Positions 1-64,000 of a stretch of 64,000 nt of DNA are shown one piece after another. The notes under the pieces were generated by a model, which made no database searches, was not told where the DNA came from, and worked only from the letters and a program-made list of their open reading frames with translations. Within the stretch, counting starts at the first letter, position 1. The number at the start of each line of letters is the position of its first letter. The translations under genes and the position numbers were made by a program. The stretch comes from Squalus acanthias (lineage: Eukaryota), in contig CM059439.1 of the NCBI GenBank assembly GCA_030390025.1, forward strand, positions 68,572,001-68,636,000. Direction: 5' to 3'.

Positions 1-1078
1 TTGCATGAGTTTTTTTTCTGGTTTAGATTTGCTATTAAAAGACTAGAAATGTCATTAATATCTCATTCTGTGTAAATGACTAATAATATCCAGGTTTATC
101 TGTGAGATTTGTTACATGACTAGTTCCCTGTTTGGGCCAGGTGCTGAGTGGAGGCCAAGTACGTCTCCACAGGGAGGCGAAATGTGAATGAGCGTCATGC
201 AGGGATGCTCTTGCGCATGCTGCTGAATGACATTGGCAGAAACCCTGGAGCAAGTTGCTTAACCTTCCCCTTCATGGAGGGGTGCACGGTGTAAAGGATG
301 AGTTTAAGAGAGTGAAAATCCCTTGGCCTAAAAGGGAAAGTTGCTCAAGATTGTTCCCCTCCCACCACTATCTGTCAGATTTCAGGTTATCTTTGGACAG
401 TGCTGCTGTAGTTTTATTGATGACTTACTTCAAAGGTATAGCCCATGATGGCCATTATGGACTCTGGTTTCATGCAGTACTGTTGATTTAAGGGTACAGA
501 AACAAGAAAGCAATATGCTAGCTTGATGATTGTTCAATCAAACTTTACTTTCAAGAAATGAATCTAAAATGCTGGTCGATGCTTGAATTCACATTATAAA
601 GAAATAAAAATCAGTATTGAAAACCTATAAATTGCTCAAAAAAATTAAGCTAAACCTATTTTTCTCTTTGCCTTCACCCAAAAGTCGTTAAGCTTTCATA
701 GTTGCACTTCAAGGGGGGGAAAAAGTATTTTAACAAAAGAAAGCAAGGTAGATAAATAATAGCTGGAAGTTAAAAGTACATTTTTGATATTCAATTATTA
801 ATCCAATATTAGACATTAGGTTTGATCATTTTAAGAAATGCATAGATATGGTAACTTCGCAGTAATCTATTTAATGTCCTTGATGAATCAACTGGCTCCG
901 CCAGATTACTTGAAATTATTATGAAGGATACCATCTTTAATCCATGGTGAAAATAACTGGTTTCAATATGTGGTAGCAACTTTAAAGAAAACCTGTTATG
1001 ACTGTTCAGATTTCATATTGAGAAATTTGTATCGCATTTAAAAGGAATGCTGTATCAAACCCTTTTTTTTTCTTCAAG

Positions 1079-1135
1079 GCTAAGAACCAGGCTAAGATGG
1101 GGATCAAAGAAGTGAAGAGCATGTTAAAGCAGAAG
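1079..1135 (+). CDS. DENND1B: DENND1B (connecdenn 2) internal coding exon, AKNQAKMGIKEVKSMLKQK
   Basis: Polypyrimidine tract + AG at 1077-1078, GT at 1136; 57 nt, phase 0/0. Peptide resembles the post-DENN segment of DENND1 proteins (AKxHAKxGxKEVKxxLKxK). Confidence 0.9.
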
Positions 1136-1766
1136 GTACATAACATATCTGACTTCATTGATATTGTATTCTTTGAAATATCTAAAACAAGAAAGTTACA
1201 AGAGACATTGTCTGTTAATGATTTGTGAAATTTGCTTAGTCCTTTGTTCAATAACATACATTTTTCATAACTGACCCTCGGGCTATCTTGATCTGTTATT
1301 GTTTCATGCTGAGATTGAATGAGCCCCTTTTTTTTGTTTGCATATTTTATTACAGAAATATTGATGTCCCAAATGTTGCTTGGAACAAAATGTGTATTTT
1401 GATGAAGTTGATTGTTTTGATAGCACAGTTGAAGCCTTAATTGTCTAATTGGTACTGAAATCGTGGTGAAAAATCATATAAAATTTGTGAGAGCCTACCA
1501 GAAGACTAAAAATGTTAAACCAATTTCTGTTGGCAACAAAGTGCATGATTTTTTTTCCCCTTTGTAGATTAAATGCAAATTTACTGATTTTGTGTCCCTA
1601 AACCCATCTCCAAGTTTGTATTGAGGAAAAATGTTTTTCTTTGGGCGGGGGGGGGGGTGGGGGGGTAGGAAGTGCAGAAAATAGTTTTTAGTCGCCAAAT
1701 ATTTTGTCTTTCTCAAGTCTCAGAGTTAAGTTGAACTGCTACTACTAGATTTTAATTTTTGTGCAG

Positions 1767-1880
1767 GAAACAAATGAAGATGATGACTCACATTGTAGTG
1801 GCGATCTGTCTCCAAACCGGCAAAGGCGAGCGAACTCTGATCTTTTACACAACCAGTTTCCAGCCACTAAACGTAAACGG
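1767..1880 (+). CDS. DENND1B: DENND1B internal coding exon, ETNEDDDSHCSGDLSPNRQRRANSDLLHNQFPATKRKR
   Basis: tttttgtgcag acceptor, CGG|gtaaga donor; 114 nt, phase 0/0, in frame with the preceding exon. Confidence 0.8.
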
Positions 1881-2164
1881 GTAAGAAAAGGAATTGGACT
1901 CGTTCTTCAATGGTATTCATATTATTTGTATTCAAGCTGCTGCTGCACCAATTGCCCATACTTTGTTTTTATTCTGTTTAGTTATGAAAGTCTTTGCTCA
2001 TCATTTTTATGGAATTAGTTATCGTTAATGCTGCCGTAATGGCGGTGCCTTCCATTTCACATAGTTTATCTAACAAATGAACATGCGGCACTCTTTCTAA
2101 TAAATGGATGCATTAGTGAGGAATATTTAAATTTACAGCATTGGGTTAGGTGAATCACGAACAT

Positions 2165-2917
2165 TGGGCCAGATTCGCCGCTCGTTATACTTACACTTGT
2201 CATACACTTTCTATGCGGTTTTGCACTGGAATTTTCTGTAAATTAGAGAGCCAAAAAGTGCGGTGCCCTCTACAGAGCATCTGGGATTTGTGTGAACAGG
2301 GCAAACATCTGTGTATCTCATTAACCAATTGGATTGAAGAATCATGACTGAGCAGCGCAGAGTCTGAACCAGGAAGAGTCCATTAGAATATTTAATTCAA
2401 TGTCAAATCAGGTGCAGAAAACGAAATAAAGAGAGGGAAAGAAAGACTGGATTAAGAGAGAGAGATAAGAGACAAAGAATTTTTTTTTAATTCAATTTTT
2501 TAATTTTTTAATCTCCAACAATAATTAAAATTTGAAGGAATGAGACACCACACTTATAAAAATTAATTTTCAGTGCCAGACAGGTTGTTTGGCAGTAATT
2601 AAGAATTACTAAGCCATTAAAAGGGTACTTAAACTGCAATGGACAAGCCCGAACTCTTTCAGCCAAGTTTAGTCCGTATCGATGAGAGGGTAAATACAGC
2701 AGCTTCGTGTCGATCAATACATTTGAATGGGGAGCCAGACAGCGAGACGCCATTTTTGGGAAACTTTTGGAGGAACGTCGCATCTCGGACAGCAACTTCC
2801 GGATTTCCACGTTTAACTCCACATGTGCGGTCACCAGAAGTTGCTGTCCGATTGCCACATAAGTAACGGTGAGTACTGTTAGCCTCACTGTTATTTCTAC
2901 AGCAAAAATCCGGCCCA
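2165..2917. mobile_element. MITE-like non-autonomous DNA transposon (probably PIF/Harbinger type)
   Basis: Imperfect terminal inverted repeats tgggccagatt... / ...aatccggccca; CpG-rich interior with an AT-rich core. Confidence 0.55.
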
Positions 2918-3364
2918 TTATGTTGAACTGAAATAAGCAATTGAGACAATAGGAAAGTAGATATCAGTGCTTTGTTTGAAGCTGACTTTATATTGGCACT
3001 GTTTTAATTTGATTTTGGAAGCGGACAGGCTTGTAGTGTTTACTCTGCTACACCTGGTTCCCTTATCCTGGCAATGGACAGGTAAATCCAGTTTTTCATT
3101 GCTCAGTGAGTCTGCCACCAGGATAAGGGAGCTGTATTTAGTAGTGTAAACACTGGGTTAGGTTCACAGTCACTGGTCTGCCAGAATCTCAATTAAACGG
3201 TGCCAATATAAAAGCATGCTTTAATTTAACATCATAAAACCTATTTGCATACCCCGAAATCTCTCATTGGAGCACAGTGTGCTGATGCAAAAAGCATTTT
3301 GAACAGTTGCTCTGACCTTGCACTGCTATTTTAGTTGCTTCTTTCTCTCCCTTAAATAAACGTC

Positions 3365-3800
3365 AGGTTGACTCAGTCATACCACTCTCTCCTCTGAGTT
3401 GGAAGGTCACAGGCCAAGCCCCACTCCGGGATTCGCGCACGTAATCTGGTCTGATACAGAAGTACAATACTGAAGGGCTGCTGCATTGCAGGAGGTACTG
3501 TTTTTAAACTGAGGCCCTGTCTGGCTGTTCAGGTGAATGTAAAAGATCTTGTGGCACTTGTTTGACGAAGGGCAGAGAGGTCTGGTGTCGTGGCCAGCAA
3601 TCACCCCTCAACCAACATCACCAAGACAGGTTAACTGGTCATTTATTCCATTCATTGTGGGATCTTGCTGTATCCAAAATTGACTCCATGTTTGTCCATA
3701 AAACAACATGATTGCGTTTTTTTTTTAAAGTAATGAATTAACTGTGAAGCACTTTGGGATGTCCAGAGGTCATGAAAGGTATTCTCTGAAGCTTGTTCTT
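3365..3800 (+). mobile_element. SacSINE1/DeuSINE-like SINE with L2-type tail
   Basis: tRNA-like head, Deu-domain-like core (gaggccctgtctggctgttcaggtgaatgtaaaagatc...cccctcaaccaacatcacc...ctggtcatt), tail gtgaagcactttgggatgtcc. Confidence 0.65.
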
Positions 3801-3934
3801 TATCTTCTTCCAACTCTTTCCCCCCCCTCCCCGCCGCACCTAATTTCCTGAGAGTGGGGTGCTTCGATTACATTGTCACATTTCTATGCTAAACATATTT
3901 GTAGAAACAGATAGGACATTTCCTGTTGAGAAAC

Positions 3935-4270
3935 TGGTTAGATGCTGAGAGGTTGTTTCCCCTAGCTGGAGAGCCTAGAACTGGGGGGTATAGTCTCAGG
4001 ATAAGGGGTCGGCCATTTAAGGAGGAATTACTTGACTCAGAGGGTTGTGAATCTTTGGAATTCTCTACCCCAAAGGGCTGTGGATGCTGAGTCGTTGAGG
4101 CTTAACGGCTGAGATAGATAGATTTTTTGACTCTAATGGAATCAAGGGATATGGGGGTCGGGCAGGGAGGTGGCGTTGAGGTTGAAGATCAGCCATGATC
4201 TTATTGAATGGCAGAGCAGGCTCAAGGGGCCGTATGGTCTACTCCTGCTCCAAATTCTTATGTTCTTATG
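3935..4270 (+). mobile_element. CR1 (HER1-like) LINE 3' fragment
   Basis: WNSLP-coding segment, gatcagccatgatc...ctactcctgctcc 3' end, (ttcttatg)n tail. Confidence 0.85.
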
Positions 4271-7200
4271 AGAAGGGGCTAATGCTTCATTTTACTCCTG
4301 CTGACCCTTAAATACTGCATTCAAGTGTTGTAAAATCAGAACATTTGTAATTGTTGGTCAGGCATCAATATTCAAATTTGTGTCATTATGAAGTTCTGAC
4401 AAAATGGATTGCAAATGCTTATGAAGAGCTATTGTTGCCACCTACTTGACAGGCAGCTTACAGAGTCCATGTAACCACGGGTGATAGATTGGTTTGCATG
4501 TGTGTGGGAGGTGGGCAGAGTAATACATTTCAGAGCATCATCTGTGATTGCCAGAAAATATTACCGGGCCTATGTAAACAGATGGTAAGCATCTCTGTTT
4601 ACAAACATTAAACGAAGACTTTCATCTTTAAAATTTCAAGTTCACGTCCAAATACATTTCCCTGCCAACTGCTTTGAGCAGTGTTGCTGTTTTGTAGAAA
4701 ACTACCTTGTTCCATGGTGTTTTCCAGCCTCAGGTGAAGATCATTATTTTTTATTTGTGCAATGGCTTTTGAGAAAGATGATGTAATTATAGTTAACTTG
4801 TACATTGTGCCCATGCTATAAAACCCTTTTGCAGAATCCTGATTCATAAAACATACTACACAATAGCCGCAGGGTTCCATAATACAATGATAGAGCATTA
4901 AATGGTTGCAGTGAGATCACCCTTGCCAGAATTAATTCCATGAAGGAATACCAATGGCAGCCGCACAACAGAAGTAACCAAATGGTTTCCTCCATCACAG
5001 AACATCTCGTGTTGAAATAGTTAGCAGAAGTTTCTGTCTGGTGGTAATCTTTTGTGTAAAAATATTAAACGCATTTGAGGTCCCTTTTAGTATATAATGA
5101 AGCAAATTTGAATTGCACTTCTTAGCCTGAGCCCCATAATTTTGCACGTATGGATATTTACAATACTGCTTTTCAGTGGTGTGGCTTTAAATTATATATC
5201 ATTTAGGTTCACTAAAATAGGCTAACCGTAAAAGAGGAGCAAAAGGGCAATTTTTTTTTTTAAGAAGTGCAAACAATTCAGGCAGGAACACTAAAATCCA
5301 GCATCTTGTAGAAAGTGAATAAAGGGTCTTGATACATATCGACAATACAACTGGCCAGCATTTCCTTCGCAATACCGCAATTGTCTTTACTGAAAAAATA
5401 TATTTTCGTTTTTAGTTGTCCCTTTTTAAAGTTTCATTCTAAACATTGTGCCAGTTTTGCAATACTTATCAAACAATGTTACCACCATTTACTGGTCAGT
5501 TATATTTTACACAAAAGTAGCACTTCCATTGCCACAAAAGGAGCCAAAGCTTGTAAGTTACTGGGAGTGATGGTAACGTCTAACTGCTTAATGTGTTTGT
5601 ATGAAGTTTCTATCTCTGCTGTTCTAACAGAGGCATTAACCCCTTTTATTTTGAACTGGTTAATGCCTTAATAAAGCAGAGAGAAGAATTTTATTGCAAA
5701 AATGCTGAACATTTGTATGATGGAACATCGCTCTCAGTAATTTCTAGACTCCTGTTTCACAATGCCATTAATATTTCATAACATTTTCAAAATCGGATGA
5801 CTTCCTAGGGATGTAAAAAACTATAGATTTCATTTTGATTGGAATCTAGAATAAACTTCTTTGCATGCTAAATATTTTAGTGTTTAGTCATTTTTCTAGT
5901 AAGATTTTTCTTTCGTTCTCGAAATGGATTGTGAACTTCACAGTTTCAAGTTAATAAACCTTTCAAAAGAAATAATTTTAATAAAGCTGCAATTATGGCA
6001 CGGTAAAGTTATGCAATTTGTAATAAAATTAGAAAATGCTCTGATTGTTGGCCTGAATGCTGGGCAGTGGTGACATGTAGAAAATGTCTATTTTTAGCTG
6101 AATAAGTGATTAAACTTAAGTTGCTTGTAATTATGGATTATTTGCCAAAAACCTTGTGGTCTATTTTGGCAACAAAAATGAGTGACATTTTATGCTTAAA
6201 TGGTTCATCGTACTCTATTGTGTTGTATTGTGCTTTAGATCTCACTGATTGGCAGAATTTTAAATAAATGGACTGTCACTTTGTAACTGGGGGAAATGTC
6301 AATAGCTTTCTTTGAGGCTGCAGATTTGGAGAAAGATTTGGCTGTCTGTTAAGTTTTATTATTGCTTTACAAAAGAATACAACTGCTTTTCAAAACTACA
6401 GAAATTAAAATGAATTCTGCCTGCTATCTCTTTTAACATATTCAGTCTTGCATAACATTTTAATTATCTGCCAAAAAGTTGTTGGTTTTGTTCATACAGC
6501 TCACATTCTTAATGGACTGCCGGTGTCATCCTTGGTGACAGTTGCCATGAGTTTTGTGACACTTCAAACGTAGACCATGCATAAGGTCTGTTTGAATGAT
6601 TCTTGATAGTTATTAAAGGAATATATTCTCTAATTGCACAATGGCATTGCTCAGTAATGCTAATTTTTTTTTAATCCTCTAAATTTTTTGATTATTTTTA
6701 AACATCAAAATGGATTCTTAAAATTCCACAACGCCTGTTTGGTGCCACAAATTTTGCATAATATTCCAGGTCTATGGAGGCTGACAGTACTGAGGCATGA
6801 ATACCTGATATAGAGTACCTATCCTGATGCTCACAATAATGCCTCCACTCTCCCACTATTCACTGCATCAAATGGATTATCTTTCAGTTACAGATGGATT
6901 TCGAGAGCCATTTCATAAATTGTTTATTAAACAAAAATGTGCCCTTTACAATGTTGCCAGCACTTGCAATTTCATTAACTATTGATTTTGCACTATTGCT
7001 TTATTTTGTGTGAATATTTATCTCACAATAATGCAAAAAAATAAGAATTCTCAACAAAATCATACGTGTTGGCCTAGTTTCCTTAGTTGGCAAAATGTAG
7101 AGGTGATTTTCCTCCAAAATTGACTAATTTTAGAGGAAACCCTGGTCTTGTGGTTCCTCAAACTACTTTGGGAAGCGGTTGATGGCTGGGATACTCCACA

Positions 7201-8894
7201 CTATATAGACGGCAGCATGAGGTGCTGGGAGCACTGTCTGCTGTGATTTCTTGCTTTAGTGATGGTAGCTTCCATAGATGTGGTAAAATGCAGGAAAAAG
7301 GGCAATCAGTGGGCCAGTCATGTGAGTATTTGTCTCTTGAAAATCTGTGTGCTAAGTAATTATAATACAGAGAAGGAATAGAGACTCGTCTTTGTCTTAT
7401 TGTGAATTATCAGGTTAAATGGTATTCTTTTCCCTCTCTCCGTTCATGTACTTTTTCTCTGAGTGCAGCTAAGTTTCGGACATCAACACTATAATCAAGA
7501 ACATAGCTGTAATAATCTGACGGAGGATGAAAGCCCTGTGGAAATATTGCTCTTTTAATTAGCAATATTTTCTGTCCTACCAATATGCAAGTTAGCTTTG
7601 TGAAATTTCAGTTCATGCAAAACCAAGTACAGATGTGCTACAAATATCAAAGAATTTTCTTAATCTGAAATTAAGTTACATTTGAAGTCACTAAGATGAG
7701 ATTGTGTGCAGGTCTGTTATTCATGAAATTGAGTGCTGCAACCACCATTCTCTGTATAACTAATCTCTGCCATCTTGTGGTCAAATGCATTATTTTCAAT
7801 ATGGATGTAGAATGAAACTCGTAGATGAGTTTTTTAAAGACGAAATAAAATGGTATTTCTGGAGCAGTAAGCAATAAGAGCCTGGAACCCAGGCATATAC
7901 CTATGTTGTATCTTTTTGTAGACAACATTGTATTGCTATACTTGTCGTAATGCCCAGCAATGGGGAGAATATTGGAGCTACTGATTGTGGTTGCTGGAAA
8001 TCTCAATTGAAGGCTGAAGTTATGCTGCCAATTTTTTTTGTCATTGCAAAATGGTTTTAGATGCACATCAATGAGAAAATGGCAGCATAACTCAAGAGTT
8101 GCATCACAGTCTGCTTCCCGAGTGCCCCAAAGCCACCAAGTGTGAGGGGCCCCCTCCAGCGGGCCATCTCACACAGCTTGGGATTCACGCGCTGTTTTGT
8201 GTAGCTCCATCCAGACGTGAAGCCACATTTAAAAAGTGCTCTGTCAGTCCATTGGAACCCCTGAGAAATTTAGAAACCTTAGCACCGAGTTTTTTTTTAA
8301 TGTGATGAGCAAGCAGACATTGCTGCCCGTGCCCTTTTGTTACAAAATAACTGCCGGGGGATGGCATCTATCAAGATGAAGTAGTATGCTGGCTACTAAA
8401 AGTACTGCACCGGCAGCAGTTCAATAAAGAAACCGTTTCAGAATAGCTCCCACTGACGTAATGTTATGACATGACATCACATGCGTTGCCGTCATGATTT
8501 AACGTATTTTATTGCCATGGACATTCTGTGTGTCGGGACATCATTTGTTGATGAAATCATGACCCTGTGTGCCACTGCACTTTGCCGTCGGTTCAGAGAG
8601 ACCCTGCCAGCATGTCTGCAGTGCAAATTCAGGATAGTGCCACTCTTAGACCCAGTCTGTAGTATAAAAGGATCTTTTATGTAATAATGTTCAGATTGTT
8701 CATGTATATAGCGATCCTTTTCATCAGCTGCTTTTTTAATTTACAAAAGCAAAACTCTACCATAGTCTTGTGGACATAGCTCAGAATTTGAACTCTGATT
8801 TGCTTTACCTGATTAACTCTAAGGTAAGTAACAGAGAAATTCTGTAAAGTGTCTTGGGCACCTTTTGACATGGATGTTAATAATCGAGTTTGGT

Positions 8895-9318
8895 GTCTAA
8901 ATTATGAGGATCGGTTGCATAGACTAGGCTTGTATTCCCTTGAGTATAGAAGATTAAGGGATCATCTAATTGAGGTGTTTAAGATGATTAAAGGATTTGA
9001 TAGGGTAGATAGAGAGAAACTATTTCCACTGGTGGGGGAGTTCAGAGCAAGGGGGCATCACGTTCAAATTGGAGCTAGACCATTCAGGGGTGACGTCAGG
9101 AAGCACGTGTTCACACAAAGGGTAGTAGAAATCTGGAACTCTCTCCCCAAGAAAGCTCTTGAGGCTGAGTCAGTTGAAAATTTCAAAACGGGGATCGATA
9201 GATTTTTATTAGGCAAGGGTAATAAGGGATATGAAACTATGGCGGGTAGATGGATTTAAGATACAGATCAGTCATGATCTAATTGGATGGCAGAACAGGC
9301 TCGACGTTCTGAATGGCA
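8895..9318 (+). mobile_element. CR1 LINE 3' fragment
   Basis: ORF 8849..9259 encodes YEDRLHRLGLYSLEYRRLRDHLIEVFK..WNSLP, the CR1 ORF2 C-terminus. Confidence 0.9.
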
Positions 9319-12300
9319 TAATAAGATATATTATGCAAATGTTTTAAAGTAATTCATATTGCAATAAAACAAAATGACCACATTTCAAGAAGCAGTGGCA
9401 CGAGTGAATATTGGAATAGCATTTCTATTTTTCAAAAAATTATGGATTAAGAAATATTCAATTCATTTTCATTCTTCTTTAATTTTTTTAAATAGATTTG
9501 TGAATGGATCTGCATATTTTACCACCAAAAAAGTTTGCAGTTCTTAAAGGGTTAGCAGCAGGAAAAAAACTCCCAAAAACAGTTATGCAAATTCTGAAGT
9601 GCAAAAATCTACTCCCACTCATAGAAGACTGTCAAAATCTTTTATCTGACAGCATTACTTAAGTTGCTTTGAAATTTAATGAAATGTCAGAATTTTGCAG
9701 TATATGTATTCAAAAGCAATAATGAAAGGTGAAAAGTTGATAACGTGAGAATGGTTTCATTGTACCAGTCTTAAAACTTCAAAGTTACTTAACTCTTTGG
9801 CTTGACTTTTTCGCTACCATTTTATATAACATGAACAGCCAAAGGTTTATATATAGCAGTAGGACTAGTTAAACGGTTGAATAGATTGATGCATCAATAG
9901 GTAGATGGAATAAAATGTGATTTTGGAATTGGGGTAAATTCGAGATTTCCCATAGGCCCCCAATGCATGGTGAAATATACGTAAAGCTGGTAATGCCTTT
10001 TATCTGTGACTTGCTTGTTCCTACCCCAGTATATTTACTTTGTCTTTCTGAGCTCCTAGCAAACAATATGTTTGCAAGACTTGATATTTTCCTGCGGCTG
10101 CTATTTAGCTATTGATGCATTAAAGTTTAAATTCCATTTGTACAAAAATATAGCAAATATTTATTACAAGTTCTTAAAACATTTGGATGGGCCAACATTA
10201 AGAATTATTATAATTTGGTTTTGTTAAATGAATAGATTCGTCAGTGGGACCCACAGTGGGAGTGAAACCTAGTTTTGACCCTTAACTGTCAATTCTGCTT
10301 TTTTACCATTTTCTTTTTATCTTTTTCTTGAATTTTTGTCCTCCATCAGGATTAGGGACGTCAGTGCTGGGGAAAGTAACATTTTATCAACATCAAATAC
10401 TCCCAAGTCCAGTGTAGCCAATTTCAATTATAAATCTCCTTGGAATTTGCCTTAATAATGCGCTTTAACTTCATGGTTTAACTTGGAACCTTGATCACTC
10501 CATCTAAAGATTAAATGTATATTGCCATTTCCATACGACAAGTTGCTAATACTGTTTTTGGTGTTCTGATTTAGAAATTGTTCACCAATAAGGTAGCAGC
10601 ACTAAGAACATCCCTTTCTACACCTCCAGCCGCGCACAATTAAAACATGACCAACCCAACAAATAAGGAATATAATCCCATGTTGGACTCAGATTCCCAG
10701 GCTTTGAGGGCCAGGAGGTGCATTTTGGACGCCTTATTCTGTTCCCACCTGTATGAATATGTTCACTTCCTATTCCAAGTGACCTTGTGGTCCCTCTGAA
10801 TGAGATTACCAGTTTTGTGCTACAGGCCAGTACCTTCTAGGAGCGGTATTGAGACTGTTGAAACTTATTCATTGTAGAAGTGTTACAACTGCTAGAAAGT
10901 TTCCATAATCATTTTGTAAAAATGAATCTGTGCAGCAGAACCAAAGTTTGCTAAGAAATATATTGAGCTTGATATTGCCTCAGTTTCCATGATTGATTGA
11001 GGTGCACATGATAGTATGAAGGTTTTCCTTTTCTTTCTGATGTCTGACAGAAATTTTAAAGCTCATATTGACATTCAAGAAGCAGTGGGTACCTGGATTT
11101 GTCCATCAGCCATGCTCTGTCAGTAATAGGCCTGCAGCTCAGCACTGCTCACAGCAGCATAGCTTCCACAACACTATATTGAATGTCACACTCTCTTGGA
11201 ACACTGGACTGTGATCATCCAGAAAGAACCATGCTCTACACATTTCCATAGATGATTCAGACTTTTTGCTCTGGAAACATCGATATCTGAAAGCCGTGGG
11301 AGCTGAGCATGTTGCCATTGATTTTCTTGCAGAGGCCCTCTAGTGAAGCTGTTGACACTGATACAGTGCTCACTCATTTGTCCTTATTGGCAAGAAATGA
11401 AATCTTATAAAAACACAAGTTTTATTTTTCAAGGGATTTTTAATTACCTCACAGTGCAGCACTCCACGTGAAGCTGTTGCATTGTTTTGTTGTTTAAAGT
11501 AAAAGGAGTGTAAGCAGCTTGACATGATCTCATGACTGAAAATCAACATCTTCTGCACATACATGGCATAAAAGGATGCTTTCCTATTAGAAACAGCTTG
11601 GCTTACTCTCAGTAACACAGATAGCCCAATAAAAATGCAATTTCTGCATTTGACAACTTGTTTCCCTACTGCATGGAGCCCAAACCTATAACAGTCCTTT
11701 ATCTAAGGTTAACATTTATGTACGAACACCTAACTGTCATGTAGTAGCCATTTATTAATGGAAAGGACTCTGTTAAAAAAGAACAATTTTCTGGTACATT
11801 TTAGTTGTGCAGTGGCAATTAAATCTATTTTAAATCAATGAAATCTGAAATTGAACATATGAATCTGTATAAATTACACCAAACTCAAATATCCTAATTT
11901 TCATAAGAACCACAGCACTATTAAGCTGTGAATAAAAAAAAAATTGAAATGTTCAGCAACAGAGCAAATCAAAAATCACAATGCAAAATCAGAAATGTTT
12001 CCTGTGTCGCTAATTGGTTTTATCTCTAGTATTTAATGTTTTCTCTCTCTGATGAAACTAATTTCCAAATCAAGAAAAAGTTCTTAAAACAAAGCCCTCA
12101 TGGCTTTAAAGAACAGAAATCTGAAACATTTAGCAGTTTCCACGTGACTATTGGCCTTATTCATATTATGTGAAGGTGTTACTACAGGAGGCAATTGCTG
12201 CAGACAAATTAAAGAGTGGTTGTGTTTTCAAGAAGTTTCATGAGCAAACTTAATCTCCAGTGGTATCTGCCAGAAAGTGGATATTGGGCGAGAACAGGGT

Positions 12301-12427
12301 TGTGATAAACCCAGCAGTTGAATTGCTTGCTGACGCTCTCCACTGAGATTCACGCATAAAGAAGCTCCATTTTAGCAAGGTGTTTGAGGGCTGCCCATGC
12401 CCCTGAAACAGTATCCTCAACATACGC

Positions 12428-13097
12428 CAGAAGATGCACATGCACCCCACCCCACACACACCCCACCCCACCCCACACAGACCCAGAAGATGCACACACA
12501 CCCCACCCCACCCCACACAGACCCAGAAGATGCACACACACCCCACCCCACCCCACACAGACCCAGAAGATACACACACCCCACCCCACACAGACCCAGA
12601 AGATGCACACACACCCCACCCCACCCCACACAGACCCAGAAGATGCACACACCCCACCCCACACAGACCTAGAAGATGCACACACACCCCACCCCACCCC
12701 ACACAGACCCAGAAGATGCACACACACCCCACCCCACCCCACACAGACCCAGAAGATGCACACACACCCCACCCCACCCCACACAGACCCAGAAGATGCA
12801 CACACACCCCACCCAGACCCAGAAGATACACACACACCCCACCCAGACCCAGAAGATACACACACACCCCACCCCACACAGACCCAGAGGATGCACACAC
12901 ACCCCACCCCACACAGACCCAGAGGATGCACACACACCCCACCCCACACACACCCAGAAGATGCACACACCCCACCCCACACAGACCCAGAAGATGCACA
13001 CGCACCCCACCCCACACAGACCCAGAAGATGCACACGCACCCCACCCCACACAGACCCAGAAGATGTGCGTGCACACACCCCACCCCACCCCACACG
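12428..13097. repeat. CA/CCCCA-rich minisatellite, unit ~30-41 bp (cagaagatgcacacacaccccaccccaccccacacagacc)
   Basis: Directly visible tandem array with variable numbers of CA and CCCCA subunits. Confidence 0.95.
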
Positions 13098-13409
13098 GTG
13101 CTGTTGTCCGTCATCTGACAGTGTCTTCAGGGACCAGTTCCACTGTACAAGTACTGAACTTGGCACATCAGTTTTGTTGTTGTATCTTCTTCCAAACTTA
13201 TGTTCTTAGCATTGTTGCAGTTGATTAGGTGCTGATCATAATCTCAGCTGGTTCTTCAAGATTGTTGGGAAAAAATTTACAGTACATTCAATGACCATTT
13301 TGAAAATAAGGACGCCTGCAAAAAAAATGGACAGCTAATGCCAGTCCCTAATGTGTTTATAATTTACAGGTTTCACAGTTTCCAATTCATGCAATTTTAG
13401 ACCATTTGA

Positions 13410-13510
13410 AACATAAGAAATAGGAGCAGGAGTAAGCCATATGGCCCCTCGAGCCTGCTCCTCCACCATTCAACCATTTTCCCGCCCTATCCCCATATCG
13501 CTTGATTCCG
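13410..13510 (-). mobile_element. CR1 3' tail fragment
   Basis: acataagaaataggagcaggagtaagccatatggcccctcgagcctgctc, the same tail as other CR1 copies. Confidence 0.75.
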
Positions 13511-15974
13511 AGTATTCAAGGGCCTCTTTCTGATGAAGTTTGTTGTGAACATTATAAAATCATAGGAGCTGTTTCAGACAAGCAACACTTTGTGGTGCTG
13601 AATTAGCTCACTGGCCACCATCCAAATTGTTTCAATAGAGCTTAACTTGTATATTGCTCGTTTTCTTTTGTTCAAATAAGGAACCCAACAGTTCAAAAAT
13701 AAGGCAAATGCATTTACAGCACTCATTGTGCAAGTGCAGTATGTTGGCTTATGCAGTTTTTTTCCCCCCATGTTAACTCCCAATTTGGACTATACTGAAA
13801 AGAGCCAGTTAATGGTAAGCCCCACTGATATGTCTTGAATGGAACCTAGCCATCAACATTTTTTTTGACCTTCCATTGATTTAAACTGTCCAAAAATACA
13901 CCTGGTCAATTTCACTTAACTAAAGCCCAGTGCCTTTGAATACTCAATGTTGCATTGCATTGTAGCTTTGAAGCATAGGTGAGGTATTGCAGAACTGGGG
14001 ATGGCTACCCAGATGTCATTTTAATAAAATACCAAAACTAGCAGGACTATTGGCTTTCTGTATGACAAAATGGCAAATTACCCCAGTCAAACTACCCAGA
14101 TTACCAGTATTGCCTGTCTTTCTGCAATTTACCAAAATGCAACAAGTGAATTCTAGAGAGATGAATGTTACTTTGTCGCAAGCAAATTGATTACATAACA
14201 GGAAGTGAGTTTATTAGAAATTTAAATTAAAATGTTGCCTGATTTTTTTTGTAAGTAAAAGGTGTGTTCCCAATCTGCTTGAAAATATGTGCACTTCTTC
14301 ATCAGTTGCTAAAAGCCAAAAAAATAATTGCTTCTTTGCTCTTTCTTGAGCACAGAGTCAGCAGTGTGGGGGCGTGGTTGACCACTTAGGAAAAAGATTC
14401 TTGGTTTTTTTTGTGCTTTTGTGTTTGTGTGCTGCGGCCTATAATTGCTTGGGTTAGCTGTTTTGCTGTTTGGTTTCTTAACTATAGAACATTGCTCATG
14501 ATAACAGATGGCTAGCCTCGGGCTAAATAAACTACAATAGAAAGGCATGGGAGAACAGAAAGTGCTTGCATCTTAATTCTCAAGTCCTATTAAGGTTTGT
14601 GATGAATAAAGGTGAATGGAAGGGTTTTTTTTTGTACATTTCAACAAACTGACTGAATACATATTCTTTTGGCTGTTGAATTCTCACCTTTGTAATTAAT
14701 GAGCCAGCCCATAGTGCTTCTGTCTCCCAGGAAAGATGTGTGTACTGCCGGGCATGCAGTAACATGCAGCACACACTTTAATAGGTGCTCTCTTCTGGTT
14801 ATCAGGGAATTGCCTGGAATCCCGTTGTGGCATTGGATGCTTAAAAATAAATTTGATATAAACAACCAGGAATGAGTACCTGTTTTGAAGTAAGTACTCA
14901 TTAATGGTCTTGTTTGTTTTCTTAGTTATTTTGCAAATGAGTGGCCTTTAATTGTGCAAGAATTTATTGTTTGGGCTGGAGCAAAAAGGATTTCAAAATA
15001 ATATTTTTTGGTGTTATTACCCAGATACATTGCATTTAGAAAAGCAAATAGGTAAAGAACCAGAAGTAAAAGTTTGCTCATGTGCAGAAGGTTGATCCAG
15101 GTTAAGAATTTTAAATATATATTTATTTTTGGTGTGTGATGGAGTAGCTAGAAAATGCACAGCTCTTAGGTAATTGTTAAAGCCATGCTTATTTTTTTTT
15201 AGAAGTACACATATTCAATTAAATTATATGCAAGGTTGGTTTGAATGGAGCCCAGGGCATTAGAGCAGTGCCATAGAATTGGAGGACCAGGGCTATCGGC
15301 TATATTCCCTCAATATGTTACCAATTTCAGCTGTTCTATTGCTGGAACAGACGAGGCACTGCTCTACCTCACACTGAAAGTGAACTGTTTTTGTGTCTCC
15401 CAGCAACTGTTTGCAGAGCAACGTGCTAAACGTGAAGATGGATTGCCTTCCCACTCCATTGTATGGGGTATGGCATCTTTAATAGAGCCATTTAAAATAA
15501 GGAGAAAATACAAAACAACTTGATCCTCTTCCCCACTCAAATGGAGTACAAAATATTTTGTACTTTGCTGCTCCTTGGTGTAGATGTGCCATCGAATGTT
15601 AACCTGTGCTTGCTGTGTTAGAGCTGTAGGAAACTTGTGTATTTCTCTAGAGATCAAAATAAGCATAAGAATGTAAAATGAAAACATTGGCAATATATTT
15701 CAATGTTTGCATTTCACATTTTCTCATCTCCCAAAAAAGGATAATTATTGTCCATAGTGACTTTTATGTCCAATTTTTTTTATCAGAATGCCAATCATGT
15801 TACTATACTTAAGGCTGCAGGAAATCCTTAGGGCCTATTTGCAGTTTCCTAATGAAGAATATCTTGGGTCACTAAGGTATAAAGCATTTTGAAACAGTCT
15901 ATGGAATGAAAACAATTTTTTAAAATCTCAAATCACTGCAGAAGTACACTCTCAAAACTTTTTAAAAAATGATT

Positions 15975-16325
15975 TATTCGTTCACGAAATGTGGGTGTTG
16001 TGAGCAAGTCCAGCATTTGTTGCCCATGCCTTGAGAAGGTGGTGGTGAGCCGCCTTGAGAAGGTGGTGGTGAGCCGCCTTCTTCAACCGCTGCAGTCCGT
16101 TTGGTGAAGGTACTCCCATGGTGCTGTTAGGTAGAGTGTTCCAGGATTTTGACCCAGCGACGATGAAGGATCGGTGATATATTTCCAAATCAGGATGGTG
16201 TGTGACTTGGAGGTGGTGGTGTTCCCAACGCCTGCTGCCCTTGACCTTCTAGGTGGTGGAGGTTGAGGGTTTGGGAGGTGCTGCTGAAGAAGCCGAGGCG
16301 AGTTGCTGCAGTGCATCTTGTAGAC
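15975..16325 (-). mobile_element. Non-LTR retrotransposon 3' end (CR1-superclade, family not resolved) with an internal 24-bp tandem duplication
   Basis: KSWNTLPNSTMGVPSPNGLQRLKKAAHHHLLK peptide; homologous copy at 34660-34870 on +. Confidence 0.7.
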
Positions 16326-19147
16326 TTAAATTATTCCAAATGACTATTTGCCTAGTTCAGCGGGATAGATTGCATTATATTCCTAAAAAAGTTAGTGGAA
16401 TGCTATTGATAAGGGAGAGTTAGTTAATTCAACTATACTTGTAGTTTAGAACTCTGGCATCCCACATGATTATTAGTATCAGTCTGTCCATTGTTAAACT
16501 GGAAGTCTATACTGTAAAACATACTAAAGTTATTTGCCCTTCTGCAAACAGTAGGAAGTGGGGTTTATTTACATTTTTCTTTCATGTATTGGACAAATTT
16601 TGCAGATGTACTTAGTTGTTCCAGTTTTTCTAATGAGTTTGTGCAAGATTTATGACTTTGAAGTCTATAATTAATAGAATATTTTGAAGCTGGAAATCGG
16701 AACCTTATCTAATCGCCTTTGTTATGACTTCTGCTTACCAGAGGTGGTACAGTCAATTTAAAAAAAATCCTATTTTATATATATTTTATATTCGTGTTTT
16801 GGAAGCCTTGAAAATGGTACAAGGTGCCTCTTAAGCCCTTCAGATGTACTACTTGAAGTGGTTTCTGCGGCTTTTTTTTCCCTCATTGATTCTGCTATTT
16901 AAAAATGCAGTCATTAAAAAAAAAAAATTCTGTCTGAAACAAAATGGATTATTAACACATGCAAGAGAAACATCCAGTGCTACTTGGAACAAAATGTACA
17001 GTGAAATACATGAAAGCTTGTCTTTTCCAGAAGGATCAAAGCGTGCTCATTACTAATAATTACCTTTGTATTTAAATGACTAGTTCAAATATGAAGTATA
17101 GACGGATTATTAATACAATTGATTTTTTTACTGTTCTAATGCAGTTTGACAACAAAGACTTTTTATGTGGCGTAAACATGCTGCTACAAAAAGGTTTCTG
17201 TGTTATTACTGAAAAATAATTATCAGAAACCTGTCATCTGGTCCCAAAATTAACATTTTGAACTGGTTGTCAAAGTTTCTCATTTTGTGTAGAAAAAATT
17301 GCAGAGGAACAGACATTTATGGAAAAATATATCAACCTACATAGCCCAGAAAGATTAATGAATGCTCTGCATTTACAAGTAGTATTACATCTAATGTTCC
17401 TTTCTGATTCTCCTTGCCCCTTCTTCCCATTGCAGATCTGCAGGTGCAGTTGGTCTCCTTCTTTCTTATATTTGATCCACATTGTTATTTTTCACTTGAG
17501 CCTGGACAGTGAGTGTCAGCTGCTATTTGACCGTAGGGTTGGGTCCTGAGCCTGATCCCATAGTCACCTGATGTTTCCGCATGCACTTCCAGCAAAAGTC
17601 ACAGTTAGCCAAACACAGACAGCATGTTGCTCCAGCACACTGCATCGCCTAATAGAGGGGCACATGGTCATGTTTATGATTTCCACTGACAGGGAGAATG
17701 GGTTGGGTGCCCATTGGAGGTTAAGCACTTCCAGCAGGGAGTGAGGTTAAAAAAGATATCAGGAACACAGTCAGCCTCGACCTTCTTCCCTCACCCCACC
17801 TGACATCAGTGAAACTGTGACCCATTTCACAGCAGTACAAGTGAAGGCTCAAGGCAAATTGCCTGCCCTTTTAGCCATGGCTGGTGCACGCAGAGAGATC
17901 CAAAGTGGTAGGTTGAAAAGAGGGGAAGTCTCTGGTTATCATATGGACATGTTGTTTTTAAAAGACATTTTACATTGAAAATTGTTGCCATTTGTTGGGA
18001 ATGTATCATGGAAACCAATAAAGGCGATGTTGAGTACAGCATTGTGCAGCATTTCCTCCTCTTATCAGATAGGTACACGTCTGATACAAAAAAACAAAAT
18101 GCTGTGAAGTGCTGTACTTGACACTGAGCATCAGTGTTATTTTTGCTGCTAAGAAGATGGGATGCAAGATTTGCAGACATTTTGAGGTTGATCTTGATGA
18201 CATGGATACAGTTTGCTGGTGACGTAACTGTGAATGACGAGTGTGATTTAGGATAAAGGATTTAAAGTTTAAAAGTCACTGACTAGAAGTGATCATTTAA
18301 TGGGGAGAAAGAGCAACCTTGTACATGAAGATCTGTCTGGGGAAGCTGCGTCTTCTCCAGTTTAAGGGATCATCTTACCAACTGCTGCCATTTCATTCAC
18401 ACCGGAATATTATGCAGTTTTCATATCCTGTATTTTCCCTCTGCATCACCACCCTTTTTACAAGACAGTTCCCTTCTGCTGTCACGTACAAAAGAGAAAA
18501 GAAAGCAACATGGCAGAATTCCTGAAACAGCAACATCGTAGAAAGTGTTTTTTCTTTACTAGGGCAGATGGCATCATCTTCCACTTGACAGATCCTTACA
18601 CCCAGCGATTCTATCTGTTTTTCTTTGTCTCCAAAATTGTAGAACACCAAAGTGGACATGGTAGAATTTATAATTTCTGATCACCACAGGACTGAAGATG
18701 ACTAATAGCGTGGATTACGCAATTTCATAGAATTTCAAGTTTGCACTGATGCCCATTTCAGTTTCAATCTGCTACTGAGATGAAATTATCATTACAAGAC
18801 AGTGAAATATTGAGGAGCTGAGACCGTCAAATTAAAGTTTAAGCAGTTTATCACTGCTATTTTATCATAGACACAATTAAGAATTTTTTGACTCTTTTCT
18901 TGCTTTGAGATAACACTGCTTTAAGTTTGAACTTGGTTTGTTATTCATGATTCACTTAAAGTTGAAAAATGCATGGCCGGCTCCATCTTTCTCACTTGCT
19001 CACTTTCACTCTCACACTCTCTCTGTCACTCACATTCACACTGTACAAATGGTCCAGCAACAGGAAGTACCGGAGACACAATGTCTGTAGCCTCTTAATT
19101 GACTTATACATGAACTTAGCCAGTGTTTACTTTTAATTAGACTTTAT

Positions 19148-20034
19148 GGGGGAAAAATTCAGTTGGTTGCGCTTCCTGTTAGTGCCTTAAGAGGGCGCTA
19201 TTGGGGCATAAAGCAACTAGCGCCCGGGCGCGGCAATGTTTGCGCCGCTCGCAAAATTAACTAGACATTTTGCGGCAGCGCTAAACACTACCGCCACGAT
19301 CTCCTGCGCCGGCAGATCGTGACGTCAGTCGAGTGCGCAACGTCCCGGTAGCGCCCCGGAGCGGATATTGAGTGGCGCCCCCTGCCTTACCGCCTGCCGC
19401 TAGCAACGACAGGTTGAGGGGAGCGTTTTGCAGTCAGGAAGGAACTGGGGGAGCGCTATTTAAAGGCGAACGCTTCCTGCCTTTTTTTGTTGGTGACATT
19501 TTTGCACCACGCATTCAGAGCGAGAGAGACTTCTGGAGAGATTCAACGCTGTGTGAAGGAGTTTTGGGTACTGAGCAGCACTTTGCAGGTTCATTTTGAT
19601 TTGCCCTTCCTTGCATCTATTTAGAAGAGACTGTGGGGGCTGCACTCTGAGCTCTTTCCCTGGTTCTCTCCATTGTTCTTTCCAGCAGATTTGATGTACA
19701 GGTCTCTCCAGGCTGAGATTCAAGGCTGCAATGAGCAGGATGTGGATGGAGAGCAAGATCAACCCTCCCCTTTAAGAACTGGCCGGCACCGTTGTGTCTG
19801 TGTTCAATTGCTGACTGACATCACATGAGCTTCACCAGCGCTCTGAGGTAGCGCCTCGCTCCTAGGCCTTTGCGCCTTAAGACAGGTGTGAAGCGCTTGA
19901 TTTATCGCTCCAATCACCGCCAGGGGTGATAAAAGCCAAGTTTGCAGTCGGAGGCGATAATTAGCGCCAGGCGCTAATCTTTGCGCCCGGCCGATAATTG
20001 CGCCCCAAATGGGGCGATACTGAATTTTTCCCCC
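19148..20034. mobile_element. PIF/Harbinger-type MITE
   Basis: Perfect 16-bp TIR gggggaaaaattcagt / actgaatttttccccc; 3-bp TSD TAT; CpG-rich interior. Confidence 0.8.
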
Positions 20035-21120
20035 TATAAGTGTAAAAGGACATATTTGTGTTTTTCATGGTGGTGTTCTTGTCCTCTCATTTAGTGTGGA
20101 CAGTGCCATAGGAAAATTGTTATTCTAAAAAAATTTAAGTTTTGAATCCATTTCACACAAGATGACCCACTTCGAAGAGTTGTAAGTTTTTTTTTAAATC
20201 AGTCATTTCATGCCGGTTCCTTTCTGACCTAGAGCCAAAAATTTACAAGGACCTGACAGTCTGCAAACTTTCACCTGCAGCGGTTAACCACTATTTGGCC
20301 TTAAGATACTGCTATTTCAAGCAATTATACTTTGTGGCTTTGCAGGAGGGACCAGGTTAAACACAGTTGCAGTTTAGCCATAGAATGTGCATGCATGGTA
20401 GAATACGCCTATCATTATGAAACTGTGCATCATCCAACTTACTGTGAGCAATGCCACAGGAGATCTGCCAGTACATAGAATACGTTAACTGAATACCAAG
20501 GTTTGGTTTGTTGGGTGAGCTGCATTGGAGTAATGGTGATGTCCTGTTGCTCGGCAATGAGTACAAAATGTTATTAATTCCAGTTAATAACTTGTGATGT
20601 ATTCTGTATATTTTTTTAAGTGTATATAACAATATCGCATCACTGATGCTTGTGCCTTCTGATGCACATAATTTATAGTTTTTTTAAACACTTGTAAAAT
20701 TCCCTACTCTTATCACTTGTAGGATGGCTATAATCGCAATATTTTCACTGTAAAAGATTTGTATTATTTGATTAATGATAATTGAGTGCCCATATTTTCT
20801 TACTGAAAATCTGACACATCAGCATTGTGCTGCAGTATTAGCTGATTAAAGCCAGTACAGCATTAACCTCAGAATCCCCTAGGAAGGAGAATAAAATATC
20901 CAGGGTTGCTGCTCCTTGATTGGTCTCTTCAAAAATGCTTATCATTTGGGACATTAACTGAAGACTGGATTGGTTAAACAGCCCACTGACATTCTCTGTC
21001 CAGGCTCACGCAAGAAGACTGGCGACTTGGGTAGGCCACTGCCACTCATGGAGCCATAAGGAGGAGGGGCATAAGGGGTCTCTTTTGAAAGTCACACTTT
21101 TTTTTCCTGTTTGCCTTTAG

Positions 21121-21194
21121 GTTCGCCCTCAACGATCATCACACACTGGTGCTGTTTCCCCACTGGATGATGATGAGACAGACAGAGCAAGCAA
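21121..21194 (+). CDS. DENND1B: DENND1B internal coding exon, VRPQRSSHTGAVSPLDDDETDRAS(K)
   Basis: Strong acceptor (ttttttttcctgtttgcctttag), AA|gtaagg donor; phase 0/2. Acidic run followed by RASK, as recalled for DENND1B. Confidence 0.85.
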
Positions 21195-22292
21195 GTAAGG
21201 AATCATTTCAATTGTTTCTTGTGTCTTCTGTTTTACACTTGGTTGTCATTCCTGATACCTTTTAGACAGGCAGTTCTCAGCTAAGTTTTTAACAAAGGTC
21301 AAAACTGATAACAGTATACTTAAGTGGCAAGTGTTCTGTGTGCAATGCATCCCTTACTACTAATGCTGGATATCCAATGTTCAGTTATGCTTTCCGATAA
21401 ATGAGTATAGTAGTTTATTTTAGGAAGGGTAGTATCATATATTTTGCAAACTCCTCTACTTTAATGCTGAATTATGTTTGTGGCTCATTGGATGAATAAT
21501 TTATTTACATAGGCACATGGTACCTCTCCATATACTATTTCATGTCTTACCGTACCATTTTCTTTTCAAAAACAGCTTCTTGTAAACAGTAAATCAATGC
21601 CAAGTTGGCCTGCAGAAATTTGTTGCTAAGTTAGATGTTTGCAAGCAGTACAATCAGAATATTAAGATATTTAAACTGTTGGCTGTGTATAATTGTTTGC
21701 TTGTAGTGTAATACAGTATTTTCAATTGCAGATTTTAATTCATCTTGCAAAAATATTTACAACATAAAAAGTATACTGGATGCATAAGTTTTATGTTAGA
21801 AGTATTCATAAAAGATTTGGGAAAAATCCAAACTTTCTGATTGTTAACACCTCTGCTCTTAATTATATTTCCTTTCTGATGCGAAGATCATATTGGATAA
21901 TAGATGTACGGTATCAAAAATGTGTGCATCAATGCTGACCTCTGCTGGTTTCAAAATATCAAACTATGTGCACTTGTGAAAGGTGCATGATTTTTTTAAC
22001 GTTAATTTGGATTGGCATATTGTGTGCATGTGTTCATCTTTGATAGCTGAATGACAACATAATGCAGTTTAGTTTATTCACACAATAGCATGAATGAGAG
22101 ATGTAAAGAATCACATTTTATTTAATTGTTAGTATTCATTATTTTCAGATAACCATTTTGTGTATGTACTACTAATAGACAAACTCAGTCATGGAGCTCG
22201 TAAGGATGTTTTGTGCAACAGGAGGTTCTTTTCTACGGCTGGTGCTAAGACATATTGTTGGAGCAGAGTTAGAGGGATAATTACCCTCTATC

Positions 22293-22398
22293 AAAAATAA
22301 AAACAGAAAATGCTGGAAATACTCAGCAGGTCAGGCAGCATCTGTGGAGAGAGAAACAGAGTTAAAGTTTCAGGTCGATGACCCTTCGTCAGAACTGG
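22293..22398 (-). mobile_element. Penelope-like pLTR fragment
   Basis: On -: ctgacgaagggtcatcgacctgaaac..tctccacagatgctgcctgacctgctgagtatttccagcattttctgtttttattt. Related copies at ~36740-36800, ~38715-38810 and 38950-39170. Confidence 0.65.
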
Positions 22399-22760
22399 GT
22401 CAGAACAATACTGTATTACACTACAACCCTCTATCTATCTGTGGTTTACTTGATTATGAATATGGGTAATACTGATACTAGATGTTAAAAGTAGAGACAA
22501 ATATTGCATTCCTGCCCACTGCAATATGATGATTTTTTTTGATATCCCATCAAATTAAAAAAAACCTCCCTGATAGTGTGTAGCCCTTTTTAATGTGCCT
22601 ATACAAAAAAATGATTGTATCTTGGTAATTTTGTCGACTAAATACAACAAAAACAGCATGATTTGAATTTATTCTTTTTAAGTATAATATTTACTGATTG
22701 TGTGGATGCATGGTGTCTTTGGTCAGGTACTGCATTTAGTATTCCATTAACAAAGGTCAA

Positions 22761-23546
22761 ACATAGAAACATAGAAAACATAGAAGATAGGAGCAGGAGT
22801 AGGCCATTCGGCCCCTCGAGCCTGCTCCGCCATTCGATGAGATCATGGCTGATCATCCGAACTCAGTACCCTGTCCCTGCCTTCTCCCCATATCCCTTGA
22901 TACCTTTAGCCTTAAGAAATATATCTAATTCCTCCTTGAATATATTTACTGACTTGGCCTCAACTGCCTTCTGTGGTAGAGAATTCCACAGGTTCACCAC
23001 TCTCTGGGTGAAGAAATTCCTCCTCATCTCAGTCCTAAATGGCTTACCCCTTATCTTTAGACTGTGACCTCTTGTTCTGGACTCACTCGCCATCGGGAAC
23101 ATCCTTCCTGCATCCAGTCTGTCTAGCCCTGTTAGAATTTTATAAGTTTCAATGAGATCTCCTCTCATTCTTCTAAACTCCAGCGAGTATAAGCCCAATC
23201 GACCCAATCTCTCCTCGTACGTCATTCCTGCCATCCCAGGTATCAGTCTGGTGAATCTTCGCTGCACACCCTCCATGGCAAGAGCATCCTTCCTCCGATA
23301 AGGCGACCAAAACTGCACACAATACTCAAGGTGTGGTCTCACCAAGGCCCTGTACAGCTGCAGCAAGACATCCTTGTTCCTGTACTCAAACCCTCTCGCT
23401 ACGAAGGCCAACATACCATTTGCCTTCTTAACCGCCTGCTGTACCTGCATGCTTACCTTCAGCGACTGGTGCACAAGGACACCCAGGTCTCGTTGCACTT
23501 CCCCTTCTCCCAATCTATTGCCGTTCAGATAATAATCTGCCTTTCT
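22761..23546 (-). mobile_element. CR1 LINE 3' fragment with uninterrupted ORF2 C-terminus
   Basis: ORF 22863..23549 (QRDLGVLV..LYRALVRPHLEYCVQFWSP..WNSLP) plus (ttctatgt)n tail. Confidence 0.95.
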
Positions 23547-25480
23547 CAAAAATATTTCTTGCAGTTATTCTGTTGTACTTGGACTTTAATTGTGGTCCTA
23601 TTTAGTCAAATTGCTTTATAATCTTAGATAGCAGTTTTCACCATTGCTTAGAAGCAAACCAGAGAAAGTGGGGAGAAGGAGAGGTTACACTTCAATCCCA
23701 CGTGTAAGCAAATCTATACAATATTGGAAAACATAAAAAATAAGTGTGAATGTGCTACCCTAGACATTAAGATCAAGGTGGCTGGCACCTGGCAAGCAAA
23801 CCTATGTAAGTTCTTCCACCACATTGAAGGCAGATGTGTGTCGCAAAGGTGATGAGTAAAATCTCTAAGACTTGCTGGAGGCAAGGTATGAGTACAAGAG
23901 CTCATATACCCAGGGCTTGGTGACTACCATGATTCGGCTGCAACTACTGCTGAAGATGCTCCATACCTCTTACTGGTGTTACCACTGTCTGATGGGATAT
24001 AATGTGTGCCTCTGCTGTGGTCAGGAGGATGGTGACAATGCAGTTGCATATTTTATGGAGAGTTGCCTACGCACCATGCCCCGGTGATGAGCTCTTGGTA
24101 CCTTCTGTCTGCCTGGCAGTGGCTGATACCTGCATTTGTCAGTTGTCTAATGACTGCCAAGTGACTGTCCTCTTTGAGGTTAGGGGCATGAGGCAAGTTG
24201 GTTGTTTTTGAGGTTAAGGTCACCAAGATGACAAATCTGGTATTACAAGCTCAGAACCAAATCAAACTATTATGGCAGGATCAGTAATTCAATACTTGAG
24301 TCAGGTAGGCCTGCATCTTCCAGGACATTGTTGATGATTGACCAGCCAGCCTTGCTTACTAATGGAACCTGCAGGGGTAGACATCACTGGGTACTGATAT
24401 TCTTCCTTTTCTGCTTAATATAACCCTACAACCCAATGCCCCCGCAGGTAAGATGATCTGATCTAGTTAAGCAAAGGGATATTCATCAGTGCTGATGCAT
24501 ACAGAGGCTATTGGGAAAGGACCATGACCATGGTCTCGTTTCTACCAGAAAGAGTCAAAGTAATATAATCAGAATATTTTACGTCCTTCCATCCCTTCCC
24601 TCCCCCTATTTCAGTTGGGATCCAGGATCCAAGGGCAGCTTACATCTGGGTCCTGGTACTGATGATGCCTTTCTGAAAGCTCTTCATTGGAGCTTAATCT
24701 TTCCACATAGTAATTACTTGCACATTTTCCATTGTCCTATGACGTCGCCATTGATTAATAGCTATTCAATGTGCTACGAATGTTATGGGAAACAATGTTA
24801 TTTCAATTGTCATCATCTCGTCTCTCAACCTGGTGATTGGCTTCTCCTAAACAAAGTGGAGTGCCTTTCTGGAATAAGCTGGGGCCAGCTTCTTCCATGT
24901 TAATAGCCTCAACAGTTTAGCTATTTATGTGGTTTATCCAAGGACCAAGTCTAAAACAACTTCAGAACTCACAAGTGATGGTGTCACAAATGACTTTTTG
25001 TCAACTTATAACCAGAAGTATTTGTGTTATATTTTTATCAGCAGTGATCCATTCCATTTCTAACATACTTTTTAAAATATTTGAATTTGTTTTAATGTGT
25101 TTGAATTTCATATTTGCACAGTTCCCAGATTACACGTGGAATAAAACTGTTTGCACTGTCCTTATTTCATAGAGATACAGTAACTAAGAGACGTAGTCTA
25201 GGTGATTTGATCACGTGCATCACTTGACCTTTCTGCTAACCTTTCACTCAGCATAAATTATCCTTCATACTTATTTTAAGTTTCATGTAACTTATTTTAA
25301 ACACTTTAAATTGTCTTACAACATCAGCAATTTTTAGTATAAATTGTAGCTTTTAATAAACCTTTAAAAGTAATAAATGACTGATGATTTTGTTCATGCA
25401 GGTAGTGGCGCTAGTTAAGCAAACTAAGTATGACTTGCATCTTGCAGAGCTAAGCTACTTAAAATATTCATATTTCTTAG

Positions 25481-25697
25481 GGTATCATCGGAAGACAGTG
25501 GAGAAGTATGTGCCTATATTGATGACAGTGATGATTCTGAACAGATGGAACTAGAGTCACAATCTCCAGGCCAGATGGACTTGTTGGGAGAGATCCTTGA
25601 TACCCTCAGTACACACAGTTCAGATCAAGGAAAGCTGTGTGGTGCAAAGAGCCTGGATTTCTTCAAATCAATGGATGATATCAGTTATAAAGCTAGG
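25481..25697 (+). CDS. DENND1B: DENND1B penultimate coding exon with clathrin-box-like DLLGE (..QMDLLGEILDTLSTHSSDQGKLCGAKSLDFFKSMDDISYKAR)
   Basis: ttcttag acceptor, AGG|gtgagt donor; 217 nt, phase 2/0. MDLLGEILDTLSTHSSDQGKL..AKSLDFFxSMDDI is diagnostic for DENND1B rather than 1A or 1C. Confidence 0.93.
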
Positions 25698-26228
25698 GTG
25701 AGTATTCTGTATTAAAGTTCTAGGATCGTGATAGTGCACGAGTTAAAACATCAAAGCTAATGTAACTCAAGTTCACTAGCTATTTGAATTCAAAAAAATT
25801 GTCTCGATTGAGGCTGCTTTCCCTAGACACTGAAGTTTTATAGTCTAAGTCAGTTTGTTTGTGGGATCAACTATGTTGTTTCTTAATCTTTTTATGCATT
25901 CACCTTAGTTGGTTGACCAAAGAATGCCACTAGTGTAATCCCTGGAGGCATCTGTGTTGTGGCTCTCATCCTGTCCCAACACAATGCTGTTGAGAGCTAA
26001 TTTGGAAAGAAAAAGTGCAGAAAAGTCAAAAGTAATTGTTGCCTCGTTAAATCTTGATGATTTTGAAAATGTTAAATAACGGAAGATTATATAAGAAATA
26101 GCTATTTTGTATAGGAGATTTAATGTAGAGTTTAACTGCCTTTCATATTTGACAATGAATTGCTCTTTTTTTACCATTTAAAGATTTGGGAGATTTCATA
26201 CTTAATCTGTTTCTTCTTATTTTGTTAG

Positions 26229-26777
26229 AACAAGTCCAATACTCCAAGTGAGGGAAACCTGGCTGAACTTGGTGTAGGGTATGGTGATCATCTGAGTTGG
26301 CACCTGGGACAAGATGATACTGTTGTCCATAGAAAGCCCCTTCCCCCATCTCCAAGGAAATCATTTTGTTATTTTTCTGAAAGTCCGGTTCCCTTTGAAA
26401 TGACATCTTCTGAAAACTCCTGTGTGTTTGTTGAAGAGTTGACAAATTTTCCTAAACTCAATAGTGACTCGTCTTTTAAAGCTTCAGTGGCAACCCTTGC
26501 CTCCAGTGAAGAATCGAAGCAGGAGAAAAAAATTTCAGCCAAACTAAAGGAGCCAAAGCGAACACTAACCAGTGGAGACGGTACCTATGAAGAGCAGTGT
26601 CAAAATACACCAAAATACCCATCAGTTTTAATCCCTTGGGAGAAAGAAGCTGTTGAGGCTGAATTGATAGAACCCACAGGTGACATAGACCTACTCCAAG
26701 AGATCGACTGTTTATGTTCCAAAATTGAAACCGGTCACACTATTTCCAGTGTTGGTGCTTCCACTACCAACACTTAG
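26229..26777 (+). CDS. DENND1B: DENND1B terminal coding exon (NKSNTPSEGNLA..WHLGQDD..PPSPRK..IPWEKE..STTNT*)
   Basis: tttgttag acceptor, open to TAG at 26775-26777; contains ORF 26400..26777. NKSNxPSE, LGQDD, PPSPRK and PWEKE motifs match the DENND1B C-terminus. Confidence 0.9.
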   Translation, partial: NKSNTPSEGNLAELGVGYGDHLSWHLGQDDTVVHRKPLPPSPRKSFCYFSESPVPFEMTSSENSCVFVEELTNFPKLNSDSSFKASVATLASSEESKQEKKISAKLKEPKRTLTSGDGTYEEQCQNTPKYPSVLIPWEKEAVEAELIEPTGDIDLLQEIDCLCSKIETGHTISSVGASTTNT

Positions 26778-29700
26778 AACAAAGTGTGAAAGTGTAGCAG
26801 TATTTTAAGCTGGGGCAAATTCAGATAATTATTTAATAATTGAAAGATTGAGTGTTAGACTGCAGGAAAGGGAGGAGTTCTTGAACATTTCTAAGTGCAG
26901 AAGAAGTAAAAATGCACTGCTTTACTGATTTATGCAAAATCAAATACAGATTTTCTTTCAAATTTAAACTTTAACACACACTGCTAAAACAGACAATTAA
27001 AATCACTTCTGATTTATACACTTGGGCTAAACAGTTGAGTACAAGTTGTTGCCTAGAATGGAAGTAGTGTATTGATAATTCAGCAATCAGGTATGTATGT
27101 ACACAACAGAAGCCATTTCATTTAAAGTTCTATTCAGGTGAAAAAGATAAATTATAACTCTGAGGGACAAAGAACAAACTTATGTTTCTACATCACAATG
27201 GGAGGCTGAGATTTTCTTTCAGGGTCAGTGAGATTTCCCTGCATTGTTCCAACCAAATCAGGATGACAAGGCAAATGCCTTGTGATAGTAAAATTGTTGC
27301 ATGCTATATATAACCTTGTACAATGAAGAGTGGATGAGAATTAGCAGGTGGGATTGTCTGAGTTTACAAGCACTTGAGGAGGGAACAGTGGTCATTATTC
27401 TCTGCAATTCCTTACATTTCAAACCCTCCTCAACCCTTCCTGTTCCAGTTTAATAAATCTACAAGCTGGATACTCTGAATTATTTAAACACTCCATTTAC
27501 ATTTTATCTGTGTTTTACCATTATCTGTGTTTTCCTGTTATCTATGTTTTACCCATGTCTATAAATGAAATATGCAGTAAATTAAAGCCAAATGATCAAA
27601 GGTACTGCCTTAAAAATTACAGAAATCGTAGTCCTCTGAAATCATCATGTAGCATCTTTCTAAATCACTTCATGCAACTGTTTAAAAGTGTCACAGCGTA
27701 AGATACTTTAGTGCTTACATAGTGTAAACCTGAAAATGCTTGAAATCAGTTCATTAGGCAATAATTATCAGGAATGACGATGCAAACTGTGGTTAATAAA
27801 GGGAGAAAAAGAATCTCCTATGGAGATAATGCTGCATTTTATTTAATCAGCAATCTGTTAGTACCAATGAGTATTCAATCCATGTCTTCCCGAAATAAGT
27901 TGAATTGTTTTTGTTTTCCCTCGACACCATTAATGATGGCTCACTTGAACCTCAGTGATATTTTAGTAACGAAACAGTTTTTACAAGACATGAAATCGGC
28001 TTTCTTGAGACCTCACATAGGAGTTCTGGCCTACGATAAAATACAATTGTTAACGTTTTGATATGGATTTAAGTGTTATCAATTTTCTATGTGCTCTTGA
28101 TGTAAAGTGTTTTTTTGTATTGAACAAATGTGCACAAATGCTGTAAATGTTTCGTGAAATATTGCTGTGTTTTTAGAATGTGATTGTGTAATAGGACTGG
28201 TGTAATGTAAATGGCAACCAACACTGGGATATACGGGGGGAAGAAGCACATCCTGTTGGTACTCCTGTTTCATTAATGGTACTTTAATGGGTACAAACAG
28301 GGTAAATGAATATTAGGATAGATGACAACATCTACACAAACCAGATGATTCCAGTAACTTGTGCTACACTAATGTTTAATACTTTTAAATCTGTAGATAA
28401 CATTTGGTTACTTGATGATTACTTTAAATAAGGCACCGTCTTGCACTCTTTGTTACTGGGGACATGTGGTGTACTTTTGCTCCCATGTTCCTCTGTCCTA
28501 TTTTTTTCCCTCTTAACTGGATGTTGTTAAAGGACTTCATTAGTTAGTTCATCAGAGATACATATATTATATAAATATTTCTAATTTTTTTAGACATTTA
28601 AAATACCTAATACATCGCTGCAGCAAAGGCTGGAACACGTGCCTTAATGAAAATGATGGTACTGAATTTTATTTTGGGAACTGGAACAACTTGAGCAGAA
28701 ACTAAGAGTGTAATGTGTATGAAAGGATGGCATGTGCACTGATGTATCAAGGTGCAATATTGCTGTCACATTACACAGGCTGTATATCAAAACAGAAAAT
28801 CAGCAGGATAATCCTATTTGATATACCTCAGACTTCCCAAAAACTCAAATTGATCTGAGTTTTTGTTTAAATGCTCTCTTGTCAAATTAACTTACTCTTA
28901 TTGTTGTCTTTGGTTTGTATATTGAAAATAATTTAAAATGCCGCCTCTTTCAGCGCCCAGAAGGCATGTTATCTTTTTTTAGAATAATTCTGTGCAATAT
29001 GAATTCTATTTACAAATTGTTTGTATTCCAGATGTTGCTTTCAAGTTAGATTGTTGCACCAAGTTTTTTTAATAAATTTTAATCTAGGGTACAGAGAAGC
29101 ACCTAAAGTGCATATAAGTTGCGTTAACCATTAAAACTTGCTCCATGTCGACTGCAAAGTTAAGTAACAAGGTCAAGAGGTCATTGTGAATAAAGATCAC
29201 TGTGGAATTAGTTTTCTCGTTTTATCATTGTTTTTCTTTTTCCATCTAAGTCTTCAATGTCTTATTTGATCAGTAGTCCACCATATTCTTGCAACCGCTC
29301 TGATTTACAAAGTTCCATAGTTTGTATCACTTCCATAATTTAGAGTCCACTTTTTCTATATGCAATATGTTGGTAAACTGATAGAACAGCCTATGTCTTA
29401 AGCATTTGTTCCATTTACGTGTTCATTTTTAAAAGTGAATGTTTCTCATTGCTATGATTGTCCAACTCTTAAAAATATACATGTGCAGTTCATCCTGTAA
29501 ATTACTTGCATGTCTAATTTATGCAAATGTTTATCTAATTGTTCATTTAAGCATCTAGTTAACACAATTGTCCATGAATCACCAGAGACCAAGCAGTTCA
29601 ACTGTTAACTAATACTTTTAAGTTGTCTTAAACTGTCCAATCGTTGTAAATATCAACCAGCTTGTTGCTTAGGTTCTGTTCTATAGTAATGCCATTTAAC

Positions 29701-30295
29701 TGTATATCCCAACTGAGTTTGGCTTTTTCTTAAACAAAAAACAAACAAGTTGTATACTTTAAGAGTCTAATGGAAAATCCAGTAATTTGGCTTTTAAAGC
29801 ACCAAGTCATTGTTGCGAACTAATCATCTGTAGAACTGCTGTTTGTGCCAATTTTATTTTCAGCATTCCTTAGGGAAGCTTATTTGTAGAAGTCATCAAT
29901 TTTTATCCGATTGACACAATAAAAGTGATATCCCACAGCATCTTATCTTATCAGTGGAATTACTTCCCTTTGTGATTCAAAAATGTACTGCAAGAAAATT
30001 GGATTTTTAGCTGTGTAGCTGAATGTGCATATACAAATCGACCAGGTTTTGATGTACCAACTGCCAGATTAAGCTGTTGCAGGGTATATTAAGTTCTTAA
30101 TAAAACTTTTTAGGACAGTTGTAATGAGCACTCCAATTCAGAATATATCTATTTAAAATGAAACCCAGTGACCGTTTCAACCACAACGGGTATGTACGGG
30201 TAACACCGGTTGGGATACTCGATGTCTTTGGTTAATCTTCTTTTGATGGTTGTCCAAGCTGCTGTATAATATGGGAAATTGTACAAAATTGGCTG

Positions 30296-30352
30296 AATAA
30301 AGTTATTCTTCAGACTTTGCAGAGCTGTGCTTTGCCTTTGCCAAACAATAAA
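30296..30352 (+). terminator. DENND1B: Probable DENND1B polyadenylation signals (AATAAA x2), implying a ~3.6 kb 3'UTR
   Basis: AATAAA at 30296-30301 and 30347-30352, followed by a GT/T-rich tract; upstream DNA is AT-rich and repeat-poor. Confidence 0.5.
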
Positions 30353-32749
30353 GTTTCAATTTTATGTTGAGATGTTTTGTTTAACCTGTTTCTTTTAAAT
30401 ATATGCAAAGAATAGTAATAATCTCCACATACATTTGTCTTCCTCTTTCTCCTATTGGCTACAGACTAGTACATAGCTGCAGTTCTGATGATTTGTCCAA
30501 GTATTTCTTGTTTTCCCCCATACCTCAGAATAAACACAAATTCAAACAAAGCTGTGCAGCAAACATATTTATGATAGTGAGAAGAGTAAGTGTTGGCTTT
30601 ACAATTATTTTTTTTTTTTTGCACACGACACTTCAGGGAACTAAAGAAATCCAACTTCTATTTCTGTTCCTGTACTCACTGTAGCTAAAAGCTATTACGA
30701 CTACTGTTTTGAGACTTTTATCTATTGGTCCAGAATGGATTTTGGTTTAATTTATGTAATGAAGTTTGTATGAAGTTAGATTCAGTTCATAAAGGGTTAA
30801 CTCCAGGAGAGACAAGCTATCTGGAATATTGTTTAGGACAAATTAGTTAGAATACCAGCCTTTTCAAAATTGTGTATTCTCATATACTATATCAATTTGA
30901 GACAATGGGGATTGTCTAATACTTTCCAAACATATTTGCACTTGAATGCAAGAATGGTTTCCATTGATTGTGCTCAGGAGGGCGTGTTGTTAAACAGACA
31001 ATCTAGTTGCCATGGCTTCCACAACAAGGGGGTGGTTTCTCATTTAAGATGTAACTTTGATTGGCAGTTTGCCGATCCAATCCTTGATGTGAAGAGTTAA
31101 AGGAGGTCAGAGATCAAGGTTTTGTCTTCCTCCCTGGGAAAAGGCCGCCTGCAGTGTGAGTGCCAGTCATTTGAAAGATTGCTGACTTGAGTTATGCCCA
31201 TAATAGGCAAATGGCAAAATGCATTATTTTGCATGATATGATTGATAGGAAATTGTCTCGCTGTGAAAACTATTCAGTTTATTTGTATATTACACGTTAA
31301 TGAAACCAGGTTGTTCGTCTGCCTTCCAAAAGATGGAAGAAATGCACACGATGGCAGATGCACGATCACAGTATCCCGTGCACAAATGAGGAGTCTGTAT
31401 TCTGGCCCTGGATATCTCACTTTTTTAAAAAAATTAGATATTGGGTAGCAAATGTACTCTTGAAATCACAGGAAATTAGGTCTCTTATGGAAGTAACTGG
31501 TGCAACTGAACCTGAGTGAATATCTTGAGACCTGATATTTGTAATAGAGATATTGGCACTAAATGAAATTGGCCCAATCTATGACAGAGTGGGTTGAGGG
31601 CACTGGAGAAACAGGGCCAAGATGTCATCCTTTGCAAGATCACAACTAGAACAGCATCACATAATGTGCTGACACTAGCCAGGCTTCAGTCTGGCTGTAA
31701 GGTCTACAAAACAGCAAGGTTTTCTTTTAATCCAAAAAGTCAAACAATTAGTAGTAGTGAAGATTCTCAACATTTTGTAAATGGGGTTGCTGAAGCATGC
31801 ATTAAGCCAGGAAAGATTACTGAGCACGTTGAGGCTAGGGAAATCTGTGACTTGCCCATTGACATTCCACACTGTCTGAACATTAAAAATTGAACTGCTA
31901 CAAGAGGACATTTGTGCACATCTGCAGCAGAATTAAAATTTCACCCAGTGTAAACTGAGTACTGCTTGGCAGCTTTCAGTCTCATTGGGCAGCTGAAGTG
32001 TAATTTATATGCACTAATGGTAGATGACCTATGGAATATTTGATCATATCACCCTGGTTATTCTTGTAACCTTTATTATGCCTGTTCCCAAGTGAATACC
32101 TATCCAGCTTCTTTTAAAGGAGTAAATTGACACAGCATCAAATACGTTTGCTGCATTTCTGTTCCATGTGGACAAAATTCAAATCTTGATCTTTTCAATT
32201 TTGAGCCAATGTATTCTACTCCTGTGCTCACGTTGCCAGTCAAAATGCTTATTTACAAATATGCACTTTATGCTAATCATTTATACAAATCACCCATGAT
32301 CTAATTGAATGGCAGGACAAGCTCAAGGGGCTGAATGGCCGACCCCTGTCCCTATGTTTAAGCTTTCAACTGTGTCCCTGCTCTCTCTCTGCAGTACTAC
32401 TTCAGCTGAGCATCTCTCCTCGTAACATAGTCTTGGATTCATCCTTAAATTTATGTCTCCCTGCTTCTTTGCTTTCAGAGTCCTGCTAGAAAATCAGGTT
32501 AGTTAGTGCTCAGTTTAACTGAAGTGTCCTAGATTGGTATGGGAGTTTTCCAAAACAATCCAATGTGTCACGATAGTAGGAAATAGAAATTTCCACATTC
32601 CATTGCAAACCCTCACAGCAGTTGGTCTGGTTTCTTCTAATTTGCAGTACCATAATGCTCATCTCCAGTTTTAATTGTCACACAGACTATTGGTGAGTTT
32701 GACCCTTAATTTGGAACCACTGGTAGTTTTGCCTAAAGTGATAAATTAA

Positions 32750-32870
32750 CAGCACAGAAACAGGCCATTCGGCCCAGCCAGTCCATGTCGACGTTTATGC
32801 TCCACTCGAGCCTCCTCCAACTATCAGCATAACCTTCTATTCCCTTTGTCCTCAGACGCTTATATAGCTT
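32750..32870 (-). mobile_element. CR1 3' tail fragment (second subfamily)
   Basis: acagcacagaaacaggccattcggccc..tttatgctccactcgagcctcctcc is the reverse complement of the tails at 37900-37990 and 62820-62910. Confidence 0.7.
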
Positions 32871-34659
32871 CCTGGTGAGTGTTTATTTTATCCTAAAGTG
32901 GGTTTGGAGACTCCGCTCCATATCTTGGATTGGAAAAGATAACTCATCCATGTACTACCTGAACCATTTTATCCAGGACAAGTTGGAATGGAAGCCATTT
33001 CCTCACCCAGCAGCTATGGATCTGCACTGACATTGCCCATAGTTCTTCGAATGACAAATGATGTGTTCTGAATAAGTGAGCATGGAGTGCTTTGAGTAAA
33101 GATGTAATAAAACAAACTCGAAAAACAACCACACTAATTAGATGGTGCACAATAAGCGATGGAATTTAATTGAATTTAGCTACCACTGGAATTTTGCTTT
33201 TGTTTAAACAGGGACCTGTAGTTATCCTTTAACTCCTTTGTCCCAACTCCCAAGTCTTTCATATGAAGGAGAAATAACACAGCCATTGGTAAGAGATACT
33301 GTTTATGTTACCAAAAATGCTTAGCATAATGAAAATACCAGTCATAGACACTGAATAAAATAGTTGTACAATTTAATGTTTTTTGTGAAAAGTAAGCTGT
33401 GATTTAGGCACTTAACCACTTATAGCATTAAGCTGTTAAAGTGTGAGCCAGTTAGTTCAAACAGTTCCTCTTGGAGTTACTCATTATAAACACGAAAGAT
33501 ACTTGCAAGTAAATCAATGAGCAATGCAAGAACATTCACTGGAGAAACATAGTTTATTTTGCTCCACAATATATACATTCATATTAATTGGTCTAAACAC
33601 CAAATATCTACATTTAAAAAGGTTATATATATATTTCTAAAATGAAGTACAAAGTTGAAACAACATTCTAAAATATAATGTACAGAAGTTTTTCGGCACA
33701 ATTGTTAGACACATTTGCAAAAAAAGTCGAGAATTGGCACTCTACAGAACTGAAAATCTGAGTAGCCTTTTGGTGTCAATTGATCACATTGTACATAAAG
33801 GTTTTCAATCCACTTTCATAAATCATTAAGATATTTACAGACCCACAATTACAATAGCACAAAATAGTTAAAAACAGAATTTTTAGATGTTATTAACCCT
33901 TCAAGCACTGAAGGATGTTAAAATGCTAAAACATTTGATTTATTTTAATCTGAGAATTATGTAAAATAAGATGTTTCAGTTGTACTGTATATTTCTCACT
34001 ATATTATAATCATTTAATAGAACATGCCAAACCAGGACAGAAAAGTGCATTTTGAAAGCCCAATTTTTCAGTTCTTAGAGTTTATGCAAATTTTAGTTTT
34101 GACTGTTATAAGATGCAACCTTTTTATTTCAGAAGAGGAAGTGAGATTCCCATTGACACACGTGATTAAAATGATCAGTTTTCTGTTTAATGTTTGTGAT
34201 GCTCTATCTATTTTGTATAGTATGGTAACAAATTATTTGTTCATAGAAATTCTTTTAGGTAATATTCTGAATTGCTAGCAAGGTACAAAAACCTATTGTA
34301 CAAGGGAGATAGGGATTGGAATGATGCATGCTTGAAGGAAAATGTTGGGGAAAATATCTGATCCCAAATTTTTCAGATTTGTATATTTCTGAATCCCCTC
34401 CCCCAACCAGGCTAGATTAAGAATTTGTGTTAGATTCTCAATTTTTATAAAACTGAAAATAAATCCTCTTTGGACTTATAATTCTGTTGGTCCCAATGCA
34501 AACTGTCATTGGTAGGAACAACAGAGTTGATGTCACTTTAATATTTCAATTTAAAGCATCAAGAGTTAGGACTTTAATTTATACTGTCAGTGAAGCTAGC
34601 TTTTTCTGATTTACATATTTGGGCTACTAATAAGGAATGTTTTCTAACAAACAAAAGGA

Positions 34660-34870
34660 GTTCAAAGGCAGCAGGCACATGGGAACACCACCACCTCCAA
34701 GTTACACACCATCCTGAATTAGAAGTATATCGTCGCTGGGTCAAAATCCTGGGAGTACCTTCACCACACGGACTGCAGCGGTTCAAGGCGGCAGCTCACC
34801 ACCACCTTCTCGAGCAATTAGGGATGGGCAATAAATGCTGGCCTTGCCAGCGACACCCACATCCCATAAA
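34660..34870 (+). mobile_element. Non-LTR retrotransposon 3' end, same family as 15975-16325
   Basis: GVPSPHGLQRFKAAAHHHLL peptide and gggcaataaatgctggccttgccagcgac tail. Confidence 0.7.
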
Positions 34871-37539
34871 CAACGGAAGATTTCTATCTGAAGACTAGGG
34901 GGGGAAAAATGAAATGACTAAAGGTACCTAATTTAATATTTCAGTGGATCTATCTTCAAGATTATGTCCTATAGCTAGTGCTATTCAACCATATAACCCC
35001 AGGGCAGAGACTGCCATACAACCCCTACAATACTACAGAAAAAACTCTTGTGTGTTACCTTGTGGCTGCAAAAAGATGAAAACCCAAGTAAGAAGCTGGC
35101 TGTCATGAACAGATAAATCTTGTTTCTCTTCATATTCCCCTTTTCTCTACTAGAGTGAAAACACTCATGGCAGATTTGTAAGTATAATAGAAATTATCAC
35201 CCTGCTAATTCTGACCACGACTTCACAAAATGTCAGTTAAATTCACGCTAGAAATGTTTTCCAAATAATTAATATTTTCTCATTTCATGTTTTCATACTC
35301 CTTCAACCCATCCGCCACTGAACTATTCTCTCAGATGACTTGCCCTAAGATTGATGTTTGTGAATGAAGAGTGAAATTTTATCCCTGCATCATAGGATCA
35401 GAGTAAGGAGCCTGGCGCCTAAAATCACAATGGTTTTGAACATTTTTCAATCTGACTGATTCATGAATGGTTTAAAATATAATGTTTATCAAGTTCACCC
35501 ATTTTGGGGGAAAATAGTGGATTTTGATTTCAATTGCATACATTGCATAACTAGTTAAAATATAGTGACAAACTATGCCCAGATGCATGAAGAAATGACA
35601 CCAATATTACTATCAAAGTACAGTCAGTAGAGCAGTTTTGATGGAACAGCATGTAAAAATACAAAGACATGTCAGTCTGGTGAACAACAGCCACAAGAAA
35701 TGACTTGTTTTACAGTATTGCAGCTTTAGTAAATTGTTGCCAAAGATTGAAAAGAGTTGCCCACTGTTCTCATTTTCTATACAGATTGTATAACCACAGG
35801 CTAATGAAATCCTAACTTGACTGAAATATTTCTGAACAATGTGACTAATTGACAATGAACAGCACAGCTACCAAACTTAAAACAATCACAATCTTCCAGT
35901 AAGGCGCCATATAACTACAAAACCCAGCAAAAAGTCAACATATATATTTTACCTTTAAACTATGGCAGTGGAATCCTAGTGTTTGAACACTTAGTCTGCT
36001 CATCTGAAATTCCTGTTATTTTAGCATAGGTATAATTTTTTTAAATAGATTTATATCTCCCCTAAAATAGACAACCATTCGGACACTAGTATCCCGCAGT
36101 TTCATTTCAGGGCCTACGTTTTCAATCCAATGCACTCAGAAAATCAGTGTGGAAATAAATGCCTTTCTATTCATGATCACCTAACAAATATAAAACCAAC
36201 AGTCTGCAATCAGTTATCCAAAATCAAGGTGATTTAACAGTATACTCATTTATTCCTGCCCCACCTTGGGAACTGCTTCTGTTCATTGTTCACACTAAAT
36301 TGACCAGATTTAGTCACAGGCAACTGTTGACCTCTGTAATACTGACAAGTAATGTGCTACAAGTAGGAATCATACACTTAATACATGCAGCTATTTTTCT
36401 TTTTCACTTAATACATTGAAAACACTTAGCTCACAACAGAAGACAAAAAGCTTTTAGTGACATTCCAATGAGTTGGGTACATTTATTAAAATACTGTTAA
36501 CACTTACAACCAGAATCCAAACAGGTTTGCCATTTCCTAGGTTTCTAACACACTTAGAAAGTTTTAGACGTGAGAACACTGCCCCAACACTAGGATATAG
36601 AATTCAACAATTTGGATGTATTTTAACGTAATTTTAAGTTCTTATTTGTTCTTGCTTGTAAATAAAGGAATTGGTTAATTTAACTAAACATTTTAACTTT
36701 CATTTTAAACAAAGCACAAGAGAGTTGTTTGTTAAAGAACCATCTCTCCACAGATGCTGCCTGACCTGCTGAGTGTTTCCAGCATTTTCTGTTTTTATTC
36801 CACTATCTTTAGAAAACATTTACCAAATACCTTTTTATTCGCAGAGGCCAAGTAGTCAAAAAGTTGTATATCATTTTGATCAGAATGTCACCCACAAGTG
36901 ATGTGATGATGCACTTCAACATGATTTACATAATTTCATCATCCTTTGATTAATAAAGGTTTGCCAAGCATTTTGTCAAGAACATGGTCCTCTCCAAAAA
37001 TGTGGTAATTCTTTGAATTCATTCACAAGATTATAACCTTTTAACTTAGCCTATTTATATCTGAAGAACAAAGTCTTGTGACAAAATAGATGGCATCATT
37101 GATTTTATGGTTGTTGTGAGTACTGTCATTCAGGATCAAGACTTGCTCACTGTCTAGTTTCATTTTCTTTGCGGCCCATGTTACATTTAGTTTGCAGTAC
37201 ACTAAATCCTCTTGAATTCATGTCAAACAAATATGTAGGTGCGTCCACTGCATACTTCTAAAATTTCAACTTTATGATTTTTTTTTCTTTTGTGTTCATT
37301 AAAAGCTAGTACTGTAAATGGAAGACTTTTTCACTTTTATCTCCCAATGTCAACATCAAACACCCCCAGCTCACGTACAGAAAGGCTAGATGCTGAGTAA
37401 AACTTCCTCTGCTCTGGCCCAAACTCAGTAGAGTGCTCTCACTTCACCCCCTCCTCTGATGCTTCCAGGTGGACAATTCCAGTTCTCACACCAGCCATGC
37501 TTGTGGTCCCTTTGAGTGAGATTGTCAATTTAGCCAAAA

Positions 37540-37990
37540 GAACAGAGGATATCCTATCAGGAAAGACTGAACAGGCTGGGGCTCTTTTCTCTGGAAAAAA
37601 GTCTGAGAGGTGACCAAATAGGGGTCTTTAAAATTATGAAGGGGGTTCAATAGGGTAGACGTAGAGAAGATGTTTCCACTTGTGGGGTTGTTCAAAACTA
37701 GGGGTCATAAATATAAAATAGTAACAGCAAATCCAATAGGGAATTCCGGAGAAACTTCTTCATTCAGAGAGTGGGTTAGAATGTGGAACTTGATACCACA
37801 TGGAGTGGTTGAGGCGAATAGCATAGATGCATTTAAGGGAAAGCTAGATAAGTACATGAGGGAGAAAGGAAGAGAAGGATATGTCAATAGGGTGAGATCA
37901 AGGAGAGTGAGAGGAGGCTCGTGTGGAGCATAACCTCTGGCACAGACATTTTGGGCTGAATGGCCTGTTCTTGTGCTGTAAAATTCTATG
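37540..37990 (+). mobile_element. CR1 LINE 3' fragment
   Basis: MFPLVG..TRGHKYKI..RMWNLIP..FKGKLDKYM peptide and CR1 tail. Confidence 0.85.
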
Positions 37991-38949
37991 TCATTTGCAC
38001 AAGTTGGGAATCTGATATTTGCTATACATCATTAGTTAGTTTTGCCTTGTTATTTGTTTTAATAGCTGTGTTATACCATCAGCACTGTTGCCTTCTCACT
38101 CTGAGGCAAAGGCAGTCAAACTTACACAGACACGCACCTTTGGAATTAATCCTGACTATAAATGACTATTATACACTCTAAATATATACACTCTAAAATT
38201 GATCCCACGTTCCAGGTTCATTTGTTCTTGGCATTTACTATCTCCAATAACTGCTGCTGCAGAAAATATCTCAGTGTGGGCAGTCGATCTTTAACCCTTT
38301 GAGAACTACAATAACATTTCAGCACAAGAGTAGAAAATAACATTTAAAAAAATCTAAATCAGAAAATATTAGCAATTAATAAACATTCTTCAGTTGATTT
38401 TTCCAATTCTGCTGTATAATGCTAACATTAGTCGAGTACTGAAAATATTTATTTTGTTTGTGTTATGATGAACATATATTTAATTTGAAATGTATATTCA
38501 GTACAGAAAGAGGTAAAGTGGTGAGAGGAGATTTTGAAAATACATGTTTAAAATGCATAATCTGGCAAAAATTATCCTCATGCCATTCATTAGACAGCAA
38601 TTTCCTTTTTGCCCCATTATCAGTTGTACTTTTCTTCAGACCTATCCCAATATAGGTTAAAATTGGTGTCAGTAAAAATTCAGAGTTAAAAAGAATGACT
38701 AACAGTAAACACTAGGAATCTGAAATAAGAACAGAAAATGCTGGAAATAAACAGCATCTGAAAAGAGAAAAACTGGATTAACATTCCAGGTAGAAACCTT
38801 TCCCTTCACACAGGCTTTAGTCCTATAATATTAACCGAGCTTTGATTTCTTCAAAGAATTAGTTTGAAACTGGTGAAATAGTTTGCGTAACTATAACAGT
38901 TTATTTCATCAGATTCAAAAAATACCTTCTCTGGGCATAGTCACTTTGT

Positions 38950-39170
38950 AAATAAAAACAGAAAACGCTGGAAAAACTCAGCAGGCCAGGCAGCATCCGT
39001 GGAGAGAGAAACAGAGTTAACATTTCAGGTCGAAGACCTTTCGACGAAAGGTCTTCGACCTGAAACGTTAACTCTGTTTCTCTCTCTACGGATGCTGCCT
39101 GGCCTGCTGAGTTTTTCCAGCGTTTTCTGTTGTTATTTCGGATTTCCAGCATCCGCAGTATTTTGCTATC
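38950..39170. mobile_element. Inverted (palindromic) pair of Penelope-like pLTR fragments
   Basis: Two 94-bp arms (38950-39043 and 39045-39138) around a 1-nt centre, with about 3 mismatches. Confidence 0.8.
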
Positions 39171-39247
39171 GTATTAGTTACTTTGTAATATTGTTAGTAA
39201 AAATATTTAAGCAAGAAGTTTTCCCCATCTCTTTTAAGAGACTAGAG

Positions 39248-39362
39248 CCCTGGTTTTAACCTAAGATGCCCGGCAGGAAAAGGACAGGTTCGTGTCGGAC
39301 CCCTTTTTTACACCCCGCCCGACTTTATGCTCCTGCCGGGCGGCTTAGGTTAAAATTGTGGC
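39248..39362. mobile_element. Mini-MITE / hairpin
   Basis: ttttaacctaag..gcccggcagga / tcctgccgggc..cttaggttaaaa inverted arms. Confidence 0.55.
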
Positions 39363-39720
39363 TTGGGATTAAACTCGGTCCGAGCTTCACCTCTGTCTTC
39401 ATTAGAAAAGGAAGGGTTTGACTTGTTTTGGTGAGCAGAGTCTCCCACAGAAGGAAAGGGTTAAGGTGGCCGCTCTAGGTCCTGGTGGTGACCAGAACTG
39501 CCACTAGCCATGTGTCAGAAACTTTGTGACATAACTGGGTCATTAGGAAAGACAGTCATACATAAAGAGACTGATACTTTCTCCATTTTGTCCAGCTGAA
39601 ATATATTGGTTACGTTGTACTGCTTTGTTGAGATAATGAGCAAGAAATGGTACTTGTAGTTTGTTTAGATTCAGCAGTTTACAAAACTGAAGGTTAGAAT
39701 TGCGCAGAAGTAAACACAGT

Positions 39721-39988
39721 GGGGCAGAGTTTCCGCTTTGGGGGCAATCCGGGTGCAAATTGTGCCCAAAATTGTGCTAGTTTTGAGACGTGTTTTTTTT
39801 CCAAGTTTCTGCTCAAACTCATTTGCCGATCGGCAAACTTAAAATCTGCCAGCTTCTAGCGCAATGTTTTTTAAACTGGTGCAAAAGATCACGGCAACTT
39901 GATTTGCGCTGGACATAAGTTGCGCTTGAAATTCCGCGATCTTTTGCGCTGAAAAAAAAAAATCGCAACATGGCGCAAACTCCAGGCC
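39721..39988. mobile_element. Short MITE-like element
   Basis: Imperfect TIR ggggcagagtttccgc / gcgcaaactccaggcc; CpG-rich. Confidence 0.45.
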
Positions 39989-40105
39989 ACTATCACTGAA
40001 GGAAGGATAAGAGTTATTAGCGCTATTCCTATGTTTATAAACGTTTGGTTCTATTGCCATATTTCACAGGGAGGAGTTCAAAGCTCCATTGCCTACGATC
40101 TTGTT

Positions 40106-40111
40106 TTTATT
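40106..40111 (-). terminator. Candidate proximal polyadenylation signal of CRB1 / CRB3-like transcripts
   Basis: AATAAA on -, about 415 nt downstream of the CRB1 stop, followed by AAACAAGATC. Confidence 0.4.
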
Positions 40112-40525
40112 TAAAAGTGCTCCCTAAATGAAGAGGAGGAGTTGTTACATGGACATTTTACCTTTTCTGAAACCTCCAAGCTAGGGCCATCCATCTCTGT
40201 ATATTTGAATGGTTTATCTTCTTCCTGTATTTGTGCGTGTTCTATATTCAGAACGTGAATTACATACTTGCATTGTAAACCATATTCTGTTGACAGTTTT
40301 GTGGAAAGGGAGAATTAAAATGGAGCAATTTTTTTTAATGGTATTTCGGACTGTTCAGGCAACAACTTGGCAAATCAATTGATTTAAGCTACACTTTTAA
40401 AAACTTTCAATCCTAGCTAAAGCATTCCTGGTGGCACGCTGAATTGGATGGCATCCTCTGCCTGTACATACAGCAATGATAGACCACCATACCGTAGAAA
40501 CGATTTGCCAAGCTTCAGGGTTCAT

Positions 40526-40741
40526 TCAGATAAGTCTCTCCACCTGCGGTGGGTGCACCATGTTCCACATCTCCACCCGCGATCCCTCCTTCTCCTGCCG
40601 GCTTGGGCTGTACGCCCCGTGCGTTGCTCTTTTATTCAGGGTCACAACGGAGGCAGTGAGGACTAGAAAGAAAATTAGCAACAACGCCACGGTGACCAAC
40701 CCAATATAGAGCAGAATCTCTGAGGTCCAGGCTTCCACATC
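40526..40741 (-). CDS. CRB1: CRB1 canonical terminal exon: TM helix + 37-aa tail ([71 protein letters not shown])
   Basis: Acceptor cttgtcggcag, phase 0, 216 nt to TGA. [25 protein letters not shown]..ERLI is the CRB1-type tail. Confidence 0.95.
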
Positions 40742-40984
40742 CTGCCGACAAGAGTCAAAACGGTTAAACAGTTTAAAGATAACCCACACAGGGTTAGCTT
40801 TGAAGCTGCCGTGGTTTAAAGAAAACACACGTGCACACGCACACACTTTGAGTTGCACAGCTTCGTGACGTTTCTCTTCCTCCTAACTTGTTGAGTAACA
40901 CGGGGAATACCTGGGATCTGTTGACTTCTTCTACTCCTTCCACCATAACACCCCAAGTCTTGTGCGTCCCAGAGCCTGAACATA

Positions 40985-41206
40985 TCAGATAAGGCGCTCT
41001 TCTGGCGGTAGTTTAAGGGTATTGTTCATTTCCATCCGAGATCCAGTCTGCTCCTGGTTGCTTGGGCTGTAGTTCCCTTCAGTCTGACGTTTCTCACGCA
41101 GTTTTAGAATTAGAAAAGTCAGAATGATAGCTAGAACTATCACCCCACCAATCACACAGGGAGCCACAATGGCTGCTATGTTTACTTTGTTTGGTGGTGG
41201 ATTTGT
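40985..41206 (-). CDS. Nested CRB3-like terminal exon: TM + 37-aa Crumbs tail ([73 protein letters not shown])
   Basis: attattttcacag acceptor, phase 0, open to [13 protein letters not shown] and [10 protein letters not shown] match CRB3; FERM-binding Y10/P12/E16 and PDZ-binding ERLI are intact. Confidence 0.92.
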
Positions 41207-41329
41207 CTGTGAAAATAATTCACATTTTTATTATTAGAAAGCCTCACACAAATGGGACATACTTTAATCTAGCCAGTGCCTATGAGTCAAAAGCCCAACT
41301 TGATTCATTTTTTTCAGTTTGTTTATTTT

Positions 41330-41555
41330 TTATGCAGCAAATGATGATGATCTGGAATGTATTGCCTGAAAGGGCGGTGGAAGCAGATTCAATCGTAACT
41401 TTCAAAAGGGAATTGGATAAATACTTGAAAAGGAAAAATTTGCAAGGCTATGGGGAAAGAGCAGGGGAGTGAGATTAATTGGATAGCTCTTTCAGAGAGC
41501 CGGCACAGGCTCGGTGGGCCGAATAGCCGCCTTCTGTGCTGGATAATTCAATGAC
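41330..41555 (+). mobile_element. CR1 LINE 3' fragment, immediately upstream (on -) of the CRB3-like terminal exon
   Basis: IWNVLPERAVEADSIVTFKRELDKYL peptide; gggccgaatagccgccttctgtgctg tail. Confidence 0.8.
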
Positions 41556-42520
41556 TACAATGCCACCAGGTCATGTGTTTCCACTGCCCTCAACTACATG
41601 TATACTTCTTAAAACTTACATCTTTTATGAATACATACAACTTCGCTGTGGTTTAAAATAAAAATTCACTTTTACATCCTCATTTCAACTGCCTTCCTGT
41701 TGTTTTCTTATGAGAGAGAGAGTGGTGAGATGGTGGTCTAATGTGGACTCGCCCCATGTCCACTTTCAGCACAACATCTACTGCATACCAGCTGATGGGC
41801 ATGCTATCCAGGCTGCAATACGACCCTTCCCCTGAGATTGGGGCCACTCCACTAACCACAAGGTGGTCTGGTTGAGAACTGCTGAAACTCTTTATTTGGG
41901 GGGTCAGCTGAGATGAAAGGCCAACTGAGGTTAGAATTTGAGCCCAGGTCAGCAGCAATGGAGTCCACTGTTTTATCACTAGAACTGCTGGACTACTACA
42001 ACTTCACTGCCTTATTTGTATGCGCCTGACCCAGGCTTCCACGGTTATGTAACACTGATCACACAATGGACTAGTTCTAGATTAAAGCCTAATGTAATAT
42101 TTCATGCATAATGAATTATTAATTTTTGTATCTAATTCAATGCTTGTTATGAAAACCATGCCCTTCTATATCAGAAACATTTCCACAACAAAAGCACGAA
42201 AGGTTTTGAAACTGCAGTTGGGTTCTCTCAAGTGGCACTTCTACATGGATGCATTACCAGGATAATGCATATAATTGCACAAATTTGTCTTCATTTTAAT
42301 TGAAAAGGATTCTTAATAGCTGCAGCATTGATCATGGTATTAATCTAACAGTATCCTATTAGTGATAATTGGAAGATCAATTGAGATTTCAAAGATGAAA
42401 CTGTATGGTGTTACAGAAGCAGTTTTTACTAAATCCTTTGTGAATTGTACCTTAAAAGCTGAGTTAGACTGAAACCATAGTCTATATTAACATTAGGTCA
42501 AGTTAAATCTATCAACTTAC

Positions 42521-42573
42521 AGATGATGTGCTATCAGCATTTGTTGATTGTGTAGGATCTGTTACATTCACCG
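42521..42573 (-). CDS. Nested CRB3-like gene, coding exon 2: short S/T-rich stalk (A)VNVTDPTQSTNADSTSS
   Basis: ggttcctttacag acceptor, TCT|gtaagt consensus donor; 53 nt, phase 1/0; NVT N-glycosylation sequon. Confidence 0.75.
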
Positions 42574-42874
42574 CTGTAAAGGAACCAACACTAACATGAA
42601 GACGGTACTGAAATGTTGAAAATTTGTAACTTGTTACAAATCTACCCAGTACTAAACACAAATCACCAACTTTTCTCTGTCAAAGTGACTGCAGCCTGTG
42701 CACAAGGAATGTATTTTCATTGCAGTCTTTCTTTATCAAGGTGAGGGATTACCCAGTAAATAATTTAAAATGCTTCTGCGCCAGTGAGCGGCTGCTAACC
42801 CCTGAAGTGAGCTTCGCCTATATTGCAGATACCTGCATTTACAATGAAAGTGTGTGAACCAGAGTGGTCTACTG

Positions 42875-43739
42875 TAGGGTGACCATATTTTCTAAACAGA
42901 ATGTGGGGACACACAAGGTGGGAGCACAGCAAAGTAGCCAGGACGCTTTTCAAGAAGGCCGGCAAGACGAACTTCTGAGAGTGGAATACACGTAGAGACA
43001 ACACCATTTTCACTTTACACCGAATCCTGAATCTTGCGTTTGTTCTGGCAATAGTGCTGTACCAGCTATACTCGTCCCCGAATATCCTAACTTTTAATTT
43101 CTCAATTTTAAATCTGTTCCAAACAGACTGAGATTTTCCATATAATGTGTGAAACACCCTCTGTCTCAGAAGATTTCAGAATCCTCTTTCCGGTGGGAGA
43201 ATTTAGAGCTTGCCTTATTCCTTAAAAAAAACAAGATGCTCCTTACTGAGCTGTGAGGTAAAATAAATCCACTCACTCACCAGCTCTCACTGCGCCCCTC
43301 GGCTTCTCCCGCGCACTTTAAAGGTTCCGCCCTCCGGCCAGTCACTATTGGCCAAAACTTGGGGTCAGGTGACTCAATCTCCCAGAGTGCAGTGCGGCTC
43401 GAGCTATAATCGGAGCCTATTCTCCACCACGCTGCATTGTTGGACGTCGGGGCTGTCAGCATCGCCTCCATTCAACCGGCTCCTGGATTCCGTTCCTGAG
43501 CTCAAACCGAGTGCGAACAGGACGAGAAGCTCCCCCCTGGGTTTCTGAATATTCGTGTTTAATTCCAGTCTATCCAAAAATAAAGTTAAAACCCAACTCC
43601 TGCCGCCCAGTGGACCAATGAATATGGCTGTATTCGGGGATGAGTTTCCTGAACCGGGGACACTTCCGGAGACGGTGTTTGCCCGGGGACACAGTACCTA
43701 ATCACTGTCCCTGGAAAATGGGGATGTATGGTTAGCCTA
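42875..43739. mobile_element. Non-autonomous hAT (Blackjack-like) DNA transposon
   Basis: TIR tagggtgaccata / tatggttagccta; perfect 8-bp TSD gtctactg at 42867-42874 and 43740-43747; subterminal ggggacac repeats. Confidence 0.85.
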
Positions 43740-44408
43740 GTCTACTGCCCCCGCCCTCTAGTCAGGCAAGGCTGCCCTCTATGCATTTGTACCAAATGTC
43801 CAACTCTTCATTGGTCCCCAGCTGCTGGTGAAATTCTAATATTGAAGAAAAGCCAATGTGGCTGCCAACTCTTTACTAATATTAGAAACCTGAAGGTGGT
43901 CGAGTGAACTAAGTGGTGTCTTTTCAAACTTAGCTTATAATGCTGGCCTGACATCAGTTACAACTGGAGCCAATGGGAAAGCCAAATGGTTTGAAAATAT
44001 CTCCAATTGGTCTAATACCTGGTGCAAAAAGCTGAACTGATACAATTCATGTTATTTTGTAGGAGCACAAGTATAGCTGACCTACAATAGGGGCAGAACT
44101 TGCTCTAAGACTGTAGAGGCTGAGATGCAGAACAAAAGTGTTAGTTACATGCAACAAAGTAACTAATAATGATAGGCAAATCAAGGTTCCCTCTAATGCA
44201 AAACAGCTTAGTGCAGACAAAGCTTAAACATGGGTGTTAAGAAGACCAATACCAGGATCTAATCCTAGAAAGCCAGTTCTACAGAAACTAACCACTGCCT
44301 TTGTAATCTTGTCAAGGAATATCATCTTCATGGGAAAAATGTCTGGCAAGCCTGTTTTGTTTGATTCATTGAAAACACACGATGCAATAAGGTAAACCAA
44401 GACAAAAT

Positions 44409-45152
44409 GGCCCAGAAATTAATGACGGAGCCTTCGTGCGGGGGTAAGGCTTCCCCGCGATATCTCACTGCGCGCCTGCCTTTTCATTCCGAGCTCGCAC
44501 GAACTTGATTTTCTAGACAGCAGCTGTGCAGTGCTTCCGTATCCCACAGGCGCAGTTAATTCGTGCGAGCTGTGGGATCACGTGATTCAGTTAGAGCCAA
44601 TGGCAGCACACCATCTTTCATTCATAGTTTTCACAGCAAGTGCTGTGAAAGCTATGAATCTATACCCCCTCAAAAGAACAGCTAAACCTCAATTAAATTT
44701 TTTTAAAAAACCATCACATTAATAAAATAAGTATAGTTAAATAAATTAACCACTTTAAACAAAAAATTAAATTTTTGAAAAAATTTAAAATCTTTTAAAA
44801 AGTTATAAAAATAAACTTACCTTTCTTTAAAGTCTCTAAAAAAGATATACCTGTTGAAAAAAATTCAAAATAATACTTAATTAACTACTTACCTTGTTAA
44901 AAGAGGGTCTTACGCCTCCTTTCTTTATGTGCAAAATCTTCCATGCTTACCTGCGCGTTCAAAGCACTAAGTGCACTGCGTGCGCGCAGCCTGTAGCGCG
45001 CACGCGGTTCACCTAGGAACCGCCCCCTTTTGAAATCACCAAGTGCCGGTTTTCAGCGCATGCGCAGTGCATGCAGAAAACCGGCAATTGGAGACAGAAT
45101 ACGCGAGAGTACACAGTGCGTACTCTCGCGTAGAGACACTAATTTTTGGGCC
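44409..45152. mobile_element. PIF/Harbinger-type MITE, copy 1
   Basis: TIR ggcccagaaatta / taatttttgggcc; 3-bp TSD AAT; highly similar copy at 53406-54127. Confidence 0.85.
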
Positions 45153-46826
45153 AATATGTCACTGCATTAGTTACACATAACAATGTTGGAGCAGAATGAG
45201 CCACTCTTCTGGCTCTTGTCTTTTCCAACAAACAGGAGAAAGCTTTCCAAACATTGTTTTTCTTACAGATAGTATGCCTTAAAATTAATTGCACTCCACT
45301 GCAGAACTGTTATTGAAGGACTGATCTTATTCATTTCCTGAAACAGCGCCGTGAGCGTCAGTTATTGATGTTCAGTTGGATCTTTTGTGAGCAAGGAAGG
45401 AGCTTTCTTAGTTTGGTTGTGTTGGCATTGGTCATTGAAAGATTAGCTGCTGGGTTGATGTGTATGATGCAACCTGTTACATGAGGTTACCCTCAGTCAC
45501 TCTGAGGTATTTGTGTATCTTCATTTTATCTGAAAGTGCAGTATTCAGTCAGTCAGGTCATCATATGATTAATCAACATCTTCATTTTTGCTGTATCGTG
45601 CGACTACCAGGATGGTAGAAGGCAAACTAGACGGACCCTGTCTAGAAATTCCCATGTTCTACTCAGCATGGGTCTGATTAAGTGTGTTTCAAAGATTATT
45701 TTTAGCAATTGCACCATCCCTTTTTGAAAGCTGAAACATGGTTTATTTTAGGACTTAACAAGGTAAAGAGCTGTCATGCCAAGATCTACTTATTAATGGC
45801 AGAATGGTTAATAAATGGATTCAGTGCAGTGCAACAATTTCTATGTTTGGATTCTTTTCCCTCCAAAAAATGTATGTTTTAAGAGAGAAAAGTTGAATAA
45901 TTCCAGCCTTTCTTTGTGCCTAGGCCTACACAGGAGCTGAGTGAGTATGGGCAGCTGCATCCACATAGTCATCGGCTGTCCCAGAGTTCTTCATAGTACA
46001 TTGTACTCGGGCTGATGCAAGCAACACATTACCATGTCTTTTGCTGCACCTGAATTGATATAAATGTGGTGTCTGTCAGAATGCCTGTTAGACAGTGTGC
46101 TACCCTAATACTCATTGAAAATGAAATCCTCCCTTCAAGTATTCTAGGCCTGCAAGGTAATTTTTTTTAGAATATTTCACTTATTTGACTGGGGATTATA
46201 CAGTAAAGTACCTTTTTAAATTCTGGTTAAAGTGGAAGACATTGAAATTTTTCTTGATTTGTTTAATCATAAAAGAACTTTACTTTTTTTTATTTTGCCT
46301 GTTAAGAGTTGTCCACATATGGCTTGGGTGGGTGTTGCACAACATTAAGATGAATGAATGATTCATTTCCTTTAAACTTTCAGGGAATCTTCCTATTGCC
46401 TCTCCTTTTTATTTGGCTTTCTTTGATGTGCTGTTAATGTTTTAACTCTCAGTTACAGGTTACACAAGGGCCTGTTTCATGCACTTTTACTACACTTGTG
46501 ACGAACATATCTTTCCAATGTGGAGACCAATCTCCCTCAATCGGAGATCAGTAACTGGCACAGATCCTTGTCCTTACGTTTCCTGAATGTTTCAGTGGGT
46601 GCATAGAGATGCCTAAAAACTGTTTGATGTTTCATGGAGGACATATACTACAGACTGATGGTTTATAGAAAGTCTACAAGCCTTGTGAGTTATGTTGCTG
46701 CAAATGAGTGATTTACTTTCAATAAACCACCAGTTCCCAATGTGCATGAATTTCTTATAATAATTTAGCATTATTTTATATATTTTAATTCTTGGGTTAA
46801 TCAGTTAGCATTTTGACTGGACTATT

Positions 46827-47989
46827 ATAAGAACATAAGAAATAGGAGCAGGAATAGGCCACTTGGCCCCTCGAGCCTGCTCCGCTATTCAATAAGATCT
46901 TGGCTGATCTTGGGCTCAAAGCCACTTCCCTGCCAGCTCCCCATAATCCTTCACTCCCTTATCTTGCAAAAATTTATCTATCTCCAACTTAAATGTATTA
47001 ATGACCCAGCCTTCACAGCTCTCTGGGGCAGAGAATTCCACAGATTTACGAACCTCAGAGAAGAAATTCCTCCTCATCTCAGTTCTAAAAGGGCGACCCT
47101 TTATTCTGAAACTGTGCCCCCGAGTTCTAGATTTCTGCAAGAGGGGAAACATCCTCTCTGCATCTAACTTGTCGAGCCCCCTCAGTATCTTATATGTTTC
47201 AATAAGATCACCTCTCATTCTTCTAAATTCCAATGAGTATAGGCCCAGCCTGCTCAACCTTTCCTCATAAGTCAACCCCCTCATCTCTGGAATTAACCTA
47301 GTGAATCGTCTCTGAACTGCCTCCAATGCAAGTATATCCTTTCTTAAATAAGGAGACCAAAACTGTACGCAGTACTCAAGGTGTGGTCTCACCAATACCC
47401 TGTACAGTTGTAGCAGCTTCCCTGCTTTTATACTCCAACCCCCTTGAAATAAAGGCTAACATTCCATTTGCCTTTTTGATTACTTGCTGTACCTGCATGC
47501 TAACTTTTTGTGTTTCATGCACAAGGACCCCCAGGTCCCTCTGAACTGTAGCATTTTGTAATCTCTCTCCATTTAAACAATAGTTTGCTTTTTTATTTTT
47601 CCTGCCAAAGTGGATAACCTCGCACTTTCCCACATTATACTCCATCTGCCAAATGTTTGCCCACTCACTTAGCCTGTCTATATCCCTTTGCAGATTCTTT
47701 GAGTCCTCTGCACAACTTGCTTTCCCACCCATCTTTGTATCATCCGCAAACTTGGCTACATTACACTCTGTCCCTTCATCCAAGTCATTAATGTAGATTG
47801 TAAATAGTTGAGGCCCAGCACCGATCCCTGTGGCATCGCACTAGTTACCATTTGCCAACCGGAAAATGACCCATTTATCCCGACTCTCTGCTTTCTGTTA
47901 GTTAGCCAATTCTCTATCCATGCTAATATATTACCCCCAATTCTGTGAGCTCTTATCTTATGCAGTAACCTTTTATGTGGCACCTCAAA
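46827..47989 (-). mobile_element. CR1 LINE fragment (RT domain to 3' tail), frameshifted
   Basis: VPHKRLL..PQGSVLG, KFADDTK and VRPHLEYCVQFWSP spread over three ORFs. Confidence 0.95.
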
Positions 47990-48256
47990 CGGTGGAAGGT
48001 GAATGGACAGGTTAGATTTAATGACTTCACTCAGATGGTGGTGGGAGAGACTAGGCAGTCTCAAGGTGACAATGGAGGCACCTTCAAGAAGGAGCTGCAT
48101 AGATTTTTTGTGAAAGATGCAACTGAATGATACGAGTGGTCTGGAACAGTGTTTTTTGAGCATTGCTTCTGGCCAAATATCTCAACTGATCCTGTATGTT
48201 TCCATATTTCTGTGTTTCTGGACACATTTGGTGGCTACATCTTGTAACTGGAACGT

Positions 48257-49418
48257 ATTCGATAAGGTGCTACACAAGAGGTTATTAAACAAAATTAGGG
48301 CTCATAGGATTGGGGGTAATATACTAGCATGGACTGAGGATTGGTTAACGGACAGAAAACAGAGAGTAGGAATAAACGGGTCATTTTCGGGTTGGCTGTA
48401 ACTAGTGAGGTACTGCAACGATCAGTGCTTGGGCCTCAGCTATTCACAATCTACATCAATGATTTGGATGAGGGGACCAAATGTAATATATCCAAGTTTG
48501 CTGATGATGCAAAACTAGGTGGGAATGTAAGTTGTGAGGAGGATGCAAGGAGGCTTCAAGGGGATATAGACAGGTAAGTGAGTGGGCAAGAACATGGCAA
48601 ATGGAATATAATGTGGAGAAATGTGAAGTTATCCACTTTGGTAGGAAAAATAGAAAAGTAGAGTATTTGTTAAAATGGTGAGAGATTGGGAAATGTTGGT
48701 GTTCAGAGGGACTTGGGTGTCCTTGTACACAAATTACTGAAAGTTAAAATGCAGGTACAGCAAGCAATTAGGAAAGCAAATGGTATGTTGGCCTTTATTA
48801 CAAGAGGATTTGAGTATAAGAATAAAGACGTCTTACTGCAATTATATAGGGCCCTGGTGAGACCACACCTGGAGTATTGTGTACAGTTTTGGTCTCCTTA
48901 CCTAAGGAAGGATATACTTGCCATAGAGGGAAGGCAATGAAGGTTCACCAGACTGATTCCTGGGATGGGGGGATTGTCCTATGAGGAGAGATTGAGTAGA
49001 CTAGGCCTATATTCTCTAGAGTTTAGAAGAATGAGAGGTGATCTCATTGAAATTTACAAAATTCTTACGGGGCTTGACAGGGTAGATGCAGGGAGGATGT
49101 TTCCCCTGGTTGGGGAGTCTAGAACCAGGGGTCACAGTCTCAGAATAAGGGGTCGGCCATTTAGGAATGAGATGGGGAGAAATTTCTTCACTCAGAGAGT
49201 GGTGAATCTTTGGAATTCTCTACCCCAGAGGGCTGTGGAGGCTCAGTTGTTGAGTATATTGAAGACAGAGATCGATAGATTTTGAATATTAGGGGAATCA
49301 ATGGATAGGGGGATAGTGCAGGAAAGTGGAGTTGAGGTAGAAGATCAGCCATGATCTTATTGAATGGCGGAGCAGGCTCGAAGGGCCAAATGGACTACTC
49401 CTGCTCCTATTTCTTATG
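48257..49418 (+). mobile_element. CR1 LINE fragment (RT domain to 3' tail), frameshifted
   Basis: FDKVLHKRLL, KFADDAK, VRPHLEYCVQFWSP and WNSLP over four ORFs; CR1 tail. Confidence 0.95.
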
Positions 49419-49655
49419 CACCACAAAAGACAAGTTCTGATGGCTTATATATATCATATGAGTAACCAGAAAATGTAAATCATTGCCTTAGAGACACCTG
49501 TATGATAAAATTACCTTTAGAATTTTAATTGGCGTAGTTACATATTCGGATTGGGAATTGGCATAGTTATGCATTCGATTGTTTCACAAGTATGTGCAAA
49601 CAATGCAGTGGCACCCAAGATTAAATCAATTCTGGATCATTTAGTTCCTCAACTA

Positions 49656-50009
49656 CAGGAAACTTTTTATTAACTGGCACCGGCGTGGTGCCGGTTAATC
49701 AAAAAGTCCGGATAACGGAGAGTTATATCTCCCAACGTACGAGAGCCCCGTACACACTGACATGCGCCTGCATTCGGAGCTCCGTCTCCCCGGGGACCGC
49801 CAGCTGACCATCTGTCGTGTCCGCTGCCTACCCGGGCTGCACATTCCCCTCCCAATCTACATGCTCCGATACAAGTCAAACGCCTCGGGGTTTTTTTTAA
49901 GTTATTTTTAAAGGAGAGATGAAGGAAAACCCCGGTTACCTACTCAAGAATTTTGCCGGTTAAGAGAGATTTCCGGTTATTTGGGTGCCGGTTAAAAGAG
50001 AGTTTCCTG
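49656..50009. mobile_element. Tc1/mariner (Tigger/pogo-like) MITE
   Basis: TIR caggaaactttttattaactggcacc / ggtgccggttaaaagagagtttcctg, flanked by TA on both sides. Confidence 0.8.
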
Positions 50010-50824
50010 TACATTGTTCTGCCTGCAGACAGTTTTGATACAGCACCGTACAACATCTTTAAGCAGGTTTAAGCCCCACTGCCATTTTGTTCTTATGTGT
50101 CATGCAATGTTCTGACAGCTGTGATGGAGTCAGCTTTTTACAACCCTGGAAACCCTGGAAAAATTAATTTCAATTGCTTTATGAGAAAAAGGGTTAATGC
50201 ACAGATCTGACATGTTTTCAAATGTATCCGAATCACCTTTTCCCAAAGGAAATTCCACTTACAATTATCATAGTACTTCCTATTTTCTCTCATTTATCCC
50301 AGTTTGAATATTATAATTTTTACATTTTACTGTGAGTGGCATTGTCATTTTAAATATGAAGTCAGTATATTTTTTATCTCAGTTATTAACTGGTAAGTTT
50401 ATTATTTAGTACAAACTCCTCTTCAGAAAATAATAGTATTTTGATTATACTGGGAAACTGAAGACAACAGTGGCTGTTTCCTCTTTGACCACTAAAACTA
50501 CTGATATTTTCCTTTCTGTATTCTTCACATTTAGTCTCCTTGACTCATGCATCATGCACCAATAAAACCACATCCATTAACAGTAAAAGCATCACCTCAG
50601 TCCAATCTTTAAACGTACTAAACATTTCAGTCATAAAAACTGCCCTTGTTCCCAGCCTTGCATCGATGATCCATTACCTATTTAGATTTGACAGACTTCA
50701 GATATAATTATCCAATCTAAAAATAGCAACACATTAGGTCTGGGTTAGTTTTATCCAGCACAGTCTAAAAAGTTACAATTCTATTTCTGCACCTTCCTTT
50801 TACTTTTAGCAAGCACAGGTTTAC

Positions 50825-50906
50825 CTTGTGTGAGCAAAGATCCTCGCTTTAGTAAAAGTACTGTAACCGACAACCAGCCAAAGCCCAGGAGCAGTCGTTT
50901 TTCCAT
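50825..50906 (-). CDS. Nested CRB3-like gene, coding exon 1: signal peptide MEKRLLLGFGWLSVTVLLLKRGSLLTQ
   Basis: agaATGG strong Kozak context; basic n-region plus hydrophobic core; AAG|gtaaac donor; 82 nt, phase 1, matching the acceptor phase of the exon at 42573. Confidence 0.7.
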
Positions 50907-52479
50907 TCTAACAGAGCATTGCTCTACAACTTGAAAAGCAATTCCAAAATTTCAAGTGATATTCCTGAAGAGATCGGTCCTGGGAACTTAAGAGTCTTTT
51001 TAATTCAAATTAAAAAGACGTTGAGACTGGTTGCAAAGAAGTCCCTTTTTTCTATGCAGTTAGACTGGCTTCCTGCTTTGCTGGTAGTTTCTGCCTGTAC
51101 CTTTTGAAAACTAGCAATTTCTATCAGACGCCGTGTGATACCTGCCTCCAGTTTCAGGTTACAGCCACACCTGAACCCTGCAGCTAATACCTTAACCTAT
51201 GGTGTAATCTATTGTCAGGCCCCCATTGCTGTCTTTGGCAGGCCTTAAAAAAAATCTTACATTTTTATCCAAAAAAATCTACTTGAGTTTTTTTTTCCCA
51301 GAACAAATACCAGTGTTATTTTATATTAAAAGTCCTCTCTGAATATATATTATTCAGTTATATATATCAAGGTGACAATAAACTGATTCTGAACAAAAAC
51401 TCATTGTTATCCCTCAGTGGATTTTTCATGCCACAGGGTAAGTACCCTAGGATGTCTTTGTAGCACTGTAGTTCCACAAAGATATTGCTAAATATACAAT
51501 CGTAGATAAACACATCTGAACTCGCTACCAGTAGTTCCCAAAAAGCATAGTGAATGAGAGATTAATCAAATATGTTTTAGGTCAAATATTCAAACTTTTT
51601 TCCCCCAATTTTGTCCAGCTAGATTAGAGAAATTCAAAATGTTCATCATTTGTAATTGTGTGAGTGCCACTATGATTCATCCACAAAGTATGTATGCTGA
51701 AAATCTCAATTTTTTTTTGACAAACCTCGTTGCCAATCATACACTTTTCCAGACCACTTGTAACTCTGCTTTTCCAAAAATTAATTCAGATCTGCAGTGA
51801 GACAAATTTTTATTTTAATGATGATAAAATAGAGAATTGGTAAAACATTATAAACGTATTAACATTATAAGTAGAGATAACTTTTAAAAAGATTGAAAAT
51901 AATATATCTACACTTTGACAAAAACCACTTCCCTTGTACACTGTGGTGCCATTTTTCATACTGTCCACACGTGCATACAGGCTTTGTGGATGATCCCAAA
52001 TTAATACTGAAATAAATCACAGCTGTGGGTCTACACGTCTCTGTGTACAGGTTTGGAGTTGACATATCGGTTGATATTTCAACCAGTGTTTTCCTGATTG
52101 AAGATATATTCGAGGTGCCGTCTCGCAGAAGCATGTGCATATGCTGTTGGATTCTGCATTCATAGTAACATGTGATATATTTTTTCTCATTCTTTTTTAT
52201 GAAGTTATTTTATTTTCTCTCTCTCAGAACTCATGCCCTCCACTTTCCCCGTTCCTGAGGCAACCTGCTCCCAGGTCCCTGTTTGTGCTTCTCTCAATCT
52301 GGCCACCAGGGGGAGGGGGTATAAAAGTAGATCAGGGCAACATCCCCAATTTTTCTCACATTTTAAAAGCAGTTATAATCAGTAACATAAAACCAAATGA
52401 ATGTGATCCTAACTTAACCAAATGCAAACCAGAATTCTACATTTCTATAGCGCTCCTCATGTCGGAGTGCTCACTGGCT

Positions 52480-53014
52480 CAGTGATAGCAACTGAGAGAC
52501 GATCAGGACATTGGGACTGGGCCGATCAGGGGTGGGGGCGACGAGAGATGGCCGGCAGCAGCCCTTGGTTTTAATGTGGAGCTAGGAGGTGCACTGCTGC
52601 TCCTCCCAGTTCCATATTTAGTTAAGTATTTTTTAAACACTTACGTTTTTGGTGGCTGCCTGCAACGGTCCCTTTAAGGGCCTCCGGTTTGGCCGGATGT
52701 AGGCCAGGTTTTCCTGGCTGTGTTCAGGAAAACCAGGTCTTCGTGTGGCCAAGCTGGCGGCGTTCAGAGCAACCCAATTTTGTATTGGGGGCCTTAAACA
52801 CACGTTAGGCCCCTTATTTGCATATGCAAATGATACAGTAATGTCTGTTCCAGGTGCAGGCCCTGAACGTCTATTTTTTTTGCCTCTACCAATATGGAGG
52901 GCAGCGTACTTCCGGCTCGTAATGAGCACGCGTTTCCTGCCCACCATATTAGACGTTTAGACGCCCATTTAGCACCTGAAAAACAGGCACGGCGCCATCG
53001 AATTTCTGGATCGC
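52480..53014. mobile_element. Partial MITE-like element
   Basis: CpG-rich block with ccctttaaggg and atttgcatatgcaaat palindromes, ending in gaatttctggatc, similar to the other MITE ends. Confidence 0.4.
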
Positions 53015-53016
53015 TG

Positions 53017-53385
53017 ACCCTGGAGGTGATAGACACATGAATGAGGGAAGTCTTCAATGGAGGTTGGGGGTAGAGGTGGGAAGGCAATGTTGTGGAGGTA
53101 GAAATAGGTGTTCTTGGTGATGGATAGATATGAAATTTGAAGCTCGCAGCAAGTCAAACAGAACACCAAGGCTGTACAGTGCCAGGTCAGCCTGAGAAGG
53201 CAGCAAGGGAGTGGATGGAATTGAGGGCTATGGTGTAGAGTTTTAGGTGGGCACAAAGCAGAATGGCCAATGCTAAATTGGAGAAATTTCTGGCTGATTC
53301 AGGATTTGATGTTGGACAAGCAGCCAGAGAGAGCAGTGGCCATGGAGTTGAGGCTGGTGTTAGAGAGGTAGAGCTGGGGATCAAG
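53017..53385 (-). mobile_element. Degenerate L2 LINE ORF2 fragment
   Basis: YLSITKNTYFYLHNIA resembles the L2 ORF2 motif HIxxITKTAYFHLRNIA. Confidence 0.55.
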
Positions 53386-53405
53386 TACCAAGAAACAAAT
53401 ATAAT

Positions 53406-54127
53406 GGCCCAGAAATTAAAGACTGAGTGTTGACGCGGGGGTAAGGCTTCCCCGCGATATCTCACTCCGTGCCTACCTTTTTCCTCCGGGCCCACACGAA
53501 CTTTAGTTTCAAGGCTGCAGCTGTGCAGTGCTTGCGTAACCCAGAGACGCAATTAGTTCGTGCGAGCTCTGGGATCACGTGATTCAGTTAGAGCCAATGG
53601 CAGCACACCATCTTTCATTCATAGTTTTGACAGGAAGACCTGTCAAAGCTATGAATAATATACCCCCACAAAAGAACAGCTAAACCTCAATTAAATTTTA
53701 AAAAAAGCCATCACATTAATAAAATAAGTATAGTTAAATAAATTAACCACTTTAAACAAAAAATTAAATTTTTGAAAAAATTTAAAATCTTTTTAAAAGT
53801 TATAAAAATAAACTTACCTTTCTTTAAAGTCTCTAAAAAAGATAAACCTGTTGAAAAAAATTTAAAATAATACTTAATTAACTACTTACCTTGTTAAAAG
53901 AGGGTCTTACACCTCCTTTCTTTATGTGTAAAATCTTCCATGCTTACCTGCGCGTTCAAAGCAGCCTGTAGCGCGCACGCGGTTCACCTAGGAACCGCCC
54001 CCTTTTGAATTCACGAAGTGCCGGTTTCCCGCGCATGCGCAGTGCATGCTGGAAACTGGCAATTGGAGACCTAAAACGCGAGAGTACACAGTGCGTACTC
54101 TCGCGTATTAGGTCTAATTTTCGGGCT
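53406..54127. mobile_element. PIF/Harbinger-type MITE, copy 2 (same orientation as 44409-45152)
   Basis: Colinear high similarity to copy 1; TIR ggcccagaaatta / taattttcgggct. Confidence 0.85.
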
Positions 54128-54424
54128 ATTATCACAATGTACACCAGTCACCATTATAATTGTTCTCTGACCAGTTAAGAATAGCACGCTGTCTCAATAT
54201 GAACATACAACATGAAATATTTCACAGAATCATACATTACAGAAGGAGGCACTATAGCCCATCATGCCTGTGTCAGCTCTTTGAAAGAACTATCCAATTA
54301 ATCCCACATTCCAGTTTATACATATATGTTTAAAACGTCCAGGAAAGGAAAGAACTTGGAAGAAATTTCCTTTTTATAAAACGTCTACTCCAAAATGCTT
54401 CCAACATTTTCTGGTAGAGGAGAG

Positions 54425-55143
54425 GAGGCATGTCCTAGAACCGCGGCATGGTACATCGGCGAGACCATGCAGACACTGAGACAACGTATGAACGAGCACC
54501 GCGCAACAATCGCCAGGCAGGATTGTTACCTCCCAGTCGGGGAACACTTCAGCAGTCAAGGACATTCAGCCTCGGATCTGCAGGTAAGCGTTCTCCAAGG
54601 CAACCTTAGAAACACACGACAACGCAAAATCATCGAGCAGAAACTGATAGCCAAGTTCTGCACTCATGAAGACGGTCTCAATCGGGATCTTGGGTTTATG
54701 TCACGATACATGACGTGATCCGGTCTCGAGTCGTCGTTAGCTTGTTCACAGATGTGATTCCCAGTAAAAAAGTAAAAATTTTCCCAGTAAAAAAGTAAAT
54801 TTTTTTTAAAGCTTTTCGTTTTACATACAGACGGCAGCTTTTGACACGTTAGAACCCCTGCGACTACACCTCATTGTCTCAGTTGTATCTTGCTATGTCT
54901 TTGATGTGGTACCTTCCTGGCTGACTTAATTAACTTTATCACACCTCGGCAGATAGTCAGGATGATTTAATTTAGTGGTCTGCAATTGTAAAGTACACAT
55001 GCTTTGTTTTCTATCTATATATGCTTTGGCGATTCTGTATCTAATTTACTTCACCTGAGGAAGGAGCAATCGATAGCTCCGAAAGCTTGTGATTTCAAAT
55101 AAAACTGTTGGACTATAACCTGGTGTTGTGCGACCTCTCAATT
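54425..55143 (+). mobile_element. Penelope-like retroelement 3' fragment: GIY-YIG endonuclease + pLTR
   Basis: WYIGETMQTLRQRMNEHR..VGEHF..GHS..EQKLIAKF..GLNRD peptide; downstream ctgaggaag..cgaaagc..aataaa pLTR signature. Confidence 0.9.
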
Positions 55144-56060
55144 TAGAAAATAAAACCCATACATAATGAACAGTAGCCTCACATTTACAATTGCCATTAC
55201 ACCAGATCCAAAACCTTTTGACATTTTATACATTGCCAGTGAACATGCCATTACTCTATGCTATTACCACAATCACTCACCTCTTTATCCTCCCGAGAAA
55301 AATAACACAGCTGCTTTTAAAAACAATTAAAACATCAAATAACTCACAGTGCATCGATATCAACCGCAATTTGCCCTGTTGCTTTTGGTAATTCTCTAAT
55401 TCTTCACAGAAAGCCTGCCTGTAGAATATAGCACATCAATGTTTGAACCTAGTCTATCCCCACCGATCCTTATCAGTAGCTACCTGTGCACCTCCTTACA
55501 ATGGTGCTTTTCTTGTCTCTGCAGATTTGGAGCCTGCTTCTATATTTGATGAATCATACCATTATCATTGTAATCGCTAGAGAACAAAACTCAAATACTT
55601 CAGCCATAGTGACTCCCTGTTTAACCCCCCCACCCCCCCACAGTACATTCCTCTTCCGTGTTAGCCAATGCCCTTCATCCTACATACTTCTGGCAACTCC
55701 TTCCTTTCTTTCTCTCTCTTTCATCTTTGTTCTTATTACATGTTCCTTTCATTGCAATGTCCTGCTGTTCCCTCCCCGACCCCTTCTCTTATGTTGATGC
55801 TGCTTTATCCTCGGTTGTACTTTGTTTCTGTTCATCTTTCAGCAGACTATTTAACTCCTTTCAATTTAACGGTAACATTCACTGCACGCGCCTGACGACT
55901 GCACAATTTTTTATTTACTTCGTTTTTTTTTTAAAATGTGAGAAGGTGGAAAATCTCCTGTTCCCAGGCCTGTACAATGCCACGCTTCAGCCAACTGTTT
56001 GGAGGTACACAACTCCAGCACCAGTTGAGAGCTTCTTCCCCACATCTAGAATGATGTCTA

Positions 56061-56507
56061 GGTGCATAGTGGTTAGCACTGGTGCCTCACAGCGCCAGGG
56101 ACCCGGGTTCGAATCTGACCTCGGGTGACTGTCTGTGTGGAGTTTGCACATTCTCCCCGTGTCTGCGTGGGTTTCCTCCGGGTGCTCCGGTTTCCTCCCA
56201 CAGTCCAAAAAATGTGCGGGTTAGGTTGATTTGGCTATGATAAATTGACCCTTAGTGTTAGGGGGGGATTAAATATGTGGGGTTATGGGGATAGGATGGG
56301 ATATGTTAGGGGGAATTAAATACGTGGGGTTACGGGGATAGGGTGGGATATGTGTCGGTGCAGGCTCGATGGGGATTCTGTGTGAGGGGGCAGGGACAGG
56401 GTGCTGGATTTGGATGATCAGCCATGATCGTATTGAATGGTGGAGCAGGCTCGACGGGCCGAATGGCCTACTCCTGCTCCTAGATTCTATGTTTCTATGT
56501 TTCTATG
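56061..56507 (+). mobile_element. HE1-type V-SINE (tRNA head, V-domain, CR1/HER1-derived tail)
   Basis: A/B boxes (agtggttagc..gggttcgaatc), V-domain gtgtggagtttgcacattctccccgtgtctgcgtgggtttcctccgggtgctccggtttcctcccacagtccaaa, CR1 tail and (tttctatg)n. Confidence 0.9.
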
Positions 56508-56664
56508 ACTCTTTCTCTGACAGAATGGCTGAAATTAGGAACTCGCCATGAGCAAGTGCAGGAATGAACTTGCATTCCACCATATCATGGTGCTGGAAAT
56601 TAGTGTTCCAATGTACTATTACTGGGTATAGGCTATATCTCTATACCCATCTTTCGGAGAAGTC

Positions 56665-56840
56665 AAACCAAAGCCATGTCTGCCCTCTCAGGTGGACCTT
56701 TCGAAGAAGAGCAGGGGAGTTCTTCCTGATATCCTGACCAATATTTATCTCTCCACCAACATCAGTAAAACAGGTTATCTGGTCATTATCTCATTGCTGT
56801 TTCTGTCATGAAAGGCACTATATAAATGCACGTCTTTTTT
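56665..56840 (+). mobile_element. SacSINE/DeuSINE-like fragment
   Basis: Similar to 3500-3800; ends in gaaaggcactatataaatgca. Confidence 0.55.
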
Positions 56841-57599
56841 CTATAACTGAATTGTATTGTGTGTGAGGTAACTGAGCTGCAGAATCTTTAAAAAGCACAT
56901 GTCAATGTTACTATTCATTGCGGGAGGGAAAGAATCATAGTGAACATGTTGAAACATGACGATGACCTCACTAAAGGTTTAACAATTATCATCTGATCAC
57001 TGCGCATGATTTTTTTGGGGGTGATAATCTTCAGTTAATAGTCAACATATTGTGAGCTTACACTGTACTTTGGCAAACCAGGCAACAAGATATTGTGACA
57101 GTCTCAGCCAGGCATTCCATTATCACTGAAAACACTGGCCTAACAATAATTATATTGAGGTAGGAAAGAAGAATTGACACTGGTCTGACAAGCCTCTAGT
57201 ATCTTTGGGCATTATATTGAACAACCAAATTTAAACAGCATTTAATTTTCACATCAAAGCTTACAGCTATTCCTAGCCTGAAAACTGCCTAACATTTTTT
57301 TCCATCAAATGGTTATTTTTTATAAAATACGAACCTTACGGAAAATTGACTTCTCCTTGCTAAACGTAGCCTCTTCACTCATGCGTCTGTCAGGGATTAC
57401 TGGACTAACACTGTACCAGAGGAGAGTAAAGCACAGTGGAACTAGTGTAGGCCTCTGGTCTTGCCCTAATGTGAGAATGTCCAATGGTCTCGGGGGGTGA
57501 AATTACTCTGAGTGCACACATGGTACAATAAAGGGGAGTTAATTTGTTTTGCCTTGTTTTAAACACATTTGCAGGAATGCTCGACTATACTCTGCGCTT

Positions 57600-58300
57600 T
57601 CTGGAAGCTTTTGTGTGTTAAGGTACACTAAAGAGATTCAATGTCTGTCTGATGATATTGCTGCTTCTCAAATGTACATCACTGCATGCTGTTTGCTGAG
57701 GGCTATTCAGATTGCTCAGCGGTATAATGAGCCACTTTTGCAGTGGTTAACCTATATCTCAAAATGCTAACCATCCAGCTTGTTGCCACCCACAAGGCCC
57801 TTAAGATATGGGTATTAATTTGTGGCCACTCCCTGTAAACTGTGTATTCACATGCATCACGATTTCCTAGTGGCCACAGACCATGTGGATGTTGATGAGT
57901 GGAATCCCTTTGTGTTAAATACCATGGGATATTCCACACGTGTTCAACATGGGTTTACTCAATGTTGTCTTGTAACTTGGGAATGCCACATCTTTTGAAA
58001 AAATCTATCAGCCTCTACTGCTGCTTTATACTGGTGTTAATTTTATTATATTCACCAGTGATATCATCACTTTCCCTGTTAATGATAGCAAGGTGCTGAT
58101 GTTGTTGCTTGATTGCAGCTTCGGTTCCAGGATATAGAACAATTCATCTACAGCTTCCTTGATGAGGCAGAGCCTCTTCACATATTGCTCCTCTGTGCGG
58201 TTGCGGTAGCTCATTTGCCAGTGGTAGACATTCTGCCTGGGATAGCGTTGAACCCTGGTGGCCCTCCAATAGCCATGGCCTTCCCTGATCATCATCATCA
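57600..58300 (-). pseudogene. Decayed PIF/Harbinger (HARBI1-like, DDE_Tnp_4) transposase
   Basis: Remnants on -: YPRQNVY..TEEQYVKRLCLIKEAVDELFYILEPKLQ (N-terminus), KGFHS..INIHMVC, and GWL..DIG*PLQKWLIIPL, with stops and frameshifts. Confidence 0.65.
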
Positions 58301-58429
58301 TCATCATCCTCCTGTTACTGAACATGTCCAGTAAAGTCAGACTCGCTGATGCACTCTTGCTGCTATCTGAACTGAAAGAGTCGAGTCCCTCTTTACCTCT
58401 GTATCTCCTCCACTGCTCCATGCTAGACC

Positions 58430-59430
58430 TCTGTTGACTACCCCACTGCCTCGATTTCAAAATTCTCATCCTTGTTTTCATATCCCTCCATGGCCTCGCC
58501 CCTCCCTATCTCTGTAATCTCCTTCAGCCCCACAACCTGTATTGAACCTTGGTTAGACCACACTTAGAGTACTGCATACAGTTCTGGTCACCATATTATA
58601 AAAAGGATATAGAGGCGGTGCAGAGAAGATTTACAAGGATGATAGCAGAAATGCGAGGGTATACATATCAGGAAAGGATGAACAGGCTGGGTCTCTTTTC
58701 TCTTGAAAAAAGTAGGCTGAGGGGTGACCTAATAGAGGTCTTTAAAATTATGAAAAATTTTGATAAAGTGGATAGAGAGAGAATGTTTCCACTTGTGGGG
58801 AAGAGCATAACTAGAGGCCATCAATATAAGATAGTCACCAAGAAATCCAATAGGGAATTCAGAAGAAAAGTCTTTACCCAAAGAGTGGTGAGAATGTGGA
58901 ACTCGCTACCACAGGGAGTGGTTGAAGCGAATAGTTGAAAGGGAGGCTAGACAAGCATATGAGGGAAAAGGGAATAGAGGGTTATGCTGATAGATTTAGA
59001 TGAAGAAAGACGGGAGGAGGCTCATGTGGAGCATAAACGCCGGCATGGACTGATTGGGCCAAATAGCCTGTTTTTGTGCCGTATATCCAATGTAATCTTA
59101 TGTAAACTCCCCCCGAGATATCTGCGCTCCTCTAATTCTGCCCTCTTGAGCATCCCTGATTATAATCGCTCAACCATTGGTGGCCGTGCCTTCTGTTGCC
59201 TAGGCTCTAAGCTCTGGAATTCCCTTCCTAAACCTCTCCGCCTGTCTACCTCTTTTTCCTCCTTTAAGACGCTCCTTAAAACCTACCTCTTTGTTGGTCA
59301 ACTGCCCTAATTTCTAATTATGTGGCTCGGTGTCAAATTTTTTATCTTTTAATACTCCTGTGAAGCACCGTGGGACGTTTTACTACGTTAAAGGCGCTAT
59401 ATAAATACAAGTTGTTGTTGTTGTTGTTGT
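58430..59430 (+). mobile_element. L2 LINE 3' end interrupted by a CR1 insertion
   Basis: FKILILVF.. then RYLRSSNS..GGRAF..KLWNSLP..FKTLLKTYLF; tail aaggcgctatataaatacaa(gtt)n. Confidence 0.8.
58537..59104 (+). mobile_element. CR1 LINE 3' fragment nested in the L2
   Basis: ORF 58549..58938, VRPHLEYCIQFWSP..WNSLP; the L2 sequence resumes on both sides. Confidence 0.9.
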
Positions 59431-60379
59431 TTTATCATCACCTTTATAGTGGTTGTAATTAATGTGATAAAAGTTAAAAGGCAAGCATGAATAATTTTGT
59501 TTCATCACTTTTAATTGGTATTCAACAAGCCAAAAACAAATGTTAACGCTGGATTTCTATGGTATGGAATCACAGAAATTTAGTACAGAAATAGGCCTTT
59601 TGGTTGTGCCTGTACCAGTGCTAGTTCCCCGCAGGAACCAGCTGTTCTAATCCCATTTCCCTGTCCTTGTACCCTAAAGAATCAGAAATATTAACATGAG
59701 TTAAAGTGGTTCGGTCCAGGAAGGAATTTTGGAAGTGTGGGCAAAAATGTGCTCATGCTTCATTAAAACGACCACAATAAATACAACACACTAACACAAT
59801 AGCATGTGCACAGAGTAACTTCATTCCCTTTTGTATGTTTTTTATATATACACATGTTTACCATTAAACAAAGCACACGGAACAGAGAGACGGAAATACA
59901 GCAATGATGGTTGTGTTTATTAAGTCTTCATATGATAACAGTACAGAGAAAGGTAGAACAACATCATGAACATTAGGAATCGGGGAGCTGTTTTACTTCT
60001 GGAGTTACGTCAAATGATAAAATGGTTTAGTCAAGAAAACGCAGACAGAGAAATAAAGTGACGAGACATTGAATGTTAGAAATGGTTGGTGAAGTTAGTA
60101 ATAAACAGTGAATGGTAAACCACAAGGAAATCAAGTCAACACGCATTCCTATTTTCTAAATTTGATGGCTATTACGGAATTTTATAGTTTCAAGTTGCTG
60201 AAAATACACGAAATAAATCTGTGTACAAACTGCGGGGAAAGAAACACAACTTGAGTGACCCAGGTATTCCCATGTATATTTTTTGTTTTCAATAAACCAG
60301 TGATCATACTTTATTTTGTGTGCATTTCATACTTCTCCTTGGCCGGTGTTTTCTGACCAGGGCAGCTCCATTACATACA

Positions 60380-60460
60380 AGAACATAAGAAAATAAGAAA
60401 TAGGAACAGGAGTAGGCCATACGGCCCCTCGAGCCTGCTCCACCATTTAAGAAGATCATG
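60380..60460 (-). mobile_element. CR1 3' tail fragment
   Basis: aacataagaaaataagaaataggaacaggagtaggccatacggcccctcgagcctgctcc. Confidence 0.75.
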
Positions 60461-62107
60461 TTTTATTTATATCGCCTTATTATTATTCATCATTAGTCAA
60501 AAATATAACTTATAAAACAGGAAAAAAATAAAATATTTGTAACACATGCTTATATAAAATAAACAATGATCAGAACAGTTATAAACCTTAAATATAAATA
60601 CTTATAGAGGTAGTGCTTAAAATAACCACAGTGTGCTTAGACTTTTTATTAATGTTGGAAATTTTTTTCAAAAACAAAGCAGCGATAAGGATCAGCACTT
60701 AATTTCCAAGAATTGTAAACCACTTATTGATCAGTCTTAAATCACTGGCAAAATGCTGAAGTGGAAATCAAGAATTTTTTTGGTCAGTTAGATGGACATT
60801 TTAGATACTTTGGTGCCTTATTGCAACCACCATCAAAGGAATGCAAGTCCATATTAATACTTGATTGCTATAAATTGCAGGCAGGACTCCCATTGTTAAT
60901 AGGAGTGAGATACTTATGGTGCACTTAGCCAACAACTATTGCATCTTTGCACTGACTGATGCTGAAATTATAGTGTAAAAGCAGCCTGAATCTGGTATCC
61001 GCGCTCAACCTGGAACCATAACAAAGTGGAGTGGGACTCCCTCAAGGAGATAGTCTCACTCCACTTCATCTTGGAGTCAGTTTGATACTCCCGATTTACA
61101 CATCAGGTTTAGCATTGTGCAAAACTGAAGCCACTTTGCACCGATGCTCAGTTTGTACTGTGAATGCACTCTGAAGCAAAATCCTGCGAGCCTGCTTTTA
61201 GAATCAAATGTAACCTCTTACAAACTTTCCTGAAAGCGTTAAAATGTTCTGCAGCACTTACTATTGCGGTGCAGTGGAACCTTGTTAAAATCAGTTCTTA
61301 CCAGCGGAAAAGTACATCATAAGGGAGAGATTTACACTTCAATCAAAACAGTGGAAATCATTGTACAAATACTTAAGCAAGGAGGGCCTAATTTTCACCT
61401 CATGCCACTTTTTCAGGTGTAGTTTTTGATGGCATCAAGTATTTCTGTAATTCATGCAGTTGTAATTTGAAACTTTCTACCTGGGTCAGCAGAAATGTCA
61501 ACAGTTCAGCAAACAAATAGAGCTATTTGTTTTTTTTAAAAAAACATTTGAAGCTGGACTATTCTGAGGTGCTGCAAGTCTGGCATTGCGGCAGATGTAC
61601 CACCCAGTGAATTTGCTTGTACATTGCTCTGTACCTTGATGAGAATTACTTGTCGCTAGTTGGAAGCAGCTCCACTGTCGTGGCCAGGTTTGTGCTAGAG
61701 CCTCTGAAGGTGAACATTGGGCCTTCATTTTCTAACACCCAACTATTATAGCCAATTAGTGCATCTGATGTGCTCATATTTGCTATTGTGACTCGGGATG
61801 TTCATATTCACAGTAATTAAATTAATAAGCAATGGGAAGGAGTTTGATTTTAAAGGTGGATTTGATTTGCCAGAGTTGATCTGAGGTGAGGGAGACTTCA
61901 CTCTGTATCACTTGAGCTTGTGCAGTGACTTTATTTCCAAGTATTATTCCAATATATAACAAGCAGTTTATTTTCTTTTCCTTAACAGTTTGTGAATGGA
62001 CTGAAAATGTGGTTTGATAATGCAGCACTGCCTAGTTTAATTTTATTTTCCTTTTCTCCCCCAATTAGTTTCCCCATTGTCGGGTACCACCCATACCCAA
62101 AAGCACA

Positions 62108-62210
62108 GATCATAGAATGATGCATCACAGAAGGAGGCCATTCGCCCCTTCATGCCTGTGCCAGCTCTTTGAAAGAGCTCTCCAATTATTCCCACACCTC
62201 TGCTCTTTCC
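62108..62210 (-). mobile_element. CR1 3' tail fragment (related copy at ~54225-54315)
   Basis: atcatagaatgatgcatcacagaaggaggccattcgccc..agctctttgaaagagctctccaatta. Confidence 0.65.
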
Positions 62211-62474
62211 TTTTAGCCCTGCACAGATGGGTGACCTGCTTTGGGTAACCAGCAATACTGCTCTAAAACCCAGGTCCTAGACGTGTGACAGAACAGCCTG
62301 GTTTGCCCTTCCTCTGTGAAGAAGCACTTGCACTCCACTTGGTACTTCCCCATAGCCCTGTGACTGAGATCAGGAACGTGGTGGCATTGGGAGATTATTC
62401 CATGATGTTTGAGCATGTGACACCACCGCAGTGCCTTTTGTACACTTAAGATTCAATTTTATTTTTTTAATTAA

Positions 62475-62915
62475 ACATCAGGAAAGAATGAACAGGCTGG
62501 GGATCTTTTTTTCTAGAAAAGAGAGGTGACCTGATAGAGGTCTTTAAAGTTGTGAAGGGGTTTGATAGGGTAAACGTAGAGAAGATGTTTCCACTAGTGG
62601 GGGAGTCAAAACTAGGGGTCGTAAGCATAAGATAGTCATTAATAAATCCAATAAGGAATTCAGGAGAAACTTCTTTACTCAAGAGAGTGATGAGAATGTG
62701 GAACTCGCTACCACAGGAAGTGGTTGAGCTGAATAGCACGGATGCAGTTAAGGTGAAGATAGATAAGCAAATGAGGGAGCAAGGAATAGAAGGATATGAT
62801 GATAGGGTGAGATGAAGTAACGTGGGAGGAGGCTCGTGTGGAGCATAGACACCGGCATAGACCAATTGGGCCGAATGGCCCATTTCTGTGCTGTAAAGTT
62901 TTATGTAATTCTATG
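62475..62915 (+). mobile_element. CR1 LINE 3' fragment
   Basis: Colinear with 37540-37990 and 58660-59104. Confidence 0.85.
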
Positions 62916-63669
62916 TAAACGAGTATGCCTTTGTATATAAGCATTCAAATCTTTGAAAATAACATAAAAGCCACTTGAGTTGTACTCCACATTTCTCAGG
63001 CCTGCAAAAAACAATTAGTTTTGAGTGAAATTCTGCACCATCAGATTAAAAAAATCTATTGCTTATAAATGGAGCTTTATATATCTTACCAAAAAATGTT
63101 TGTGGACTCATGATCATGGAATACTAGTCCCAGGAATATACTGAGGTAGTTAACTGTGATACTGTAGAGTAAAATTGCATTTTTAAAAGTGGGCTGTAAT
63201 ATATCTTTGTAACAAGATCATTTTTAGCTGAAAGAAAATTGCAGAGCCCGGTAATTAAATCTGCTAAACACCAAAATGAGGTGAAAATAGTTGATCATCC
63301 CAGTGCTCTGTACTTCACCCTGGGGAAACCAAGGATTTTAAACTAGCTACACCATTTCTTTTTATTTAATCTGCTAGGAAACAAAATATGAGATAATTAC
63401 GATATTTATTTATTCCCAAACTACAGTAAAATATGCAATCTTTTATGTGTGTTAAATTCTATTTCAAAATATCTAATGCTAAATGTTTACAGAAAATAAT
63501 TTCCCCAGATAATCTATGTTAAAAGTTATAGATTTTGAAAGCCAAAAAGGGCCTTTGAGTATTCACTGGGTTAATAAAAACTCTGTTCATAACCTGTTTC
63601 CAAACAGTATGAAGTATCACAAACAATAGAGGCATATCATAATTGTACCGTCCTTTTTAGACAAACTGA

Positions 63670-63675
63670 TTTATT
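63670..63675 (-). terminator. Intronic polyadenylation signal for the CRB1-B-type isoform
   Basis: TTTATT on + (AATAAA on -) just downstream of the read-through stop codon. Confidence 0.6.
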
Positions 63676-63695
63676 GGCTTGGTTATGCAAGAGCT

Positions 63696-63806
63696 TCAAC
63701 CCCACTCAATTGCTGGTTCATCCTCCATTCGTAGTATGAGGTAGGAGAGAAGCTGAAAAAGATGCTGCCAGAGTAATAAGGAGATGAAAAAGGAGAGATC
63801 GCTTAC
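63696..63806 (-). CDS. CRB1: CRB1-B-type alternative C-terminus by intron read-through ([36 protein letters not shown])
   Basis: In-frame continuation of the EGF exon for 36 codons to TGA, with AATAAA ~20 nt downstream. Close to the recalled mammalian CRB1-B tail [36 protein letters not shown]. Confidence 0.85.
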
Positions 63807-63933
63807 ATCAAACTCACAGCGGTCACCGGCAAATCGCATGTCGCAGATGCAGTGGAACTTATTGGGCAGGTTTCGGCAGAAACCTCCGTTGAGACAAGGG
63901 CCCGATTCACATTCATCAATGTCGACTTCGCAT
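63807..63933 (-). CDS. CRB1: CRB1 penultimate exon, last calcium-binding EGF domain ([42 protein letters not shown])
   Basis: cctgcag acceptor, GAT|gtaagc donor; 127 nt, phase 2/0; six-cysteine EGF with DIDEC motif. Confidence 0.95.
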
Positions 63934-64000
63934 CTGCAGGATGTTCAGAAGGAGACTTCATATAAAACATTTCAGGCAGATTTGTTTTATTCTGATGTTG

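Follow-up and report, generated by a model that had tools for sequence, protein, structure and literature searches.

A short CRB3-type unit inside the CRB1 locus of the shark Squalus acanthias and a possible origin of CRB3

The CRB1 locus and its short unit

CRB3 is the main Crumbs protein of vertebrate epithelia and CRB1 is a retina gene. The window analysed here comprises 64,000 nucleotides of the Squalus acanthias genome (contig CM059439.1, positions 68,572,001 to 68,636,000), in which CRB1 lies on the minus strand. It is adjoined by a convergent DENND1-family gene, presumably DENND1B by synteny; of the original prediction that this is the CRB1–DENND1B locus, CRB1 and a convergent DENND1-family neighbour hold good, with the DENND1B assignment depending on synteny. 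Three exons that make up a short, CRB3-like unit are found downstream of CRB1's last EGF exon and upstream of its mammalian-type last exon (Table 1).

Table 1. Features of the CRB1 locus, in window coordinates
Feature	Position	Strand	Description
CRB1 last EGF exon	63807..63933	minus	phase-0 donor; can feed exon A, exon B, or read through
Read-through of CRB1 last EGF exon	63696..63806	minus	open frame; hydrophobic end without ERLI (CRB1-B-type)
Candidate internal promoter zone	51139..51173	minus	CAGGTG and CAGGTA, 40-70 nt above 5'-most transcript cover
5' untranslated part of exon 1	50907..51102 (at least to 51102)	minus	X2 contig
Short-unit exon 1	50825..50906	minus	82 nt, phase 1; signal peptide, 27 codons + 1 nt
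Short-unit exon 2	42521..42573	minus	53 nt, phase 1 to 0; S/T/P-rich stalk, N-glycosylation sequon N30
Tail exon A (short-unit exon 3)	40985..41206	minus	222 nt; transmembrane helix and 37-aa Crumbs tail, end ERLI
Tail exon B	40526..40741	minus	mammalian-type last coding exon of CRB1; UTR in A-ending transcripts
3' UTR of A-ending transcripts	39418..40984 (at least)	minus	contains exon B

As read from the window sequence, the exons have GT donors and AG acceptors and splice to a 357-nt frame of 118 aa. The exon 1 peptide has the make-up of a signal peptide, with a basic N-region and, by hydropathy, a hydrophobic core at about residues 4–20. It is followed by a short stalk free of EGF and laminin-G domains, a single transmembrane helix and, from residue 82, the tail, which matches the solved Crumbs tail structures 4wsi/4yl8 (E 2.2e-9). 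The FERM-binding motif G-x-Y-x-P is present as GNYSP, and as GTYSP in Callorhinchus, Heptranchias and Rhincodon. The exons, splice sites, phases and frame, recomputed from the sequence, thus agree with the original prediction, as does the CRB3-type layout when judged by hydropathy and motifs.

All seven of the full-length 118-aa shark and ray orthologues tested align with the short unit without gaps, with identities of 15–21/27 in exon 1, 11–16/18 in exon 2 and 62–71/73 in exon 3. Exon 1 is open, ATG-led and hydrophobic in seven species, and the sequon at N30 occurs in the window product and in the four orthologues printed (4/4). Conservation of exons 1 and 2 in relatives, which had been proposed as a check, was therefore found, and because the orthologues align in this way, chance is excluded as the source of the frame; the exons, splice sites and 118-aa product are confirmed as real. 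The Callorhinchus short model (P0004) has no exon 1 and begins in sequence that is intron in this shark.

Transcripts of the short unit

The joint between exons 2 and 3 (41206–42521, CT..AC on the plus strand), also named beforehand as a check, is present in contigs of three of the four runs. For the fourth, X19, of whose raw single-cell reads about 26 in 100 were read, none of the reads shows it and no joint of the short unit is among those listed, while depth across exon 1 is 1.96. Exon 1 is transcribed, as a contig of run X2 covers 50843–51102. The joint between exons 1 and 2 is not among the joints listed, a list that leaves out 63; the splice is supported indirectly by X2 and X3 contigs in which 64 letters precede exon 3, 55 of them matching the exon 2 side as 53 + AG, and this AG fits the end of exon 1 (shared suffix 2) and not the CRB1 EGF exon (0).

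These data bear on the proposal that exon 3 is merely an alternative last exon of long CRB1, with exons 1 and 2 belonging to no independent coding transcript. The unlisted exon 1–2 joint would agree with it, as would four RefSeq CRB1 models ending in three residues that fit a putative out-of-frame splice from the EGF exon to exon 2, whereby exon 2–3 joints could come from long transcripts. The AG that precedes exon 2 in the contigs is, however, what exon 1 and not the EGF exon predicts, and exon 1 is itself transcribed and conserved as an ATG-led frame, which together make this proposal improbable.

At the 5' end, contigs cannot fix a start site and 51102 is a minimum extent; the bin 51142–51608 is empty in all four runs, and a 3-codon upstream frame lies at 50919–50908. 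The two motifs of the candidate promoter zone each occur 29 times in the window, so that the zone is a lead only. At the 3' end, a single 1789-nt contig of run X1 (39418–41206, depth 34) runs unbroken from exon A through exon B, and neither AATAAA nor ATTAAA occurs in the 243 nt between the exon A stop and the exon B acceptor. Depth in X1 halves at the exon 2–3 joint (34 to 17), which may reflect either an allele bubble or splicing from another upstream partner as well.

Two tail exons in tandem

Shark CRB1 carries two tail exons in tandem, A of CRB3 type and B of mammalian CRB1 type, 243 nt apart and in the same phase. In public gene models, the last EGF exon is joined straight to exon A in 11 of 30 long chondrichthyan CRB1 proteins, from seven species, a proportion that is biased upward as these automated RefSeq models were retrieved with exon 3 as the query; exon B ends six of the 30. 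The read-through end, used by the Mustelus model P0135, is presumably the same as the hydrophobic end of mammalian CRB1-B.

A strictly nested gene has no exon in common with its host. Because exon 3 ends 11/30 of the long models and the UTR overlaps exon B, the short unit is not strictly nested, and so it is probably an alternative-promoter short product whose terminal exon is common to CRB1. The original description of a complete nested gene is upheld as regards an internally started CRB3-type unit within CRB1, and fails as regards a private third exon.

CRB2 and CRB3 in the same genome

Genome DNA was examined as 23 stretches. CRB2, on C14, has the same order as CRB1: an EGF exon with an open read-through, a 73-codon phase-0 A exon, and a B exon about 1 kb further on. 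Scans of the 14,166 nt of its last intron gave no stalk-exon candidate and two signal-like candidates, both of phase 2; the same scans recovered the true signal and stalk exons in CRB1 and CRB3. CRB2 thus has both tail exons but, as far as these scans show, neither a signal nor a stalk exon in its last intron, and so lends no support to an origin of the short unit before the CRB1/CRB2 split. This tandem pair in CRB2, like the lamprey and teleost records described below, had been missed by the original prediction.

The separate CRB3 locus that had been called for as a check exists at C22:19917864-19926770, beside its own DENND1 paralogue. It stands alone, with no EGF or laminin-G match in 60 kb, whereas the short unit lies inside CRB1. 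Each of the three Crumbs loci has a DENND1 gene facing it, and a search with exon B led to the same five places and to no fourth locus. The exons of CRB3 encode a signal (phase 1), a stalk (53 nt, phase 1 to 0) and a phase-0 tail, so that length and phases of the stalk exon are identical to those of the short unit. The signal segment of the short unit has 27 residues, as in four primate CRB3 proteins, and the start of the helix is near-identical between short unit and CRB3. Upstream DNA of the two first exons has no same-strand similarity, and CAGGTG and CAGGTA are absent from the 600 nt above the CRB3 ATG.

Cyclostome and teleost records

Lampreys and teleosts are represented here by protein records alone. 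The last 76 residues of the long Petromyzon protein P0245 recur, with two differences, in P0202, an unnamed protein of 131 aa that has a signal peptide and is the putative lamprey short form; this common tail begins right after the last EGF exon. The lamprey long Crumbs and P0202 may therefore share one tail exon, or P0202 may come from a recent duplicate. The stalk of the hagfish short form (P0298) is similar to that of P0202, and cyclostome stalks are cysteine-rich, unlike those of sharks.

The teleost evidence consists of two fused automated protein models. That of Megalops (tarpon, P0159) holds a complete short unit and, after it, CRB1 exon B; in that of Periophthalmus (goby), named 'crb3b' (P0278), an A-type helix is joined to the final part of exon B. 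For the tarpon short unit, the nearest clusters in the ESM Atlas are CRB3-like, with no crb3b cluster. Together, the lamprey and teleost records suggest an arrangement of much greater age.

Several origins could also be envisaged, in which cyclostomes, CRB3 and the CRB1 locus each gained a signal exon in front of exon A separately, with convergence accounting for the likeness. The sequences of signal and stalk are both short and diverged, cyclostome and shark stalks differ, the upstream DNA of the nested and CRB3 first exons is dissimilar on the same strand, and C. elegans possesses its own short Crumbs (PMC4359734). Convergence would nevertheless have to produce the same phases, the identical stalk-exon length, the 27-residue signal and the near-identical helix start, and we regard it as unlikely.

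Relationships of the tail exons

Trees were built on the last 66 residues (66–67 columns). CRB1 B and CRB2 B are united in one clade (98/97) and the A exons in another (98/94, 97/97), within which nested A, CRB3 and the cyclostome tails group apart from CRB2 A in both trees (93/88 and 95/92). Placing nested A with CRB2 A was not rejected (p 0.094), nor was placing the cyclostomes outside all jawed-vertebrate A exons (p 0.065). Megalops A, a long branch, is separate from nested A in both trees, and constraining them together was not rejected (p 0.068).

Exon 3 might be thought to stem from a tandem duplication of the last exon of CRB1 on the spot, with new exons acquired upstream of the copy, as the proximity and common phase of the two exons would allow. 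Exon A is, however, 44% identical to CRB1 B against 62% to the tail exon of this genome's CRB3, and nested A with CRB1 B was rejected by the AU test (p 5.1e-5) under the model used, which leaves such a copy with hardly any credibility.

A copy of an already separate CRB3 gene might instead have entered CRB1's last intron early in jawed-vertebrate history, long CRB1 later adopting the last exon of that copy. This would fit the grouping of nested A with CRB3, the CRB3 exon pattern of the short unit and the want of such a unit in CRB2. Against this, the A exon of CRB2 agrees in length and phase and occupies the same place upstream of B, so that the insert would have to hit the ancestral A position, and in lamprey a tail exon is already common to a long and a short form. 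Among the alternatives this one has the best claim, although it too is unlikely.

A proposed two-promoter CRB1 and a possible origin of CRB3

We favour, with a probability of roughly 0.7, a two-promoter CRB1 with alternative ends, descended from an ancestral locus that made both a long and a short form, the short half being all that CRB3 retained. A distant promoter would give the long EGF/laminin-G CRB1, ending in exon A, exon B or the read-through, and an internal promoter, putatively near 51.1 kb, would give a short mRNA of signal exon, stalk exon, exon A and a UTR through exon B. ERLI binds the PDZ domains of PALS1/PAR6, and the juxtamembrane motif binds FERM proteins. From these motifs we infer apical location and PALS1/PAR6 binding for the 118-aa single-pass protein, which should act like CRB3, with no adhesive ectodomain.

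One tail exon would have doubled into A and B before the CRB1/CRB2 split, and the short unit would have arisen ahead of A at some time before the lamprey and jawed-vertebrate lineages parted. Genome duplication would then have produced CRB1, with all parts kept in sharks, and CRB3, with the short unit only; in mammals, both the short unit and exon A would later have disappeared from CRB1. This takes the CRB1 and CRB3 segments to be duplication sisters, a presumed pairing; the available portions of PMC8302630 and PMC7269912 hold no statement on which of the three segments are sisters.

That lampreys and bony fish have the same layout suggests an internal short form of this kind as the beginning of the separate CRB3 gene of vertebrates. 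With somewhat less confidence, we consider it probable that CRB3 came from the internal-promoter short form of an ancestral long Crumbs with tandem tails, that duplication sorted the parts (the short unit to CRB3, tail A to mammalian CRB2, tail B to mammalian CRB1) and left sharks and lampreys undivided, and that zebrafish crb3b is the unit inside crb1 and not a fish-specific twin of crb3a.

Such a history would offer a testable origin for CRB3 and would explain the different tails of CRB1, CRB2 and CRB3 as paralogous exons sorted after genome duplication, isoforms having become genes. The meaning of 'CRB1' outside mammals is altered too, since a CRB3-type tail can end the shark protein. If the short unit is what teleosts have as crb3b, zebrafish crb1 and crb3b overlap; 3'-end counts, probes and deletions directed at the 3' end of crb1 may then fail to separate the two genes, which would matter for the modelling of a human retinal disease gene.

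Comparison with known short Crumbs proteins

The short unit resembles vertebrate CRB3 in its signal peptide, short glycosylatable stalk, single helix, 37-aa ERLI tail, exon phases and tail-exon identity; human CRB3A, the ERLI form, is given as 120 aa in PMC5380682. It differs in its place inside CRB1, in a tail exon common to long CRB1 and in a 3' UTR reaching the last exon of CRB1, the syntenic CRB3 being the separate gene on C22. Seven RefSeq 'protein crumbs homolog 3-like' models are direct orthologues of 118 aa (XP_078074271.1, XP_041064320.1, XP_069793962.1, XP_062919932.1, XP_059840686.1, XP_060686160.1 and XP_048458202.1). Their names are automated, and in other sharks these exons appear under CRB1 isoforms, much as the original prediction had guessed. 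The gene models are public; the literature search found no papers on them and no published description of the short-plus-long CRB1 arrangement.

Teleost crb3b is likewise a short Crumbs, fused to the last exon of crb1 in the goby model, and the tarpon short unit directly precedes that exon; its tail is much more diverged. Zebrafish crb3b is treated as a crb3 duplicate in PMC5676222. The use of an alternative promoter together with an alternative end within CRB1 is known from CRB1-B, described by Ray et al. 2020 (PMC7335077), an isoform in which most of the ectodomain is retained but the conserved motifs of the tail are missing. The shark short unit is the opposite on both counts, having no ectodomain and an ERLI tail, and the shark locus holds a CRB1-B-type read-through end as well.

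Structure and product of the short unit

All three minus-strand exons, with canonical splice sites and a 118-aa frame, are borne out in the window sequence at the positions first proposed, and the remaining CRB1 exons continue past the window edge on the same strand. The original prediction of an N-terminal signal, a stalk, one transmembrane helix and a 37-aa Crumbs tail is likewise matched by the product, which has a hydrophobic N-terminus, a single stalk sequon, one helix and a 37-aa tail with an ERLI end that matches a solved Crumbs tail. In this tail the FERM-binding motif is GNYSP for most sharks and rays, but chimaera, Heptranchias and whale shark have GTYSP; the threonine lost in GNYSP is known as an aPKC site in fly Crumbs.

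Features of the short unit, its surroundings and related loci (window positions unless a contig of the same genome is named)
Feature	Position	Strand	Remarks
Exon 1	50825-50906	minus	signal
Exon 2	42521-42573	minus	stalk
Exon 3 (tail exon A)	40985-41206	minus	CRB3-type
FERM-binding motif	~41070		in exon 3
Last CRB1 EGF exon	63807-63933	minus	phase-0 donor; upstream of short unit
Tail exon B	40526-40741	minus	mammalian-type CRB1 last exon; 243 nt below stop of exon 3
Upstream frame	50919-50908		three codons; stop one base ahead of short-unit ATG
LINE-like fragments	46834-49418		intron 1; two reverse-transcriptase fragments, opposite orientation, arms 79-92% complementary
Second acceptor	42574-42590		17 nt above exon 2; gives shifted frame of Carcharodon X2 model P0020, without signal peptide
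Tandem array	~12250-13225		C/A-rich, low complexity; spurious long open frames
CRB2	C14:79559916-79575606		retains CRB1-B-type read-through end
EGF-rich genes	C14:79.39-79.42 Mb; C15:84.53-84.56 Mb; C22:15.27-15.34 Mb		on Crumbs-bearing contigs; possibly three Notch paralogues

Transcription and conservation

Four runs were mapped on window 39000-53000, three as contig sets (classed as RNA by the tool's guess) and one as a raw single-cell run. The exon 2-3 junction (42521 to 41206) is present in contigs of all three sets, at depths of 17.3, 13.5 and 8.0, and none is listed for the single-cell run. A 261-nt contig reaching 51102 covers exon 1, the next bin above being empty in all four runs. 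No exon 1-2 joint is among those listed for the four runs; two contigs carry 64 letters ahead of exon 3, 55 of which fit the exon 2 side, as exon 1 predicts and as neither intron retention nor the CRB1 EGF exon would give, so that the exon 1-2 splice has indirect support. Because a single 1789-nt contig runs without a break from exon 3 to 39418, transcripts ending in A carry CRB1 exon B in their 3' UTR.

Searching with exon 3 returned 18 proteins from 20 candidates: identity is 88-97% for five of them and 58-64% for the other 13, which are CRB3 proteins. Exons 1 and 2 are also kept in related species: the whole three-exon product can be aligned gap-free with seven RefSeq proteins of 118 aa (Mustelus, Carcharodon, Narcine, Mobula, Hypanus, Hemiscyllium and Rhincodon). 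Conservation extends to the position: models from catshark and bamboo shark (P0019, P0151) continue from the EGF exon of CRB1 through the entire short unit, and two chimaera models (P0129, P0155) join CRB1 to exon 3, the chimaera short model being without exon 1. The short unit is real, transcribed and conserved.

Exon 3 is shared with long CRB1

A search for longer proteins matched five of 77 candidates, every one named CRB1, and 30 long models were taken from the matched clusters (for the largest, 15 listed of 19 members). The EGF exon is spliced to exon 3 in 11 of the 30 listed, from seven species, the others ending in exon B (6), read-through (1), other joins to exon 3 (3) or incompletely (9); these models are automated and were chosen via exon 3, which biases the share ending in it. 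Several species have one isoform that ends in A and another that ends in B. Since exon 3 also serves long CRB1 models, the short unit is best read as a short product made from an alternative promoter of the CRB1 locus, and it is not nested in the strict sense; of the predicted gene nested inside a CRB1 intron, the CRB3-type unit within the locus stands and the strict nesting does not. The final three residues of four CRB1 models in RefSeq (catshark, basking shark and two bamboo sharks) fit a splice from EGF exon to stalk exon (63807 to 42573), giving an out-of-frame, helix-less form.

By starting internally, the locus would supply an apical Crumbs tail that lacks the adhesive ectodomain, the role that CRB3 plays in mammalian epithelia. 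Immediately above the 5'-most transcript cover are a CAGGTG box and a CAGGTA motif; as each has 29 copies in the window and neither occurs over the 600 nt preceding the shark CRB3 ATG, they are a lead only as candidate regulatory sites. Mammalian CRB3 is repressed by SNAIL via E-boxes, and by ZEB1, according to PMC8624420 and PMC4278252.

Paralogues and the history of the tail exons

The shark genome contains five Crumbs tail exons (five matches from six candidates; querying with exon B gave the identical set): CRB1 and CRB2 (contig C14) each have an A and a B, and CRB3 (contig C22) has one. A DENND1-family gene faces each of the three loci; the C14 gene has an exon with 33 residues identical to human DENND1A, and the other two we take to be DENND1B and DENND1C. 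The separate CRB3 locus that had been anticipated exists: its signal exon is 61 nt long (phase 1), its stalk exon 53 nt, and its tail exon has phase 0, with no match to long Crumbs in 60 kb. The exon order of CRB2 resembles that of CRB1: an EGF exon that can read through, then A (73 codons, phase 0), then B. Two scans, both able to pick up the true exons of CRB1 and CRB3, gave no short unit in the last intron of CRB2. The second, CRB1-type tail exon (B) of CRB2 lies ~1 kb past the usual last exon; an unnamed protein from Logan (P0220) groups with it, which suggests that CRB2 exon B may survive in other vertebrates.

Trees of the last 66 residues (56 and 34 rows; the 'invertebrate' label of the outgroup was inferred from the sequences) place the B exons of CRB1 and CRB2 in one clade (98/97) and the A exons in another. 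The nested A, CRB3 and cyclostome tails fall together, apart from CRB2 A (93/88 and 95/92). Grouping the nested A with CRB1 B was rejected (p 5.1e-5); grouping it with CRB2 A (p 0.094) or tarpon A (p 0.068), or placing cyclostomes outside (p 0.065), was not. Given the small number of columns, the A/B split alone is firm.

Cyclostome and teleost records come from a profile search over 1.84 billion representatives (best 150 of 375 matches; protein records, not DNA). A long Petromyzon protein named 'crumbs homolog 2-like' and an unnamed protein of 131 aa with a signal peptide have their last 76 residues in common with two differences, this tail beginning at the exon border behind the last EGF domain, and a hagfish 'crumbs homolog 3' has a similar stalk. 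A tarpon model runs from signal and stalk through an A-type helix and tail into CRB1 exon B, and in a goby model that bears the name crb3b an A-type helix is joined to the end of exon B.

The segments that carry CRB1 and CRB3 are presumably sister segments. In the simplest history, the tail would have doubled into A and B before CRB1 and CRB2 separated, the ancestor of CRB1 and CRB3 would have gained the short unit before the cyclostomes branched off, and reciprocal loss would have followed; the second step would fit cyclostome divergence between the two genome duplications, as put in PMC8302630.

The gene models are already public and the protein type is known; neither a short Crumbs inside CRB1 nor tandem tail exons were found described in the literature searched; the 2006 papers naming the zebrafish genes may note the position, and the tree in Fig. 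S3 of PMC4359734 may also be relevant. PMC5676222 explains zebrafish crb3a and crb3b as crb3 duplicates and reports crb3b as strong in the digestive system. The arrangement bears, in a concrete and testable way, on how CRB3 originated and on what crb3b is. Short Crumbs proteins of the cyclostome type (P0202, P0296, P0298) have a cysteine-rich stalk, whereas that of jawed vertebrates is S/T-rich.
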